Under the pieces are notes generated by a model. It saw nothing but the letters and a program-made list of their open reading frames with translations, searched no databases and had not been told where the DNA came from. The translations under genes and the position numbers were made by a program. This document shows positions 1 through 64,000 of a DNA stretch of 64,000 nucleotides, piece after piece (position 1 is the first letter of the stretch; each line of letters opens with the position of its first letter). The stretch comes from an uncultured delta proteobacterium (lineage in GTDB: Bacteria; Myxococcota_A; Polyangia; Polyangiales; Polyangiaceae), in the NCBI GenBank assembly GCA_963841435.1, contig CAWJCS010000001.1:1-64000 (forward strand), in the 5' to 3' direction.

Positions 1-556
1 CCCGGGAGGTATTCTGCAAGCGTCGGCAGCGCTGGCGCAAGAGACGCCTTTGGTTCGTGGACGAGAGTGGGGTCAACCTCGCGCTCACGCGGGCAAACGG
101 TTGGGCTCCGCGCGGCGAGCGGCTCGTCGACCACGTTCCGGGCAGGCGCTGGGAGAACTTCTCGCTGATTGCCGCGCTGTCGCTCGACGGCGTGCATGCA
201 CCGTTGTTGCTGCCCGGCGCGATGAACACCGAGGCGATGCGCGTCTGGGCTCGGGAGTTCTCGTCCCGCTCCTGAAGCCGGGAGACATCGTCATCTGGGA
301 CAACCTGGGCATTCACACCGACTTCGAGGTGCGCCTCGCTGTCGAGTGCACCGGCGCGCGGCTCGAGTTCCTGCCACCCTACTCTCCCGACCTCAACCCG
401 ATCGAACTGGCCTGGTCGAAGGCGAAAGCGCTCCTGCGTCGCCTTGGTGCCCGCACGTGGCGACGACTGGTCTGCGCCGTCGCCGATGCGCTTCACGCGA
501 TCACGCCGGCCGACTCCGCCGGATGGTTCGGCCACTGCGGATACCCCTCTCCGTGA
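1..556 (+). pseudogene. IS630-family transposase, C-terminal DDE part, 5'-truncated by the window, with a frameshift near 258-262
   Basis: One frame reads [10 protein letters not shown]...GWAPRGER; the other continues VIWDN...[19 protein letters not shown], which are typical IS630/Tc1 DDE motifs. The frames switch at 'gagttctcgtc'. Confidence 0.88.
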
Positions 557-580
557 TCCATCTCATTGAAAACTGCTGTA
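1..580 (+). mobile_element. Right part of an IS630-family insertion sequence, ending ...ATTGAAAACTGCTG followed by TA (579-580)
   Basis: The transposase stops at 556, followed by a short AT-rich terminus and a TA dinucleotide, the known IS630 target. The left end is outside the window, so the inverted repeat cannot be confirmed. Confidence 0.65.
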
Positions 581-585
581 ACGGC

Positions 586-1094
586 TTAACGCCGAAAGAT
601 GAACGAATACAACAGGGGGAAAGCCCCAAGCATCAGATACAAGACGCTTGCGGCGAGGTTGCCTCGCAAGTTCGCGCGATCGAGGTCGTCGGGCTCCAAC
701 GCGAAATCCGGCGGCTTCCCCTCGGCGTCGAGCCGGTAGAACGTCTTCGGGCTGCACAACACAACCGCAATCCAGAGACGGTAGAAGGCGAAAGCGCTGA
801 ACGCCGGCGCTGCGGCGAACAAGACGTAAGGTTGCGCGGGCGTCCCAGTGAATAGGCTGAAGGAAGTCGCCACCGAGACGCACAATCGTGAACGAGAAAA
901 AGAGAAGCGGAAGGACGTTGAGCACTGCGACAGACAGAACGCAGCGCCAGAAGGCCGGGCCTTCGCGAAATGCGTGCGCCCACGCAAAAAGCTTTCCATC
1001 GGGGTTGGGCGCTCGCTGCGGTCCCGGCGAACACGGCAAACAGGATCGTGAAGATCGTCTGCGGGACGTTCAGCGTGAGCGTAGGCGGCGACAC
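586..1094 (-). pseudogene. Cassette 8: multi-pass membrane protein split by two apparent frameshifts (~988 and ~855)
   Basis: Hydrophobic segments continue across three frames: MSPPTL...QPRWK, then AWAHAFREG...VRLGGDF, then LFTGTPAQPY...YSFIFRR. The first shift sits in an A5 homopolymer. Confidence 0.6.
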
Positions 1095-1112
1095 GAGCCC
1101 TTTGATCCGTCT

Positions 1113-1189
1113 GCCTAACGTACCAGGGCGTGAAGCTGCGCGGGTCGAGCGCGAGCGAGGCCCGCGTCTGCTTCAGCCCGGAGTTGGAC
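1113..1189 (-). repeat. attC site (77 bp)
   Basis: Plus strand GCCTAAC...GGGCGTGAAGCTGCGCGGG...CCCGCGTCTGCTTCAGCCC...GTTGGAC, an imperfect palindrome with core sites. Confidence 0.9.
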
Positions 1190-1674
1190 GGCGGCGCGCA
1201 CGTAGGCGTTCCAGCGCTTCGAGCGCATCCCGGTCCAGCTCCTCAGCCGGGGGGCTCCAGGTGGTCTCCTCATCATACATCCAGTAGATTCCCACAATCT
1301 CACCAAGACCTAGCGAGTCGCCCGCGAACGTTGAGTCGCGCTCGGACGCTCCGCTGGCGTAGTAGGCGCCATTCACGATTCTGGAGATCGCGCCGATGGG
1401 CGAGATCTCCCTGGCAAGTGCACGACGCACAGAATCATCGATGATGAGTTGGGTTGCCTCGCCGCGACCTGGCAGTCGAAGGTGGAGCTCACGGAGCGCT
1501 GCGTCCGGGCCCCTCAACCTCCAAACGATCGTAGGTCTGGGGCGAGACCCCTGCCAGCGCAGCGAGGCTTGACGATTCGTAGCCATCCAGCAAAGCGCGA
1601 AGAGCGACCGCCGGCAGGTCATGAGGCGCGATAGTGCCCAGCACATAGTCCGCAAGACTTACGGCAAGCGTCAT
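1173..1674 (-). pseudogene. Cassette 7, gene 2: hypothetical alpha-helical protein, frameshifted near 1508
   Basis: MTLAVSLADYVLG...DRLEVEG (ORF 1489-1674) continues naturally as DAALRELHLRLPG...ALERLRARRRPTPG (ORF ending 1173). An RBS-like AGGGA precedes the ATG. Confidence 0.65.
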
Positions 1675-1687
1675 CGTTCCCTGTTTG

Positions 1688-2167
1688 TTATGGTTGGAAG
1701 AGCGTGCGCCCCATGCCGTCGAAGGCCTTCCTCAAGTCGCGGCTGTAGGCCTCCACGACGAAGGTGAAGTGCCCGCCCGCGTCAACGTGGATTCCGGGCG
1801 CCGAAGAACGCGACGTCATCGCGATTGTACAGCTCTGCTTGACGTAGTATTCGTGCGCGAGGCCACAGCGAAGAATGTTGTAGATATTGTGCTTCGCTCG
1901 CAGGTTCTTGTAGGCGGGACCGAGTAAGTCGAAGAACGAGTTGAAGTTCGCGGATGCGGTGCGGTGGTTGAACATGAGCTTGCCGCCGAACTCTGTGTAG
2001 CAAAGCAGACCCAACGCAGCGAGGAAGTTGCCGCCCCCGGGGAGGACGCCCAAGCGCCGAAGCGTACGCTGCCCGGATTTTCGCGCACTGACCTTGGCGA
2101 GTTGAATCTCGCGCCCGACGTCCGAGAAGATGAAGAGCTTGGCCTGATCGAACTCAGCGCGGTCCAT
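1688..2167 (-). CDS. Cassette 7, gene 1: hypothetical protein with an RxxxxH (HEPN-like) motif
   Basis: 159-aa ORF starting just after the attC core with a GGGGA RBS; contains IYNILRCGLAHEY. Confidence 0.75.
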   Translation of the reverse strand: MDRAEFDQAKLFIFSDVGREIQLAKVSARKSGQRTLRRLGVLPGGGNFLAALGLLCYTEFGGKLMFNHRTASANFNSFFDLLGPAYKNLRAKHNIYNILRCGLAHEYYVKQSCTIAMTSRSSAPGIHVDAGGHFTFVVEAYSRDLRKAFDGMGRTLFQP

Positions 2168-2180
2168 GACATCCCCGTCC

Positions 2181-2255
2181 GTCCAACGTACCAGGTTTCA
2201 GCTGCGCCGCCCGAGCGAACGCGAGGTCGGCGTCTGCTGCAAACCGGAGTTGGAC
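2181..2255 (-). repeat. attC site (75 bp)
   Basis: GTCCAAC gtacca GGTTTCAGCTGCGCCG ... CGGCGTCTGCTGCAAACC gga GTTGGAC; arms pair with extrahelical C and T bases. Confidence 0.93.
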
Positions 2256-2263
2256 GGCAGCGC

Positions 2264-2644
2264 TCAGACGCGCTCGACAAGGACGCGCTGGGCGTGAGTG
2301 GCCAGGGCCTCGAGGTCGTCCGGGTCCGTAGTGAGGACAGTCCCGCCGGGCTCGGCCATGGCCACGACGATCGCGTCGACCGCAGACCCGCGGCGAGCCC
2401 GGCGGCGCAAGAACGCGGCTCTCCGTGCGAGGCTCTCGGGAACGCCTTCGACGACGTCGCAGGTCTTTAGCAGCTGGTTCTCAGTCGCGTCCCGGCCGGC
2501 GTGTCCCTGGAGGCATTCGACCAGAACGACCGCGGGCACAGCGGGTGGCCATAGCGCCTCTTCCCGAAGCGCGACGATCAGCGCCACCGAAGCGCGGGAC
2601 CGCTCTGCGAGCCGGCTGACGGCGCCCGAGTCCAGAACGAGCAA
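2264..2644 (-). CDS. PIN-domain (VapC-like) toxin
   Basis: LVLDSGA N-terminus, VLVE, SAVDAIVVA and VLTTDPDDL give the conserved acidic PIN residues; 126 aa. Confidence 0.88.
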   Translation of the reverse strand: MLVLDSGAVSRLAERSRASVALIVALREEALWPPAVPAVVLVECLQGHAGRDATENQLLKTCDVVEGVPESLARRAAFLRRRARRGSAVDAIVVAMAEPGGTVLTTDPDDLEALATHAQRVLVERV

Positions 2645-2647
2645 CAG

Positions 2648-2896
2648 CTAGCCTACCTTGCGGGTCGCGCGCTTCGCGATTCGCTGTGCGAGCGCCTTCG
2701 CGCGGGACTGCTCGTTGGGCCCAGGTTCACCAACCTCCGCAATCAAGGCTGCCGTAAACCGGTCCGTCTCCGAAAGCAGGTCGCGCCGCCGCACCTCAGC
2801 TCGAACGGCGCTCTGCAGGAGCTCCGAGGCCGGCAGCCGCCGCTTCTTCACGAGACGGTAGAGGTCATCGGGCAAGTACACCTGCATCCGCGGCAT
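2648..2896 (-). CDS. Antitoxin with a ribbon-helix-helix-like N-terminus (VapB/CcdA-like)
   Basis: MPRMQVYLPDDLY...ASELLQSAVRAE; 82 aa, directly upstream of the PIN gene. Confidence 0.85.
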   Translation of the reverse strand: MPRMQVYLPDDLYRLVKKRRLPASELLQSAVRAEVRRRDLLSETDRFTAALIAEVGEPGPNEQSRAKALAQRIAKRATRKVG

Positions 2897-2903
2897 ACGC
2901 CTA

Positions 2904-2931
2904 ACTATACACCCTCGGCAGGTACCGTCAA
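2904..2931 (-). promoter_or_regulatory. Sigma70-type promoter of the TA cassette
   Basis: Minus strand TTGACG-N16-TATAGT, ending 7 nt before the antitoxin ATG. Confidence 0.7.
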
Positions 2932-2948
2932 CGCGCCCCTCTCTGTCC

Positions 2949-3023
2949 GTCCAACGTACCAGGTTTCAGCTGCGCCGGCCGAGCGATAGCGAGGGCGGCG
3001 TCTGCTGCAAACCGGAGTTGGGC
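2949..3023 (-). repeat. attC site (75 bp)
   Basis: Near-identical to 2181-2255; GTCCAAC...GTTGGGC. Confidence 0.93.
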
Positions 3024-3030
3024 AGCCCGC

Positions 3031-3516
3031 TCACCTCACCGTACAGTCGTCAGCCGCTTCGCGTAGCGCGGCGATCATCTCGTCGATGACCTGTTCGCGC
3101 GTTTGCTGAACGATTCGTGCATCGGCTAGGTCTAGCCCATCCCACGCCCACCAGGCGATGCTGCGGAGGCCGTCACCATCGACCTCGTCGCTGAGGGCGA
3201 GCTGGTATAGGGACCGGGCAATCTGATCGGCGCGCCTGCGATCGCGTTCAAGCCCGTCGGCCAAGATCCTGACGACGCCCCGCCTAACTTCACCCTCGTC
3301 CACCGAACCAGGAACTTCACGGAGGGCCGCGACGACGTCTGGCTCATACTTCCGACCAGACATGGCGACCTCGCACACCGTCCAGTGAGGATGGTCCTCA
3401 CCCTCAACAACGCGATCAGCCCATTCCACGGCGTCAGCTACTGACAGCGCCCCGATCTCGATCGCGCGTGCGAGAACCTCAGCCTCAGTCCGCGTAGTCA
3501 CCACAGCAGCCCGCAT
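3031..3516 (-). CDS. Cassette 5, gene 2: hypothetical protein (161 aa)
   Basis: ATG at 3516 overlaps the upstream stop (ATGA) after a GGAGG RBS; the gene ends just before the attC. Confidence 0.75.
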   Translation of the reverse strand: MRAAVVTTRTEAEVLARAIEIGALSVADAVEWADRVVEGEDHPHWTVCEVAMSGRKYEPDVVAALREVPGSVDEGEVRRGVVRILADGLERDRRRADQIARSLYQLALSDEVDGDGLRSIAWWAWDGLDLADARIVQQTREQVIDEMIAALREAADDCTVR

Positions 3517-3854
3517 CACGCCTCCGGCGGGACAACCCTTGCTCTCGGGATCCGCGTCCAGCCATCCGTCAGGAGAAGGCTGCAGGTGCGCCAACGGTCG
3601 GTGGCTAGTCCCCCGAGAGACCATGCATTCCCGAATGCGTCCTCCACGAGGTCACACTGGTCGAGAGCAAGCACCTCACCGACCGCAGACAGCCAGTACA
3701 GGACGTACTTGTCCTCGTGCGACCTGGCCGAACAGAGCGTGATCGCAAGCCACGTCGGCTCGATTCGCGTGGGCGGATCGCCGGCCCAGATCGCCGCCGG
3801 TGCGTCATCGGACGTTCTATCCAGAAATAGAATGACTCGTTCGACCCCGGACAT
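3516..3854 (-). CDS. Cassette 5, gene 1: hypothetical protein (112 aa)
   Basis: ATG shortly after the GTTGGGC core; translationally coupled to the next ORF. Confidence 0.65.
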   Translation of the reverse strand: MSGVERVILFLDRTSDDAPAAIWAGDPPTRIEPTWLAITLCSARSHEDKYVLYWLSAVGEVLALDQCDLVEDAFGNAWSLGGLATDRWRTCSLLLTDGWTRIPRARVVPPEA

Positions 3855-3865
3855 CGTCTTGGTCT

Positions 3866-3965
3866 GCCCAACGTACCGGCGTTCAGCTGCGGGTGCCAGA
3901 GGGAGCGGGTGAGCGCAGCGAGCCGGCGACCGACCAAGCCCGTCTGCTGCAACGCCAAGTTAGCC
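3866..3965 (-). repeat. attC site (100 bp)
   Basis: GCCCAAC..GGCGTTCAGCTGCGGG...CCCGTCTGCTGCAACGCC..GTTAGCC; the upstream gene's TAA stop lies in the core. Confidence 0.9.
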
Positions 3966-4613
3966 AGCCCGTGGAAGGAGGACCTTGGCGAGTTCGGTTA
4001 CCACAAGGGCGGCGTAGTCCTCATCCTTGATGGAGAACTCTCCAACGCCGTCCCGCTCGTTGAGGTTCAAGAAGACCTCCCCTTCGCCATCGGCGAGGAA
4101 GAGCTTCGCGGCGGTCCAGTTCCCCGGGGGCGTGGAGGAAAAGCTGGCGCCGATCTCCGGCTCCTCGAATCTGGTTTGGTTCGTTCCCAGTATCGCAATC
4201 GAACACGTCAGCTCCTCGGCAGCCGCGGGCCGGGGAAGTGTGCCCGAGAAAGAGAGCTCTTTTGCCACGCGGCGTAGGAACTCCGTACAGTCGGAACCGC
4301 CGCGGCGATGCAGCGAGAGCTTGGCGAAGGAGAACAGCCCACTACCTGTCGACTGCGAGGGGCCCTGGCGGAGCTCAAACTTGCACGATGGCGCGTCGTC
4401 GGTTGTCGCGAGGTACCGACGAGAGCCGTCCGCCGCTCCCGTGACGGCAAGATGAAATTGCGTTGGCGCGAGTCGGTGCTCCGAAGTCAACTTGGGTACG
4501 GCAGCGGCCTCGGGCGACGACGCAACGGCACCGGTCGTGGCCGGTCCTCGCGGAACGCGCGAGCAGGCGACCAAGATGGTCAAACAGACACCCAACCGAA
4601 CTCGAGACAGCAT
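3960..4613 (-). CDS. Cassette 4: putative lipoprotein (217 aa)
   Basis: Signal peptide with lipobox LVAC, GAGGG RBS, fills the cassette. Confidence 0.8.
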   Translation of the reverse strand: MLSRVRLGVCLTILVACSRVPRGPATTGAVASSPEAAAVPKLTSEHRLAPTQFHLAVTGAADGSRRYLATTDDAPSCKFELRQGPSQSTGSGLFSFAKLSLHRRGGSDCTEFLRRVAKELSFSGTLPRPAAAEELTCSIAILGTNQTRFEEPEIGASFSSTPPGNWTAAKLFLADGEGEVFLNLNERDGVGEFSIKDEDYAALVVTELAKVLLPRAG

Positions 4614-4625
4614 GTCCCTCTACCT

Positions 4626-4792
4626 GGCTAACGGCTTGGCGTTCACCTGCGGGCCCGACAAGCCTGGGAAGGACTTCCGGTGGGAAGACCGCCGGCTTCC
4701 CGGCAGGTGCGCGCAGCGCACCCTCGGGAAACGAGCCGGCGAGACAATTCCTTACTACTCGGAGGCCCGCCAGGTGCAACGCTGAGTTGGGC
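4626..4792 (-). repeat. Unusually long attC site (167 bp)
   Basis: GGCTAAC..GCGTTCACCTGCGGGCC ... GGCCCGCCAGGTGCAACGC..GTTGGGC, with nested internal stems GCCGGCT/AGCCGGC, TTCCCG/CGGGAA and GGTGCG/CGCACC. Confidence 0.85.
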
Positions 4793-4913
4793 AGCTTCGG
4801 TGTTGGACCGGCAGACAGCGAGCTGGTGAGTCGAAGTCTCGTCGATGACCTTCGCAGAAAGTACGTGCGATCGCCCGTTGGATCACCGGGGTGAGTTCGG
4901 CTAGAGTGGACTC

Positions 4914-6506
4914 GTGCACGACCTGCTTGACGCTCTGCTGCGGCGAGGATGGCTTCCTCGAGAGCTTCCCCCGTGTTTTTCAACCAGTGCATTTGCCGAC
5001 CTCGTAGCATTGGGGAACCTTCCAGTCGAAAGACCTTCAGGTGTTCCGGATGCCGAGCTCTGCGTGCATTCGATGCCGAGGTATGGAAGCCTGCGTAGAG
5101 ACCTTGCGCTGGTAAATCCCCGGGCGTACCTAGGATTGTGCCGAGAGGTAGCAGCCAACTGGCAGGAATTGAAAAGTCACTGTGAACGCTCATCCTTCTC
5201 GGCGAGCGGCCCTGTCATGCAGGCCAGTGGACGAGCCATCGAGCGCCGCGTGCCACGAACGAGTCTCGGAGAAGCACGCGCAAAGAACAGGAGCGGGGGT
5301 CGTGTCCTCCTCAAAGCAGACGTTGGACGATTCTACGGCACGATATACACGCACAGCATTCCGTGGGCACTTCACTCAAGGTCAGTGGCGAAAAGCAACA
5401 AGTCTGCCTCGCTGCTCGGAAACCGGCTGGATGCATGGCTTAGAAAGGGGCAGTCAGGTCAGACAGTTGGAATCCCAGTTGGCCCCGATACGTCGCTTCT
5501 TTTCGCGGAGATGATTCTGTCCTCCGTCGATGCACAGATCTTCGAGTCTCGACGCGGTGTTCGTGCGCTGCGCTACATGGACGACTTCGAGTTTGTTGTC
5601 GGTAGCAAGGACGAAGCCACCGAAGTGCAGGTCGTGCTGGAATCAGCGCTCGCCGCGTACCAGCTTGCACTCAACGCTGGCAAGACAAGTGTTGAGCAGC
5701 TTCCTCAGAGCCTTCAACGAACGTGGGCTACGGAACTCCGCCGGCATTCGCTCGGACTTGGTGACGAATGGGATGCAAAGGACATCGTCGGTTTTTTTAG
5801 CTCGGCGTTTGAACTTGCTCATCGATTCGAATCGGAGCCCGTACTGAACTTTGCGCTGGCTTGTATCCGAGAATCGGACGCGCCTTATACGGAGGGCGCT
5901 CAAGCAGTTTTAGAGGCGCTTATGCTTCAAGCGATGGTAGCTGAACCCGGGACGCATCGGTACGTTCTTGACCATTTCACCACCCATGGCGTCATTGACG
6001 TTGAGCGTCTCTCCGAAGTCTTAGTTGCACACATCGGTGAGAACGCGCGTGCTGGCCACATGAATGAGGTTGCCTGGGGATTGTGGGCGATCACTAGTCT
6101 GGAACTGAATGTCGGGCGCCGCCTATCGGGCACGATCGAGCACCTAAGAAACGACGTAGTCGCACTTCTCGCACTGCGAGCGCAAAATAAGGGTTTCGTT
6201 GAAGGAATCGACGTAACCGGCTGGCGCGCAATAGTCACCATGGGGTCACTCTACGGTCCGCATTGGCTGCTCACCTACGAGTCGCTTGTAAACAATTTGT
6301 TGTCACCGTCAGACAGGACGGCTGCCTTTTTGGAAGATGACTTCTTCTCGGCGCTGCGAGAAAGCGAAGTTTCGTTCTTTGCTCATCAGGGGGAGGAAGA
6401 GGACCAGGACGACGACGAGGACGACGACGGCGGCTACCTCGATGACGACGATGACGACGGCCTGTTCGAGCCGGCTTCCGCTTGGGAAGATGCCTACAGT
6501 CCGTAG
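4914..6506 (+). CDS. Reverse transcriptase of the UG/Abi (defence-associated, DRT-like) group, inverted within cassette 3
   Basis: Motifs ADVGRFYGTIYTHSIPWALH, GIPVGPDTS, RYMDDF and LNAGKT; N-terminal GWLPRELPPCF; long helical C-terminal region ending HWLLTYE, then an acidic tail. Confidence 0.92.
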   Translation: MHDLLDALLRRGWLPRELPPCFSTSAFADLVALGNLPVERPSGVPDAELCVHSMPRYGSLRRDLALVNPRAYLGLCREVAANWQELKSHCERSSFSASGPVMQASGRAIERRVPRTSLGEARAKNRSGGRVLLKADVGRFYGTIYTHSIPWALHSRSVAKSNKSASLLGNRLDAWLRKGQSGQTVGIPVGPDTSLLFAEMILSSVDAQIFESRRGVRALRYMDDFEFVVGSKDEATEVQVVLESALAAYQLALNAGKTSVEQLPQSLQRTWATELRRHSLGLGDEWDAKDIVGFFSSAFELAHRFESEPVLNFALACIRESDAPYTEGAQAVLEALMLQAMVAEPGTHRYVLDHFTTHGVIDVERLSEVLVAHIGENARAGHMNEVAWGLWAITSLELNVGRRLSGTIEHLRNDVVALLALRAQNKGFVEGIDVTGWRAIVTMGSLYGPHWLLTYESLVNNLLSPSDRTAAFLEDDFFSALRESEVSFFAHQGEEEDQDDDEDDDGGYLDDDDDDGLFEPASAWEDAYSP

Positions 6507-6532
6507 ACGCGACCTCCAGTCGGATCGTGTCT

Positions 6533-6606
6533 GCCCAACGTAGCAGGGTTCAGCGGCGTGGGCTGAGCGGAGCGATGCCCACGACCGTTGCAACCCGAAG
6601 TTGGCC
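6533..6606 (-). repeat. attC site (74 bp)
   Basis: GCCCAAC..GGGTTCAGCGGCGTGGGC...GCCCACGACCGTTGCAACCC..GTTGGCC. Confidence 0.9.
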
Positions 6607-6986
6607 CGCCCGAACGAAAGCCGGGTAGCGCGGTTTCAAGTAGCGAAAGAGAGGGTGCCGAAGTCGCGTGGCGTAGCGGGGAACGCGGCCGCGGCCGTGG
6701 TAGATCACCACGGCTGCGCAGGAGGCAGTGCAGCGGGAGCCGCACGGCGTGTGGGGTCAGCCTCGGAACGAAGGTCGCGCCGGACCGGGCGGAGGAGAAA
6801 GCAAGCGCGCGATGACTGATCCAGGATCCCGAGCCACGGAGCGAGTTGGCGAGCCGGGAGAGAAGGAAGCCTATCAAAGGATTCAAGTTGGACGCTCGCG
6901 TCGTGGCGCCGGGCTAGGGCGTGCGCGTCGATTGCGGCATCGAACACAAAACTCGAGAAGCCCCAAGCCCGTTGCGGTCGGGCCAA
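6539..6986 (-). other. Cassette 2: apparently ORF-less gene cassette
   Basis: Bounded by matching cores GTTGGCC/GGCCAAC. No ORF with convincing start, RBS and composition fits inside it; most listed ORFs run across the attC sites. Confidence 0.65.
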
Positions 6987-7056
6987 CGTAGCAGTGTTAA
7001 CCCGCGAAAGCCCGAGCGCAGCGAGGGTTTCGTCGGCGTTCAACACAAAGTTGGGC
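6981..7056 (-). repeat. attC site (76 bp)
   Basis: GGCCAAC..GTGTTAACCCGCGAAAGCCC...GGGTTTCGTCGGCGTTCAACAC..GTTGGGC. Confidence 0.9.
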
Positions 7057-7077
7057 AGCCCTGCGCAGTCCCGCGGA

Positions 7078-7542
7078 TCAGGGCGGTTTTGCTAAAAACG
7101 CACCGGGGCGCAGAGACTTCGCGATGAGGCGAGGAAGAGCGATTGAGCCGAGAGCGATGAGCCACGCCGCTGCAATAGGGACGAGGTCTCTCAAGAAGAT
7201 TAAGGGGGCCAGGACCGCGGGGATTGCGAGTAGGACGGAGAGGGTGAGTGCACCTGGCAGGTTCCTGTCGAACCACGGCAATCGCGCAGTGACCCAGGGG
7301 ACGAGCAGAAAGAAAGGGAGAGCACCGAGCAAACCCATGAGGACACGGGTGAGAATAAACCATTCAAGCGGCAATTCGCCTAGCGCCCAGCCGGGCATTC
7401 GAGTGGCGACAATCAGAAACGGAGCCAGGACAAAAGGGGCGGAAACAAGGCTGAGGCCGAACCAGCGGAGAGCAATGCCAAGCCGCCCGCGGGTTCGGGG
7501 CCAGGTTCGCAAATCGGGCGTGGGATCAAGCACGGCGACCAA
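7078..7542 (-). CDS. Cassette 1: hypothetical membrane protein with about four TM helices
   Basis: 154-aa strongly hydrophobic ORF ending just before the attC; TTG start uncertain. Confidence 0.65.
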   Translation of the reverse strand: MVAVLDPTPDLRTWPRTRGRLGIALRWFGLSLVSAPFVLAPFLIVATRMPGWALGELPLEWFILTRVLMGLLGALPFFLLVPWVTARLPWFDRNLPGALTLSVLLAIPAVLAPLIFLRDLVPIAAAWLIALGSIALPRLIAKSLRPGAFLAKPP

Positions 7543-7787
7543 AGGCTGGTATAGCGTTCAAATACAGGACCTGAACGGAAGCATCTGGGGTTCCGAGTTT
7601 TAGGTCAACTGCGATCGGATTCTGCGCTCGAGTCGAAGTTCGCGGCTGCGAGGGGGGCTCCGGTCTCTATCGTGGGTCAACGTGACGGCGCCGCCCGGAA
7701 CGCAGGCACTGACGGGTCGATCGTCAGAGTGCAACTTGACGAGCGTGCATCATGAATCGGATGGCACCTTCCGCCATCGGTCGGTCT

Positions 7788-7830
7788 GCCCAACTTGTAC
7801 TTCTATGGTTCTGGTTAGTCCAGGTTGGGG
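7788..7830 (-). other. Putative attI site (crossover G|TT at 7794/7793)
   Basis: The last GTTGGGC core of the array matches the GCCCAAC of cassette 1's attC, but has no attC-type paired arms upstream and lies ~150 bp from intI. Confidence 0.65.
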
Positions 7831-7940
7831 CGGTACGGATAGCGCGGGGGATGCGGTGGGGGGACGGTGCGAGGGCTTCGCGCGGGCTGGGGGAGCTTGC
7901 TTTGATAATGGGTAAGGCGGGGTCTGGGTAGTTCGGGGGG

Positions 7941-8717
7941 TTAGTCGAGGGGGCTGCGGACGCCGAAGGGGCCGCGGTTGAGGACGTGGGTGTAGACCAT
8001 CGTGGTGGCCACGTCGCGGTGGCCGAGGAGCTCTTGGATGGTGCGGATGTCGTAGCCGGCTTCGAGGAGGTGGGTGGCGAAGCTGTGGCGGAGGGTGTGA
8101 CAGCTCGCTGGCTTGGTGAGGCCGCAGGCGCGGACGGCTTCGCGGAAGGCGCGCTGGAGGACGGTTTCGTGGAGGTGGTGGCGGCGACGTTGTTGCGTTT
8201 TGGAGTCGCGATAGAGGCGGGTTGCGGGGAGGATTTGGCCGGCGGAAAAGTCGAGGTCTTTCACGCGCAGGCGCGCACATTCGAGGACGCGGAGGCCGGA
8301 GCCGTAGAGGAGCTCCGCCATCAGACGCACCGTGCCGGAGAGGCGCTCGAGCACCTGGCGGACTTCGTCGCGCGTGAGCACGAGCGGGAGGCGCGGCGAG
8401 CGTGCGGGGCGCTGGAGGTCGTCGATCCACGGGGGGCTGACGCGAAGGACGTGGCGGTAGAGAAACGCGAGGGCGCAGAGTGCTTGGACGTGCGTGGAGG
8501 CGCTGACGTCGTGCTCCACGGTGAGCATGTCGAGGAAGGTTCGAGCCTCTTCGGCTCCTAGTTCGTTCGGGTGACGGCCGTGGAAGGTGACGTATCGTCT
8601 GATCCAGCCGGTGTAGGCGCGACGGGTTCGCGGGCTCAGATGGTGCTCGGCGAGGGCCCGCTCGACGGCGTCGCGCAAGGGGCGGGCAGGAGGTCGATCG
8701 GGCGGACGTGCGCTCAT
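7941..8717 (-). CDS. intI: Integron integrase with an in-frame internal deletion (probably inactive)
   Basis: [89 protein letters not shown]. Only 258 aa, and the GKG.KDR segment is absent. Confidence 0.92.
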
Positions 8718-8792
8718 GCGCTCCGGTCGGTCGGCAGCAATGCGGATTGCGCGACCGTGAAGCGCGCTCCGCGCCGGCAGAAAGCGCGATGT

Positions 8793-8838
8793 GCGCTGAC
8801 GAGGGAAAGGCGCTGACGAGGGACAGCGCTCACGAGGG
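8793..8838. repeat. Three direct repeats GCGCT(G/C)ACGAGGG upstream of intI
   Basis: Copies at 8793-8805, 8810-8822 and 8826-8838. Confidence 0.75.
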
Positions 8839-9048
8839 TGAGGCGTGGCGACCAGCGGAACGCGGACTGGGTGTGGCCGACGATTCCTGGCGTGGGCAGA
8901 CGAGCGCGGGCGTGGGTACGATTCCAGTCAGGGGGGTATTCCGTGCGGTCGGCCGTGTGGGCGGAGGGGGCGTCGGAAGGTGGCGGGCGTTGAGGCGGCT
9001 TTGGGGTGTGTTTTGGGGGATCCCTCAAGTCTGGCCGAGGGTGGCCGT

Positions 9049-10698
9049 TTGTCCGATCGGCTAGAAGCGTTCGTGGCGAGCTCGGCTCCTTCCATCGTTC
9101 CTTCTCCGGGTGCTCCGGGGGAGGATCTTTCCATCACGCGGCAGGCGACGCGCGTCGGTTCGACGTCGGTCGTCGTGCCGCTGCGCGAGGATCGCTACGC
9201 GCCGGGGGTGATCGTCGAGCAGAAGTATCAGCTCGTGCGTTTGCTCGGTGAAGGTGGGATGGGGTCGGTGTGGGTGGCGAAAAATCTGACGCTCGGCGTG
9301 CACGTGGCGCTGAAGCTCATGCACAGCGAGCTCGCGACGCAGCTGCCGGGCGCGGCGGAGCGCATGCTGCAGGAGGCCCGCGCGGCGGCGTGCATCGGGC
9401 ATCCGGCCATCGTTCAGGTCTTCGATTTCGGGCGGACGCGCGACGGTGAGCCGTACATCAGCATGGAGCTTTTGGATGGGGAGAGCCTCGCGGCGGCGCT
9501 CAAGCGCCGCGGCCGTTTGCCGGCGGTGCGCGCGCTGCAGGTTCTGCTTCCGATTGCCGACGCGCTGTCGATGGCGCACGCACGCGGGATCGTGCACCGT
9601 GATTTGAAGCCGGACAACGTGCTGCTGGCTCAGTTCTCCGACGGGCGGTCGCAGCCCAAGATCCTGGATTTCGGCATCGCGAAGCTCGAGAACACGACCT
9701 CGCCCAAGCTGACGCTCGACGGCACCGTGCTCGGTAGCCCCGCGTACATGTCTCCCGAGCAGGCGCGCGGCGAGGCGGAGATCGACCACCGTGCCGACGT
9801 GTGGGCGTTCTCCGTAATGATCTACGAGCTCGTGACCGGCAGGGTGCCGTTCAGGGGCGACGGCTACAATGCGCTGCTCTGGGCCATCATCGGGCATCCG
9901 GTGCCGCCGCTCTCGGCGCACGGCATCGACGAGCCGGAGCTCTGGGCGATCCTCGAGCGCGGGCTCAAAAAGGATCGCAACGAGCGCTTTCAGAGCATCC
10001 GCGATCTCGGGCGCGCCGTGGCCAAGTGGCTCGTCGCCCGAAAGGTGAAGACCGACATCACGAAGGCGCCGCTCGACGCGTGGCTGCACGACTCGGCCCG
10101 AGAGCGCTTCTCGGTGTTCTCGTCGCTTTCACCCGGCAGTGGATCGAGCGACGAGCCGAGGGCGCCGTCGACGCTGGCGCCACCTGACATTCTCGTGGTC
10201 CCCGCGGCGAGCGCCGTGCCGGAGACGCAGCGTTCGCCAGGCCTGGTGTTGTTCGACGGTCTCCGGGTTGCCGCGCTCGACGCCATGCAGCGACTGTTGT
10301 CGCGCCCGAGGCCCGAGGCGGCGTCGCCGAGCCCGCGCCTCGCGAGGACGGCACCGCGTGCGCGGCCTGCGCGCCGTCCGTCGTGGCAATGGGCGGTGCT
10401 CGCCTTCTTGGTGCTCGGTGCTTTCGTCGTGGCGGTCTCGTTCCGCTCCGGGCCCGAGGTCGAAGCGGCGCGCGCGGCGGAGCCGTCCCCGTCCGCCGTG
10501 CCCGCCGCTCCCGTGCTCGACGCGTATCTGAAGCGTCCGCCGCAGCGCGAGGAGCCGACCGTCGACGAGCCGCCGGTGGTCGAGGAGGCGCCGGCGATCG
10601 CTCCGGCACCGAAGCCGGAGCGCGCGGTACGCGTCACGCGACCGAGGCCCGCGCGCCGCGCGGGGTCGTCGGCCGAGCTCAAGAATCCGTTCCGCTGA
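9049..10698 (+). CDS. Eukaryotic-type Ser/Thr protein kinase with a TM helix
   Basis: GEGGMGSVW, VALK, HRDLKPDN, DFG and YMSPEQ motifs; start approximate. Confidence 0.92.
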   Translation: MSDRLEAFVASSAPSIVPSPGAPGEDLSITRQATRVGSTSVVVPLREDRYAPGVIVEQKYQLVRLLGEGGMGSVWVAKNLTLGVHVALKLMHSELATQLPGAAERMLQEARAAACIGHPAIVQVFDFGRTRDGEPYISMELLDGESLAAALKRRGRLPAVRALQVLLPIADALSMAHARGIVHRDLKPDNVLLAQFSDGRSQPKILDFGIAKLENTTSPKLTLDGTVLGSPAYMSPEQARGEAEIDHRADVWAFSVMIYELVTGRVPFRGDGYNALLWAIIGHPVPPLSAHGIDEPELWAILERGLKKDRNERFQSIRDLGRAVAKWLVARKVKTDITKAPLDAWLHDSARERFSVFSSLSPGSGSSDEPRAPSTLAPPDILVVPAASAVPETQRSPGLVLFDGLRVAALDAMQRLLSRPRPEAASPSPRLARTAPRARPARRPSWQWAVLAFLVLGAFVVAVSFRSGPEVEAARAAEPSPSAVPAAPVLDAYLKRPPQREEPTVDEPPVVEEAPAIAPAPKPERAVRVTRPRPARRAGSSAELKNPFR

Positions 10699-10752
10699 GG
10701 AACGCCCGAGGGGCGCTGCGCCCTGGCGCTCGGGGGCGCAAAGGCGCCGCGC

Positions 10753-11709
10753 TCAGAAGCTCTGCGAGTACGCGGCGCTGATGCTCCGGCCGTCGAAGCC
10801 GACGGCGGCGTGGCGCTGTTCCTTCGCGTCGTCGCGGTCGCGAAGATCGAGGTAGAGCATCACGCTGCCGGCCGCCGTCGCGGCGGCGCCGAGCCCGGCG
10901 AAGAAGGCGCTCGCCGGGCTCAGCTTGCGGCCGTTCGAGTCGACGCTCGCCTCGATGGCGATGGCGGTACCGAGCGCGGCCGTGCCGACACCGAGGCTGA
11001 CCCACGTGAGCACGTGGTTGGCCGTGCCGCGCTGCGCGCCGGTCGGGGGAGCGGGGTCCGGCCTGGCGACGGGTGCGACGGGCAAGAGCTCGAGCGCGGC
11101 CGAAACGTCGAGCGCGCGGAGCGGTTCGAGCTCTGCGACGACCTCGCGGGGTGTGTAGCCGGCGTGCGTCACGACGATGCGGTGGCGGCCGGGCCACGTT
11201 TCGCCCGTCCATGGCGTGAGCCCGACGGGTTGATCGTCGACCAGCACGATTGCGTCGGAGGGCTCGCTGAGCACGGTGACTTGCTGGACGCCGCGCTCCG
11301 CGAGCGCCCGCTCGAGCTCGTGCACGCGCGTCGTGACCGCCTCGCGGTCGGGTGCGTTGGGCGAGCGGCGCAGGTAGTCGCGGTAGTAGCAGAGGGCGCC
11401 CGGGTGGCTGCCGAGGTTGTCGTAGGCCTTGGCGATGTTGAAGGCGAGCTGCGGGTTCGGGTAAACGCGGCTCGTCTCGGTGAAAATCTCGATCGCCTCG
11501 TAGTAGTGGCCCTGGCCGTAGGCCGTGGCGCCGCGCTCGAAGAGCGCCTTGGCGCGCGCGAGGGTAGAGGCGTCGGCGCCGGACTCGGTCGCGGGCGTCG
11601 TCGTGGACGAGCCCCGCGAGGGGGGCCTCGATTCGGCGGCACCGGCCGTGGCCGTGGCCGTGAGCCAGGCTGCCGCCAGGATGACCGATCGGAGCGAACG
11701 AGACACCAT
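10753..11709 (-). CDS. TPR + PEGA domain secreted/membrane protein
   Basis: Signal peptide, ARAKALFERGATAY TPR, and SEPSDAIVLVDDQPVGLTP PEGA motif. Confidence 0.85.
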   Translation of the reverse strand: MVSRSLRSVILAAAWLTATATAGAAESRPPSRGSSTTTPATESGADASTLARAKALFERGATAYGQGHYYEAIEIFTETSRVYPNPQLAFNIAKAYDNLGSHPGALCYYRDYLRRSPNAPDREAVTTRVHELERALAERGVQQVTVLSEPSDAIVLVDDQPVGLTPWTGETWPGRHRIVVTHAGYTPREVVAELEPLRALDVSAALELLPVAPVARPDPAPPTGAQRGTANHVLTWVSLGVGTAALGTAIAIEASVDSNGRKLSPASAFFAGLGAAATAAGSVMLYLDLRDRDDAKEQRHAAVGFDGRSISAAYSQSF

Positions 11710-11957
11710 GCCCCCTCGGGCTACGGCCGCGTTGCCGGTCGCGTTAAGCCTGCCCGTGGAACGGCGCGAGGCGGCGTCGTCCTACCTTGTGCGACGTTGG
11801 TCGCCTCATTCAAAAGAAAGCCGCTCGATGCCTTCGGTCGGCCGGTGTGCGCGCGGGCGCTGGGCAGCCGTGGAGCGCCGCGTGGCGAGCTGGCATGGTC
11901 GGTGCGCCGTGCCACGTAAAGTGGGCGAGTCGGCCGGCGAGTGCGGCCGCGTGCCGG

Positions 11958-12569
11958 TCACAGCGCGAGCAGGCCGCGGCGGGCGGCGCGGGCGACGGCG
12001 TCGGCGCGCGTGTCGGCGCCGAGCTTGTCGAGCAGCGAGCGGACGTGGAACTTCGCCGTGTGCTCGCTCACGCCGAGGCGCTCGGCGATGAGCTTGTTCG
12101 AGAGGCCGTCGGCGACGAGCTCGAGCACCTCGCGCTCGCGCGCGCTGAGCGGCGTGGGCTCGGTGGGTGCGACCGGTGCCATGAGCGCGGCGAGCGCGTC
12201 GGCGTCGAGCACGGCGAGGCCGCTGCCGACGGCGAGCGTCGCGGCCGTCAGCTCGCTGCTCGGCGCGTCGCGGCTGACGACGCCTTGCGCGCCGGCGCGC
12301 AGCAGGGCGCGCGTGCGCTCCCTATCGCCCACGAGCGCGAGCACGGGAATGTCGCGCGGGGTGCGCGCGAGCGCTTCTTCGGGCGAAAGCTCGTCGGGCA
12401 CGTCGTGGACGACCAGATCGAGCTCGTCGCCGTTGAGCGACGCGGCGTCCTCCGCGCGGACGGCCTGCGTGACGCGCACGCCGGGTTCGGCCGAGAGCAC
12501 GGCGGAAAGACCCGCACGCATGAGCGCCGACTCGGCCAGGATGGCCGCCGCGACAGCGAGGGCGAGCAT
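11958..12569 (-). CDS. NarL/LuxR-family response regulator
   Basis: C-terminal LSAREREVLELVADGLSNKLIAERLGVSEHTAKFHV HTH; degenerate receiver domain. Confidence 0.9.
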   Translation of the reverse strand: MLALAVAAAILAESALMRAGLSAVLSAEPGVRVTQAVRAEDAASLNGDELDLVVHDVPDELSPEEALARTPRDIPVLALVGDRERTRALLRAGAQGVVSRDAPSSELTAATLAVGSGLAVLDADALAALMAPVAPTEPTPLSAREREVLELVADGLSNKLIAERLGVSEHTAKFHVRSLLDKLGADTRADAVARAARRGLLAL

Positions 12570-12628
12570 GAGTATTGAACTTAAGTCCGGCCGAGGGTCT
12601 GTAAAGCCCCCAACGTGACCGTGACCGC

Positions 12629-12705
12629 GCCGAACGGTTGCCCGGCACCTAGCCGAACGGGCAGGCGCCGGCGTGCCGAACGGTGAGGGGCCTCGTGCCG
12701 AACGG
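12629..12705. promoter_or_regulatory. Four phased GCCGAACGG repeats, likely operator sites
   Basis: Copies start at 12629, 12652, 12675 and 12697 (22-23 bp period), between the divergent regulator and protease genes. Confidence 0.7.
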
Positions 12706-12781
12706 TGAGTTTCGAACGCACGCCGGGGGCCGCACGTTGTGTTGGCCGCGCCCCTTCGGGCGGCGAAAGGACGAGACGAGG

Positions 12782-13663
12782 ATGAACGGAGCAACGGAGC
12801 TTTCGAAGGCGCTCGGCGACGCGGTCGCCGCGGCACAGGGCAGTGTGGTGCAGGTGCACGCGGGCCGGGCGGACGGCGTGAGTGGGCTCGTTTGGGACAA
12901 GGATTTGGTGGTGACGGCGGCGCACGCGCTCGAGCGCGACGAGTCCGTCCGGGTGAGCGCCGGCGGCGAGCACTTCGAAGCGAAGGTCGTCGGCGTGGAT
13001 CCAGCGACGGATCTGGCCGTCTTGCGCGTCGGTGTGGAGCTTTCGCCGCTCGCACACGCGGACGTTGCCGCGCTGCGCGTGGGCGAGCTCGTGCTCGGGC
13101 TCTCGCGTTCCAGCCGAGGTCTCAAGGCGCGGCTCGGCATCGTGAGTCGGGTCGGCGGCGAGCTTCGGCTCGGTGGCGGCGCACGCATCGAACGGAGCGT
13201 CGAGACGGATTTGTTTCCGGGGCCGGTCCTCGTGGGCGGCGCGCTCGTGCGGGCGGACGGCGCGCTCGTCGGCGTGGCCGCGCCGGGGCTTTTGCGCGGG
13301 ACCGTGCTCGCGCTGCCCCCGGTGACGGTGGAGCGCATCGTGGGCTCGATCGTCACGCACGGGCGCGTCCGGCGTGCGCGCGTCGGTGTCGGTCTCGAGC
13401 GCGTGGAGCTGCCGAGGGCGCTCGCCGAGCGGCGCGGGCAAAAGCGCGGCCTTTTGGTGCTGTCGGCACTCGAGGGCAGCCCGGCGGAGCGCGGCGGCGT
13501 CTTGCTCGGTGACGTGATCCTCGCCGCGGACGGCCGTGCGACCGAGCGCGTCGACGACCTCATGGCCGTGCTCGACGAGAGCCGCATCGGCGTGGCGCTC
13601 CCGCTCGACATTCTGCGCGCCGGAGCCGAGCACAGCGTGACGCTCGAGCCGGAGGCACGGTGA
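12782..13663 (+). CDS. S1C/HtrA-like protease homolog with PDZ, catalytic Ser apparently absent
   Basis: VTAAH and DPATDLAVL are present, but PGPVLVGG replaces G.SGG. Confidence 0.85.
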   Translation: MNGATELSKALGDAVAAAQGSVVQVHAGRADGVSGLVWDKDLVVTAAHALERDESVRVSAGGEHFEAKVVGVDPATDLAVLRVGVELSPLAHADVAALRVGELVLGLSRSSRGLKARLGIVSRVGGELRLGGGARIERSVETDLFPGPVLVGGALVRADGALVGVAAPGLLRGTVLALPPVTVERIVGSIVTHGRVRRARVGVGLERVELPRALAERRGQKRGLLVLSALEGSPAERGGVLLGDVILAADGRATERVDDLMAVLDESRIGVALPLDILRAGAEHSVTLEPEAR

Positions 13664-14565
13664 GCGCGCTCCAGGACCTGTCGGAGTCGATCGAGAGCGT
13701 CGTGCGCACGACGTCGCCGAGCGTCGTTGCCGTCGAGCACGGTCGCGGCCAGGGCAGCGGCATCGTCATCGCCTCGGACGGCTACGTCGTGACCAACTCG
13801 CACGTCGTGCGCGGCGTGCCGCGGCTCGAGGTCGAGGTGGCGCCCGGCGAGCGCGTGCGCGCCGAGCTCGTGGGCGACGACCCGGCGAGCGACCTGGCCG
13901 TCTTGCACGTCCACGCGAAGGGGCTCCCGAGCCTCACGCTCATGGAGCAGCGGCGGCTGCGGGTCGGGCAGCTCGTGCTGGCGATCGGCAATCCGCTTCG
14001 CTTCGATCGCTCGGTGAGCCTCGGTGTCGTGAGCGCCCTCGATCGCACCCTGCCTGCGGGTCGCGGCCGTCCGCTCGAGGGCCTCGTGCAGACGGACGCC
14101 GCCATCAATCCCGGCAGCTCGGGCGGGCCGCTGCTCGACGCGACGGGCGTCGCCGTGGGCATCACCACGGCCGTGATCCCCGCGGCAAGCGGGCTCGGCT
14201 TCGCGATCCCGGCGCACACGGTGAGCTGGGTCGTCGCGCGGCTGCTCTCGCGCGGCCGCATCGAGCGGCCCGTGCTCGGCGTGGCGGCCCGCGGCGTCGA
14301 GCTGCCGCTCGCGCGCGCGAGGGTGCTCGGGCAGACGCGCGCCGTGCTCGTCATCGACGTGGGGCGTGGTGAGCCGGCGGGGCTCGCGGGCCTCGTCGCG
14401 CGCGACCTCGTGCTCACGGCGAACGGCGCGCCCGTCGCGAGCGTCAACGACCTCATTCGCACGATGGTGCTCGGCGACGGCGCGCCGCTATCGCTCGAGG
14501 TGGCGCGTGGCGACGAGCGGCTGACGCTCACGGTGACACCGCGCGGCGAGCGCCGCGCGGCGTGA
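13660..14565 (+). CDS. S1C/HtrA-like serine protease with PDZ
   Basis: TNSHV, DLAVL, TDAAINPGSSGGPL; GTGA overlap with the previous gene. Confidence 0.92.
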   Translation: MSALQDLSESIESVVRTTSPSVVAVEHGRGQGSGIVIASDGYVVTNSHVVRGVPRLEVEVAPGERVRAELVGDDPASDLAVLHVHAKGLPSLTLMEQRRLRVGQLVLAIGNPLRFDRSVSLGVVSALDRTLPAGRGRPLEGLVQTDAAINPGSSGGPLLDATGVAVGITTAVIPAASGLGFAIPAHTVSWVVARLLSRGRIERPVLGVAARGVELPLARARVLGQTRAVLVIDVGRGEPAGLAGLVARDLVLTANGAPVASVNDLIRTMVLGDGAPLSLEVARGDERLTLTVTPRGERRAA

Positions 14566-14576
14566 CACCCTGACGC

Positions 14577-15731
14577 TCAGGCCCGAAAGCTCGCGTGGTA
14601 CGCCGCGTCTTCGACGGCGAGCGCGTCGGCCGTGGCGACGAGCGCGCGCGTGCAGTCGAGCATGACGGCGAGCTCCTCGGTGCGCGGCGAAGCCGGCGGG
14701 GCTTCGTAGGCGCCCGGGTGCGGGCCGTGCGGGATGCCCGCGGGGTGGTGCGAGAGGCTGCCCTCGCCGACGCCGCGGCGCGAGCCAAACGCGCCGTTCG
14801 CGTAGAAGAGCACCTCGTCGACGTCGACCGACGAGTGCGGATACGGGATCGGCTGCGCCTCGGCGTGGAAATCGAGCAGCCGCGGCACGAAGCTGCAGAC
14901 GAGCGCGCCCTCGGCCTCGAACGTCGCATGCGCGGGTGGCGGCAGGTGCACCTGCCCGACGCGCGGCTGGAACGCGAGGATCGGCAGCACGAACGGGTAC
15001 ACCGCGCCGTCCCAACCCACGACGTCGAGCGGCGGGTGACGCGCCTCGTACCCGAACAGCCGCTCGCCGCGCTTCACGGTGATCTCGCGGATGCCCTCGT
15101 CGAGCGGCCCCGTGAGCGTCGGACGCCGAAAATCGCGGTGCGAATAGGGCGCATCCATCCTGAGCTGCCCCACGGCGTTGCGGTAGCGAGCGGGCAAGCC
15201 CACGCCGTGGCGGTGCTCGACGACGAGCCAGTTTTGGGGGCCGCCGCTCGGCAAGAAGCGATGCAGCACGCCCTTCGGCAAGACGACGTAGTCGCCCGGC
15301 TCGTACGCGAGGTCGCCGAACGACGACCGCAGCGTGCCCGTGCCGTGGAGCACGAAGACGAGCTCGTCGCCGTCGGCGTTCACGAAGTACGTCGGATCGG
15401 GCGCCGAGGGGCTCGCCACGGCGATCGTCACGTCGTCGTTGAAGAGCAGGGGGCGGCGCGCTTCGAGCGAAGCGCCGCCGCTCGGCAGCTCGAGCGTGCG
15501 AAAATGCCGACGCACGAGCGTGCGGGTCGGGGTGGCCTCGGGTGCGCGCATCAGGCGCGTCGTCTCCATGGGCGCCGCCTCGTGCGGGCGATGCTCGTGA
15601 TACAGCATGGAAAAGGCGCCCTCGAAGCCGGCGCGCGTGAAGCACTCCTCGTAGTAGAGCCCGCCGGTCGGCTGGGGGAAGCGCAGGTGGGGTTTTCGAG
15701 GAATGCTGCCGACGGCGACGCGGTCGAGCAT
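14577..15731 (-). CDS. hmgA: Homogentisate 1,2-dioxygenase
   Basis: NADGDEL, HPPLDVVGWDG, HLPPPAH, PYPHSSVDVDEVLFY and GIPHGPHPG motifs; adjacent to hppD. Confidence 0.92.
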   Translation of the reverse strand: MLDRVAVGSIPRKPHLRFPQPTGGLYYEECFTRAGFEGAFSMLYHEHRPHEAAPMETTRLMRAPEATPTRTLVRRHFRTLELPSGGASLEARRPLLFNDDVTIAVASPSAPDPTYFVNADGDELVFVLHGTGTLRSSFGDLAYEPGDYVVLPKGVLHRFLPSGGPQNWLVVEHRHGVGLPARYRNAVGQLRMDAPYSHRDFRRPTLTGPLDEGIREITVKRGERLFGYEARHPPLDVVGWDGAVYPFVLPILAFQPRVGQVHLPPPAHATFEAEGALVCSFVPRLLDFHAEAQPIPYPHSSVDVDEVLFYANGAFGSRRGVGEGSLSHHPAGIPHGPHPGAYEAPPASPRTEELAVMLDCTRALVATADALAVEDAAYHASFRA

Positions 15732-16882
15732 CAGCTCTTCCCCGTGCGGAGCTGCTCGCGCTCGATGCTCTCGAAGAGCGCACGGAAGTTGCCGGCGCCG
15801 AAGCCCTCGTCGCCCGAGCGCTGGATGAGCTCGTAGAAGAACGGCCCGGCCTCGGGGCTCGCATACGTGCCCGCCGAGTCCTTGAGGAAAATCTGCAACA
15901 GGTAGCGTCCGGGCCCTTCGCCGTCGACGAGGATGCCGAGCTCGGCAAGCTCGGCGATGGGCTCCTTGAGCTCGCCGACGCCGTGGTCGGCGAGACGCTT
16001 CGGCAGGGCCTCGTAGTACGTCGCGGGCGTCGGCATGAACTCGACGCCTCGCGCCCGGAGCACGCGCACGGCCTCGATGAGGTTCGTGACGGAGAGCGCG
16101 ACGTGCTGCACGCCGTCGCCGCGGTGCTCCTCGTGGAACACGTTGATCTGCGAGGCCTTGAAATTCGGCCGATAAGGCTCGTTGTTCGCGAATTTCACGC
16201 TGCTATTCGGGTCCCACATCACGATCGACCGAAGGCCCGAGCCCTGCTCGTCGATGCGGCGCGCGACGTCATCGGTGTGGAACTCGACGTGCCAGAAGCG
16301 CTCGAAGCCGAGCACGTGCTCGAGCCAGAGGATGGTCGGCGCCATCGTCTCGAAGTTCGCCGTCACGTGGTCGAAGTCGGTGAAGCCCGGCGCGTTGCCG
16401 CCCGGCACGGGCGCGGTGTGCCGCTGGAAGCCGGGGTAGAGCGGGTAGTCGCCCTGGCGCTCGACGAAGCGAAACGTCGTGTCGCCGAAGGGCGTGGTGA
16501 TGACGAAGGTTTTGAGGCGACCGCCGGGGCACTCCGAGGTTTCGACCTCGTTCACCGCCGTTCCACCGCGCCCTTCGAGCAGGGCGAACGCGTGCTCCGC
16601 GTTCTCGACCTCGAGGATCAAGCTGCCGATGCCGTCGGGGTGCTTCTTCAGGTAGCGATCGGCGCGCCCGCCCGTGCCGACGGGCGCCGAGCACACGACC
16701 CGACAATTCGCGGCCTCGAACACGAGCGCCCGCTGGCGCCCGCCCTCGACGAGGGCGTCGCTGCTCGCGCCGATCTCCGAAAAATCGAGCTTCTCCGTGT
16801 AAAAGCGCCGGCTGCGCTCGAGATCGTGCACGTAGTAGTGCAGTGCTTCGATGCGTCGAATGCCGAGCGGTGCGAGAGGCAT
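15731..16882 (-). CDS. hppD: 4-hydroxyphenylpyruvate dioxygenase
   Basis: FDHV, SQI..F, GVQHVAL, YLLQIF, FYELIQR and GFGAGNFRALFESIEREQ motifs. Confidence 0.95.
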   Translation of the reverse strand: MPLAPLGIRRIEALHYYVHDLERSRRFYTEKLDFSEIGASSDALVEGGRQRALVFEAANCRVVCSAPVGTGGRADRYLKKHPDGIGSLILEVENAEHAFALLEGRGGTAVNEVETSECPGGRLKTFVITTPFGDTTFRFVERQGDYPLYPGFQRHTAPVPGGNAPGFTDFDHVTANFETMAPTILWLEHVLGFERFWHVEFHTDDVARRIDEQGSGLRSIVMWDPNSSVKFANNEPYRPNFKASQINVFHEEHRGDGVQHVALSVTNLIEAVRVLRARGVEFMPTPATYYEALPKRLADHGVGELKEPIAELAELGILVDGEGPGRYLLQIFLKDSAGTYASPEAGPFFYELIQRSGDEGFGAGNFRALFESIEREQLRTGKS

Positions 16883-16955
16883 CCTACCCATTCTACCACT
16901 CGCGGGGCCAGGCGTGGGCGTCCGGCATCGCTTCGAGAGAACGCCCTCGGGAGGC

Positions 16956-17600
16956 TCAGCCGCGCGGGTGCACGCGCCGAAACACGACGAACGAGTACGC
17001 GGCGGGCACGAGGGCCATCACGAGCAGCGTCGGAAAAAGCAGCCAGATGCCCGCTCCGAAAAGCCCGCCGGCCATCAAGACGAGCCCCGCCGCCACGAAC
17101 AGCTTGCCACCGAGAGCGTGCGTGCGCCGCCAGACCTCGTCATCGCGGAGCGTCCACCGCGTGCGGATGCCGACGGCTCGATTCTTGGTCAGCGTTGCGA
17201 GCCGAGCACCGAGCAGTGTCACCAACGCACCGATGCCCACGACCACGATCGTGTTGAGCGGCACGGGTCGGCCCATCGCGGCGAACAGCACCCCAGCCCC
17301 GACCACGAGTAGCAACAGCAGCGTGCCGCGCCGCGCGACCGTGACGACGCGCGCGAGCTCCGGGGTTCGCTCGGCGGCGGGCAGCGTGCGTAAAATGACC
17401 ACGAACACGCCGTACACGAACGTCGCTACGCCGGGCACGACGAAGGCGCCCACCTCTTTTTGCATGAAGCCGTTCGGCACGCCTCGAGCGTCCCAGTGCG
17501 TGGCCATCACGTCGGGCAGGCTCGGGTACGAGAACGCGGCCGTCGCGAAGCCGGCGCAAAGAAACGCGAGATCGAACAGCTCGGCCCTCGAGAGCAACAT
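16956..17600 (-). CDS. SdpI-family / DUF1648 membrane protein
   Basis: LPDVMATHWDARGVPNG and NRAVGIRTRWTLRDDEVWRRTH motifs. Confidence 0.85.
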   Translation of the reverse strand: MLLSRAELFDLAFLCAGFATAAFSYPSLPDVMATHWDARGVPNGFMQKEVGAFVVPGVATFVYGVFVVILRTLPAAERTPELARVVTVARRGTLLLLLVVGAGVLFAAMGRPVPLNTIVVVGIGALVTLLGARLATLTKNRAVGIRTRWTLRDDEVWRRTHALGGKLFVAAGLVLMAGGLFGAGIWLLFPTLLVMALVPAAYSFVVFRRVHPRG

Positions 17601-17683
17601 CCTTCTCGTAGTCGCTAGCAGCTTGGCCCCGAGCATCAAGGGGTCGTGCTCGCCCGGGCGCGATACTCGGTGTATGCGGGCGC

Positions 17684-18616
17684 ATGCGCCGCGACCGGTC
17701 GAGTGACACCGCCGTGATGGTGGCGGCGCTCCGCGCCCTCGCCACGACCGTCGATGACCCGCTCATCGACGATCCTTACGCGGTTCGCTTCCTTCCCGGC
17801 GCGTGGATTTCGGTCATCGGGCTCTCGCGGCGCTCGAGTTGGTTGCGCCGCGCGTTGAGGCTCGGCGTTCACGTCGTCTCGCCGGGGCGCTTCGAGCACA
17901 TTGCTCTTCGCACGCGCGTCATCGACGGGCTCGTTTCGGAAACGGCGGCACGCGGCGTGCGGCAGCTCGTGCTGCTTGGCGCCGGCTTCGACACGCGTGG
18001 GTACCGGCTGAGGTCGCTCGCGGGGTGCGACGTGCTCGAGGTCGATCACCCGGCGACGCAGGCGAGAAAGCGCCGCTTGCTCGGTGACCTTGCGCCGCTC
18101 GGCGCTCGACACGTCTTCGTGTCTCTCGACTTCGAGCGCGAGCGGCTCGCCGCCGCGTTGCACGCCGCGGGGTTCGACGCCGGCCAGCCCGCACTTTTCG
18201 TCTGGGAGGGTGTCACCATGTATCTGGCGCGCGCCGTCATTGCGCGGACGCTCGCCGAGCTGCGAGAGCTCGCCGCGCCCGGCTCGGCCATCGTGATGAC
18301 GTACATGGATGACTCGGGCGCGAGCGGCCCCCCGTCTCGCAGCACGCGCGCGCTCGCCGCCGCCGTGGGCGAACGTTTTCGGTCCGCCCTCTCGCCAGCG
18401 GAAGCCCGCGTCGCCGTCGAGCAGCACGGCTTCCTGGTGACGAGTGACAGCGGTTTTTGCGACTGGGGGCAGGTCCACGGCGTACGGCCGCGGGGTCGCA
18501 CCCAGGAGCGCATCCTTTTCGGGAACGTTCCGGCCGCAGACGGAGCGGGCGCCGCCCTGCCGCGCCCAAACTCGGGCCAGATCGGCCCCCCGGCGGCGGG
18601 CTCCCACCCGGGCTAG
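17684..18616 (+). CDS. SAM-dependent methyltransferase (LCM/Rv0731c-like)
   Basis: DPYA..F, RTRVID, QLVLLGAGFDTR, EVDHP and WEGVTMYL motifs. Confidence 0.9.
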   Translation: MRRDRSSDTAVMVAALRALATTVDDPLIDDPYAVRFLPGAWISVIGLSRRSSWLRRALRLGVHVVSPGRFEHIALRTRVIDGLVSETAARGVRQLVLLGAGFDTRGYRLRSLAGCDVLEVDHPATQARKRRLLGDLAPLGARHVFVSLDFERERLAAALHAAGFDAGQPALFVWEGVTMYLARAVIARTLAELRELAAPGSAIVMTYMDDSGASGPPSRSTRALAAAVGERFRSALSPAEARVAVEQHGFLVTSDSGFCDWGQVHGVRPRGRTQERILFGNVPAADGAGAALPRPNSGQIGPPAAGSHPG

Positions 18617-18720
18617 GAGTTTGGTAAGGGGGAGGCAACTCGAGTCAGGGCCCGCCCGATACGGTGCGTGTTGGGCGCGAGCCCGGATGGGTATTGTTTC
18701 GAACGAACGGGAGTCGAGTC

Positions 18721-19968
18721 ATGCGAGTCTTCGGGGATGCTTCGGTCCTATTAGGGTTTGGGTTTGGTTGTTCGCTCGTTGCCGCCGCGGCGAGCGCGGG
18801 GTGTGGCAGCGACTTCACCGGCTGCGAGGCTTCACGTTCGTGCGGCGCGGCCGCATCGAGCGGCAAGGGCGGTGCGAGCGGCACGGGTGGCACCACTGGC
18901 GAGGCCGGGGCGCCGAGTTCGGGGCGCGGCGGCGGCTCGTCCGGGCAGGACGCGGGCGGTGAAGGCGGCGAGGCCGGCTTCGGCGTTGCGCTCGGCGGTA
19001 GCGGTGGCTCGTCGGTCGGCGGCGGTGCGGGTCGAGGCGGCAGCACGAGCGGCGAGTCCGGTCAGGCAGGCCAGCCGAGCGGCGACGCTGGCATGGGTGG
19101 CGAGCCGCCCGAGCCCGACACCACGCCTCCCACGATCCTATCGGTCGCCCCGGCGGACGGCGCCGTCGGCGTGCTCGCCAACGAGGACATCGTGATCACG
19201 TTCAGCGAGGCGATGGATCACACCACCACGCGGAACGCCTACGATTCGGCGGATCTCCCGAGCGGCTCGGCGACGTTCTCCTGGAGCACCGGCGACACGG
19301 TGCTCACCGTTCACCCGACGGCCGGCCTCGTGCTCGCCCAGGGCACCGATCCGACCGTCATGGCCAAGCAGTACGCCATCGCCATCCGCGAAACGGCGAG
19401 CGACCTGGCGGGCAATCCGCTCGGCAGCGACTACGGCTGGAGCTTTCACACCATGCGGCGCATCACGCAGACGTTGCCCGTGGAAGTCCGCTGGATCGGA
19501 TACCAAAATTCCGTCTGCCCCGGTACGACGACGGGATCCATCGGCTGGTCGCACTATTTCGACACGCCGTACGTCGGTTCGCTATTACTCTCGTTCGACA
19601 TCAGTGGCTTGCCTGCCGGGATCTCGAGCTGGGAAGCCGCCGATCTCCACGGCTCGCAAACAGCGCCGAACAACCCGCTCTTCGGTCCCGCCGTGCTGGA
19701 GTCGACCACGCTCTTTCCAGCGAACCCTGCGCCGCCCGTAGCGTTCCCCACGGTTGCGAGCCTCGGAACGTTCGCCACGGCTGGAGCAGTCGGGCCCGTC
19801 ACACTGGGCGTGGGCTCGGCCCTCACGGAGGCCTACGAGGATCGAGCTGCCCGACATCAGCTCGCGCAGTTCCACTTGTTTCTGAACCTCTACGACATCG
19901 GGGACCTTGATTCCACCACGTCCTACTCATGTAGCTTCGCTCTCGCGCCGACGTATTTGGTCCCGTAG
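18721..19968 (+). CDS. Gly-rich lipoprotein with an Ig-like (Big_5-type) domain
   Basis: Lipobox SAGC, GGxGG linker, DTTPPTILSVAPADGA..IVITFSEAMD and DLAGNPL. Confidence 0.8.
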   Translation: MRVFGDASVLLGFGFGCSLVAAAASAGCGSDFTGCEASRSCGAAASSGKGGASGTGGTTGEAGAPSSGRGGGSSGQDAGGEGGEAGFGVALGGSGGSSVGGGAGRGGSTSGESGQAGQPSGDAGMGGEPPEPDTTPPTILSVAPADGAVGVLANEDIVITFSEAMDHTTTRNAYDSADLPSGSATFSWSTGDTVLTVHPTAGLVLAQGTDPTVMAKQYAIAIRETASDLAGNPLGSDYGWSFHTMRRITQTLPVEVRWIGYQNSVCPGTTTGSIGWSHYFDTPYVGSLLLSFDISGLPAGISSWEAADLHGSQTAPNNPLFGPAVLESTTLFPANPAPPVAFPTVASLGTFATAGAVGPVTLGVGSALTEAYEDRAARHQLAQFHLFLNLYDIGDLDSTTSYSCSFALAPTYLVP

Positions 19969-19992
19969 CCCCGCCCCCCCGGCAAACGTTGC

Positions 19993-20676
19993 TCAGGTGC
20001 CCTCGGCGGTAAGCTCCCGCACGCGAGCCTCCGCCGGCGCGAGCCTCCCCGCGGCGTCGAACGGCACGATTTCGACGTGCTGCTCGGCAAAGTCGATGAC
20101 CACGATACACGGCTGGTCGTCGCGGAGTAGCGTGCCGGCGTTGACGATCGTGAGGGGGCCGAAGCGGCGGACCATGGCGCGGTGGCTGTGGCCGTTGACG
20201 ATGAATCGGTAGCGAGCTTCGTTGACGAGCGTCCAGAGCTCGCTGTTCGAGGTGAGCGCGTAGCCCTCGTCATCGGGCTTGACCTTGGCCATGTCGTTTT
20301 CGCCGAGGCCATGGCAGAGCAAGAGCGGGCCGAGCGGCGTTTTGAATTCGCGCGTTGACGGGAGCGACGCGAGGTACTCGCGGCCCGCCGGGGTGAGCGC
20401 GCCCGCGTCGGTTGCGGCGGGCAATTCGCGCATGGCGCCGGCGAGCAGCCAGCGGTCGTGGTTGCCGCGGACCGCGAGGACGCCGTGCTCGGCGAGCAGC
20501 GACAGCGTCCGCGCGATCGAGCCGTAGCCGTCGGCGATGTCGCCGACCTGGAGCACGGCCTTGGCGCCCGTGGCGGCGAAGTATTCGAGGGCGCGATCGA
20601 CGCGCTCGTCTTCGGCGTGCACGTCGCCGAGCACGCCGACGCGCGCGGGGAGCACCGTGATGTGGGGCGACTCCAT
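19993..20676 (-). CDS. Metallophosphoesterase
   Basis: GDVH, VGD, VRGNHD, CHG and GHSH motifs. Confidence 0.9.
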   Translation of the reverse strand: MESPHITVLPARVGVLGDVHAEDERVDRALEYFAATGAKAVLQVGDIADGYGSIARTLSLLAEHGVLAVRGNHDRWLLAGAMRELPAATDAGALTPAGREYLASLPSTREFKTPLGPLLLCHGLGENDMAKVKPDDEGYALTSNSELWTLVNEARYRFIVNGHSHRAMVRRFGPLTIVNAGTLLRDDQPCIVVIDFAEQHVEIVPFDAAGRLAPAEARVRELTAEGT

Positions 20677-20753
20677 ATTTCCAAGGTAGCAGAGCACGCG
20701 CTACGTGCGCGCACGATGGCCTGCGGGTTTCGCGGCTGGTAATGGTGTGACGG

Positions 20754-21149
20754 ATGTCGGCGGACGACGCGTTCGAGGTGCGGGGGAACAACCCGAAGTT
20801 CTCGTGCCGCGATGGGCCTGCACGAAAACCGGGCGTCGCATTCTCGCAAAAGAAGCTCTGCTTTACTGCGACGAGTCGCGAGCTCCTCGCTCGGCATCTT
20901 CTCGAGCTCAGCCGGCGCGAGGACTGCGTTTTCGTGAAATTTTCCACGCAGCCGCGCGGCGGGATGTTCCTCGGTCGCTGCTTTCTTTCGACGGACGATG
21001 CCGTCGGCCGCGTCTGGGCCGAGTACAAGAGTCACCCCGCGATCTTCTGCACGGTGCAGGACGACGACTTCGTCACGGCGTTCCGCGAGCTTTCGGACAC
21101 GCACGACGAGCTCTGGCTCGACGACGACACGCGTCGCACGACCACATAG
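20754..21149 (+). CDS. Hypothetical protein (131 aa)
   Basis: Globular-looking composition with host codon bias; fills the intergenic gap. Confidence 0.7.
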   Translation: MSADDAFEVRGNNPKFSCRDGPARKPGVAFSQKKLCFTATSRELLARHLLELSRREDCVFVKFSTQPRGGMFLGRCFLSTDDAVGRVWAEYKSHPAIFCTVQDDDFVTAFRELSDTHDELWLDDDTRRTTT

Positions 21150-21297
21150 CGCTGCGCGCGAGCACGCGGCGCCGCACGCGAGCACCTAGCGCGCCCTATC
21201 GTCGACGGCACGCGAGCACGCGGCGTCGTCTCCGCGGTGGAACGGCGTGGGTCGGCGCCGTTTGACACGACGCGCGCCGGTCGCCCCATCAAAAACC

Positions 21298-22398
21298 CTA
21301 TTCGCCGCCGCTCTCGTTGGCCGATAGTCGCTCGAGGTGCGCGTGGACGAGGCGCTGCGCTTTGCCGGAAAGGTCGGAGAGGTCGCCGCTCACGGCGAGC
21401 AGCTTGTCGAGGCGGAGCAGCGGGAGCTTGATCACCTTGCCGTCGGGCAGCTTGACGACGTAGCCCTTCGGCTCGAAGCCGAGGATGGTGATGTGCGGCG
21501 AGTGCTTGCCGCCCGGCTTTTTCAGCGGAATGCCGAGGATGTCGACGCCCGTGCCGGGGTCGAGGCCGCTCGGCAGCTGCACGCGCGAGGTGACCCGCAC
21601 GTCGAGTGTCACGCCGCGCCCACCGTGGGGCACGCGGAGCTCGACCTTGCGGAGCGCCTCGAGCAGCCCCTGGGCGACCTTCCTCCAGGCCGCCTCGTCG
21701 CTCGAGGCTTCGACGAGCTCGACGCCGATCACGCGGCCGCGACCGTCGGTGATGACACGGACGAGCGCGCTGCCGTTCATGATGGAGTCGCTCGCGCGCG
21801 TCTGCGCTTCGAGCAGCGTGAGCACGGGGCCTTCGGGGCCGAGTCCCCGTGCCTGGTCGCTCTTCACGATCGCGTCGTGGAGCGAATGGCGGATCCCCTC
21901 ACCGGGTGGCGGCTTGTCGCCGATGGTGCGCGCGGCATCGGCGAAAAACGGGTTGTGCTCACCGATGCCGAGCTGCTCGAGCGTCAGGCCGGGTGCCTTT
22001 CGTGCCGCTCTACCTTGCCCCGATCCGGGCTCCGGTGAGGGGAGCTCGGGGGCGGGGGCCTGCGCGCCGCTCTCGCCCTGGTCCGCGTCGGTGCTTTCGG
22101 CGGGCCCGGGCTCGGATGGTGCTCGGGGTGCCGGGCCGGGCCGAAGCGCTGCGCGGTGCTCGACAGCGCCGCGGAGCTCGTCGTCGGGCGCCGGGCGATC
22201 GAGCGCCGCGAGGGTCGGCTCCGGGCCGTCCTCGAGCGGCTCGACGAAGACGAGCGTCGCGTCCGCGTCGGGCGGTGGGCTCGAAGGAGCGCGCGGCGTG
22301 CCGTGCCCGACCTCGCGCACGGCGAACAACAGGAACGCGTGGAGCACCGCGGCGACAAGCAGCGCCGCTCGGGATCTTCCGCGTTCCGACAAGGTCAT
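21298..22398 (-). CDS. Membrane-anchored Pro-rich protein with a TonB-C-like domain
   Basis: N-terminal TM with a His (AAVLHAFLL), Pro-rich linker, ALVRVITDGRGRVIGVEL. Confidence 0.7.
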   Translation of the reverse strand: MTLSERGRSRAALLVAAVLHAFLLFAVREVGHGTPRAPSSPPPDADATLVFVEPLEDGPEPTLAALDRPAPDDELRGAVEHRAALRPGPAPRAPSEPGPAESTDADQGESGAQAPAPELPSPEPGSGQGRAARKAPGLTLEQLGIGEHNPFFADAARTIGDKPPPGEGIRHSLHDAIVKSDQARGLGPEGPVLTLLEAQTRASDSIMNGSALVRVITDGRGRVIGVELVEASSDEAAWRKVAQGLLEALRKVELRVPHGGRGVTLDVRVTSRVQLPSGLDPGTGVDILGIPLKKPGGKHSPHITILGFEPKGYVVKLPDGKVIKLPLLRLDKLLAVSGDLSDLSGKAQRLVHAHLERLSANESGGE

Positions 22399-22537
22399 AC
22401 CGGTGACGGGGGCTTACGCCCGCGCGTGTCCGGCGTCGAAGAGAAAGTCGGCACGGGCGGGGCCCGCCGAAAGGAGCGGGGGTGGCGGTCGGCGGCGCAC
22501 GTCGGCGCGCGTCGGCGGAACGGCTCGCGGGGGCGGA

Positions 22538-24961
22538 TCAGCGCCGCGTCGCGGCGCCGCGACTCACGATGCGCGCGATGGTCTCGTTGAAGCGCTTCGC
22601 TTCCTCGGCGCAAGGGGGCGGGCACGAGTCGCGCTTGCGTCGGCCGCAGCCCTTTCTCGAGCCCGTTGCGAGGGGCGACAGGATCGCGATGGTGCGGTCG
22701 TCGCCGAGCTCGGCGGCGCGCGCGAGCAGCGGCACCTTGCTGCTGCAGGACGTGGCCCGCCTGAGGTCGAAAGCGACGGCGAGCGCCGGCGACGCGCGCG
22801 ACATGACATCTTCGGTGGCGAGCAGGGTTTGCGCCTGTTTGCTCGTCTTCGCGTCGCCGAGCATCATCTCGTAGAGTAGGTCTGGCCCGGCGCTCCCCAT
22901 GTGCTCGGTGAGCGCGGCGAACGCGAGCTTGGAGGTTTCGCCGGGCGTCCCCGCGGCCTTCTTCACGAGGAAGCGCAGGTCGTCGTCGACGGCTTGCTCG
23001 GGCGCGGCGTCGAACAGGCGCGCGGCGACCACCATCGCATCGGCGAGACCCGTGGAGCGGCTCGCGAAGGCGATGAGCAACGGCTTTAGTACCGCCGGGT
23101 CTTCGGGGTAGTGCTCGGCGAGCGGCAACAAGCCGTCGACGCCTTTGGCAACGGCCGCGGCGAGCTCGTTGGCGGGGGCGCGCGACGGTTTGGCGGGCTT
23201 CGCGGCTTCCGCGGCTCCACCGACCGCCGGCTTGGCGGGCTTTTGCAGCGCGGCGAGCCGCTCCGTGACCCCGAGCGGCTTGGGCGGGGGCGGCTTCGGG
23301 GGCTTCGGGGGCTTCGCGCGCTCCTCGGCGGCGGCGCGCTCCCGTGCCTCGTGAGCACGCCACACGAACCCCGCGTAGACGATGAGCCCGGAGACGAGCA
23401 CGCCGCACACCGTGAGCACGGGCGTGAGCCGGCGCAGCAGGCGGGGCCCCGGGCGCCGGTCGATCCCGATGCGGGCCCCCGTGAGGCCGCCCATCAGCGC
23501 CGCCACCACGAGGAACAATAGGTTCCAGCCCGCCCAGCCGTGGTCGCCCGTGCCCTCGAGCAAGGCATTGCCCGAGATGCGGCCCACGACGTCGTCGAGC
23601 ACGCGCACCGAGAGTGCGGCAAGGCCGTAGCTCACGAGACCGGCGAACAGGATGCCGCGCACCGAATCGAGCAGTCCGAGCACGCGTGAATGGTTCTTCC
23701 AGACGCTCTTTCGCAAACGCGCGATGACGAGCAACGCGGGCGTGATGAGCGTGCCGGTGACGGCGAGCACGAGCAGCGCGACCTCGGCACGCGTGAAGCT
23801 CAGCCGCCCCGTGAAAAGCTCGACGGCGGGCAGAACGCTCGAAAGGGCCGCGATGAGTAGGAAGAGGCCGAGCGCGCCGTAGAGCGCGAGGCGCGGCCGC
23901 GCCGTGCCGACGGCGCGCGCCTCGGCGTCCAGCATGCTGCGCGAGCTCTGCACCGGCCGCGCCCCGGCCTCGTCGACGATCTCGAGCTCGTCGTGGGCGA
24001 GGAACGGCTCGAGCGCTCGCCGGAGCTCCGTGGCGCTCTGGTAGCGCTCCTCGCGGTTGCGGGCCATCGCGCGTTGCAGCACGAGCTCGAGGTTTTCCGG
24101 GATGCTCGGATTGATCTCTCTCGCGCGCGGCGCCTCCTGCGTGAGCACGGCGAGCACCACTTGCTGCAGCGTTTCGCCCTCGAACGGTGGCCGGCCGCAG
24201 AGCGCCGTGAACAGCACGGCGCCGAGGCCGTACACGTCGGTGCGGGGATCGACGCCCGTGCCGTCGGCCTGCTCGGGGGCCATGTACGCCGGCGTGCCCA
24301 TGATGACGCCGGTCTGCGTGAGCTGGGTGCCCGGCGAGTCGACGAAGCGCGACAGCCCGAAGTCGAGAAGCTTCACCGACGCCCGCGCCGGGATCTCGCC
24401 GCTCTCGTCGGCGAGCAAGAACACGTTGTGCGGCTTGAGATCGCGATGCACGACGCCGCGCGCGTGAGCGGCCTCGAGCGCCCGGCACGCCTGGATGGCG
24501 ACGTGCGTCGCCGTTGGCACGTCGAGCGGCCCGATCCGCTGGATTTCGTCGGCCAGATCGACACCCTTCAGGTACTCGCACACCAGGTACGACTGCCCCT
24601 CGGGCGTCTGATCGACGTCGTAGACGCCGACGACGTTGGGATGCGAAATGCACGCCGCGGCCTCCGCTTCGCGGCGGAAGCGCGCCACGACCTCCGCGTT
24701 GCGCGCGAACTCCGGGCGCAACACCTTGATGGCGAACTCCTTGCTCGCGATACGTGTGTGCCGCGCCCGGTACACGCGGCCCATGCCGCCTTCGCCGAGC
24801 ACTTCGTCGACGATGTACGTGTCGTTCAGCCGCTTGCCGACGAGGTCATCGCGTTCGGCGTCAGGCTGCGAAAGCTCGACAGGGCGCGGACGCGGCGATT
24901 CCTGCACCGTGACGGCAGCCGCGGCGGATCCCCGTCGGAAGGAAGGAAACCACTTCACCAT
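22538..24961 (-). CDS. Ser/Thr protein kinase with a multi-TM region
   Basis: GEGGMGRVY, HRDLKPHN, DFG and GTPAYMAPEQ motifs. Confidence 0.93.
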   Translation of the reverse strand: MVKWFPSFRRGSAAAAVTVQESPRPRPVELSQPDAERDDLVGKRLNDTYIVDEVLGEGGMGRVYRARHTRIASKEFAIKVLRPEFARNAEVVARFRREAEAAACISHPNVVGVYDVDQTPEGQSYLVCEYLKGVDLADEIQRIGPLDVPTATHVAIQACRALEAAHARGVVHRDLKPHNVFLLADESGEIPARASVKLLDFGLSRFVDSPGTQLTQTGVIMGTPAYMAPEQADGTGVDPRTDVYGLGAVLFTALCGRPPFEGETLQQVVLAVLTQEAPRAREINPSIPENLELVLQRAMARNREERYQSATELRRALEPFLAHDELEIVDEAGARPVQSSRSMLDAEARAVGTARPRLALYGALGLFLLIAALSSVLPAVELFTGRLSFTRAEVALLVLAVTGTLITPALLVIARLRKSVWKNHSRVLGLLDSVRGILFAGLVSYGLAALSVRVLDDVVGRISGNALLEGTGDHGWAGWNLLFLVVAALMGGLTGARIGIDRRPGPRLLRRLTPVLTVCGVLVSGLIVYAGFVWRAHEARERAAAEERAKPPKPPKPPPPKPLGVTERLAALQKPAKPAVGGAAEAAKPAKPSRAPANELAAAVAKGVDGLLPLAEHYPEDPAVLKPLLIAFASRSTGLADAMVVAARLFDAAPEQAVDDDLRFLVKKAAGTPGETSKLAFAALTEHMGSAGPDLLYEMMLGDAKTSKQAQTLLATEDVMSRASPALAVAFDLRRATSCSSKVPLLARAAELGDDRTIAILSPLATGSRKGCGRRKRDSCPPPCAEEAKRFNETIARIVSRGAATRR

Positions 24962-25026
24962 CGCTTCGAGATCAACGGCCGCCCGGACTCGGGAGTCTAC
25001 CGGCCCAAGCGCGGACGAGCCATTGC

Positions 25027-25674
25027 TCAGCCGCTGGCTTCGTAGTCCGGCTGGGCGTTCGGGTGGGCTGCCTGGAATGCAGCGAGACCCTCACACGCAC
25101 GCTCGACCCGCCTGAGCGTGGGGAAGGCGTCCACGTCGATGCCGAAGCGCCGCGACGCGTAGAGCTGGGGCACGAGGTAGATGTCGGCAAAAGTCACACT
25201 GTCACTCACCAGGAAGCGACCCGCGCGCTCTCGCGCCCTCGCCTCGAGCGCCTCGAGCCCGCGCCCGACGAGCGACTTCACGAGCGGCTCGGGCTCGACG
25301 CCCGCCTGGTGAATGAATTTGCGGAGCCCGAGGTTCTGCAGCGGCTGGATGCCGCTGTTGACCATCTCGGCGAGCTCCCTGACGCGCGCGCGCGCTTCCG
25401 GCTCGCTCGGCAAGAGCGGAGGCTCGGGAAAGCGTTCCTCCAGGTATTCGAGGATGGCCATCGATTGCGTGAGAAGAAACGGCGACGGTCCGTCGTCGAT
25501 CTCGAGCACGGGCACCTGGCTCATGGGGTTCTTGGCGACGAACTCGGGCGCCTTCTGCTCGCCGCCGCCGCGCAACAGGTGCACGGGCACGAGCTCGTGC
25601 TCGATGTGCTTCAGGGCGAGCGCGAGGCGCACGCGCCACGCGGAGCTGCTGCGAAAGTAGCTGTAAAGTCGCAT
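25027..25674 (-). CDS. maiA: Maleylacetoacetate isomerase (GST zeta)
   Basis: LYSYFRSSSAWRVR, QSMAILEYLEE, SGIQPLQN and AHPNAQPD motifs. Confidence 0.93.
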   Translation of the reverse strand: MRLYSYFRSSSAWRVRLALALKHIEHELVPVHLLRGGGEQKAPEFVAKNPMSQVPVLEIDDGPSPFLLTQSMAILEYLEERFPEPPLLPSEPEARARVRELAEMVNSGIQPLQNLGLRKFIHQAGVEPEPLVKSLVGRGLEALEARARERAGRFLVSDSVTFADIYLVPQLYASRRFGIDVDAFPTLRRVERACEGLAAFQAAHPNAQPDYEASG

Positions 25675-25734
25675 CGGCGGAGCGGCCGCTAGACGGCCGG
25701 GTGGGACGGCGGCAGCGCTTCGCTGCTCGTCCCG

Positions 25735-26709
25735 TCAGCTCGTGACGAGCTGATCGATCGCGCCGAAGATACTCCAGCCGCTCGCGTCGAGCATCTCGAT
25801 GCGAATTCGGTCGCCGGCTTTCATGAAGGCGGTCGTGGGGGCGCCCTTTTTGACCGTCTCCGCCGCGCGCCGTTCCGCCAGACAAGAAACGCCGCGCTCG
25901 GGATCCTCGTTCGACACGGTGCCGCTGCCGAGAATCGTCCCCGCGGTGAAACCTCGCGTTTCCGTGATGTGCTCGACCAGATCGAAGAACGAAAAGTGCA
26001 TCTCCGGGCCTGCGTCGACATCGCCCACGAGCTCGCCGTTGTAGGACGAGCGGAGCCTGAGGTGCACGCGGCCGTCGCGGTACGCCGCACCGAGCTCGTC
26101 GGGCGTGACGGCGAACGGCGCGAACGCCGTGGCAGGCTTCGACTGGAAGAAGCCGAAACCCTTCTTCAGCTCGGTGGGGACGAGATTGCGGTACGTGATA
26201 TCGTTCGCGATCATGACGAGGCGCACGTATTTCGCGGCCTCTGCCGCCGCGGTGGCCCGCGGCACGTCGTCGAGCACGACGCAGACCTCCGCTTCGAAGT
26301 CGAGGCCCCACGCGGGTTCCGGCAAAACGAGCGGATCCCGCGGGCCGAGCAGCACGCCAGAGCCGCCCTGGTAGACGAGCGGCTCGGTTTCGAGATCGTC
26401 GGGCGGGGGCGCGTTGCGGGCGCGGCGCACGAGCCGGACGTGATTGAGGTAGGACGAGCCGTCGATCCATTCGTACGCGCGCGGCAGCGGCGCCGTGAGG
26501 GCGCCCGGATCGAGAGGCGAGCCGAGCGTGGGGTCGGCCTCGAGCCGCATCGCGAGCACGGTGAGCTCGGGGTAGGCCCGATCCCAGTCGTCGAGCGCCG
26601 CCTGGAGGCTCGGCGCGGCGGTCGACGCGCTCAGGAAACGTTGCGCCGTGCGGTCGACCACGGCAAGCGATCCATCGCGCGCGGCCCCCCTTAGCGTGGC
26701 CAGTCGCAC
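25735..26709 (-). CDS. fahA: Fumarylacetoacetate hydrolase family protein
   Basis: PLPRAYEWIDGSSY, YQGGS, DFEAE, FQSKP and GSGTVSN; upstream of maiA. Confidence 0.88.
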   Translation of the reverse strand: MRLATLRGAARDGSLAVVDRTAQRFLSASTAAPSLQAALDDWDRAYPELTVLAMRLEADPTLGSPLDPGALTAPLPRAYEWIDGSSYLNHVRLVRRARNAPPPDDLETEPLVYQGGSGVLLGPRDPLVLPEPAWGLDFEAEVCVVLDDVPRATAAAEAAKYVRLVMIANDITYRNLVPTELKKGFGFFQSKPATAFAPFAVTPDELGAAYRDGRVHLRLRSSYNGELVGDVDAGPEMHFSFFDLVEHITETRGFTAGTILGSGTVSNEDPERGVSCLAERRAAETVKKGAPTTAFMKAGDRIRIEMLDASGWSIFGAIDQLVTS

Positions 26710-26818
26710 GGGTGCGAGCCTAGCAGTCGCGAGGGCGCCGTGTCTCCGTCAAAACGGATGCGTGGGGGGTCCAAAGTGCGAACCTGCTCCATCGAGCGAT
26801 CGGCGCTAGATTTCGTGG

Positions 26819-28564
26819 ATGTCGGGCGCGCGTCCTCACGTCCCTCCGCACCTCAGACACCTCGTCGTAGAGCAGGACTACGCGCGCTACACCGCCGTTG
26901 ACCAGGCAGTCTGGCGCTTCGTGCTCCTGCAGACCCGCGCGCGCCTCGTCGAGACGGCGCATCCGGCGTATCGCGAGGGGCTTGCGGCAACGGGCATCTC
27001 GGTCGAACGCATTCCGAGCATCGATGAAATGAACGACAAGCTCTCGCGCTTCGGCTGGAGCGCGGTGTGTGTGGACGGTTTCATCCCGCCGCGCGCGTTC
27101 AAGGAATTCCAGGCGCGCGGCATCTTGCCGATTGCGGCGGACATGCGCACGCTCGAACACCTCGTCTACACGCCGGCGCCCGACATCATCCACGAGGCTG
27201 CCGGTCACGCACCCATCCTTCCGGATCCGGTCTTCGCGTCGTACCTGAGGCGCATCGGTGAGGTCGGAAGGCGTGCTTTCACGCGACCCGAGGAAGGGCG
27301 CGTGTTCGCGGCCATCCACGAGCTGAGCGAGGTGAAGGAGGATCCGGGCGCGGAGCCGGAGCGCATTTCCGCGGCAGAGGCCGAGCTCGCGGCCGCGGTC
27401 GCGGGCGTCACGTTGCCGAGCGAGGCGAGCCTGGTGTCGCGGCTCTACTGGTGGACGGCGGAGTATGGGCTCGTGGGCACACCCGCTGACTACAAGATCT
27501 ACGGAGCGGGCCTGCTTTCGTCGCTCGGCGAGAGCCATTTTTGCCACGCCCCGAGCGTGAAGAAGCTCGTGCTCGACGAGCAAGCGACGTGCGTCACCTA
27601 CGACATCACCAAGCCCCAGCCCCAGCTCTTCGTGACGCCGAGCTTCGAGGCGCTGCATGACGTGCTCGAGCGCGTCGCAAAGACCATGGCCTTCGAGATC
27701 GGCGGCGCGCTCGCCCTCGAGCGCGCCATCGCGAGCCGGGAGCTTGCGAGCGCGCGCTTCTCGTCGGGCGCCTGGGTGATGGGCGTGCTCGACGCCGCCG
27801 GACCTCGGCTCGCGGCGCCCGCGTTCCTGCACTTCGCCGGACCCACGGCGGTCGCGTGGGACGGCCTGATCGGCGAAGCGGACGGCACCGAACGCGGCGC
27901 CGAGCAGTGGGTTCTCACGGGCGCCCTCGCGTCGGGCGAGCGGCTCGAGCAGCTGAGCGACGCCGTCCTCGCTCGGGCGCGCGACGAGCGGAGCGGCCGG
28001 CACGACCTCCGCTTCGCGTCGGGTGCGGTCGTTCACGGGCGCCTCGTGCGCCGCGGGCGCGACGCCGGCGGCCGGTTGCGCTCGCTCGATTTCGAGGACA
28101 CCCGCCTCGAGCTGCCCGAGCGCGCCCCGGTGTCGCTCGCCCAGTTCCGCTTGATCTCAGCGGGCGATTTCGTGACGGCCGAGGCGGGCGCCGTCGACGC
28201 CGCCTTCTACCCGAACGGTGACTTTCCCGGCACGCGCGTTCCGAAGCCCCACGCGATCCCCGAGCGCGATCGCGATCTCTTGGTGCTTTACGAGGAAGCC
28301 CTGCGCGCCCATCATGAGGGCGCGACCGAAGTGCGACGACATTTCCCCGGCATCTACGCGCGCCTCGCGCGCGACTTCCCGGACGAGTGGCTGCTCCGCT
28401 GGAACTTGGTCGAAAGCCTCCAGAAGCTGTCGGAAGATCCCGCGCTCGCGGCGACGCTCTGCGCCGAGCTCGAGGCGCTCGAGCTGTCGCTCAAGGGCGA
28501 GCAGCCGATCGCCACGGGGCTCGGCTACCTCGCGTCGATGCGTGCCGCAGTCGAGCATGCCTGA
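26819..28564 (+). CDS. phhA: Phenylalanine 4-monooxygenase, long form
   Basis: YTPAPDIIHEAAGH, RLYWWTAEYGL, IYGAGLLSS and YDITKPQPQLFV motifs. Confidence 0.92.
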   Translation: MSGARPHVPPHLRHLVVEQDYARYTAVDQAVWRFVLLQTRARLVETAHPAYREGLAATGISVERIPSIDEMNDKLSRFGWSAVCVDGFIPPRAFKEFQARGILPIAADMRTLEHLVYTPAPDIIHEAAGHAPILPDPVFASYLRRIGEVGRRAFTRPEEGRVFAAIHELSEVKEDPGAEPERISAAEAELAAAVAGVTLPSEASLVSRLYWWTAEYGLVGTPADYKIYGAGLLSSLGESHFCHAPSVKKLVLDEQATCVTYDITKPQPQLFVTPSFEALHDVLERVAKTMAFEIGGALALERAIASRELASARFSSGAWVMGVLDAAGPRLAAPAFLHFAGPTAVAWDGLIGEADGTERGAEQWVLTGALASGERLEQLSDAVLARARDERSGRHDLRFASGAVVHGRLVRRGRDAGGRLRSLDFEDTRLELPERAPVSLAQFRLISAGDFVTAEAGAVDAAFYPNGDFPGTRVPKPHAIPERDRDLLVLYEEALRAHHEGATEVRRHFPGIYARLARDFPDEWLLRWNLVESLQKLSEDPALAATLCAELEALELSLKGEQPIATGLGYLASMRAAVEHA

Positions 28565-30233
28565 AATCCACGGCAACACTTCGGGTCTTGCGCCGAGCGC
28601 GCTGAAGGCGCTCGAGCGCATTTACCGGCGGCGCGTTCCGTCCGATCGCATCGCGACGCCGGAGCTGGTCCGCTCGCTCGTCGAGGCGTCGCGCGAGAGC
28701 AAGCGTCAGGTGGGGGCGCTCGTGCATCGATCGGGCGCCGTCGACAGCGTGATCGTGGGCCACGCCACCGGCATCATGCTGCCCGACATCGGTCGGTTGC
28801 GCGCCGCGGAGGGGCGCTTTCGCGCCCTGCGTCTCGTGCACACGCACCTCTTCGACGAGCCGCTCACCCACGACGACATCGTCGATCTCACGCGCCTCCG
28901 GCTCGACCTCGTGGCTGCCGTACTGCTCGGTCCCGATGGCGAGCCGCGCCGCCTGACCTGGGCGTACAACGTGCCCGTGCTCGATTCGGGCGTGCCGTAC
29001 CGGATCGTCGGGCCCGAGCCGTACGGCCAGCCGCAGCCCGACGTGGGCTCGCTCGTCGCCTCGCTCGAGGCCGAGTTCGCGCGGCGCTCGCGCTCGCGGC
29101 GCGTGAAGGCAAAGGATGGCCTCGCCATCCTCGTTCACGTGGGCGACAAGCGGCACCGCGGCGCGTTCGGGCGCGCAACGGCCAGGCTCGACGAGCTAGC
29201 GGCGCTCGCACGCACGGCGGGCGTCGAAGTTGCCGATCGCGTGATCCAGCTGCGTGACGGTCTCGATCCGAAGTTCCTCCTCGGTCAGGGCAAGCTCGCC
29301 GACGTCGTCATGCGCGCCATCGATCTGGACGCCGAGACGCTGATTTTCGACGCCGATCTGAGCCCCGCGCAGGCGCACGGCATCGCGTCGCGCACGGACC
29401 TTCGCGTCATCGACCGCACGCAGCTCATCCTCGACATCTTCGCGCAACGCGCCGAGAGCCGCGACGGCAAGCTCCAGGTCGAGCTCGCGCAGCTCAAGTA
29501 TTCCCTGCCGCGCCTCGCGCAGAAGGACGACGCGTTGAGCCGCCTCACGGGCGGTATCGGCGGGCGGGGCCCGGGCGAAACGAAGCTCGAGCTCGGGCGA
29601 CGCCGGGCACGCGAGCGCATTCATCGCCTGGAGCGCGCCCTCGCGGTGATCGAGAAGCAGCGCGGTGTGCGCGGCAAGCGGCGGCGCGAGAGCGAGCTCT
29701 TGCGCGTCGCGCTCGTCGGCTACACGAACGCCGGCAAGAGCACGCTGCTCAACGCGCTGACGGGTGCGGGTGTTCTCGCCGAAGACAAGCTGTTCGCGAC
29801 GCTCGATCCGCGCTCGCGGCGGCTCGTCCTGCCCGGCGGCGAGCGGCTCATCGTGAGCGACACGGTGGGGCTCATCCGCGACATGCCGGCGGCCCTTTTC
29901 GCGGCCTTTCGCGCGACCTTCGAGCAGGCCGCGGAGGCGGACGTGCTCGTCGAGGTCGTCGATGCATCCGACCCCGAGCACGCGGATCACCTGGAGAGCA
30001 CCGAGCGGGTCCTCTCCGAGCTCGAGCTCGTGGACCGTCCGCGGCTGCGCGTGCTCAACAAGGCCGACCGGCTCTCTCCCGAAGAGCGCGCCGCCCTCGT
30101 CGAGCGGGGCGATGGCATCGTGTCTTCGGCGGAGGAGCCCCAGGGCCTCGACGCGCTCGTCGCTGACCTCGCCGAACGCGCGCGCTCGACCATCGAGCGT
30201 CGCGAACCGGTCGAGCTCGACGGTCCGATTTGA
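28557..30233 (+). CDS. hflX: GTPase HflX with an N-terminal extension
   Basis: DRTQLILDIFAQRA, GGRGPGETKLE, GYTNAGKS, LFATLD, DTVG and NKAD motifs. Confidence 0.95.
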   Translation: MPEIHGNTSGLAPSALKALERIYRRRVPSDRIATPELVRSLVEASRESKRQVGALVHRSGAVDSVIVGHATGIMLPDIGRLRAAEGRFRALRLVHTHLFDEPLTHDDIVDLTRLRLDLVAAVLLGPDGEPRRLTWAYNVPVLDSGVPYRIVGPEPYGQPQPDVGSLVASLEAEFARRSRSRRVKAKDGLAILVHVGDKRHRGAFGRATARLDELAALARTAGVEVADRVIQLRDGLDPKFLLGQGKLADVVMRAIDLDAETLIFDADLSPAQAHGIASRTDLRVIDRTQLILDIFAQRAESRDGKLQVELAQLKYSLPRLAQKDDALSRLTGGIGGRGPGETKLELGRRRARERIHRLERALAVIEKQRGVRGKRRRESELLRVALVGYTNAGKSTLLNALTGAGVLAEDKLFATLDPRSRRLVLPGGERLIVSDTVGLIRDMPAALFAAFRATFEQAAEADVLVEVVDASDPEHADHLESTERVLSELELVDRPRLRVLNKADRLSPEERAALVERGDGIVSSAEEPQGLDALVADLAERARSTIERREPVELDGPI

Positions 30234-30389
30234 GCTCCTCAACGGCTCGGTGAGTCTCGAAATGCCAAAGTACGGCGCTGCGTCGTTCCGTGTCGACGTC
30301 CCCCGGGCGCTCTGGGCGTCTCGAGACGGAACGTCTCTCGAAAGCGAGCAGATCCTCGCGCGTCCGGCAAATCTCGTTCTCGCCCCCGA

Positions 30390-30473
30390 GACGACTCCGA
30401 CTTCGCCTGGCAGTGGAACGATCTGTTGTGCACGACGGCCCGCATGGGCTTCGTCTGCGAACCGACCGAATGA
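30390..30473 (+). pseudogene. Remnant of a C-type lectin domain C-terminus
   Basis: Reads DDSDFAWQWNDLLCTTARMGFVCEPTE*, matching the WND..C....FVCE signature, with no credible upstream gene body. Confidence 0.55.
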
Positions 30474-30560
30474 GGCCCGCTCGGCGCCGATCCCGGGTGG
30501 TGGGGTGGTGGCGCGGGCGCGGATTGTCTCGGCGCGGCGCCTGGTCTAAACCCGGGGTTG

Positions 30561-31616
30561 ATGAAAAACCCATGGATCCTCGTGACCGGTGCCAACGGGT
30601 TCATCGGCAATGCGCTCGTGCGGCGGCTAATTGCGCGCGGCGAGCACGTGAAGGGCTTCGTGCGAGCGGGCGCGGACTTGCGCCCGCTCGAGGGCCTGCC
30701 TCCCGAGCGCTTTCAGCTCGCCGTGGGAGACATCACTGTCGAGCATACGGTCTACCGGGCGCTCGCGAGCTGCTCGCAGCTCTTCCACGTCGCGGGCGCG
30801 TACGACTATCGGCACAAGCAAAAGAAGCACGTCCTCGATACGGGCGCGCTCGCGGCGCGACAGGTGATGGGCGCTGCTCGTCGCCGTAGCATCGAGAACA
30901 TCGTCGTGACGAGCAGCTGCGCCGTGCTCGGTATTTCGTCGACGCCCGACGCGATGGACGAGACTCACCCCTTCAACCTGACTGATCCCGAGCCGTACAT
31001 CGAGGCGAAGGTCGAGGCGGATGCCGCGTACGACGAGCTCGTCGACGCCGGCATGCCGATCGTCCGGGTCATGCCGAGCGGGGTGTTCGGCCCCGGCGAC
31101 TGGAAGCCCACCCCGAACGGCCAGGGCCTCCTCGAATACATGCAGCTTTCGCCAGGCCTTTCGATGCCCGTGTCCGAGGGCGGCATCAACGTGGTCGACG
31201 TTGAGGACGTCGTCGAGGGCCACCTGCGTGCCATGGAGGTGGGCGACATCGGCGAACGCTACATCCTCGGCGGCGAGAACGTCACGTTCACGCAGATGTT
31301 CCAGATGCTCGCCGACATCACCGGGCTCGCCGAGCCGAGCAATCCGAAGGGGCCGGTCATGATCGGGCTGCTCGCCTGGCTCATGGAGCTTCGTTCCACG
31401 CTCACCGGCAAGTCGCCGACGCTCACGACGCGCCTCGCGCGGGACTACGCGCACGCGTACGTTTGGGTGACGAGCGAGAAGGCCGAGCAGGACCTCGGAT
31501 ACCAGCATCGCCCGGCGCGCGAGGCGCTTTCGCGCTCGGTGCGCTGGTTCATCGAGAAGGGATACGTTCCGGGCTCGGTCGCGGACCAGGTTCGGCTCGA
31601 GCTAAGGCCCGTGTGA
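30561..31616 (+). CDS. NAD-dependent epimerase/dehydratase (HpnA/dihydroflavonol reductase-like)
   Basis: VTGANGFIG, YIEAK, GPGDWKPTP and GERYILGGEN motifs. Confidence 0.9.
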   Translation: MKNPWILVTGANGFIGNALVRRLIARGEHVKGFVRAGADLRPLEGLPPERFQLAVGDITVEHTVYRALASCSQLFHVAGAYDYRHKQKKHVLDTGALAARQVMGAARRRSIENIVVTSSCAVLGISSTPDAMDETHPFNLTDPEPYIEAKVEADAAYDELVDAGMPIVRVMPSGVFGPGDWKPTPNGQGLLEYMQLSPGLSMPVSEGGINVVDVEDVVEGHLRAMEVGDIGERYILGGENVTFTQMFQMLADITGLAEPSNPKGPVMIGLLAWLMELRSTLTGKSPTLTTRLARDYAHAYVWVTSEKAEQDLGYQHRPAREALSRSVRWFIEKGYVPGSVADQVRLELRPV

Positions 31617-32317
31617 GCGACGCGCGCGGACGGGGCGCCTCCGGCGCGACATTCGGGCTCGCTTCGGTTGCCGCCGCGCTCGTCGTGGTGCCCGCGACCC
31701 TGCGCGTCGCCGCGGCCGGCGCCGGCGTGCTCCCGGTCTGGGTCGGGCTTGCGGGGGGCAGCGCGTTGCTCGTCGGTCCCGTCGTCGCGCTCGCAGCGAG
31801 CCTTGGTGGCCCGGGTCGGCTCGTGGCGCCCGGCGTCGGCATCGGGCTCTCTGCCGCACCGGTGGCGCTCCTCGGCGCCATGCTCAAGGCCACGACCCAT
31901 CACCGGCCCCTCGGCGCGGCAACGTTCGGCGTTCTCGCGCTCGCGCTCGTGCTTGCGGCTCTGTTCGTTGCAGCGCGGGCGTTCAGCGCGTTTCACGCGC
32001 GTCCGACGCCGGGGCACCGGGCCCTCGTCGCGCTGCTCATGGTGCTCGCGCTCGCGAGCTTCGGCGGCGTCCTCGTCGTCTCGCTCGCCGATCCCGGCTT
32101 GCGCGCTCACGTCATCGACGGCTCCCTGCTCGTCGTCGCGGCGGCCGCTGCCCTCGGTGGGCAAAGGTGGTTGCCGAGGGTCGCGTGGCTCGGGCTCGCG
32201 GGCTGGGGCCTGTGGGGAATCTTGGTGCTCGGGTCCGCGTTCCTGGGCCGAAGTGGCACTTTCGAGCAACTCCGCGAGCGGGCACCGGTTTTGGCCGGGC
32301 CCGCCGCGTGGCTCTGA
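31613..32317 (+). CDS. Hypothetical membrane protein
   Basis: GTGA overlap with the previous stop; multiple hydrophobic segments. Confidence 0.7.
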   Translation: MSDARGRGASGATFGLASVAAALVVVPATLRVAAAGAGVLPVWVGLAGGSALLVGPVVALAASLGGPGRLVAPGVGIGLSAAPVALLGAMLKATTHHRPLGAATFGVLALALVLAALFVAARAFSAFHARPTPGHRALVALLMVLALASFGGVLVVSLADPGLRAHVIDGSLLVVAAAAALGGQRWLPRVAWLGLAGWGLWGILVLGSAFLGRSGTFEQLRERAPVLAGPAAWL

Positions 32318-32423
32318 CCAGGCACGGCTCCGGGTCGAGTTGACTGGGGCCGATCGCGTTCTTAAGTTTCGTAGGGTGTCGCGCGCAGTCGGTGGCTCAA
32401 GGCGTCGCAACGGCGCCGCCCGG

Positions 32424-33648
32424 ATGCCCCGCCTGCTCCAGCGCCTCGTCTGGGTGCTCGCTCTGCTCTTCCTTTCGAGCGGTGCCGGGGCAGCGGATCG
32501 GGCGGACGGCGTGCGCACGGGTCACACCGAGCTGAGCGGGCCGCAGGCCGCCACGCAGGAGCCCGTCGCCGTCGAGCTGTCGCACGACGAGCTCTCGCCG
32601 CCGTCCGACGCGCCACGGCTCGACGACGACGCTGCGCGGCTGCCGCCCGTCGCGCCCGGCTTCAACACCTACGACGGCGGGTGGATTCGCTTCACTTATC
32701 ACCCGAGCGCGCGCGAGCGCATCGAGCCGCTGATCGCCGATGCCGACGACGCGCGGCGTGACATCGAGGCCTGGCTCGGCCAGCCCGTGCTCGGCCGCGT
32801 GCGCGTCAACATCGCCCGCACGCCCGGAGAAATGAAGACGCTCGCTCCCGCCGGGGCTCCCTATCCGGACTACGCCTCGGGCGTCGCCTACCCGGAGATC
32901 GGCCTCGTGCTTTTGACGCTGTCTCCGCTGTCGCCAAACGATCCTCACGACGTTCGATCAGATTTTCCGCCACGAGCTCGCGCACGTCGCGCTAAACGAC
33001 GCGGTCGGGGGCCGAGCGGTGCCGCGCTGGTTCAACGAGGGGTTCGCCGTGCTCGCTTCCGGGGAAACCTCCGCCGATCGCCTGTGGACGCTGTGGACCG
33101 CGACGGTCGGAGACCGGCTGTTGCCGCTGTCGGAGGTGGAGCGCACGTTTCCGAGCGACGCCGTGAAGGCGTCGGTCGCCTACGCAGAAGCCGTCGACGT
33201 TGTGCGCTTCCTCGTGCGGAGGGAGGAGCGACACCGCTTCCGCGCGCTCGTCCGCGAGCTTCGCGAAGGAAAATCCCTAGATGCGGCGTCGAAGGACGCG
33301 TACGGCGTCGGCCTCGCCACGCTCGAGCACGAGTGGCGCGAGGACGTTGCGAAGCGTTACACGTTCTGGCCGATCCTGTTCAGCGGCACCGCCGTCTGGG
33401 TGGGCATGCTGGGGCTCTTCGTCTGGGGCTGGCGCAAGCGACGGGCGCGGAGCCGCGCCACGCTCGAACGCTGGGCCGTTGACGAGGCACGCGAAGATCA
33501 CCTGCGTCGCCTGCAGGAAAACGCCCGCATCCACATCGTGCTCGCGCGCGCGCCGACCGTCGGGTCGACGCCCGTCCCGAGCTCCACCCCGCTGGAGATC
33601 GAGGTGCCGCGCGTTCAACACGAGGGCGAGTGGCACACGCTGCACTGA
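32424..33648 (+). pseudogene. Peptidase MA-like zinc metalloprotease, frameshifted near 32952
   Basis: The signal-peptide frame ends ...PNDPHDV; the other frame continues DQIFRHELAHVAL...PRWFNEG (HExxH plus downstream E). Confidence 0.8.
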
Positions 33649-33665
33649 GCGCAGTGTGAGGGGCG

Positions 33666-34517
33666 CTACACTCGGCCCCAGCGCCGCATCGCGCGCACTG
33701 TCGCCCACGAAAGCACGCCACGAGGAACGACGCGCGCGGCGAGCGTCTGCGCCGCGTTGACGACGCCGGGGACGTATAGCGTGCGACCGCGCTCATAGGC
33801 GTGGAGCGCGCCCTCGACCGTGCGGGTGGCGCTCAGCACCGCCACACCCAAGCCCGGTCGCTCCAATCCAGCGGCTGCCTGGAACCCGGTGCGCACCGGT
33901 CCCGGACAAAAGGCCATCGCGTGAACGCCCGAGCCTTCGAGCTCCGTAGCGAGAGCGAGCGTGAAGCTCAAGACGAACGCCTTGGTTGCGGCGTAGGTGG
34001 CCATGTACGGCACCGGCTGGAAGCCCGCTGTCGACGCGACGTTGATGACGCCGCCGCGGCGCGCCTCGAGCATCGGGCAGAGGAGGCCCCGCGTCAGAGA
34101 CACGACGGCCTCGACGTTGAGGCGGACCATGGCGGCCTCGCGCTCTGCCTCGCGCGTGGCGAGCGGTCCGGCGCTCCCGAAGCCGGCGTTGTTGACGAGG
34201 AGATTGACGGGCACGCCCAACGCCGCGACCTGCTCGAGCAGTCGCATGGCGCCGCCGGGCTCGGAGAGATCAGCCGGGATGGCGCGTGCCGCGATGCCGT
34301 TGACGCGGCCGAGGTCGCTCGCGATCTCCTCGAGCCGACTCTCGGAGCGCGCCGTGAGGATGAGGTTCGCTCCCCGGCGCGCGAGGCTGCGGGCCATCTC
34401 GGTTCCGAGTCCGGACGAGGCACCCGTCACGAGCGCCCACCGGCCGCTGAAGCGCGCACCGGCGGGCCCGCCGCCTCGCGTCACCGAGACATCGCTGGGT
34501 GGTCGACGCTCGTTCAC
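33666..34517 (-). CDS. Short-chain dehydrogenase/reductase
   Basis: TGASSGLG, NNAG and YAATK motifs. Confidence 0.92.
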   Translation of the reverse strand: MNERRPPSDVSVTRGGGPAGARFSGRWALVTGASSGLGTEMARSLARRGANLILTARSESRLEEIASDLGRVNGIAARAIPADLSEPGGAMRLLEQVAALGVPVNLLVNNAGFGSAGPLATREAEREAAMVRLNVEAVVSLTRGLLCPMLEARRGGVINVASTAGFQPVPYMATYAATKAFVLSFTLALATELEGSGVHAMAFCPGPVRTGFQAAAGLERPGLGVAVLSATRTVEGALHAYERGRTLYVPGVVNAAQTLAARVVPRGVLSWATVRAMRRWGRV

Positions 34518-34584
34518 GGAGTTTTCTCATTAATCACGATACCGCCCCCGATTCGTCACAAAAGTCCTGTCGTGTGACACGCCG

Positions 34585-35784
34585 ATGGCGAATCGAAGAA
34601 ATGTGCATCGATCGAGGGCTTTTGGAAGGTGTTTCGTGCTCTGTGCGCTTGGTTGGTCCGTCTGCGCGAACGCGCAGCCGGCGGCTCCCGAGCTCCAACA
34701 GGCGGGGGTGCCGGCTGCGCCTGCGGCGACCGCCCCCGGACCCCTGCCCGAGCCGCCCGCAGCTCCTGCGGCGCGGTCGAGCCTTTCCGTCGGTAAGGCG
34801 CTCGGCGGCACGTTCCAGCCGAGCGCCCTCTTGCAGTTCTGGGTCGTCGCAAGCCGACAGAGCGTGCGCGAGCCCGCCGACGAGACGACGTTCTCTTTTC
34901 GGCTTCGACGCGCCGAGCTCAAGATGAAAGGCGATATCATCCCGGACACCGTTCGGTATCAGCTGATGCTGGATGCCGCGCGGGCTCTCGAGCCGAACGC
35001 CGTCGAGGTTGCGACGCCTGGGGACGCTGGTACCGTGAAAGTAACCGGGTCCTCGGGTGCGCTGACGATCCTCTGTGACTTCTTCATCACGTTTCCGACC
35101 GACTTCGTCGACGTCTCCGTCGGGCAGTACCGCATTCCCATCGGTTACGAAAGTTACAATTCTTCGTCGAAGTTGCTCTTCCCGGAGCGGGCTCCCATCG
35201 AGCGATATTACGGTGACCGTCGCGACATCGGTGTGAGGCTGGAGAAGAAGATTGGCCGCTACCTTGGCTACTACGCAGGCATCTTCAACGGATCCGGGCA
35301 AAACAAGCTCGACGACGACCGGGCAAAGGACGTCGCGCTGCGGCTCGAGGTCTACCCGATCGAGGGGCTCACACTGGCCGGCGTGGGCTACACCACGCTC
35401 GGCAAGCGCGAAGGCGTCACGCGGGATCGTCTCGAGGGGGATCTCAGGTACGAAGGCTACGGTGCCCTGGTCCTCGCCGAGCACATCCGCGGTTGGGACC
35501 GCAAGAACCAGGCGCCCGCCGTCCGCGGTCAGGGGACGACGATCCAGCTTGCCTATACGATCCTCGATCGCCTGCAACCGATGGCTCGTTTCGGGGACAT
35601 CGATCCCGACATGGACAAATGGGGCGACCACTACCGGCACTACGAGGGCGGGCTCGCGTGGCTGATCCAGTCGAACGAGGCGAAGATCACGCTGAGCGTG
35701 TCGGGCTATGATCCCACGCACACCGATCACCGCACCAATGTCGCCAAGACGGAAGCCATTCTTTCCACTCAGGCAAGCTTCTGA
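34585..35784 (+). CDS. Phosphate-selective porin O/P-like outer membrane protein
   Basis: FRLRRAELKMKG, VGQYRIP, RDIGV, GIFNGSG, terminal Phe; upstream of pstS. Confidence 0.8.
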   Translation: MANRRNVHRSRAFGRCFVLCALGWSVCANAQPAAPELQQAGVPAAPAATAPGPLPEPPAAPAARSSLSVGKALGGTFQPSALLQFWVVASRQSVREPADETTFSFRLRRAELKMKGDIIPDTVRYQLMLDAARALEPNAVEVATPGDAGTVKVTGSSGALTILCDFFITFPTDFVDVSVGQYRIPIGYESYNSSSKLLFPERAPIERYYGDRRDIGVRLEKKIGRYLGYYAGIFNGSGQNKLDDDRAKDVALRLEVYPIEGLTLAGVGYTTLGKREGVTRDRLEGDLRYEGYGALVLAEHIRGWDRKNQAPAVRGQGTTIQLAYTILDRLQPMARFGDIDPDMDKWGDHYRHYEGGLAWLIQSNEAKITLSVSGYDPTHTDHRTNVAKTEAILSTQASF

Positions 35785-35868
35785 CTGGTGTCACCAGCTC
35801 GTGAGCGCGACGCTCGGGCGCGACAAGCTCCGGGAGGGCTCCGAATCGCGTCGCGCTCGAGGCGGCGG

Positions 35869-36912
35869 ATGATCGATCGTCGCTCGGTCCTCGCCGGCTT
35901 GCTGCTCGCCGGCTGCGGTCAGCGCTGCGAGCGCTCGACGGGCGGCGTATCGCTGCATGGCGCGGGCGCGACCTTCCCATTTCCGCTGTATTCCAAGTGG
36001 ATCGACGAGTACCACCGGCTCGTGCCGAACGTGCGGGTCAATTACCAGCCCATCGGCTCTGGCGGTGGGGTCCGTCAGATCCTCGCGGGCACCGTGGACT
36101 TCGGAGCGAGCGACGTTCCTCTCGCGCCGGACGAGCTTGCGCGCGTGAGCGCACCGGTCCTGCACGTCCCCACCTCCGTCGGTGCGGTCGTTGTCAGCTA
36201 CAACGTGTCGGGGCTCGGCGCTCCCATTCGCTTCACGCCGGAGCTCTTGACCAAGATCTTCCTCGGAGACATCGTGCGCTGGAGCGCGCCCGACTTCGCT
36301 CGCTTGAACCCGGGCATCGCGCTGGCCGACGAGCCGATCACGGTCGTCTTCCGCTCCGACGGGAGCGGCACGACGGCGCTCTTCACCGAGTGCCTGGCGT
36401 CGGCGAGCTCCGAGTGGCGGGACAAGGTCGGCAGCGCGAAGAACGTGCGGTTCCCCGTCGGGCTAGGCGCCAAGGGCAACGAGGGCGTCACGGGCATCCT
36501 GCGTTCCACACCGGGGACGCTCAGCTATACCGAGCTGGCGTACGCGAAGCAGAACGACTTGCCGCTCGGGGCGATCCAGAACCGGGCAGGCCGCTTCGTG
36601 ATCCCCTCCGTTGCCGCCGTGACGGCCGCCGCGGAGAGTGTGGCCATGCCCGATGCGCTCCACGTTTCCCTGCGCGACACAGCGAGCGACGCCGCCTACC
36701 CGCTTTCGGCCTACACCTACCTGCTCGTTCACCGCGACAACGACCACGCCGACAAGGGCGAGGCGCTCGCCCGCTTCTTGTGGTGGGCGGTGCACGAAGG
36801 TCAGCGCTTCGCTGCGCCCCTCGACTACTCGCCGCTACCGACCCCCGTCGTGACGAAGCTCGAGCGTGCTCTCGGCACGCTGCGCGTCTCGGGTCATCCA
36901 GTCCACTACTGA
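35869..36912 (+). CDS. pstS: Phosphate ABC transporter substrate-binding protein
   Basis: GAGATFPFPLY, YQPIGSGGG, DFGASD, RSDGSGTT and GAKGNEGV motifs. Confidence 0.95.
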   Translation: MIDRRSVLAGLLLAGCGQRCERSTGGVSLHGAGATFPFPLYSKWIDEYHRLVPNVRVNYQPIGSGGGVRQILAGTVDFGASDVPLAPDELARVSAPVLHVPTSVGAVVVSYNVSGLGAPIRFTPELLTKIFLGDIVRWSAPDFARLNPGIALADEPITVVFRSDGSGTTALFTECLASASSEWRDKVGSAKNVRFPVGLGAKGNEGVTGILRSTPGTLSYTELAYAKQNDLPLGAIQNRAGRFVIPSVAAVTAAAESVAMPDALHVSLRDTASDAAYPLSAYTYLLVHRDNDHADKGEALARFLWWAVHEGQRFAAPLDYSPLPTPVVTKLERALGTLRVSGHPVHY

Positions 36913-36922
36913 CCCCCGCTCG

Positions 36923-37801
36923 TCAGTTGTTGTTGCACTGGCTCGCGATCGACCAATTGGTCTGATCCACGATGGTGCCGGGGTTTTGCGTGTCGCAGCC
37001 GGTCTTGCATTGAAACAGCATCGTGTGACCCTGGAGGCAGCCCCCGGTCCCGACCGTGCACATCGCAAGGACGTAGTCGTCCTTCGAATACGCGCACGCC
37101 ATCGAGTAGGGTGACGCGTCCATGCACGTGGTACCGCTCGGCGGCGTGCACGTGCCCGAGCCGGTGCCGCCCGCTCCGCCTTTGCCCGCCGAGCCGCTCG
37201 CGCCACCCTGTCCTGCCGAGCCGCCTTTGCCCGCGGAGCCGCCGCTTCCCGCGGAGCCGCTTGCGCCACCCTGCCCTGCGGAGCCGCCTTTGCCCGCGCC
37301 ACCGCCCGTCCCGGCGCCGCCGACGCCGGCCGCACCGCCGAACGCCATGCCGCCGCTGCCACCTTTGCCCGCGCTGCCGCTCGTGCCCGCGCTTCCCGCC
37401 GAGCCGCCGCTCCCACCGGCACCGCTTGCCCCGCCACCGCCGCCGGTGCCGCCGTCGCTGCCACCCGCGCCGACCGAGCCCGCGCCGCCCGAGCCGCTTG
37501 CGCCGCCCGAGCCGCCTGCGCCGCCTGCGCTACCGCTCCCCGCCGAGCCACCGGAGCCTGCGGTACCGCCCGAGCCGCCGACACCGAAAGAGCCACCGAC
37601 GCCCGAGCTTCCCCCGACGCCGGCGCCACCGCCAATCGACCCACCGGCACCGTCGCCCGCCGAGCCGCCGGTCGTCCCGGGATCGGGAATCGGGATCTCT
37701 CCTTCGGTCGCGACGGCGCACGCGACGGCGCCGAGGAGGGCACAAGCAACGAGGCTGAGTCTACGGTCGAGCACGTTTTTCGAAAGCCTCCCTGAACACA
37801 C
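36923..37801 (-). CDS. Gly/Ser-rich lipoprotein with a small Cys-rich C-terminal domain
   Basis: Lipobox AVAC, long GGSAG-type linker, C-terminal domain with about eight Cys; start uncertain. Confidence 0.75.
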   Translation of the reverse strand: MCSGRLSKNVLDRRLSLVACALLGAVACAVATEGEIPIPDPGTTGGSAGDGAGGSIGGGAGVGGSSGVGGSFGVGGSGGTAGSGGSAGSGSAGGAGGSGGASGSGGAGSVGAGGSDGGTGGGGGASGAGGSGGSAGSAGTSGSAGKGGSGGMAFGGAAGVGGAGTGGGAGKGGSAGQGGASGSAGSGGSAGKGGSAGQGGASGSAGKGGAGGTGSGTCTPPSGTTCMDASPYSMACAYSKDDYVLAMCTVGTGGCLQGHTMLFQCKTGCDTQNPGTIVDQTNWSIASQCNNN

Positions 37802-37857
37802 AAGCGTAACACGCGGTCGAGCGCCGCGCGAAAGGGATCCGCGCTTGGTGTCGAGCG

Positions 37858-38985
37858 TCAGCCGACGTGTGTGCTCTGCGCACGATGTCGTAGAAGGTGG
37901 TCAGCGAGCACGAGAGCAACCATGGCCTCTCCCATGGGCACGAAGCGCGGCAAGAGACACGGGTCATGGCGGCCGCGCGTGCGAATGGTCGTCGGCTCGA
38001 GCTCCTGCGTAACGGTCTCTTGGTCGCGCGGCAGGCTGCTCGTCGGCTTGATGGCGGCGCGCACGACGATCGGCATGCCGGAGCTGATGCCGCCGAGCAT
38101 GCCGCCGTGGCGATTCGTGCGCGTTTTGGCGTGCTTTTCGCCGTCCGGGCCCGGCTCCGCGAAGAACGCGTCGTTGTTCTCGCTGCCGCGCAGCGTCGCG
38201 CAGCCGAAGCCGACGCCGTACTCGACGCCGAGCACGGCGGGCAGGCTGAAGAGCGCCTTGCCGAGGTCCGCCTTGAGCTTGTCGAAGACGGGCTCGCCGA
38301 GCCCCGGCGGGACACCCGTCGCGACGATCTCGCTGACGCCGCCGATCGAATCCTGATCCTTCCTCAGATCTTCGATGAGCTTTATCATGCGCGGCACGGC
38401 GTCGTGATCCGGACAGCGCACGAGATTGGGGCTCCCGTCGCCGAGTGTCTCGACGTCGTGCTCGGTGATCGCCGCGGGGTCGTCGACGTTCGCCACGATG
38501 GAGCCAATCTGCTTGACGTAGCCGACGACGCGCCCGCCGAATGCCTCGGCGATCAGCTTCTTGGCGACGGCGCCGGCTGCGACGCGCGCCACCGTCTCGC
38601 GGGCGCTCGAGCGCCCGCCGCCGCGGTAGTCGCGAAAGCCGTACTTCTCGTCGAAGGTGAAGTCGGCGTGGCCGGGGCGGTATTTGTTCTTGATATCGTC
38701 GTAGTCGCGGCTCTTCTGGTCCTGGTTGCGAATCAGGATGGCGATGCTCGTTCCCGTGGTCCGCCCCTCGAACACACCCGAGAGAATTTCCGCCTCGTCG
38801 GACTCGTTGCGCTGGGTCACGAGGTGGCTCTGGCCCGGACGCCGCCGCCCGAGGTCGTGCGCCAGATCGGCCACGTCGAGTGGGATGCCGGGCGGACAGC
38901 CGTCGATGATGACGACGTTGCCGGGCCCGTGGGACTCACCGGCCGTCGTGATGCGAAAAGCCTGACCGAAGCTGTTTCCGGACAT
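37858..38985 (-). CDS. aroC: Chorismate synthase
   Basis: GESHG, RPGHAD, GGGRSSARET, GGISSG and RGRHDPC motifs. Confidence 0.97.
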   Translation of the reverse strand: MSGNSFGQAFRITTAGESHGPGNVVIIDGCPPGIPLDVADLAHDLGRRRPGQSHLVTQRNESDEAEILSGVFEGRTTGTSIAILIRNQDQKSRDYDDIKNKYRPGHADFTFDEKYGFRDYRGGGRSSARETVARVAAGAVAKKLIAEAFGGRVVGYVKQIGSIVANVDDPAAITEHDVETLGDGSPNLVRCPDHDAVPRMIKLIEDLRKDQDSIGGVSEIVATGVPPGLGEPVFDKLKADLGKALFSLPAVLGVEYGVGFGCATLRGSENNDAFFAEPGPDGEKHAKTRTNRHGGMLGGISSGMPIVVRAAIKPTSSLPRDQETVTQELEPTTIRTRGRHDPCLLPRFVPMGEAMVALVLADHLLRHRAQSTHVG

Positions 38986-39031
38986 ACGCCCGTCGAGTTT
39001 CCCACGGGGTGGGCGGCGTTGCTACTATCCG

Positions 39032-40177
39032 GTGCTCGTGGCGCCCCTCACGACCTTGAGCGACGACGAGCGGCTGTTCCTGGACACCGTGCATGCCTTC
39101 GCGCGCGAGCGCGTTGCCCCGAAAGTGGCCGAGATGGACGCCGCGGGTGCGCTCGACGAAAGCCTCGTCCCTCTGCTCTTCGAGCTCGGCGTGATGGGCA
39201 TCGAAACACCCGCGAGCCTCGGTGGTGCTGGCTCGACGTTCATGAACGCGATCCTCGCGGTTCAGGCGCTGGCGCGCGTCGATCCCTCCGTTGCCGTGCT
39301 CGTCGACGTGCAGAACACGCTGGTCAACAACGCTCTCGTGCGCTGGGGCACGGACGCGCAGAAGGCGAAATACCTCGGGCGCCTGGCGAGCGAATGGGTC
39401 GGATCGTACGCGCTCAGCGAGGCAGGTTCGGGGTCGGACGCCTTCGCACTCAAGACTCGCGCCGAGCGGCGCGGCGACCACTGGGTGCTCACCGGCCAGA
39501 AGCTCTGGATCACGAACGCCGCGGAGAGCTCGCTTTTCATCGTCTTCGCGAACGTCGACCCGGCGCAGGGTTACCGCGGCATCACGGCTTTCCTCGTGGA
39601 GCGCGGGTACTTGGGATTTTCCGTCGGCAAGAAGGAGGACAAGCTCGGTATCCGCGCGTCGAGCACGTGCGAGCTCGTGCTCGAGGGGTGCGAGGTGCCG
39701 TCCGACGCCGTCCTCGGCGAGGTGGGCAATGGCTACAAGATCGCGATCCTCACGCTGAACGAGGGGCGCATCGGCATCGGGGCACAGATGCTCGGCCTCG
39801 CCGAGGGAGCGCTCGAGCATGCGCTTGGCTACGCGCGCGAGCGCAAGCAGTTCGGCAAGGCGCTCGTGGAGTTCCAGGGCGTCGAATTTCAGCTCGCACG
39901 AATGGCGATGGAGGTCGAAGCGGCGAAGCTCTTGGTCTACAACGCCGCACGCTTGAAGGACGCGGGTGCCGACTTCGTGAAGGAGGCGGCCATGGCGAAG
40001 CTCTTCGCGTCCGAGGTGGCCGAGCGCGTCGCCTCCCAGGCCGTGGACCTGTTCGGCGGCGTCGGCTTCACGCGCGAGTATCCCGTCGAGAAGCTCTACC
40101 GGGACGCGAAGATCGGAAAGATCTACGAGGGGACGAGCAACATGCAGCTTCAGACCATCGCCAAGCTTTTGCGTTGA
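39032..40177 (+). CDS. Acyl-CoA dehydrogenase (short/branched chain-like)
   Basis: ALSEAGSGSD, KLWITN, KLGIRASST, RKQFG and IYEGTSNMQ motifs. Confidence 0.93.
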   Translation: MLVAPLTTLSDDERLFLDTVHAFARERVAPKVAEMDAAGALDESLVPLLFELGVMGIETPASLGGAGSTFMNAILAVQALARVDPSVAVLVDVQNTLVNNALVRWGTDAQKAKYLGRLASEWVGSYALSEAGSGSDAFALKTRAERRGDHWVLTGQKLWITNAAESSLFIVFANVDPAQGYRGITAFLVERGYLGFSVGKKEDKLGIRASSTCELVLEGCEVPSDAVLGEVGNGYKIAILTLNEGRIGIGAQMLGLAEGALEHALGYARERKQFGKALVEFQGVEFQLARMAMEVEAAKLLVYNAARLKDAGADFVKEAAMAKLFASEVAERVASQAVDLFGGVGFTREYPVEKLYRDAKIGKIYEGTSNMQLQTIAKLLR

Positions 40178-40341
40178 GCGCGGGGCCCGCCTCGTCGGGT
40201 CCGGGTCGTCGGGGGCAGTTCGGCGAGCTTTCGGTGAGGCGAGAACGCTCGCCGAGCGTGCAGGGAAGGCCGAGGGCCCGGAAGACTCGGCAGTCTGGCG
40301 CTTCCCAGGCGACGTGACAGGCGCTATGGTCCGACCCCGCC

Positions 40342-40476
40342 ATGGAACCCGGTCTCGTCACGCTTGCAAAGATCGTCGGTACGCTGCTCTTCGCGATTGG
40401 CCTCGTGCCCATGATCTTCCTGCTGTCCCCCGGGGACATGAGCGAGCCGTCGGACGACGAGCCGGGCGATCACTAG
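40342..40476 (+). CDS. Putative 44-aa single-TM small protein
   Basis: MEPGLVTLAKIVGTLLFAIGLVPMIFLLSPGDMSEPSDDEPGDH*, with host codon usage; below the ORF-track cutoff. Confidence 0.55.
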   Translation: MEPGLVTLAKIVGTLLFAIGLVPMIFLLSPGDMSEPSDDEPGDH

Positions 40477-40540
40477 CCCTTTCGCCCGAGCACGGGGGTC
40501 GGTTGAAACCAATCGAGGCCCGTGCCGTAAAAGAGTGACG

Positions 40541-41350
40541 ATGGCACGACTCATATTCACGGGTGCGCTACTCGCCGCCGCGCTTGCCGCGGGCTGCAGC
40601 AAGAAGGAGCCGCCCAAGGACCTCGCGCCCGTCTCGAGCGCCACACTGGCCCCGCCCAAGGCGGCTTCGAACGGTGCCGTCTCGCTCGCCGTCGAGGGCC
40701 CCACGAGCTCCGTGAAGTTCCTGATGGACTCGCCGCTCGAGAAGATCGACGGCGACGCCCCCGCGTCCGCGAGCGGCGAGCTTTCGATCGATCTCGCCGA
40801 CCTCGAGAAGTCGACGGGCATCATCAAGGTGGATCTCGGCAAGCTGACGCTCTACCAGCAGCGCCGCCCCGAAGAGAACGGCGAGTACAGCGAGCGGAAG
40901 GTGAATCCCAAGCAGAACGAGCACGCCCGGGACTGGCTGCAGCTCGTTCCGCACGAGGGCGAGGTCACGGCGGAGCAGGCCGAGAAGAACCGCCTCGTGG
41001 AGTTTCGCATCGATTCGGTGATGCCTTCCGAGAAGAGTGTGCTCGATCTGGAGGGGCCGGAGCGCAAGGTGATCGCCACGGTGTCCGGCCCGCTTCGCTT
41101 GCACGGTCGCGAGGCCACGAAGAGCGCGAAGGTCCTCTTGACGTTCAAGTTCGAAGGCAAAAAGCTCGCGTCGCTCGGCGTGAAGACCCTCGAGCCCTTC
41201 AGCGTGAATCTGGAGAAATTCGAAATCAATCCTCGCGACGGCGCCGGCAAGTTCGTCAAGAGCGTGACGGACGCCATCGGGGGATCGCTCAAGGGCAAGC
41301 TTTCGTCCGACGCGCCGGTGATGATCGAGCTCACCGCCAAGCCGAAGTAG
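40541..41350 (+). CDS. YceI-like lipoprotein
   Basis: Lipobox AAGC, FLMDSPLEKIDG, G..KVDL..L and SGPLRLHG. Confidence 0.75.
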   Translation: MARLIFTGALLAAALAAGCSKKEPPKDLAPVSSATLAPPKAASNGAVSLAVEGPTSSVKFLMDSPLEKIDGDAPASASGELSIDLADLEKSTGIIKVDLGKLTLYQQRRPEENGEYSERKVNPKQNEHARDWLQLVPHEGEVTAEQAEKNRLVEFRIDSVMPSEKSVLDLEGPERKVIATVSGPLRLHGREATKSAKVLLTFKFEGKKLASLGVKTLEPFSVNLEKFEINPRDGAGKFVKSVTDAIGGSLKGKLSSDAPVMIELTAKPK

Positions 41351-41364
41351 GCGGGCCCTCCCGC

Positions 41365-41898
41365 TCAGTCTTCGGGTAGCTCGGCTTCGTCGCAGCCGCC
41401 GACGCAGTTGCTCTGCTCGTTCTCGTCGTCCTCGCTGCCGCCGTCCATGAGCAGGCTCACCTTGGCGTTGACGCCGAGGTCCTGGCGCTTGAGGGCCCAC
41501 CAGGCGCCACCCGTGCTGCGGGGGCCGAGCCCCCACTGACCGCGCAGGAGTCCGTGCCCCGCTATTTCGGATTCGCCGTAGACGAACGAGCCGTGGCCCG
41601 ACCAGGTTTCACCGCGGCATTCCTCCGACCAGGTGAAGGTGAGGCGATCGCCGACGATGGTGCCGTGGAGCTCGCCGAGCCGCTCGCCCATGGCGCGCCA
41701 GGTGCCGGACGCCTGCGAGCCGTTCGTCACGATGCGAAGATAGATGTGATACGGGCCCTGGTAGACTCCCTGGAAGTCGGCGGGCGACGGTGCGGGTGCC
41801 GACGCCGAGCTCGCCGGGACCCCGTCGGGCGCGCTGCAGCCGACGGCCGTGAGAAGGCCGAGCGTGGCGGCGAGGCGCAGGGGCGAAAACCTCCGCAT
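41365..41898 (-). CDS. Hypothetical lipoprotein
   Basis: Lipobox AVGC followed by a beta-rich domain. Confidence 0.7.
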   Translation of the reverse strand: MRRFSPLRLAATLGLLTAVGCSAPDGVPASSASAPAPSPADFQGVYQGPYHIYLRIVTNGSQASGTWRAMGERLGELHGTIVGDRLTFTWSEECRGETWSGHGSFVYGESEIAGHGLLRGQWGLGPRSTGGAWWALKRQDLGVNAKVSLLMDGGSEDDENEQSNCVGGCDEAELPED

Positions 41899-41939
41899 GC
41901 GCCTATTTTGAGACCTGGCGACTGGAGCGGCAACTGGCT

Positions 41940-44888
41940 TCATTTCCTGAGTAGCTCGCGCTCGACCCTGAGCACCACCGTATGCTCGTCGCGGCGCACT
42001 TCAATCACGAGGTCCGTCCCGGGCCGACCGGAAAAGCGTCGGCGCGCGTCCGCCATGTCGCGCGGTGCGACACCGTCGATGTGGACCACAACGTCACCTG
42101 CGGCGAAACCGGCTCGTTCGGCTTCGCTCGTGGCCGTGACCGTCGCCACGACAATCTCCAGGTTGGCTCCGGCGCCGCGCTCACCCAGCGTCACGGCGAC
42201 GTTGCCGCCGAGCAGCGAAGGGTCGTCCTTGACCGGCTCGGTGAGCACGATGCGCACGCGGTCGGTGACCCGACCTGCCGTGACCTCGACGCCCGTGGCG
42301 CGCCCGCGGCCCGACACGGCCGACAAGGCTTCGAGCGTGCGGCGCCCCGGGGCGACGCGCGGCAGCGTGAAGCGACCGTTCGCGTCCGTCTGGGCCATGG
42401 ACGCCGGCAGCGCGCCCGTCGGCAGGAAGGTCGGTACGACGCCGACCGCGACGCGCGCCCCGCTCACGGGCTCGCCCTCGTGGTCGACCACCTCGCCCTC
42501 GACGGTGCCCGGCTCGTCGAGATCGACGGGGTCGAGGGTCTGCGGGCGATCAGCGCGGCCCGTCGGGGTCACGACGAAATCGAGCTCGGCTTCGGCGTAG
42601 TCGGGGTGCGCCACCGCGAGATGCGCCGGGCCGGCCGCGAGGTCGGCGATGCGAAAGTGACCCTCGGCGTCGGTCAGCGCCGTGCGGCGAACGCCCCCGG
42701 AAACGAGTGACACACGCGCTCCTTCGACCCAGCTCCGCCCTCGCACGGCCGTCACCGTTCCTTCGACGACGACGCCCACGGTGAGCGAGACCTCGAGCGT
42801 CGCCGGCGCGTGGTCAACGACCACGCTGCGGCGAGGGAAGCCGGGTGCCTCGACAATCACGCGTAGCGGCACACCCGCCGCGTCGTCGACCTCGACGGCG
42901 CCCTCCGAGTCGGTGAATTGCGTTTCCCGGAGCGGCACGTCGGGGTCGAGCGAAAGCGCCGTGACCTGGGCGAGCTCGATCGGATCGTCGTGGTCGTCCC
43001 GAACGAGCACGCGCACGGGCTCGCGCGGTGCGGGCAAAACGAGCTCGACTTCGGTGCGCTCGGCTTCCGGCACCGTGAGCGTCTTTCTTAGCACGATGCG
43101 GTGCTCGGCCGCCGAGCGCCGCACCGAGACGACGACCTCGGACGGAATGCCCGTGCTCTCGAAGCTACCGTCCGGCTTCGTCGTCGTGGTGCGCACGAGT
43201 GACGTGCGCGTGCTCGCGATCTCCACCTCCGCACCCTCGACCGGTCGGTCGCGGTCGTCCTTCACGCGGCCGGCGAGCGTGCCGCCGCCTAGCATCACGA
43301 TGCGCACGTGCGCCTCGCCGCCGGGCTTGAGCGCGACGAGCTCGCTCGTCCCTTCGACGTAGTCGGGATGCCGCGCGACGGCGCGCACGCGTCCGGGCGT
43401 GACGGGTGAGGCCGTGAAGCGTCCGTCGCTTCGCGTCACCCAGTCGGGCACCGTGGGCGGTGGAGCGCTGGCGAGCGCCCAGAGGTCGGCGCCGGGCTCG
43501 ATGCGCGTCCCTGCGGCGGGAATCGGCGGTACGGGGCCCGGCATCACGCCGAGCTCGCCCGCCGGGATGAGCGGCCTCGGGCCGGAGAGCGCAAAGTCGA
43601 AATGAGTGCTCCGGAACGCGTTCAAAAAGGGCGTCTCCGACACGGGCAGGCCCCAGGCGTCGCTTCCCGCGACCTCGATGCTGGCGCCCTCGACCGGAAA
43701 GCCGCGCCCGTCGACGACCTCGCCGCGGATGGTCGCTCCGCGAACGAGCGCGACGGTCACCGGCTCGAGCGTCGGCTCCGGCACGGATACGAGCGCGCTC
43801 GATACGAATCCCTCCGCGCGCGCAGCGAGCGTGGCCGGACCCGGGGCGATCGGACCGAGCGTCACGCGCCCGTTCGATCCCGTGCGGCCGAGCAGCGGGA
43901 ATGAGGCGAGCCCGCCCGAGCTCAGCACGACGTCGGCGTTCGGAACGAGCACTGGGCTCTCGCCCTCGCCGTCGGTGACGACGGCGGTGATCATCCTCCC
44001 GGGCTCGAGCACGAGCGTGAGGTCGGCGTCCTCGCCGCGCTCGAGGCTCACGCCGAGCGCGGTCCGCGACACGGCCGTTCCCAGCGAAGCCTGGAGATCA
44101 TAAGCGCCCGCGAGGAGGCCCGAGATGCGCGTCGTCCCGTCGGGCCCGGTCACGCTCCGGCGGGCCGGCCAGAGCGCCGAGCCGGCGATGGCCACCGTGG
44201 CGCCGGGCGCGGGCTTTCGGTCGCGGCGTTCGACGCGCACGCTGATCGACGCGAGGCGCCGCAACGAGAGCGTCACTTCGCCGCGGACGTTGCCGCGCTC
44301 CAGGGACTCGTAGCCGGGCGCGGACGCTTTCACCTTCCACGGTGCCGGCGGCAAACGCGCGAGCGAAGCCGTGCCCTTGGTGTCGGTGAGCGCGCCGAAC
44401 GGTAGCGGGTCGGTGCCCTGAACGAGCACGGTCGCGCGAAAGAGCGGCGCTCCGCGCTCGTCGGTCACGCGCACGCGCACGCGCGCCTCGGCGCCCAGCA
44501 CCGCTCGATGTACATTCTTGCCCGCGGCGAGCACGAGCACGGCCGAGACACGGGCGCGGCCCGGTGCGCTCGTCAGCGCCCAGCTTCGCCCGCGTGGTGC
44601 ACCCGTGATCTCGAGCTCGCCCGCGGCGTCGGTCGTGGCCGATCCCACGAAATACTCGGTGCCCTCGTGCTCCCAGAACAGCGTGGTCGTGGCACCGGCA
44701 AGCGGCAGACCCGCCTCGTCGACGACCGCCACGATGAGCCGCGCGTCTCGCACGGTGACGCTCGCAGGGGGGGCGGGTGCCAGCATCGCTTCGACGCGCG
44801 TGCGAGGCGTGTCGGAGAGTCCGAGCACGAACAAGAAGCACGCGAGGAGCGCGAGCCCGTTCGTCAGCGAGTCCAGAAGACGACCCAT
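41940..44888 (-). CDS. Carboxypeptidase-regulatory-like repeat protein with a C-terminal PDZ
   Basis: Repeated G.V.D..G.PV.GA.V ...T..DG.F units; SEAERAGFAAGDVVVHIDG. Confidence 0.85.
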   Translation of the reverse strand: MGRLLDSLTNGLALLACFLFVLGLSDTPRTRVEAMLAPAPPASVTVRDARLIVAVVDEAGLPLAGATTTLFWEHEGTEYFVGSATTDAAGELEITGAPRGRSWALTSAPGRARVSAVLVLAAGKNVHRAVLGAEARVRVRVTDERGAPLFRATVLVQGTDPLPFGALTDTKGTASLARLPPAPWKVKASAPGYESLERGNVRGEVTLSLRRLASISVRVERRDRKPAPGATVAIAGSALWPARRSVTGPDGTTRISGLLAGAYDLQASLGTAVSRTALGVSLERGEDADLTLVLEPGRMITAVVTDGEGESPVLVPNADVVLSSGGLASFPLLGRTGSNGRVTLGPIAPGPATLAARAEGFVSSALVSVPEPTLEPVTVALVRGATIRGEVVDGRGFPVEGASIEVAGSDAWGLPVSETPFLNAFRSTHFDFALSGPRPLIPAGELGVMPGPVPPIPAAGTRIEPGADLWALASAPPPTVPDWVTRSDGRFTASPVTPGRVRAVARHPDYVEGTSELVALKPGGEAHVRIVMLGGGTLAGRVKDDRDRPVEGAEVEIASTRTSLVRTTTTKPDGSFESTGIPSEVVVSVRRSAAEHRIVLRKTLTVPEAERTEVELVLPAPREPVRVLVRDDHDDPIELAQVTALSLDPDVPLRETQFTDSEGAVEVDDAAGVPLRVIVEAPGFPRRSVVVDHAPATLEVSLTVGVVVEGTVTAVRGRSWVEGARVSLVSGGVRRTALTDAEGHFRIADLAAGPAHLAVAHPDYAEAELDFVVTPTGRADRPQTLDPVDLDEPGTVEGEVVDHEGEPVSGARVAVGVVPTFLPTGALPASMAQTDANGRFTLPRVAPGRRTLEALSAVSGRGRATGVEVTAGRVTDRVRIVLTEPVKDDPSLLGGNVAVTLGERGAGANLEIVVATVTATSEAERAGFAAGDVVVHIDGVAPRDMADARRRFSGRPGTDLVIEVRRDEHTVVLRVERELLRK

Positions 44889-45010
44889 GCCGCCGCCCTT
44901 TTCGTAGCCGAAGCCTGGGGCTCGTGGGCAAGACCAAAAGGCATGCTCGCCCCGACAGTAGCGCTTTTATCGGGGCTTGGCGCGGGTTCGCGCCGGGCTG
45001 CTATGCTTTC

Positions 45011-46177
45011 ATGTTGGCGATGCGCGGGTTTTTGGTGGCGTGCCTCCTCGGCCTTTCGTGCAGTAGCCACGAAGGGACCGACCCGCGCAAGCTCGTGCAC
45101 ACCGACCAAACCGAGCCGGAGCAGGATGGCGGCCTGGTCGATGTCGACGCCGACGTGAGCCCCTGCGGCGAGTTCTGCGGCGAGACGTTCCTGCACGAGC
45201 TCGTGGCCCCCAAGAACCTCTACTTCGTCATCGATCGCTCGGGCAGCATGGGAGCGTTGATGCCGGGGTCGTCGCTCACCCGCTATCAATCGGCGCGCGC
45301 CGTGCTGGGTGGTCTGTTGCGGGCCATCGGACACCGGGTGCGCTACGGCGCGGCCGCCTTTCCCACGACGGTGAACCCGGAGGACTGCAGTCCCGGAAGC
45401 CAGGTCTTCCCTGCGACGCTGGGCGCCTTACCGACATGCGAGGGCAAGGACGACCCGACACTGATTTCGTTCATGCTGAAGCTCGGCAACCTGGCGCCCG
45501 TGGGCGGCACGCCGACTTCGGCGACGCTGCGCGCGCTCGGGCCGACGCTTCGGGGCCTCGAAGGCGAGACCTCGGTCGTCTTGGTGACGGATGGCGCGCC
45601 CAACTGCAACCTCGGTGGGCGGTGCGCTGCCGCCGATTGCACCTTGAACATCGAGGGCGCGACCGTCGGTGGGCGCGCCTGTGATGCCGCGTTAAACTGC
45701 TGCGATCCGGACACCACGGGGCCGGCGGCGGGGGGATACTGCGTGGACGGGGACGACACGGAAGCCGAGATCAGCGCGCTCGCGGAGGAAGGGATTCAGA
45801 CGTTCGTCGTCGGCATGCCGGGGGCCGAGCCGTACGCAAAGCTGCTCGGTCGGCTCGCGGAGGCGGGTGGGACGGCCCGGGACGGGGCCGTTCCGTACTA
45901 CGCCGTCGCGGACGCCGATGACCTCAGGACGGCGCTCTTCGCGATCGGCACGAGCGTCACGATTCCCTGCTCGATCCAGCTCGAATCGGCGCCCGACGAC
46001 CCGAGCCTCGTCAACGTGTACTTCGACGCACAGCTGGTGCCGTTCGATGGCGAGGACGGCTGGTCCTGGGACGGCGACCGGACGGTCGTGGTCAACGGCG
46101 CCGCGTGCGAAGGGCTCGAGTCCGGCGACGTCCTCGACGCACGCGTGGTGTTCGGCTGCGATACGGTGGTACGGTGA
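45011..46177 (+). CDS. VWA-domain Cys-rich lipoprotein
   Basis: Lipobox GLSC, MIDAS DRSGSM, GGTPT and VTDGAPNC. Confidence 0.87.
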   Translation: MLAMRGFLVACLLGLSCSSHEGTDPRKLVHTDQTEPEQDGGLVDVDADVSPCGEFCGETFLHELVAPKNLYFVIDRSGSMGALMPGSSLTRYQSARAVLGGLLRAIGHRVRYGAAAFPTTVNPEDCSPGSQVFPATLGALPTCEGKDDPTLISFMLKLGNLAPVGGTPTSATLRALGPTLRGLEGETSVVLVTDGAPNCNLGGRCAAADCTLNIEGATVGGRACDAALNCCDPDTTGPAAGGYCVDGDDTEAEISALAEEGIQTFVVGMPGAEPYAKLLGRLAEAGGTARDGAVPYYAVADADDLRTALFAIGTSVTIPCSIQLESAPDDPSLVNVYFDAQLVPFDGEDGWSWDGDRTVVVNGAACEGLESGDVLDARVVFGCDTVVR

Positions 46178-46212
46178 TGCGGCACGCGGACCAGAAGTGG
46201 TAGGGTTGCTCC

Positions 46213-46509
46213 GTGAGCGAATCGGAACTTGCAGCGCTCCGTGACGCCATCGACGCGGTCGATCAACGCTTGCTGGAGCTGATCGCAGAACGCGTGCGGC
46301 TCGTGCTCGAGGTGGGGGAATACAAGGCGGCGCGTGACTTGCCGGTCTACGACCCCGAGCGGGAGCGACTCCTGATAGCGCGGCTCACGGAGCTCGCGCC
46401 GACGCCCCTCGAGCCAGAGACCGTGCGGCGCATCTTCGAACGCGTGATCGACGAGTCGCGACGCCTCGAGCAACGCCACGCGACGAGCCCGCCACCTTCG
46501 ACGAAGTGA
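46213..46509 (+). CDS. Chorismate mutase (AroQ type)
   Basis: LRDAIDAVD..LLELIAER...K......YDPERE motif. Confidence 0.9.
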   Translation: MSESELAALRDAIDAVDQRLLELIAERVRLVLEVGEYKAARDLPVYDPERERLLIARLTELAPTPLEPETVRRIFERVIDESRRLEQRHATSPPPSTK

Positions 46510-46569
46510 GGCGCGGCAATCGCTTGCCTTCGGGAGCTCGTCTACTGAAGTTGCGGGGCGCCGGTGTCG

Positions 46570-49500
46570 TCAGGAGACGCAGGCCGCGAGCTCTTCGAGG
46601 GCGCGAGCGGCGAGCACGAGTCCGTCGGCTGCGGCTTCCGTTTCGAGCAGACGTCGCGTCAGCCGGCCGTCGGGGCTCAGCCGATAGGGCGAGCGCTTGC
46701 GTCCCACGAGCTCGCGCACCTTCGCAGGGTCGAGGGGTGTGTCGTCCCTCAGGTGGAACGAAACGCTCTTTTCGCTCGCCTCGCAGCCGAGCACACGGAG
46801 ACGTCTCAGCTCGCACTTGAGGCGCATGAGCTCGACGAATCGGCGCGCTTCGAGCGGCGGGGAGCCGAAGCGGTTCTCGAGCTCCTCGGCGAGATCGGTG
46901 ACTTCCGCTTCGCTCGCCGCGCTCGCAAAACGCTTGTAGAGGGAAAGGCGCACGCCGACCTCGGCGACGTATTCGGCGGCGAGCAGGGCCTCGACGTCGA
47001 AGGAGAGCTCGGGGTCGACGTCGTGAACGACCGTTTCTCCGCGCAACTCGAGCGTCGCCTCCTCGAGCATGCGGCAGAAGAGCTCGAAGCCGACGCTCGC
47101 CACGAACCCGCTCTGGTCGGCGCCGAGCAGATCGCCGGCCCCGCGCAGCTCCATGTCGAGCGTTGCGAGGTGGAACCCGGAGCCGAGCTCGCTGTAGCGC
47201 TCGAGTGCCTCGAGGCGTTGGCGGGCCTCGTCGCTGAGCTCCGAGGGGGGCGGCACGAGCAGGTAGCAGTAGGCGCGGTCGCGGGCGCGCCCCACCCGAC
47301 CGCGGAGCTGATAAAGCTGCGATAGGCCGAGCATGTCGGCGCGATCGATGAGGATGGTGTTGGCGCGAGGGATGTCGAGGCCGCTTTCGACGATCGCCGT
47401 CGCCACGAGCACGTCGTACTCGCCACCGACGAAGCCGAGCATGGTGCGCTCGAGCATCTCCTCGGACTGTTGGCCGTGGGCGACGGCGACGCGCGCGCTC
47501 GGCACGAGCGCTTTCACGCGTTCGGCGCGCTCGTGTAACCCCTCTACGCGGTTGTAGACGTAGAACACCTGCCCACCGCGCGAGAGCTCCTGCTCGACGG
47601 CTTCTCGCACGAGCGTGGCGTCGAACTGGCTCGTGAGCGTGCGTATCGAGCGGCGGTCGATGGGTGCCGTGGCGATGAGCGACATGTCGCGCAGGCCCCC
47701 GACGGCCAGCTGCAGCGTGCGCGGAATGGGCGTGGCGCTCAGTGTGAGCACGTCGACGTTGGCGCGGAGCTGCTTGATGCGCTCCTTGTGCGTGACACCG
47801 AAGCGCTGCTCTTCGTCCACGACCAACAGGCCGAGGTTCTTGTAGTGAACGTCCTTCGAGAGCAGGCGATGAGTGCCGATGACGACGTCGACTTTGCCCT
47901 CGCGGAGCCGGCGCACGGTGTCGATTTGCTCGGTCTTGCTCTGGAAGCGGCTCAGCGGGCGCACCTCGATTGGCCAGTCGGTGAAGCGCTGCGAGAAGGT
48001 CTGGAAGTGTTGCTGGGCGAGCACGGTCGTCGGGCACAACACCGCGACTTGCCGGCCGCCGAGCGCCATCAAGAACGCCGCGCGGAGTGCGACCTCGGTC
48101 TTGCCGAAACCCACGTCGCCGCACACGAGGCGATCCATCACCTTGGGGTTTTGCAGATCGGCGATGACCTCGGCGATCGCGGCGGCCTGGTCCCGCGTTT
48201 CGTCGAACGGGAAGCTTGCCTCGAACGCGGCGTAGTCGTCGTCGGGCGGCGCGAGCGGCGTCTTGTTGAGCGCGTTGCGCTCCGCGTAGAGGCGCAAGAG
48301 CTCGTCCGCCATCTGTCGCACGCGGCGCGCGACGCTGGCTTTGGTGCGCGCGAACGTCTGGCCGCCCAGGCGGTCGAGCCGGGGCGAGCCGTCGCCGCCC
48401 GAGTACTTCTGGACCTGGTTCAGCCGGTAAACCGGCAAGAACAGCCTATCGCCGCCCGCATACTCGACGACGATGAGGTCGAGCCCGATGCCGCCAACCT
48501 CGCGGCGCTCCAGCCCAACGTAGCGGCCGATGCCGTGCTCGACGTGGACGACGTGGTCCCCCGGCGTGAGGGCGCGCAGATCTTCGAGGAGCGCGCGGGC
48601 CGGGCGCTTGCGTTCCGGGGGGCGGCGCGCGCGCGGCCCGAAGATTTCCTCGTCGGTGAGCAGCACGAGCTGCTCGAGCGGCGCCACCACCCCGCGAGCG
48701 AGCGGCGCGACGACGACGCCGGGTGAAAGCCCGCGATGTGCGAGCAGGCTGCGGATGCGCTCGGCCTGGGTCTCGGAGCGCGCGACGGCCGTGACCGAGA
48801 GCCCGTCGTCCTGCCAGCGTGTCACCGCCTCGACGACAGGGTCGAGCGCCGCGTGCTTGCCGCGAGCCGTGCGCGCGAGCGTCATGGCTCGGGCGAGCTC
48901 CGCGTGGTCGTCCTGCGCGAGCGTCGGCGCGGTGATCGGTGCGCCTTCGAGCTTGTGGCGCGCGCCCTCGCCTCCCGCCGCACCGGCGATCCCGAGCCTG
49001 TGGGCGGCAACCCACTGGCTCGCGTCGAGCGCCGCTTCGAGGAGCGCGATGTCCGTGTACAGGGCCGCGACCGGAAAATGCGGCACGGCACCGCGCGCCG
49101 CCTCCGCGACGAGGGCCTGCTCAATCTCGCGGTCGAGCGCGCGCGCCACGGCCGGCGGGTCCTCCACGACGATGACGGTCCCGTCCGGCAAGACGGACGT
49201 GAGCGGCACCAGGTCGGAGAAAGCCGGCAGGTAGCCCTCGCTGCCGAAGAACGAGCGCCCGAGCACGAGGTCGTCGATGAGCGCGCGCGCCTTGGTCGAG
49301 GGGTAGCTGCATTCGTCGCAGAGGTCGCGCAGCGTCGCGCGCGCGCGTGTCGCCGCCTGCTCTCCGAGAATTGCTTCGCGCGCCGGCGGCAAGAAGAACC
49401 CCTTGATCTTGTCCTTGGTCCGCTGGTCCGCGGGATCGAAGCGGCTCGCCGAGAGCACGAGATCGCCGTAAAGCTCGATGCGCACCGGGTCGTCCGCATC

Positions 49501-50124
49501 AGCGGGCCACACGTCGAACACCCCGCCCCGAACGGCGAACGTCGCGGGATCCTCCACGACGGGGGCACGTTGGTAGCCGGATTCGGTGAGGCTTCGGGCC
49601 GTCTTTTCGACGTCGAGCTCGCCGTCGACGAGAACCTCGAGCGCGGCGGCGACCAGCGCCGCCGGTGGGGCGACGCGCCGCAAGAGCCCCGACGCCGTCG
49701 TGACGGCCACGGTCCACGGCAGTCCCTTGGCGATGCGAAAGAGGGCGGTCGCCCGCTGCATCGTCGCGCGGCGGTCGGGGTGCACGTCGGCGTAGGGGCT
49801 GGTTTCCGCGCCCACGAGCAGGAGCGGTGGCGGCTCGTCGTCGGTGGTGCCTGCCTCGGGGAGCCCGAGGCGTCGCAGCGCTTCCAGATCCAGCGACGCG
49901 CGCTCCGCGGTCTCGGAATCCGGCGCGACGTAGAGCACGTGGCGGGCCCCGGCGCCGAGCAGCGCGCGCGCGAGCAGTGCGGGGCCCGAGCCGGCCGCCC
50001 CCACGACGGCGACTCCGCCGGCACGCGTCATGACCTCGCGCGCCGCGTCCCGCACCGACACCAACCGGCGTCCGCTCGGCAGCGAAGGAGCGCTCTCGGC
50101 GGGCAAGCTCGTCGTCTCGGGCAT
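46570..50124 (-). CDS. mfd: Transcription-repair coupling factor
   Basis: VVHVEHGIGRY, MDRLVCGDVGFGKTEVA, DEEQRFG, QLRGRVGR and DMELRGAG motifs; 1184 aa. Confidence 0.97.
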   Translation of the reverse strand: MPETTSLPAESAPSLPSGRRLVSVRDAAREVMTRAGGVAVVGAAGSGPALLARALLGAGARHVLYVAPDSETAERASLDLEALRRLGLPEAGTTDDEPPPLLLVGAETSPYADVHPDRRATMQRATALFRIAKGLPWTVAVTTASGLLRRVAPPAALVAAALEVLVDGELDVEKTARSLTESGYQRAPVVEDPATFAVRGGVFDVWPADADDPVRIELYGDLVLSASRFDPADQRTKDKIKGFFLPPAREAILGEQAATRARATLRDLCDECSYPSTKARALIDDLVLGRSFFGSEGYLPAFSDLVPLTSVLPDGTVIVVEDPPAVARALDREIEQALVAEAARGAVPHFPVAALYTDIALLEAALDASQWVAAHRLGIAGAAGGEGARHKLEGAPITAPTLAQDDHAELARAMTLARTARGKHAALDPVVEAVTRWQDDGLSVTAVARSETQAERIRSLLAHRGLSPGVVVAPLARGVVAPLEQLVLLTDEEIFGPRARRPPERKRPARALLEDLRALTPGDHVVHVEHGIGRYVGLERREVGGIGLDLIVVEYAGGDRLFLPVYRLNQVQKYSGGDGSPRLDRLGGQTFARTKASVARRVRQMADELLRLYAERNALNKTPLAPPDDDYAAFEASFPFDETRDQAAAIAEVIADLQNPKVMDRLVCGDVGFGKTEVALRAAFLMALGGRQVAVLCPTTVLAQQHFQTFSQRFTDWPIEVRPLSRFQSKTEQIDTVRRLREGKVDVVIGTHRLLSKDVHYKNLGLLVVDEEQRFGVTHKERIKQLRANVDVLTLSATPIPRTLQLAVGGLRDMSLIATAPIDRRSIRTLTSQFDATLVREAVEQELSRGGQVFYVYNRVEGLHERAERVKALVPSARVAVAHGQQSEEMLERTMLGFVGGEYDVLVATAIVESGLDIPRANTILIDRADMLGLSQLYQLRGRVGRARDRAYCYLLVPPPSELSDEARQRLEALERYSELGSGFHLATLDMELRGAGDLLGADQSGFVASVGFELFCRMLEEATLELRGETVVHDVDPELSFDVEALLAAEYVAEVGVRLSLYKRFASAASEAEVTDLAEELENRFGSPPLEARRFVELMRLKCELRRLRVLGCEASEKSVSFHLRDDTPLDPAKVRELVGRKRSPYRLSPDGRLTRRLLETEAAADGLVLAARALEELAACVS

Positions 50125-50140
50125 GGGGCCGGGAGGCTTA

Positions 50141-51007
50141 CTACTCGGGCGGCAGCTCGGCGAGTGCCGCGAGCAGGTGGTTTCGTGCCCGAAGCCGGTA
50201 GGGGCCGTCGCTCCGGGCCCGCAGCTCCGCGCGAAAGGCGTCGGCCGCCGCGGCGAGTGCGCCCCTGCGGTAAAGGACGACGCCGCGGGCGAGCGCGGCC
50301 GGGTAGCTCGGATCGAGGCGCTGGAGCGCCGCGATCGACAGGAGCGTCATCCGGTCGTGCGCCGGGTCGGGGCCGGGCGGCGCGTGTCGGAGCAGGAGCG
50401 CGTGAAACGCGCGGAGCTCGTCGAGCGTCGCGGCGAGCGGCGGAGCCTCTCCCGTGCGCGTGAGCTCGGTCCAGCGCATGCGAAACAGCGTCGCTAGCTC
50501 CTCGTCGTCGAGAAGCAAGCGATCGCCGGCTAGCCAGCCGTTCTTCTTCGCCACCTCGGGAAAATCGCCACCGAGCTCGCGAAGCTCCTTGCTCGGTTTG
50601 CTCCCGGGGGCCCAGGCGTGCACCGCCTCGACGAAGAGCTCCACCTGGAGGCCGCGCAGCGCGAGGAGAGGGCGGCCGCCGGCCTCCTCGCGGGCCTCTT
50701 TGGCCAGACGCTCGAGGTCGTGGACCGCCTGCTGCGGAACACCGCGCTCGAAGACGGTGCCCGTGCCCACGCGTCGAAATGCCTCGCCCACCGCGCGCAC
50801 CTTGAACGACAGTCGCTCGTGGCGTGCTCGCTCCGCGACCTCGGCTTCTTCGCGGTGTCGCGCGCGCAGTAGCCTGCGATCCGGCTGTGGGAGGGGCAGG
50901 AGCTGGGGCGCCGACGCGCGGGGCACGGCGAGGAGCGCTGCAGCGACGAGCAGCGTTCCGCCGAGGAGCACGGCGCCGATCCCCTCGAGCTGGCTCGGCC
51001 GCCGCAT
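50141..51007 (-). CDS. Hypothetical membrane-anchored protein with a TPR-like C-terminus
   Basis: N-terminal TM and host codon bias; start uncertain. Confidence 0.7.
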   Translation of the reverse strand: MRRPSQLEGIGAVLLGGTLLVAAALLAVPRASAPQLLPLPQPDRRLLRARHREEAEVAERARHERLSFKVRAVGEAFRRVGTGTVFERGVPQQAVHDLERLAKEAREEAGGRPLLALRGLQVELFVEAVHAWAPGSKPSKELRELGGDFPEVAKKNGWLAGDRLLLDDEELATLFRMRWTELTRTGEAPPLAATLDELRAFHALLLRHAPPGPDPAHDRMTLLSIAALQRLDPSYPAALARGVVLYRRGALAAAADAFRAELRARSDGPYRLRARNHLLAALAELPPE

Positions 51008-51092
51008 GCCAGGCACTCGCTTGACAGCCGTGAGGATCCCGATGAGGCTTGAAGCCTTCTTATCGCTCACGCCACCCCCTTCGAGGTTCGCC

Positions 51093-51398
51093 TTGAACGA
51101 CAATCGCGCTCACGCCAGGACTCCGATCAACGTCATGGTCACGTGTGAGGCGGCGGGGGGAGCGTCATTCGAAGCGCTGGCCAGGGACATCAGCGTGGGA
51201 GGCATGTACCTCGAGGGGGCGGACGTTCCACCCTTCGGGACACAGCTTACGATCGTCGCCATGCTACCGGGCGCCAAGAAGCTAGTCCGCCTTCCGGCTA
51301 TCGTGCGCTGGGCGAAACCGGGCGGATTCGGCGTGCAGTTTGGCCTCATGGGTGCCATGGAAACCCATGTCATCAGCGAGCTCATGCGCGTAGACTGA
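51093..51398 (+). CDS. PilZ domain protein
   Basis: RAHAR (RxxxR) and DISVGG (DxSxxG) motifs, GFGVQF. Confidence 0.85.
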   Translation: MNDNRAHARTPINVMVTCEAAGGASFEALARDISVGGMYLEGADVPPFGTQLTIVAMLPGAKKLVRLPAIVRWAKPGGFGVQFGLMGAMETHVISELMRVD

Positions 51399-51446
51399 CC
51401 GCGCTATGGTTTTGGTGCCGAGCGACGGCCGGCGCGGTGTCCGAAA

Positions 51447-52028
51447 ATGAGCCAGATCCCCCGCGAGCCCGCGGATTTCTTCGAGCGCTACGTGCCCGAG
51501 CACCTCGCCAAGCTGGGCGGTGAGTTCGCCGGGCGCTCGTCTCCGGGGGCCATCGCCTTCGACCTCGGGTCGAGCGGGGCATGGTCCATCCGACTCGATG
51601 CCGGCGCCCTCGTCGTGGAGAAGGGGGTCCGTGCGGACACGCTTTTTCGCGTGTCGCTCGATCCGTCGGACTTCGAGCCCGTGCTCGTAGCGGGCGCCGA
51701 GCGGCTCGGTCTCGACGCCGGTCTGGAGCGGCAGCTCGTCGCCGTGCGGGCGCTCGTCCTCGACGAGGATCGACTGCGCCTCGTGCGAGAAGCAGAGGGC
51801 TCGCTCGGGCTCAGGCTCGCTGGAGCCGAGCGCGAGCATCGGCTCACGATCACGCTTGGCCCGGACGCGAGCGCGTCGGCGGCCGACTGCGAGCTTCAGT
51901 GCTCGCTCGAGGATCTCTGGGCCCTGCAGAGTGGCCAGAAGAACCCGTTCGAGCTCATGATGGACGGCAAGGTGACCATCACGGGCAACGCTCAGCTTGC
52001 GATGGTGCTCGGCGCCGCGCTCGGCTGA
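51447..52028 (+). CDS. SCP2 sterol-binding domain protein
   Basis: C-terminal NPFELMMDGKVTITGNAQLAM. Confidence 0.75.
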   Translation: MSQIPREPADFFERYVPEHLAKLGGEFAGRSSPGAIAFDLGSSGAWSIRLDAGALVVEKGVRADTLFRVSLDPSDFEPVLVAGAERLGLDAGLERQLVAVRALVLDEDRLRLVREAEGSLGLRLAGAEREHRLTITLGPDASASAADCELQCSLEDLWALQSGQKNPFELMMDGKVTITGNAQLAMVLGAALG

Positions 52029-52065
52029 GACGTGCGCCCTAGGTCAGCCGCTCCTCGCGGCTCCG

Positions 52066-53181
52066 TCAGCGAATCGACAGCGAATCACCCTCGAAGGTGA
52101 TGCCGAGGGGGCGCACCACGACGCTGCGCGGCCCTTTCTCGACGTGCCCCGCGCGGAGCAACGAAAACCCTGCGCGCGCCGCAACGCCGATCGCTTTTTC
52201 CACCCCGGCCTCAGCCAAGTAGACCACGAACCCCGCGCCCATGTTGAACGTCCCGTACGCCTCGCTCGGCGGCAGATTCGCGCCCTCGACGAGCAGAGAC
52301 AGCACGGGCGGCACGTCCGGCAGCGTGTCGACGACGTAGCGAAGAGCCCGCGTCGAGCGCATGAATTTCCGCCATCCGTGCCCGGTGACGTGCACGGCGT
52401 AGTGAAGCTCGACACCGGCATCGAGCAGCGCCTCCACGAGCACGCCGTAAAGTGGCGTGGGCTCGAGCAGCGCTTCGCCGAGGCTCCGCCCCTGGGGGTC
52501 GCCTGGGACGGGCGTGCGATAGCCGGCGGGCAAACGCGTCGCAACGTCGCGCGCCAAGGTGAGGCCGTTCGTGTGAATACCGGTCGCCGGAGCGACCAGC
52601 AGCGCGTCGCCTTCGTCCACGCGCGAGCCGAGCAAGAGCTCGCTCCGTGCCGCGAAGCCGACCGCCGAGCCACCGAGCACGACCGCGCGTTCGTCGATGA
52701 TGCCCTTGAGGACCTGCGTTTCGCCTCCGCCCCACGCGCAATGGGCCGTTCGGCACGCGCCCTCCCAGCCGGTGACGAGGTCACCCAGCCGCTCCTGGTC
52801 GGCGAACCAGTCGGAGTGGCCGGCGCCCCAATACGCCGTGACGCACGTGGGGCGCGCGCCGAGTGTCGCGAGGTCGTTGAGCACGGTGGCCACCGTGTCG
52901 CGGGCGACGGCGTCGTAGTGGGTCTTTTTCGTGTACTCGCGGACGGCGTCGGCGACGAGATTCTTGGTACCGAGCGCCTCCGTCACGGTGACGAGGTAGC
53001 GGTCACCGAGGTCGACGACGTAGGCGCTCTCTCCTCGGCTTTCCTCGACCTCGCGGGCGCCACGCCGTTCGAGCTCCGTGCGCGTCCCGAAGGCAGCACG
53101 CTGGGCGAGCACCTTGCCGGGATCGAGGACGCCGTAGTCGACGCCGGCGGCGGCGTAGGGGTCCACTTGGGCGTCGGACAC
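52066..53181 (-). CDS. purM: Phosphoribosylformylglycinamidine cyclo-ligase (AIR synthase)
   Basis: YAAAGVD, GGETQ, GIHTNG, HVTGHG and TFNMGAG motifs. Confidence 0.88.
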   Translation of the reverse strand: MSDAQVDPYAAAGVDYGVLDPGKVLAQRAAFGTRTELERRGAREVEESRGESAYVVDLGDRYLVTVTEALGTKNLVADAVREYTKKTHYDAVARDTVATVLNDLATLGARPTCVTAYWGAGHSDWFADQERLGDLVTGWEGACRTAHCAWGGGETQVLKGIIDERAVVLGGSAVGFAARSELLLGSRVDEGDALLVAPATGIHTNGLTLARDVATRLPAGYRTPVPGDPQGRSLGEALLEPTPLYGVLVEALLDAGVELHYAVHVTGHGWRKFMRSTRALRYVVDTLPDVPPVLSLLVEGANLPPSEAYGTFNMGAGFVVYLAEAGVEKAIGVAARAGFSLLRAGHVEKGPRSVVVRPLGITFEGDSLSIR

Positions 53182-53218
53182 GGCCGACTCTTAGCACCGA
53201 TCGGCGGCCAGCCGGCCG

Positions 53219-54538
53219 CTATTTCGTGCCCGGCACCGGCGGTAGCGGTGCCCAGCGCAGCGACTCACCGACCTTCGAGGTGACCTGCAGCGTCGTGAAG
53301 CGCTTGAGGGACATCATGTACATGCCCGCTTGCTGGTTGCGGGTTGAGAAGAAGGCGAGCAGGCGGCCGTCGGGGCTGCACGCGGGGTAGGTGTTCGAGC
53401 CCTGGCTCTGTGTGAGGCGCGACATGCCGCGGCCCTGCTCGTCCGACATGATGAGGTCGCGGCGATCGCCGCCCACCGAGACGGAGTAGACCATGCGAAC
53501 GCCGTCCTCGGTGTCGCAGAACGTCGGCGCCGAGGCCGAGAACCCGTTCGGTGAGACCGCCTTGCCTTCGACGTAGATGCGCTGCGAGCCCTGGTCGGCA
53601 TTGCCCCCGACCCAGGCGAGCTTGCCCGACGGGCTGAACACGGGGTGCGCTGCGAAATCCGTGGTCGAGGCCTTGACCATGTTGGTGCCGTCCGAAAGGC
53701 CCACGTAGATCGTGCTCTTTCCGCCTTCCGACACGGCGACGGCCATCTTCGAGCCGCTCTTGTTGAACGACACGCCGTACACCGAGCTCGTGAAGGGAAG
53801 CGACACGGGCTTTTCCACGCCGCCCACGAGCATCGCCAGGTGGAACGGGCCGTAGTTCTTGCTCACCGAGTAGTAGAGCGTGGCGTTGAGCCCGAACTCG
53901 GGGCTGATGCTCGTGACCGACGGATCGGTGACCGGCGAGAGGCCCTGCCCGTCGGCGTCCATCCGGAAAACGCGATGGTTCTTCGTCCAACGCGCCGAGA
54001 ACGCGAGCTGGCTCGCGAATCCGCCGGGGCGGCCCGTGAGCGCGCCGAGCAGAGCGTCGGTGATGCGATGCGCAGTCACGCGGACGTCGGCTTTGTCTAC
54101 CAGGAGCTTCTTCTGATAGACGGGGTCCTTGCCGACGTTCAAAAAGTAGGCGAGGCCGAAGACCTCGGATTTCCCGCCCTTTGGCCTTGCCGCGACCTTG
54201 ACGATCGCCTCGGCGCCGAGCGCCTGCCAGGCCGGCACGTCAACCGGATCATCGAACGAGTAGAGCCCGGACGGCGCCTTGGTGTCGGGGATCAGCTCGA
54301 ACAGGCCCGTGAGCTCGATGTCGCGCCGCACGACGGAGCGCACCACGACGTCTTCGAGCTCGGGCGAGAGCGAGGGGAGGATCGCGATGCGCGGCAGCTT
54401 CTCCGCCTGGTGTCCCGTGACGATGAACTCGCCGAGCTGGCTCTCGTCGGGGGGTGACTGGCCCGCGGGGACGGGCTGAGCGGCGACGGTTGACGCGCCG
54501 AGCAGGATGCAGAGTACGAAAAGTAAGCTTCGGGTCAT
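53219..54538 (-). CDS. tolB: TolB-like periplasmic beta-propeller protein
   Basis: TolB-N-like region, GGFASQLAF, PD40-like P.FSPSG and PACSPDG repeats; coupled to tolA. Confidence 0.85.
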   Translation of the reverse strand: MTRSLLFVLCILLGASTVAAQPVPAGQSPPDESQLGEFIVTGHQAEKLPRIAILPSLSPELEDVVVRSVVRRDIELTGLFELIPDTKAPSGLYSFDDPVDVPAWQALGAEAIVKVAARPKGGKSEVFGLAYFLNVGKDPVYQKKLLVDKADVRVTAHRITDALLGALTGRPGGFASQLAFSARWTKNHRVFRMDADGQGLSPVTDPSVTSISPEFGLNATLYYSVSKNYGPFHLAMLVGGVEKPVSLPFTSSVYGVSFNKSGSKMAVAVSEGGKSTIYVGLSDGTNMVKASTTDFAAHPVFSPSGKLAWVGGNADQGSQRIYVEGKAVSPNGFSASAPTFCDTEDGVRMVYSVSVGGDRRDLIMSDEQGRGMSRLTQSQGSNTYPACSPDGRLLAFFSTRNQQAGMYMMSLKRFTTLQVTSKVGESLRWAPLPPVPGTK

Positions 54539-55434
54539 GGCTCTGCGGGTTCCTCTGGTGCGGGTTCGGGCTTCGGCTCGGGCTTGGCTTCCGACTTCTC
54601 TTCGCTCTTTGCCTCGCACTTGGCAGCTCGCCCGGAGAACGTCGGCCGCACGACGCTGCCGAGTATGTCTGGATAAAGGGGTGGTGGAGGCGGCAGCTCC
54701 GCTCCGATGACACCCTGCATGACGCTTTGAACGCGCGCGTCGAACACGGAATTCCCGCTCGGACGGACGACACTGAATCCCGTGACACTGCGATCGCCGC
54801 CGACGTTGGCCGCGACGGCGGCCGAAAGGGCCTTGAGCTGGTCGCAAGGTATTTCTCCGACGGGCGGCGTGAACCGCGCATTGAACCAGCTCAGGATCTT
54901 CTGCTGGTACTGCGAGAGGGCGCGTGCCTTCAACGGATCGACCTCCGTACCCTCTTTTACGCCGTCGGGCGCCCCTTCTCCCTCCACGGTGGGCTCGGCG
55001 TCGGGCGTGGCGTCGAGAAGCTCCTGGTCGACTTCTTTCGCGGTCTCGGCGTCGGGCGGCGGCGCCTCGGCGTCCTTCGCGAGCGGGGCCTTCGTGATGT
55101 CGTCGACGCTTTTTCCGGCGAGCGGCGAGGGGGCGCTTTTCTCCTGGAAGCGCTGCACCGGCGGCTGCTTCTTCCACATCTCCGGCAGCTTGGCCTTCAT
55201 CTTCTTGCCGCCGAGCTTGAGCAGCGGAAGCTCGTCGAGCACGGGAGTTACCTTGATCGGCATGGGGGGCGGTCGTTCCGCTTCGCGCGCCTTGATTTGC
55301 ATACCGCTCGTGCCGGCCGCAAGGACGAGGGTGAGCAAGGCGGTCTCTACGAGCAGCGTCGCCGCTCCGGCCAAGAAGACCTCGGAGGCCACGAATGTGC
55401 GCGGCCCGGGCGGAGTCGCGAAACCGGCGGCCAT
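54535..55434 (-). CDS. tolA: TolA/TonB C-terminal domain protein
   Basis: N-terminal TM, charged linker and SGNSVFDA motif; lies between tolR and tolB. Confidence 0.75.
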   Translation of the reverse strand: MAAGFATPPGPRTFVASEVFLAGAATLLVETALLTLVLAAGTSGMQIKAREAERPPPMPIKVTPVLDELPLLKLGGKKMKAKLPEMWKKQPPVQRFQEKSAPSPLAGKSVDDITKAPLAKDAEAPPPDAETAKEVDQELLDATPDAEPTVEGEGAPDGVKEGTEVDPLKARALSQYQQKILSWFNARFTPPVGEIPCDQLKALSAAVAANVGGDRSVTGFSVVRPSGNSVFDARVQSVMQGVIGAELPPPPPLYPDILGSVVRPTFSGRAAKCEAKSEEKSEAKPEPKPEPAPEEPAEP

Positions 55435-55437
55435 GCG

Positions 55438-55905
55438 CTAGGGCTTGGCTCCCTTCGCCGGCGGTGTGCTCGGCGTCGGGCTCGCGGCGGTATCCTCTTC
55501 GATCTCCGGCTCCACGAGCAGATTGAGTGACTCGACGCCGCTGTTGCGTGCGGCCGCGACCACGGTGGCGACGATGCCGTAGCGCGCTTCCTTGTCGGCC
55601 CGGATGTAGAGCTCGCGCTCGCGCTGAACGCGCGCATTTTCCTTGAGCGCCTCGTCGATGCGCGAGGTCACGTCGTCCTCCCCGAACAGCACGCGCTCGT
55701 CCTTGGTGATCGTGACGAGCAGCCGAGCGTCCTTCACGGGTGTCTGCGCGGCGTTGACCTCGGGCAGATCGATGCGAAGCCCCGTGGTCAAGAGTGGAGC
55801 GGTAACGATGAAGACGATGAGCAGCACGAGCATGACGTCGACGAGCGGCGTCACGTTGATGTCACGAAAGCCGCCCCGGCCCCGCCGCCCGACGGCGAGC
55901 CCCAC
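55438..55905 (-). CDS. tolR: TolR/ExbD
   Basis: INVTPLVDVMLVLLIVF and YIRADK motifs. Confidence 0.88.
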   Translation of the reverse strand: MGLAVGRRGRGGFRDINVTPLVDVMLVLLIVFIVTAPLLTTGLRIDLPEVNAAQTPVKDARLLVTITKDERVLFGEDDVTSRIDEALKENARVQRERELYIRADKEARYGIVATVVAAARNSGVESLNLLVEPEIEEDTAASPTPSTPPAKGAKP

Positions 55906-55906
55906 G

Positions 55907-56638
55907 CTATTCCCCCCCGCCGACCGCCGGGAACGCCGGCTTGCGGCCGAGCGGCATGGGCGCTTCGGGGTGCTCGTCGTGCAGCATCTCCACCCAGCTG
56001 TCCGCCGATGCCGCGAGCTCATCGAGGAGGTCGCCGATGCGCTTGTCGACGAAGTTGTAGCCGATGGTGGCTGGAATCGCGGCGACCAGGCCGAATGCGG
56101 TTGCGATCAGCGCCTCACCGATGGCCGGTGCGACGACGGGCAGCGATGCGCTCTTCTCGACGCCGATGCGCAAAAACGCGTCCATGATGCCCCAGACCGT
56201 TCCGAAGAGGCCGATGAACGGGGAGGCCGATGCGATGCTCGAGAGCAGCGGCATGAGGATCGTCGCCCGCTGCTGCTCGGCCGCGATGGCGCGTTTGGCG
56301 ACCGCCGTCAAAAATTCCGTCTTCGCACCCTGAGTAGGGCGCCGCCGGCCCATCTCGATGACGACCCGCCCGCCCGGCGAATCGGCGTGACGCCGCGCGA
56401 GCGCCAGCAGGTCGCTCGGCAGCTCCGCGCTCGCCGCTTCGCGCTCGAAGGCCCGGTTGCGCGACCGGAGCCGGGCAATTTGCCCCGTCTTCAGGAACCA
56501 GATGAACCAGACGGCGATCGAAGCCGCCACGAGCACGAGCAAGACCACGAGCACCACCCCCGAGGTGTGCAACGCGAGATCGATGGGATCGAAGGAAGGA
56601 GGGGGTGTGCCCGAGGGGCTCGGGGAGGGCTCGTTCAT
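55907..56638 (-). CDS. tolQ: TolQ/ExbB/MotA family proton channel
   Basis: SPFIGLFGTVWGIM and VAPAIGEALIATAFGLVAAIPA motifs. Confidence 0.9.
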   Translation of the reverse strand: MNEPSPSPSGTPPPSFDPIDLALHTSGVVLVVLLVLVAASIAVWFIWFLKTGQIARLRSRNRAFEREAASAELPSDLLALARRHADSPGGRVVIEMGRRRPTQGAKTEFLTAVAKRAIAAEQQRATILMPLLSSIASASPFIGLFGTVWGIMDAFLRIGVEKSASLPVVAPAIGEALIATAFGLVAAIPATIGYNFVDKRIGDLLDELAASADSWVEMLHDEHPEAPMPLGRKPAFPAVGGGE

Positions 56639-56655
56639 GTGTGCCGAGCAGCCTT

Positions 56656-57174
56656 CTAGTTCCCGAGCATTACGTCAACGCGTCGGTCCTTCTCCCAGCC
56701 AGCTTCGTCGGTTCCGGTAGCGTCCATCTCGCCGCGAGAGGTGGTCGCGATGCGCGCGCCGTCCATACCGGCATCCACGATGGCGCCCTTCACGTTGTCG
56801 CTGCGGCGGCCTCCGAGGACCATGTTGTACTCTTCGTCACCGCGCGGATCGGCGTGCCCGACGAGCCGCATGGTGCGACCCTTGAGCGGCCCGCTCATGA
56901 AGCAGGTGGCGAGCTTGATCAGGACGGCCTTGTCCTGTGGGCGGACGTTCGCGGAGTCGTACGCAAAGAACGCCTCGGAGTCCGTGATGCCGCAGGCCTT
57001 CTTGATGTCGTCGGCGATCGCGATGTTCGAACGCGTCGGTACATCGCCCGGCTTCTCGGGCTGAGCGACGGGTGCGGGCGCGGGTGGTGGTGGGGGGGCC
57101 TTCGGTGGCGGCGGCGGCTCGGAGCCGCAGGCGACGAGCAGACCAAGTGCGCAAAGGGTGGTGTGAAATCTCAT
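56656..57174 (-). CDS. pal: OmpA-family peptidoglycan-associated lipoprotein
   Basis: Lipobox LVAC, FAYDS, GHADPRGDEEYNMVLG.RR and DRRVD. Confidence 0.85.
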   Translation of the reverse strand: MRFHTTLCALGLLVACGSEPPPPPKAPPPPPAPAPVAQPEKPGDVPTRSNIAIADDIKKACGITDSEAFFAYDSANVRPQDKAVLIKLATCFMSGPLKGRTMRLVGHADPRGDEEYNMVLGGRRSDNVKGAIVDAGMDGARIATTSRGEMDATGTDEAGWEKDRRVDVMLGN

Positions 57175-57361
57175 CGACGACCTCCTCGGAGAGCTTCCGG
57201 ATGCGTGTGTTGGGATTGGGGCCTCTATAACGCGACCTCGGGTTCATGCGAAGGCGTCGCGACCATTTTCGGGGCTCGAACCAGGGGCCGCGCCCGGCCT
57301 TCCCGGCCCGGGTGCCTCGATTTGGCCCAGGATCGGGGCGGTTCTGCCCCGTGCGCCGCGC

Positions 57362-57703
57362 TCAGGGCACGCGGCCCATGTAGGCCAAGAGGCCGATGGT
57401 GCCGGCGATGAAGAAGACGATCAGCACGAGGCTGGAGAGTCGACTCGAGCGACGGCGATTAGGCGTGCGCAACGTTTGGAGGTGCGCCAGCGCCAGCGCC
57501 GCGATGGTCGTGAGCTTTTGCTCGGCCAGCGCGCCGCGTGCATGGTCGCCCTTCATGCCGCGATAGCGCGCCGCCGCCTCCGCGAGGCTTTCGTGCTGGC
57601 GAGAATGTTCGAGGAATGCGCGATGGGCAGCCTCGTCGTCCCAGTGGTCGAGCACCCGCTTCCACAGCGCTTCGAACACCGGAGTGCCGAGGGGGTTAGA
57701 CAC
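57362..57703 (-). CDS. Hypothetical protein with a C-terminal TM
   Basis: Overlaps the upstream gene stop; plausible composition. Confidence 0.72.
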   Translation of the reverse strand: MSNPLGTPVFEALWKRVLDHWDDEAAHRAFLEHSRQHESLAEAAARYRGMKGDHARGALAEQKLTTIAALALAHLQTLRTPNRRRSSRLSSLVLIVFFIAGTIGLLAYMGRVP

Positions 57704-58124
57704 CGATGCGCAGCTCCTGGGCGAGGCGTCGGGTGAGCGCGAAGTAGTCGCGCCGGCCGTAGGGCTCGTTCAGGATGTAAAAGTCCCGCTGGCTCAGGCC
57801 GACGCAGCCGAAACAATAGCTGCACCCGGTCAGCGACACACAGCGAATCAAGTACGAGCTCGACGAGCAGCCCTCGCTGTCCACGCAATGTTGGCAACCG
57901 ATCAAGCTCTTCGAACCCCGGCAATGCGAGCAGTCCGTCAGCATCGCGGAGCGGACGCAGAAGTGGCACCGCACGAGGCGTTCGGAGTCGCGGCAAAACG
58001 TCGAGTGCGAGCAGGCCGTGCAGCGTTCGCACTCCACGCAGGCGTCGTTGCCGCGCTCCCTGCCGAAGCTCGAGACGAGCTCGCGGAAGCGCGACTCGAA
58101 GCTCCTCGCGTCGAGATCCGCCAT
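57696..58124 (-). CDS. Cys-rich repeat protein
   Basis: Repeated C..C..C units ending CFGCVGL...FYILN..Y...DY. Confidence 0.8.
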   Translation of the reverse strand: MADLDARSFESRFRELVSSFGRERGNDACVECERCTACSHSTFCRDSERLVRCHFCVRSAMLTDCSHCRGSKSLIGCQHCVDSEGCSSSSYLIRCVSLTGCSYCFGCVGLSQRDFYILNEPYGRRDYFALTRRLAQELRIGV

Positions 58125-58132
58125 CGGCGCCT

Positions 58133-58708
58133 TCAGCCCCTGAGCGCGCGGCGGAGCTCCGACGCGGCGCTGCGGGTCAACTCCTCTTCGGCCATGTCTT
58201 CGAGGCGGCGCAGGCGCTGATCGAAGACGGGCCGCTTGAGAGGAGCCTCCCGGGCAAGGATCTCGCGAAGCGCCTCGATGGCGTCGCGCGCGAGGCTCTC
58301 GTCCAAATGCTCGAGTAGCTGGAGATGAACGGCCTGCTCGCTCGGAAAATCGAAGCCGGCTTTGCGAAAATCGTCCGCGGCGCGCGAGATCGAGCCGCGA
58401 CCGTCGCTCGCGAGCAGCCGGTCGAGCAGCCGCGCGCGCTCCCGCAGTTTGAGGTCGTCTTCCGGCCGCGTGGCGACGACGATGCGTGCTGTGCGGCGTG
58501 CCGCTGGCTCGACGACGGCGCTCCCGTCGGAAGCAGGAGCTTGTGCGCGCTCGGCGACGGGGGGCGGCACATCGGCGGCGGGATTGGACGGTCGCGCCGA
58601 GGCACGCGGGCGCGCGCTCAGGACCTCCGGGACCACGACCTGCTTCCTGTCCGAGCGCGCCCGGCGTGAACGCCGCTGTCCGGCGCGGTTCGACCGCTGT
58701 CGCTCCAT
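58133..58708 (-). CDS. Hypothetical protein
   Basis: Co-oriented in an operon-like run; helical C-terminal domain. Confidence 0.72.
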   Translation of the reverse strand: MERQRSNRAGQRRSRRARSDRKQVVVPEVLSARPRASARPSNPAADVPPPVAERAQAPASDGSAVVEPAARRTARIVVATRPEDDLKLRERARLLDRLLASDGRGSISRAADDFRKAGFDFPSEQAVHLQLLEHLDESLARDAIEALREILAREAPLKRPVFDQRLRRLEDMAEEELTRSAASELRRALRG

Positions 58709-58783
58709 TCCTGCCTCGAAAACTCGGCGCTGCCCGATCCGGGGCGCTGCCGCGTCTACACTAGCGAATCCACTCTACATAAC

Positions 58784-59494
58784 ATGCAATCCTCCGCGCT
58801 GACCATCGACCCCCCGAAGGCTCACCTCATTTTCGCCCCGCGCCCGCGTTCGAGCCGGCATTTCGCGGCCTTTTTTTCCGCAGCTCTAGGGCTTGGCTGC
58901 TCGCCCGCGCGCGAGCAAGCGCCGGCCGCCCGCACGCCGCCACGCGAGGGAGCGACGGCGCGTGACGGCCCGAGCGACGCCTCGCCCAGCGCCTTCGACA
59001 TCGTCGAGCTACCGAGCGTGCCCGTGCGACTTCGCTTGCCGTCGCCGGCGCGCTGGCACGCGACGCGAGAAGGCAGCTTCACGGTGCTCGCTCGGCGCGA
59101 AAGCAACGAACGCCTGACGCTCCGCGTGTGGCGCGCAGCGCGTCTCGTGCGACCCGAGGAGTGCGAGACCGAGGCCCGCCGGCTTCGCTCGACGTTGCCG
59201 GTGGCCGACCCGAGTACGGTCGTCGATTCGCGCCGCATCGATGCGCCTGCCGGCTACGACGTACGCTTGGTGGTGGGCGTCGAGCCGTCTGCCGAAGGGG
59301 TGCACGGTTACGCGGTCGCCGTCGGAGCGGCGGTGTCGCGTTGCTACGCCGGCGTGTACGAGATCTGGGCGGGTGGTCCTGGTGCCGTCGAGCGAGTCGC
59401 TGAGCAGCTTGCCGTCATGGTTCCGGCGGTAATCGAGACGCTCGTCGTTCCGAAGGCGGACGAGCCCGGACAGACCCGGCCGACGCGAAATTGA
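58784..59494 (+). CDS. Hypothetical lipoprotein
   Basis: LGLGC lipobox-like motif; start uncertain. Confidence 0.65.
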   Translation: MQSSALTIDPPKAHLIFAPRPRSSRHFAAFFSAALGLGCSPAREQAPAARTPPREGATARDGPSDASPSAFDIVELPSVPVRLRLPSPARWHATREGSFTVLARRESNERLTLRVWRAARLVRPEECETEARRLRSTLPVADPSTVVDSRRIDAPAGYDVRLVVGVEPSAEGVHGYAVAVGAAVSRCYAGVYEIWAGGPGAVERVAEQLAVMVPAVIETLVVPKADEPGQTRPTRN

Positions 59495-59650
59495 TTCGGA
59501 AGACGCTAAGGCTTCCTTTACACCACCTTTCGGGGTGATACTCCGTGGCCGTGAACCACGTGAGCGCTATGACCCCTCGACCGGATGGCCGACTGTCGCA
59601 CGGACGTCCTGCCGTCGAAGTCCAGGCGCACACGTCTGATGACATCGTAG

Positions 59651-60082
59651 GTGAAGATCGTAACTTACGCGCGACCAAGCGGGCGGGAGTCTGCGAACCC
59701 CAAATTGTCCGACGTACCCACTCGACTCGCTGATCACATCCGACAACTAAGACTCGAAACGGGTCTCACACAAGCCGAGCTCGCCGCGCGAGCCGGTGTC
59801 ACCGTGGAAACCGTGGCGCGACTCGAACGAGTGCTTCGCGGGCGATCGTCGGCGAATTCGAATCCCTCGCTCGAGACGCTGGTGCGTCTCGCATCGGCGT
59901 TGGGTGTCGAGGTCGCCGAGCTCCTCTCGGAGCCTTCGCGGTCACGGCCGCGCGAGGATCGCATCAGTATGATCCTGCGGACGGCGAACCCGGCAACGAA
60001 GCGTCGCGTGCTGCGTGTCGCCGAGGCGCTCGTGCGCGAGGACCACGCCGAAGAGCGGCCCGTCGCGCGTAAACGGCGCTGA
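59651..60082 (+). CDS. XRE-family HTH transcriptional regulator
   Basis: IRQLRLETGLTQAELAARAGVTVETVARLE...NPSLETLVRLASALGV. Confidence 0.88.
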   Translation: MKIVTYARPSGRESANPKLSDVPTRLADHIRQLRLETGLTQAELAARAGVTVETVARLERVLRGRSSANSNPSLETLVRLASALGVEVAELLSEPSRSRPREDRISMILRTANPATKRRVLRVAEALVREDHAEERPVARKRR

Positions 60083-60148
60083 GCGAACGCGGTCGGACCC
60101 GCGGCCTCCCCGCGAAACCAACCGCGACGCGCCGGATGGCGCGGAGCG

Positions 60149-61462
60149 TCAGCCGAGCTGTGCGACGGCGCGCTCGATGCGCCGGCGTTGCGACGGCGTG
60201 GTTTCGCCGACCGTCACGAGCGAGAGGCGATCGCGACGAAAGAGTCGGCGCGCGGCGGCGCGCACGGCGAGCCGCGGGATGCGCCCGAGCTGTTCGAGTC
60301 GCGCGGCCGGTGAGCGCGCGAGGCCCGCGAGCTCGGCGAAGCCGTAGAACGCGCCGAGGTCGGCCGGCGAGTCGCCGAGTGCGTCGAGATGGAAAGCGAG
60401 ACGAGCTCGCGCCTTCTCGAGCTCGTCGTCGCGCGGACCGCTCTCCGCGAGCTCACGGGCGATGCCGAGGATCTCTTCGAGCACCTCGGGCGTGTGCTCG
60501 TGCGAGCAATCGGCCGCGAAGTCGAAGAGCCCGGTGTCCTCGTACGCTTCGTAGAGCGCCGACACGTCGTAGCAGAGGCCGCGTTCGTCGCAGATCCGGT
60601 GGTAGAGACGCGTCGAAGTACCGTCGTCGATGACCCTGAGCAGCAGGTCGGTCGCGGCGGCGTCGCGGTCGCGCTCGCCGGCCGCGCGAAACGCGAGACG
60701 TAGCGCCGTCTGGCTCGAAGCGTCGCGCACGTGAACGATCCGTGGCCCGCGCGCGGGCCGCGCGGGTGTGGTTTTTGGTGCGCGGCCGCGACCGAGCGCG
60801 AAGGCGTGCCCGACGTGCGAAACCAGCCCCCGCTTCGAGAAGCGCCCGGCGATGGTCACGACGATCGCCGAGGTGTAATGCTTGGCGTGGTGGCGGCGCA
60901 GGGCGGTCGTGCCGAAGCGCGAGAGCGTGCGCAGCGTGCCGGCGATGGGAAGGCCGAGTGCGTGGTTCGGGAAGGCGGCCTCGCGCAAAAGGTCGTCCGG
61001 TCCCACGCGGCGCCCGCGCGAGTCGATCGTTTCGAGGATCTCCTCGCGAACGATGCCCCGTTCGATTTCGATTTGATCGAACACCGGTTCGCGGCACACC
61101 TCGGCGAGTAGCTCGATCACCTCGAGCACGGCAGCCGGCGGCACGGAGACGGAAAGCACGCCGTGATCGACGTACGTCGTCGCGCCGAGCGTGCCGCCCA
61201 GGCGTTCGAACGAAAGTGCCTGCTCGTGCGCGGACGGATGGCGCGCCGTCCCGCGGTGCATCATGTGCTCGAGAAAGTGGCTGATGCCGTTCTCGGCAGG
61301 GCGCTCGAAGCGAGAGCCCACGCGCACGTGGACGCTCACTGCCGTGCTGCGCGCATGCGGCATCGGTACGAGGATGATGCGCAAGCCGTCGGTTAGACGG
61401 TGGCGCTCCACCCCCGGTCCGTCGCCGTCATTCGTTGGGGTCGGCCTTCGTGTCCTCGCCAT
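60149..61462 (-). CDS. M16 family (pitrilysin-like) peptidase
   Basis: GSRFE...GISHFLEHM (HxxEH), ERGIVREE and RLYHRICDERGLCY. Confidence 0.92.
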   Translation of the reverse strand: MARTRRPTPTNDGDGPGVERHRLTDGLRIILVPMPHARSTAVSVHVRVGSRFERPAENGISHFLEHMMHRGTARHPSAHEQALSFERLGGTLGATTYVDHGVLSVSVPPAAVLEVIELLAEVCREPVFDQIEIERGIVREEILETIDSRGRRVGPDDLLREAAFPNHALGLPIAGTLRTLSRFGTTALRRHHAKHYTSAIVVTIAGRFSKRGLVSHVGHAFALGRGRAPKTTPARPARGPRIVHVRDASSQTALRLAFRAAGERDRDAAATDLLLRVIDDGTSTRLYHRICDERGLCYDVSALYEAYEDTGLFDFAADCSHEHTPEVLEEILGIARELAESGPRDDELEKARARLAFHLDALGDSPADLGAFYGFAELAGLARSPAARLEQLGRIPRLAVRAAARRLFRRDRLSLVTVGETTPSQRRRIERAVAQLG

Positions 61463-63158
61463 AGCGCAGGTCGATCTTGAGCTTGTTGCCAGCGGCGCGG
61501 CGCAGGTCCGCCACGTAGCGCGTCAGCGCTTCGTTGCCCTTGGCATCGGTGAGCACGCGGAGCAGCGCCCACTTCTCCTTCTCGAACTCTTCTTTCGAGG
61601 CCGGAGTCTTCTCCTTGAGCTGCATCACGACGAAACCGGTTGCCGTCTCGATCGGGCTCTCGATCACGCCTTCGGGCTCGAGCTCGAAGGCCCGGGCCGC
61701 AAGCGGCTCGCGGGCGATCACGTCCGGCAGCGGATTGCCCGAGATCGTGAAGGGTGGCGACACCTCGAAGTGAGGGCGGTTCGCGGCGAGCGCCGCGGGA
61801 GACGCCGTGGCCTCGCCAGCTTTGTCCTTGGGCTTCGTCGCCGTGGCGTCTCGCGTCACGTCGTCGATGAGCACGCGCGCGATCTCCTCGAGCTTGCCGC
61901 CGGCCTTGGCCTGCTTGATGAGCTCGCTCGCAAAGGCCCGCATGGCGTCGTTTTCGGCGGAGACGAGATAGAGCCCGCGCGCTACCTGACGCCGTCCCTC
62001 GCGCTCGACGTTGCCCGCCTCGAGCGTGCCCACGCGCTCGAGCAACACGAGGCCGCTCGGTGTCTCGAGCGGGTCGCTCAAGGCGCCCGGCGCGAGCGGC
62101 TTGGCAGCGGCGACGAGCACGTCCGAGCCCGGTCCCCAAGCGTCGTTGAGGCAGCCGACGAGCCCACCGAATGGCGCGCTCGGCGCGCCGCTCGCTTCGC
62201 GCGCCACCCGCGCGAAGTCCTCGCCCTTTTGCACGCGGGTGCGCAACGCGGTGAGCTGCTCGCGCACGCGACCCTTTTCCTCCGCATCCGCTTGGGGCGC
62301 GAGCGGCAGCACCACCTCGCGCACGAGCGGGCAGCCGGCCTCGAAGCCCTTCTGGGCGTCTTTGAAGGCGCGGTCAATCTCGACACCGTGCATGCCCATC
62401 CAACGCTCGAGCGCGGCGTCCGACGTGTCGACCACGTAGGTTCCGAACCAGCTTCCGTCGAGTACGACGCTGCGGACGACCGCCTTGGAGCGACCCCGCT
62501 CGAACACCGAGCGCGCCTCGCTTTCCGACACACGAGCCCGCGAGCGAACGATTTCGCGCATTCGTTCGGCGACCATTTCCCGCTCCTGCGCCGCCCGGAA
62601 TTCCTTTGGGCCGCGATTGGCGAGGATTCTGATCTCGCGCTCGTAGAGCTTGTAGTCGAAGGGCTCGTCGGGCGTGCGGCGCACGCGGAGCTGGCGAATG
62701 CCGAGCGTCGTGCCAGGCTCGCAACCGTAACCGCGCTCCTGCGGCCGGCAGAGCCCGAGCCGGTACGCGAGCTGCTCGGCGTCGGCGGCCGGTAGCGAGA
62801 CGTGGGCGCGCCCGGCTGCGAGCTCCTGCTCGAGGACCTCGTCGCTCACCCCGATTCCGAGCCGCAGGGCTTCCGCGTACAAGAGCTCGCGCTCGGCGAG
62901 ACCGTCGAGGGTCCGGCGCTTGAGCGCGAGGGTGCGCACGTCCTTGGGCTGGATGCCTCGTGGAACCAGCAGGCCGTAGGCGGCGAAGTAGTCCTTGGCG
63001 TCCAGGCATTCCCCGCCGAAGTCAACGGCACACTCCGTGGAGAGGTGCGCTGTCGGGTTACCGCGACCGGCCCGGAACTCGAGCGCGAACACGACGATGA
63101 TCAGGAAGACGATCCCGCCGAGGATCGTCTTGCCGAGTCCGTTCGAGAAGCTCAGCAT
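61428..63158 (-). CDS. SurA-N / PpiC-type peptidyl-prolyl isomerase (PpiD-like)
   Basis: N-terminal TM, LAERELLYAEA..LG..VSD, GEDFARVAREAS and SDPLETPSG. Confidence 0.8.
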   Translation of the reverse strand: MLSFSNGLGKTILGGIVFLIIVVFALEFRAGRGNPTAHLSTECAVDFGGECLDAKDYFAAYGLLVPRGIQPKDVRTLALKRRTLDGLAERELLYAEALRLGIGVSDEVLEQELAAGRAHVSLPAADAEQLAYRLGLCRPQERGYGCEPGTTLGIRQLRVRRTPDEPFDYKLYEREIRILANRGPKEFRAAQEREMVAERMREIVRSRARVSESEARSVFERGRSKAVVRSVVLDGSWFGTYVVDTSDAALERWMGMHGVEIDRAFKDAQKGFEAGCPLVREVVLPLAPQADAEEKGRVREQLTALRTRVQKGEDFARVAREASGAPSAPFGGLVGCLNDAWGPGSDVLVAAAKPLAPGALSDPLETPSGLVLLERVGTLEAGNVEREGRRQVARGLYLVSAENDAMRAFASELIKQAKAGGKLEEIARVLIDDVTRDATATKPKDKAGEATASPAALAANRPHFEVSPPFTISGNPLPDVIAREPLAARAFELEPEGVIESPIETATGFVVMQLKEKTPASKEEFEKEKWALLRVLTDAKGNEALTRYVADLRRAAGNKLKIDLRYGEDTKADPNE

Positions 63159-63292
63159 GGGGGCGGGGGACTACCACGCAGCGGGCCCGGAATCCAAGCA
63201 GCGCCGCGCCGCCCGCCCCGGCCCCCTTGCGATTGCCCTTGCATGGGGCGGGTCGTTGCCCCAGGCAAGGTCCTGCCAAGGAGCAAAACACC

Positions 63293-63802
63293 ATGTACTA
63301 CCTCGCGATTCGCCAGTTCGCTCGCACCCTCCGAGTTCTGGACGCCATTTTGGCCAAGGCGGAGCGCTACGCCGCGGGGCGCGGCTTCGACGTGAATCAA
63401 TTCATCGGCATGCGCCTCGCGCCCGACATGCTTCCCTTCGTGGTTCAGGTCCGCATCGCCTGCGACCACGCGAAGAACGCGGCGGCGAACCTTTCGGGCA
63501 AGCCGGCGCCCAAGCACGAGGACGACGAGAAGACCTTTACGGACCTCCATGCGCGCATCGGCAAGGCCCTCGCCTTCATCGAGAGCCTCGTCGAAAAGGA
63601 TTTCGAGGCCACGCCTCCGGATCGTTTGATCGCGCTGCCGACCCCCAAGGGCAAGGCGCTGCGCGCGAACGACTACCTCTTGTCCCGCCAGATCCCGAAC
63701 TTCTTTTTCCACGTCACGACGGCTTACGCCATCTTGCGCCACGGCGGCGTGGACCTAGGCAAGACCGATCTCTTGGGTCCGCTCGAGCTCGTCAACGCCT
63801 GA
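63293..63802 (+). CDS. DUF1993 family protein
   Basis: RLAPDMLPFVVQV and PNFFFHVTTAYAILRHGGVDLGKTD; AGGAG RBS. Confidence 0.9.
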   Translation: MYYLAIRQFARTLRVLDAILAKAERYAAGRGFDVNQFIGMRLAPDMLPFVVQVRIACDHAKNAAANLSGKPAPKHEDDEKTFTDLHARIGKALAFIESLVEKDFEATPPDRLIALPTPKGKALRANDYLLSRQIPNFFFHVTTAYAILRHGGVDLGKTDLLGPLELVNA

Positions 63803-63806
63803 CCGC

Positions 63807-64000
63807 TCAGGGGCGCGCCGCGACCTTGGTCACGCCGAGGGCATAGCGAAGCTCGGTGTAGAGCTCGGCTTCGTCCGCCACGCGGCGCTCGTAGCTCACT
63901 TCGTACGAGGTATCGAGTGTGCGCGAGCGGTCGCTCGGATCCCAAATCGGCACCGCCGTCGCGCCGATCTCCGCGTAGCCCTTCGCGACGAGATCGGCGC
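63807..64000 (-). CDS. 3' end of a hypothetical gene running off the window
   Basis: Open frame ADLVAKGYAEIG...ELRYALGVTKVAARP* with host codon bias. Confidence 0.6.
   Translation of the reverse strand, partial: ADLVAKGYAEIGATAVPIWDPSDRSRTLDTSYEVSYERRVADEAELYTELRYALGVTKVAARP

Follow-up and report, generated by a model that had tools for sequence, protein, structure and literature searches.

The window, by which we mean the whole 64,000-nucleotide stretch of DNA analysed here, carries on its minus strand a cassette array (1108..7061) whose seven attC sites, at 1108-1194, 2176-2260, 2944-3028, 3861-3970, 4621-4797, 6528-6611 and 6976-7061, were recovered by two covariance models, R1 and R2. 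The array adjoins an integron integrase gene, intI (7941..8717, minus strand), and an attI-like crossover box, GTTGGGC, which lies on the same strand at 7788..7794, some 150 nt beyond the intI stop codon, and which the permutation signature of the first cassette fits. The cassette third from this attI-like site, 1,907 bp long (4632..6538, minus strand, with G|TT boundaries), carries one credible ORF, a reverse transcriptase (RT) gene on the plus strand (4914..6506, stop codon 6504-6506) that we assign to the DRT6 (UG12) type. R1 was built on the seven window sites and comprises 23 pairs, nine of them with compensatory changes; it found 12 more attC sites in the same genome, including 10 at the C5 contig end, where the array probably continues, and gave 95 matches when run on 80 related integron loci, 35 of which had at least one. 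R2, built on 15 sites outside the window that had themselves been chosen by R1, recovered all seven window sites.

The attC of the RT cassette itself (4621..4797, minus strand; R'' 4786-4792, R' 4626-4632, crossover G 4632) is long, at approximately 167 nt from box to box; it scores 61.1 bits with R1 and 48.2 bits (E 4e-9) with R2, and its predicted DNA fold has an energy of -52.9 kcal/mol (z -5.25). The attC of the preceding cassette (6528..6611, minus strand) scores 84.9 bits with R1 and 74.7 bits (E 2e-15) with R2, and its R' box (6533-6539) supplies the first six bases of the RT cassette (6538-6533). Because the RT gene sits between these two sites, each with the R''/L''/L'/R' architecture, the cassette, read on the minus strand, extends from 6538 to 4632. 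The core boxes are those named in the preliminary description of this locus: GCCCAAC at 6533-6539 and GTTGGGC at 4786-4792 on the plus strand, whose minus-strand forms are GTTGGGC and GCCCAAC. Each of the seven cassettes opens with six bases that are complementary to its own R'' box, variation in the boxes notwithstanding, the RT cassette pairing TTGGGC with GCCCAA; such complementarity is the trace of a circular cassette intermediate.

The strand modelled as attC points away from intI in all 95 matches at the 35 related loci, of which 92 are downstream of and co-directional with intI and three are upstream and divergent. Because this relation is constant, the minus strand of the window is the direction of the array and the RT gene is opposed to it; the single-ORF, inverted integron cassette proposed at the outset thus stands. 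Elsewhere among the cassettes of the window, every ORF whose GC1/2/3 pattern is coding-like is encoded by the minus strand (the ORF at 3960-4613, also minus, was unscored), and a PIN gene is the sole one besides the RT with a family match. The earlier statement that the RT is antisense to every other cassette gene holds for these coding-like ORFs and fails on contig C5, whose portion of the array has a methyltransferase ORF and insertion sequence (IS) transposases in plus orientation too.

The RT ORF starts with GTG and encodes 530 aa with no internal stops, and its translation contains the motifs previously read from it: YTHSIPWA, GIPVGPDTS, YMDD (residues 221-224, nt 5574-5585) and LNxxKT, here LNAGKT. 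A fingers/palm lobe (4914..5768, approximately residues 1-285), whose limit we set by analogy with DRT4 (1-286) and from the secondary structure of the RT model, carries the motif A aspartate D136, H147, D173 and the catalytic YxDD. It is followed by an alpha-helical repeat lobe (5769..6383, approximately residues 286-490) that replaces the thumb domain; in the AlphaFold model (pLDDT 88.5, pTM 0.88) this lobe is all helix, has high pLDDT and superposes on DRT6, DRT4 and AbiK. The remainder is an acidic tail (6384..6503, approximately residues 491-530), predicted to be disordered (pLDDT <50 at residues 494-523 and 525-530), whose tip has the form E-P-x-x-A-W-E-D-x-Y-S. This tip is common to the nine closest homologues in an alignment, A1, of 35 family sequences that includes the window RT. 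D136, H147, D173 and D223 are invariant in A1 (35/35) and D224 is nearly so; 30 columns are invariant over the 35 members, all of which the window RT keeps by definition. At the N-terminus, residue 3 would align with residue 2 of DRT6, as judged from the offset to the published D223/D224. Read from its sequence, then, the RT has an intact frame and retains its catalytic residues.

At 0.57, the GC content of the RT cassette body is the lowest of the seven cassette bodies in the window (0.61-0.69 in the other six) and is below the genome value of 0.687, bearing out the earlier remark that its GC is lower than that of the host; the GC3 of the RT gene is 0.60. By GC content the cassette looks foreign. 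In the family, 929 representatives of 50%-identity clusters match the RT at E <= 1e-30, and the immediate clade is small, comprising four sequences at 58-76% identity, all from metagenome contigs, and four more at 44-46%. Within the phylum, in keeping with a foreign origin, homologues at E <= 1e-20 were present in only four of 400 other sampled genomes, all at 31-37% identity, and a tblastn search with the RT returned no match at E <= 1e-3 among the 988,046 bases of the 80 related integron loci. When R1 was run over 30 loci around distant RT homologues (232,232 bases) there was a single match, at E 9, and at the four same-phylum RT loci, with filters off, there were 11-bit matches only; these blanks say little because R1 is lineage-specific. 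A generic attC detector gives approximately 0.5 false matches per kb in GC-rich DNA, and a stricter version, which recovers only four of the seven known window sites, gave 10 matches near RT gene ends in eight of 34 loci (0.45 per kb vs 0.10 per kb elsewhere). Several of these are plain AT-rich hairpins, and the occurrence of attC-like sites near the ends of distant RT homologues is suggestive only.

The profile and structure comparisons place the RT in class 1 of the UG/Abi RTs, consistent with the UG/Abi affiliation and helical C-terminal region first described. Its best PADLOC model is Drt6 (PDLC03748; E 8.1e-142, 471.7 bits), which aligns residues 4-503 with profile positions 3-491 of 511, and which thus outscores the other UG/Abi profiles over the full length of the protein; UG30, UG14, AbiK (127.9 bits) and AbiP2 (113.9 bits) score lower, and Pfam RVT_1 gives 39.6 bits. 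The best Foldseek match of the model is the cryo-EM structure of "hexameric DRT6" (9wy8_A; TM 0.85/0.91, rmsd 2.5 A, 30% identity), so that the predicted protein has the overall fold of the solved DRT6, with a helical lobe instead of a thumb. Because the match to characterised DRT6/UG12 is strong over the full length, the outcome that the preliminary description had itself named as reducing novelty applies, and its suggestion of a possibly uncharacterised subgroup falls: the RT is another member of an already characterised type, and no new system or class. The boundary with DRT4 is soft for this protein, since the Drt4 model PDLC02177 reaches 447.6 bits and, like a second Drt4 model (PDLC02179, 428 bits), matches the full length. 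Were the RT of DRT4 (UG15) type, the purine-rich single-stranded DNA (ssDNA), guanosine-specific RNase and sensing of single-stranded DNA-binding protein (SSB) through the C-terminal domain (CTD) would apply to it directly, and that reading can also call on a fold match of TM 0.77-0.83 and on the DRT4 RNase pair, H160/D192, which aligns with H147/D173. We nevertheless regard it as quite unlikely: the NCBIfam Drt4 equivalog NF041749 gives 234.5 bits, below its cut-off of 450; the Drt4/UG15 model from the same PADLOC "DRT" set as Drt6 (PDLC03752) gives 261.6 bits vs 471.7; UG15/DRT4 chains in the PDB match with 117 bits over residues 4-317 only, as against 214.8 bits for 9wy8 over residues 3-490; identity is 22% vs 30%; and the priming Y125 of DRT4 has no counterpart here. 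Group IIC-attC introns encode the classic integron RT and insert into attC sites antisense to the cassettes, so an RT lying antisense to the array beside an unusually long attC invites the same interpretation. It is refuted, and we give it practically no credence, because the RT/maturase model TIGR04416 yields 44.3 bits against a cut-off of 300, the C-terminal half is the helical lobe of DRT6 and AbiK and not a maturase with thumb, the fit to group II RT structures is no better than TM 0.37-0.40, and the gene lies between two complete attC sites rather than within one. A search of 1-10000 for Rfam families, which covers catalogued RNAs only, likewise returned no group II intron RNA and nothing else at E <= 0.9 save one chance-level match elsewhere. 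Retron and diversity-generating retroelement (DGR) readings were rejected as well (retron model 26.7 bits against a cut-off of 235; structures at TM 0.29-0.35 only); with group II introns, these are the groupings that the preliminary description had named as refuting it.

Two further readings retain the DRT6-type protein and differ about its surroundings. Because the R'' and R' consensus sequences are reverse complements, the boxes alone cannot fix the strand, and the RT might be in the canonical orientation, with the plus strand as the top strand of the array and the other cassette genes inverted; its stop codon, 27 nt ahead of an attC box, is placed as in ordinary cassettes. We rejected this arrangement, which is very unlikely, on site layout, on strand scores and on related loci. 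Read on the minus strand, the sites show a spacer of 5 nt, an L'' of 8 nt with one additional base in the 5' arm, and a 3' spacer that is longer, as in the layout of classical attC sites, and R1 gives 61-99 bits on that strand vs no more than 20 bits on the opposite one. Moreover, in the 35 related integrons the modelled strand reads away from intI throughout, two classical divergent loci included; the attI-like box falls between intI and the first cassette solely in the minus reading; and, on the minus strand, the PIN toxin pair and further ORFs directly adjoin their attC sites. The second reading concerns the state of the locus. IntI is recognised by TIGR02249 (310.6 bits, cut-off 265) and has no stops, but an in-frame internal deletion leaves profile positions 151-216 unmatched; the 67 missing residues, present in six of six aligned relatives, take with them the lysine hairpin (GKG..DR) and the integron-integrase-specific segment. 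Elsewhere in the genome (95% complete) no locus passed the integron-integrase cut-off, so the RT cassette probably lacks a functional integrase for its excision, and the description of the cassette as excisable is doubtful. With IS110, IS4-like and IS630 elements also lying within the array, the integron locus is decaying, and the RT gene could be silent.

Expression bears on the same question. Since the RT gene runs counter to the array, its transcription must start in the 121-nt spacer between the attC and the RT start (4793..4913, plus strand), which is presumed from position only to be the promoter/5' region, and not at an integron promoter; we infer that the RT promoter lies there. The preliminary description had credited the cassette with a promoter of its own, a claim that a consensus scan of 4400-7000 does not uphold, since it returned no sigma-70-type sites, a result that is weak evidence in an organism of 69% GC. 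By eye, a weak TTGGAT-18 nt-TAGAGT is visible, ending 6 nt before the RT GTG and under the threshold of the scan. Together with the integrase deletion, the insertion sequences and a GC3 that shows no amelioration toward the host, the empty scan would fit an intact-looking but silent or non-functional passenger of a dead integron, too recent for decay to be seen. We think this unlikely, because the 530-codon frame is open with all family-invariant residues retained, unameliorated GC fits recent arrival equally well, and RT prototypes function from short native upstream regions, for which 121 nt are available here. Overall, we are fairly confident that the gene is a DRT6 (UG12)-type class 1 UG/Abi RT, that is, a single-protein abortive-infection RT, which a sedentary chromosomal integron carries as its cassette 3, in counter-orientation.

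A mechanism for such an RT can be drawn from its characterised relatives. DRT6 and its sister DRT4 are described as single-gene abortive-infection systems that synthesise ssDNA by protein priming without a template and respond to a phage ssDNA-binding protein as trigger. The DRT6 of Sphingopyxis is oligomeric, defends against T5 by abortive infection, synthesises DNA that is template-independent and covalently bound to protein, and proves toxic when T5 ORF55 is present or when sbcB is knocked out (PMC12783706); UG12 protection is reported to depend on the RT catalytic motif (PMC9226505). For DRT4, Y125 is reported as the priming residue, H160/D192 as the RNase pair and a C-terminal subdomain, 508-540, as required for SSB sensing (bioRxiv 10.64898/2026.10.21.760695); among these sources, RNase activity is reported for DRT4 only. 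By analogy, the window RT may assemble into a hexamer and would constitutively make short untemplated ssDNA, with one of the enzyme's residues as covalent primer, which a host 3'-5' exonuclease would hold in check. During infection, a phage ssDNA-binding protein would bind or protect this product, perhaps with the flexible C-terminal tail of the RT taking part, and the enzyme would turn toxic through accumulation of ssDNA or, as in DRT4, through a His-Asp RNase site (here H147 and D173), such that the infected cell would die or stop growing before the phage matures. We thus infer from homology alone the oligomeric state, DNA product, trigger, RNase activity and anti-phage activity in the host. 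No priming residue was identifiable from alignments with the DRT6 and DRT4 chains or from A1, in whose 35 sequences no conserved Tyr/Ser/Thr column occurs in the fingers-palm loop.

One might go further and speculate, with more doubt than confidence, that class 1 UG/Abi RTs cross phyla as self-promoted inverted cassettes, and that the acidic, aromatic-tipped tail of this clade serves as bait for the phage ssDNA-binding protein. If so, inversion would free the RT from the array promoter and make it a constitutive enzyme wherever the cassette lands, which would suit a DRT6-type sentinel and would contrast with the "silent biobank" model for distal cassettes; the tail as bait would extend the "two-factor" sensing model of DRT4 to DRT6-type enzymes. 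Published work already covers the RT family with its fold and chemistry, as well as the concept of integron defence cassettes. What this locus offers is a clean, fully bounded DRT6-type cassette, the 1,907-bp unit at 4632-6538, whose natural limits make it a minimal construct for work on a divergent clade, in a family of enzymes currently studied for untemplated DNA synthesis, and an abortive-infection RT lying antisense in an integron, which bears on how the orientation and position of a cassette relate to the cost of a defence gene.

Compared with the solved DRT6 of Sphingopyxis sp. (9wy8), the window RT is likewise the product of a single gene with a YxDD motif, the histidine and aspartate equivalent to the DRT4 RNase pair and an acidic C-terminal run, which the 9wy8 chain has too; unlike it, it shares only about 30% identity with that protein, has Gly where the DRT6 fingers-palm loop has Tyr, and belongs to a small clade with a conserved C-terminal tip of its own. 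With DRT4 (UG15) of E. coli (9vdo / 21ou / 9l9s) it has in common the class 1 architecture and fold, the aligned His-Asp pair, conserved in 35/35 sequences of A1, and a flexible C-terminal segment, whereas the C-terminal lobes do not align by sequence and V113 stands at the place of the priming Y125 in a phmmer alignment. AbiK (Lactococcus) and Abi-P2 (P2-like prophages) are members of the same class 1 UG/Abi family with a similar overall fold, but they are more distant (TM 0.60-0.68 and 0.51, respectively; identity 16-17%), and their sequence matches are confined to the RT core. As to context, a review counts 783 antiphage systems in integron cassettes across 30,000 genomes (PMC13434031). Like the BRiCs and the defence cassettes of the V. 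cholerae superintegron, the present gene is a defence gene carried in an array as an attC-bounded cassette; those tested are mostly small and were expressed from the array promoter, whereas the RT cassette is 1.9 kb long with its gene antisense, in an array whose integrase, in contrast to theirs, is co-directional with the cassettes and internally deleted.

On its profile, PDB sequence and predicted-fold matches, the 530-aa reverse transcriptase (RT) of the integron cassette is a divergent class 1 UG/Abi reverse transcriptase of the DRT6/UG12 type. The PADLOC Drt6 (UG12) model aligned with residues 4–503 (E 8.1e-142, 471.7 bits), followed by two older Drt4 models (447.6 and 428 bits); the Drt4/UG15 model of the PADLOC "DRT" set, which also lists Drt6, gave 261.6 bits, the UG30, UG14, AbiK and Abi-P2 models scored lower, and the NCBIfam Drt4 equivalog, at 234.5 bits, fell below its cut-off of 450. 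The best match in a PDB sequence search was 9wy8 (214.8 bits, residues 3–490), as compared to UG15/DRT4 chains that cover residues 4–317 only (117 bits). A 35-sequence alignment of the family yielded an AlphaFold model that was confident (pLDDT 88.5, pTM 0.88) apart from disorder at residues 494–523 and 525–530, and the model's top Foldseek match was 9wy8_A, "Cryo-EM structure of the hexameric DRT6" (TM 0.85/0.91, rmsd 2.5 Å, 30% identity), ranking above DRT4 (TM 0.77–0.83), AbiK (0.60–0.68) and Abi-P2 (0.51). Scores against the group II intron RT model (44.3 bits, cut-off 300) and the retron RT model (26.7 bits, cut-off 235) were far under the cut-offs, and structures of both RT types, like those of DGR RTs, reached TM ≤0.40. 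The preliminary description was thus right to place the RT in the UG/Abi group, but its suggestion of a possibly uncharacterised subgroup gives way to the DRT6/UG12 match.

The plus-strand open frame, 4914–6506, begins with GTG, has 530 codons and contains every motif previously named for it: YTHSIPWA, GIPVGPDTS, YMDD (residues 221–224) and LNAGKT. Pfam finds only the generic RT domain (RVT_1, 39.6 bits, residues 107–261). The protein entry for this gene, P0005, has 331 residues identical to the C-terminal 62% of the RT, starting at an internal Met and dropping the conserved N-terminal 199 residues (4914–5510); because family members align from residue 3–8 onward, this gene call is too short. 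The family is large, with 929 cluster representatives at E ≤1e-30, and the close homologues comprise four at 58–76% identity and four more at 44–46%. In the same phylum, homologues at E ≤1e-20 occur in 4 of 400 other sampled genomes, all at 31–37% identity, and none was found among 80 related integron loci searched.

Seven imperfect palindromes on the minus strand, at 1108–1194, 2176–2260, 2944–3028, 3861–3970, 4621–4797, 6528–6611 and 6976–7061, were identified as attC sites, the long one at 4621–4797 being the RT cassette's own (DNA fold z −5.25). Their consensus structure has 23 pairs, with compensatory changes at 9. A model built from them, R1, found 12 further sites in the genome, ten of these on the same strand in the final 17 kb of contig C5; two solitary attC-type sites lie far from the array, at C5:848681–848765 (70.8 bits) and C5:929825–929938 (53.8 bits). 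A second model, R2, made from 15 sites selected by R1 and all outside the window, recovers all seven window sites (E 4e-9 to 6e-22). Each of the seven cassettes opens with six bases complementary to its own R'' box, even though the boxes vary between cassettes. The RT cassette spans minus-strand positions 6538 to 4632, the very limits first proposed.

The RT is antisense to this array, as follows from the attC strand. On window sites the attC model scores 61–99 bits on the minus strand versus at most 20 on the plus. Read on the minus strand, the sites show a 5-nt spacer and an 8-nt L'' box whose 5' arm has an additional base, which is the layout of classical top strands. Over the 80 related loci the model gave 95 matches in 35 loci, with the modelled strand pointing away from the integrase gene in all 95; 92 lie downstream of it and co-directional (33 loci), and the other three lie upstream on the opposite strand, in the classical divergent layout (L096 and L115). 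The integrase gene of the window, intI (7941–8717, minus; integron-integrase model 310.6 bits, cut-off 265), is likewise co-directional with its cassettes, since the intI strand has a GTTGGGC box some 150 nt past the intI stop, with the first cassette coming next. The claim that the RT is antisense to every other cassette gene holds within the window, where the other coding-like cassette ORFs are all minus, but not on C5, whose plus strand carries a methyltransferase ORF as well as IS transposases.

The module was also described as excisable, and here the two halves of the system differ: the attC sites on either side of the RT seem intact, but intI has cleanly lost, in frame, 67 residues present in 6/6 aligned relatives, including the GKG..DR hairpin and a stretch typical of integron integrases. 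It remains above the family cut-off, and no second locus exceeds that cut-off in this 95%-complete genome; excision would need an integrase in trans. The intI start and a divergent Ser/Thr kinase gene (8845–10698) lie 127 nt apart, and this interval contains three tandem 16–17-nt repeats (8793–8842), GCGCTGACGAGGGAAAG-like, which may be an operator. For the RT itself, a consensus scan of 4400–7000, a weak test in a high-GC organism, gave no promoter site.

The window makes up the opening 64 kb of contig C1. Because ten same-strand attC sites end C5 and transposase fragments lie at both contig ends (C1 start and C5 end), the array probably spans the C1–C5 assembly gap, with at least 17 cassettes. 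It holds IS110, IS4-like and IS630 elements, with IS630-type fragments at 2–556 and inside the C5 part, which also has two identical IS110-type ORFs. Other contents are PIN and DUF4926/DUF6883 pairs, a PhyH protein, a MarR regulator and a methyltransferase. Toxin-antitoxin-like cassettes are seen at 2264–2896 (minus; a PIN gene preceded by a small ORF) and, within G000:C5:1830080–1846843, at local positions 4238–4776 and 6992–7411 (both minus; a DUF4926/DUF6883 pair and another PIN gene). PADLOC matched only the RT at full length, the methyltransferase ORF being a partial mad2 match. The low GC noted earlier was borne out (cassette body 0.57, RT GC3 0.60, genome 0.687), the RT cassette body being the lowest of seven measured in the window. 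Among integron relatives the closest is a Polyangiaceae metagenome bin, whose attC sites are near-identical (86–95 bits); this is a hint of a myxobacterial host.

That integrons carry defence genes is established, with one review counting 783 antiphage systems in integron cassettes across 30,000 genomes (PMC13434031), and experimental tests of defence cassettes from mobile integrons and superintegrons have been published (bioRxiv 10.1101/2024.07.02.601719; 10.64898/2026.03.17.712381). In a search of part of the literature, we found no published report of an integron cassette encoding a UG/Abi RT, and "integron" is absent from the main text of the UG/Abi survey (PMC9226505). Palindromes resembling attC were enriched close to distant RT homologues, as scored with a crude detector. 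On marine metagenome contigs, long palindromes with ends GGCTAAC...GTTAGTC and GGGCAAC...GTTGCCC (L036 3400–3493, the same element as L037 212–305, and L041 3439–3573) lie 40–130 nt upstream of homologues of about 30% identity, and may be attC sites.

The name DRT6 was given to UG12 once it had shown moderate, RT-dependent protection against T5 and ZL-19 (PMC9226505). The Sphingopyxis DRT6 is reported to be oligomeric, to defend by abortive infection, to make a template-independent DNA product covalently bound to itself, and to turn toxic when sbcB is knocked out or the T5 DNA-binding protein ORF55 is present (PMC12783706). Its sister system DRT4 is a reported hexamer with priming residue Y125, an RNase site of H160 and D192, and phage-SSB sensing that requires a flexible C-terminal subdomain, 508–540 (bioRxiv 10.64898/2026.10.21.760695; bioRxiv 10.64898/2026.10.27.754916). 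In our alignment D136, H147, D173 and D223 are invariant in 35/35 members and D224 nearly so; the DRT4 RNase pair aligns with H147 and D173, and DRT6 has the same two residues there. V113 stands at the position of the DRT4 priming tyrosine and G119 at that of the DRT6 tyrosine in the same loop, which has no conserved hydroxyl residue across the 35 sequences. The last ~40 residues of the RT are acidic and disordered in the model, ending in a tip, E-P-x-x-A-W-E-D-x-Y-S, common to its nine closest homologues. By analogy with the C-terminal subdomain of DRT4, this tail may serve to sense the trigger, and the DRT6 chain, like the RT, carries an acidic run at its C-terminus.
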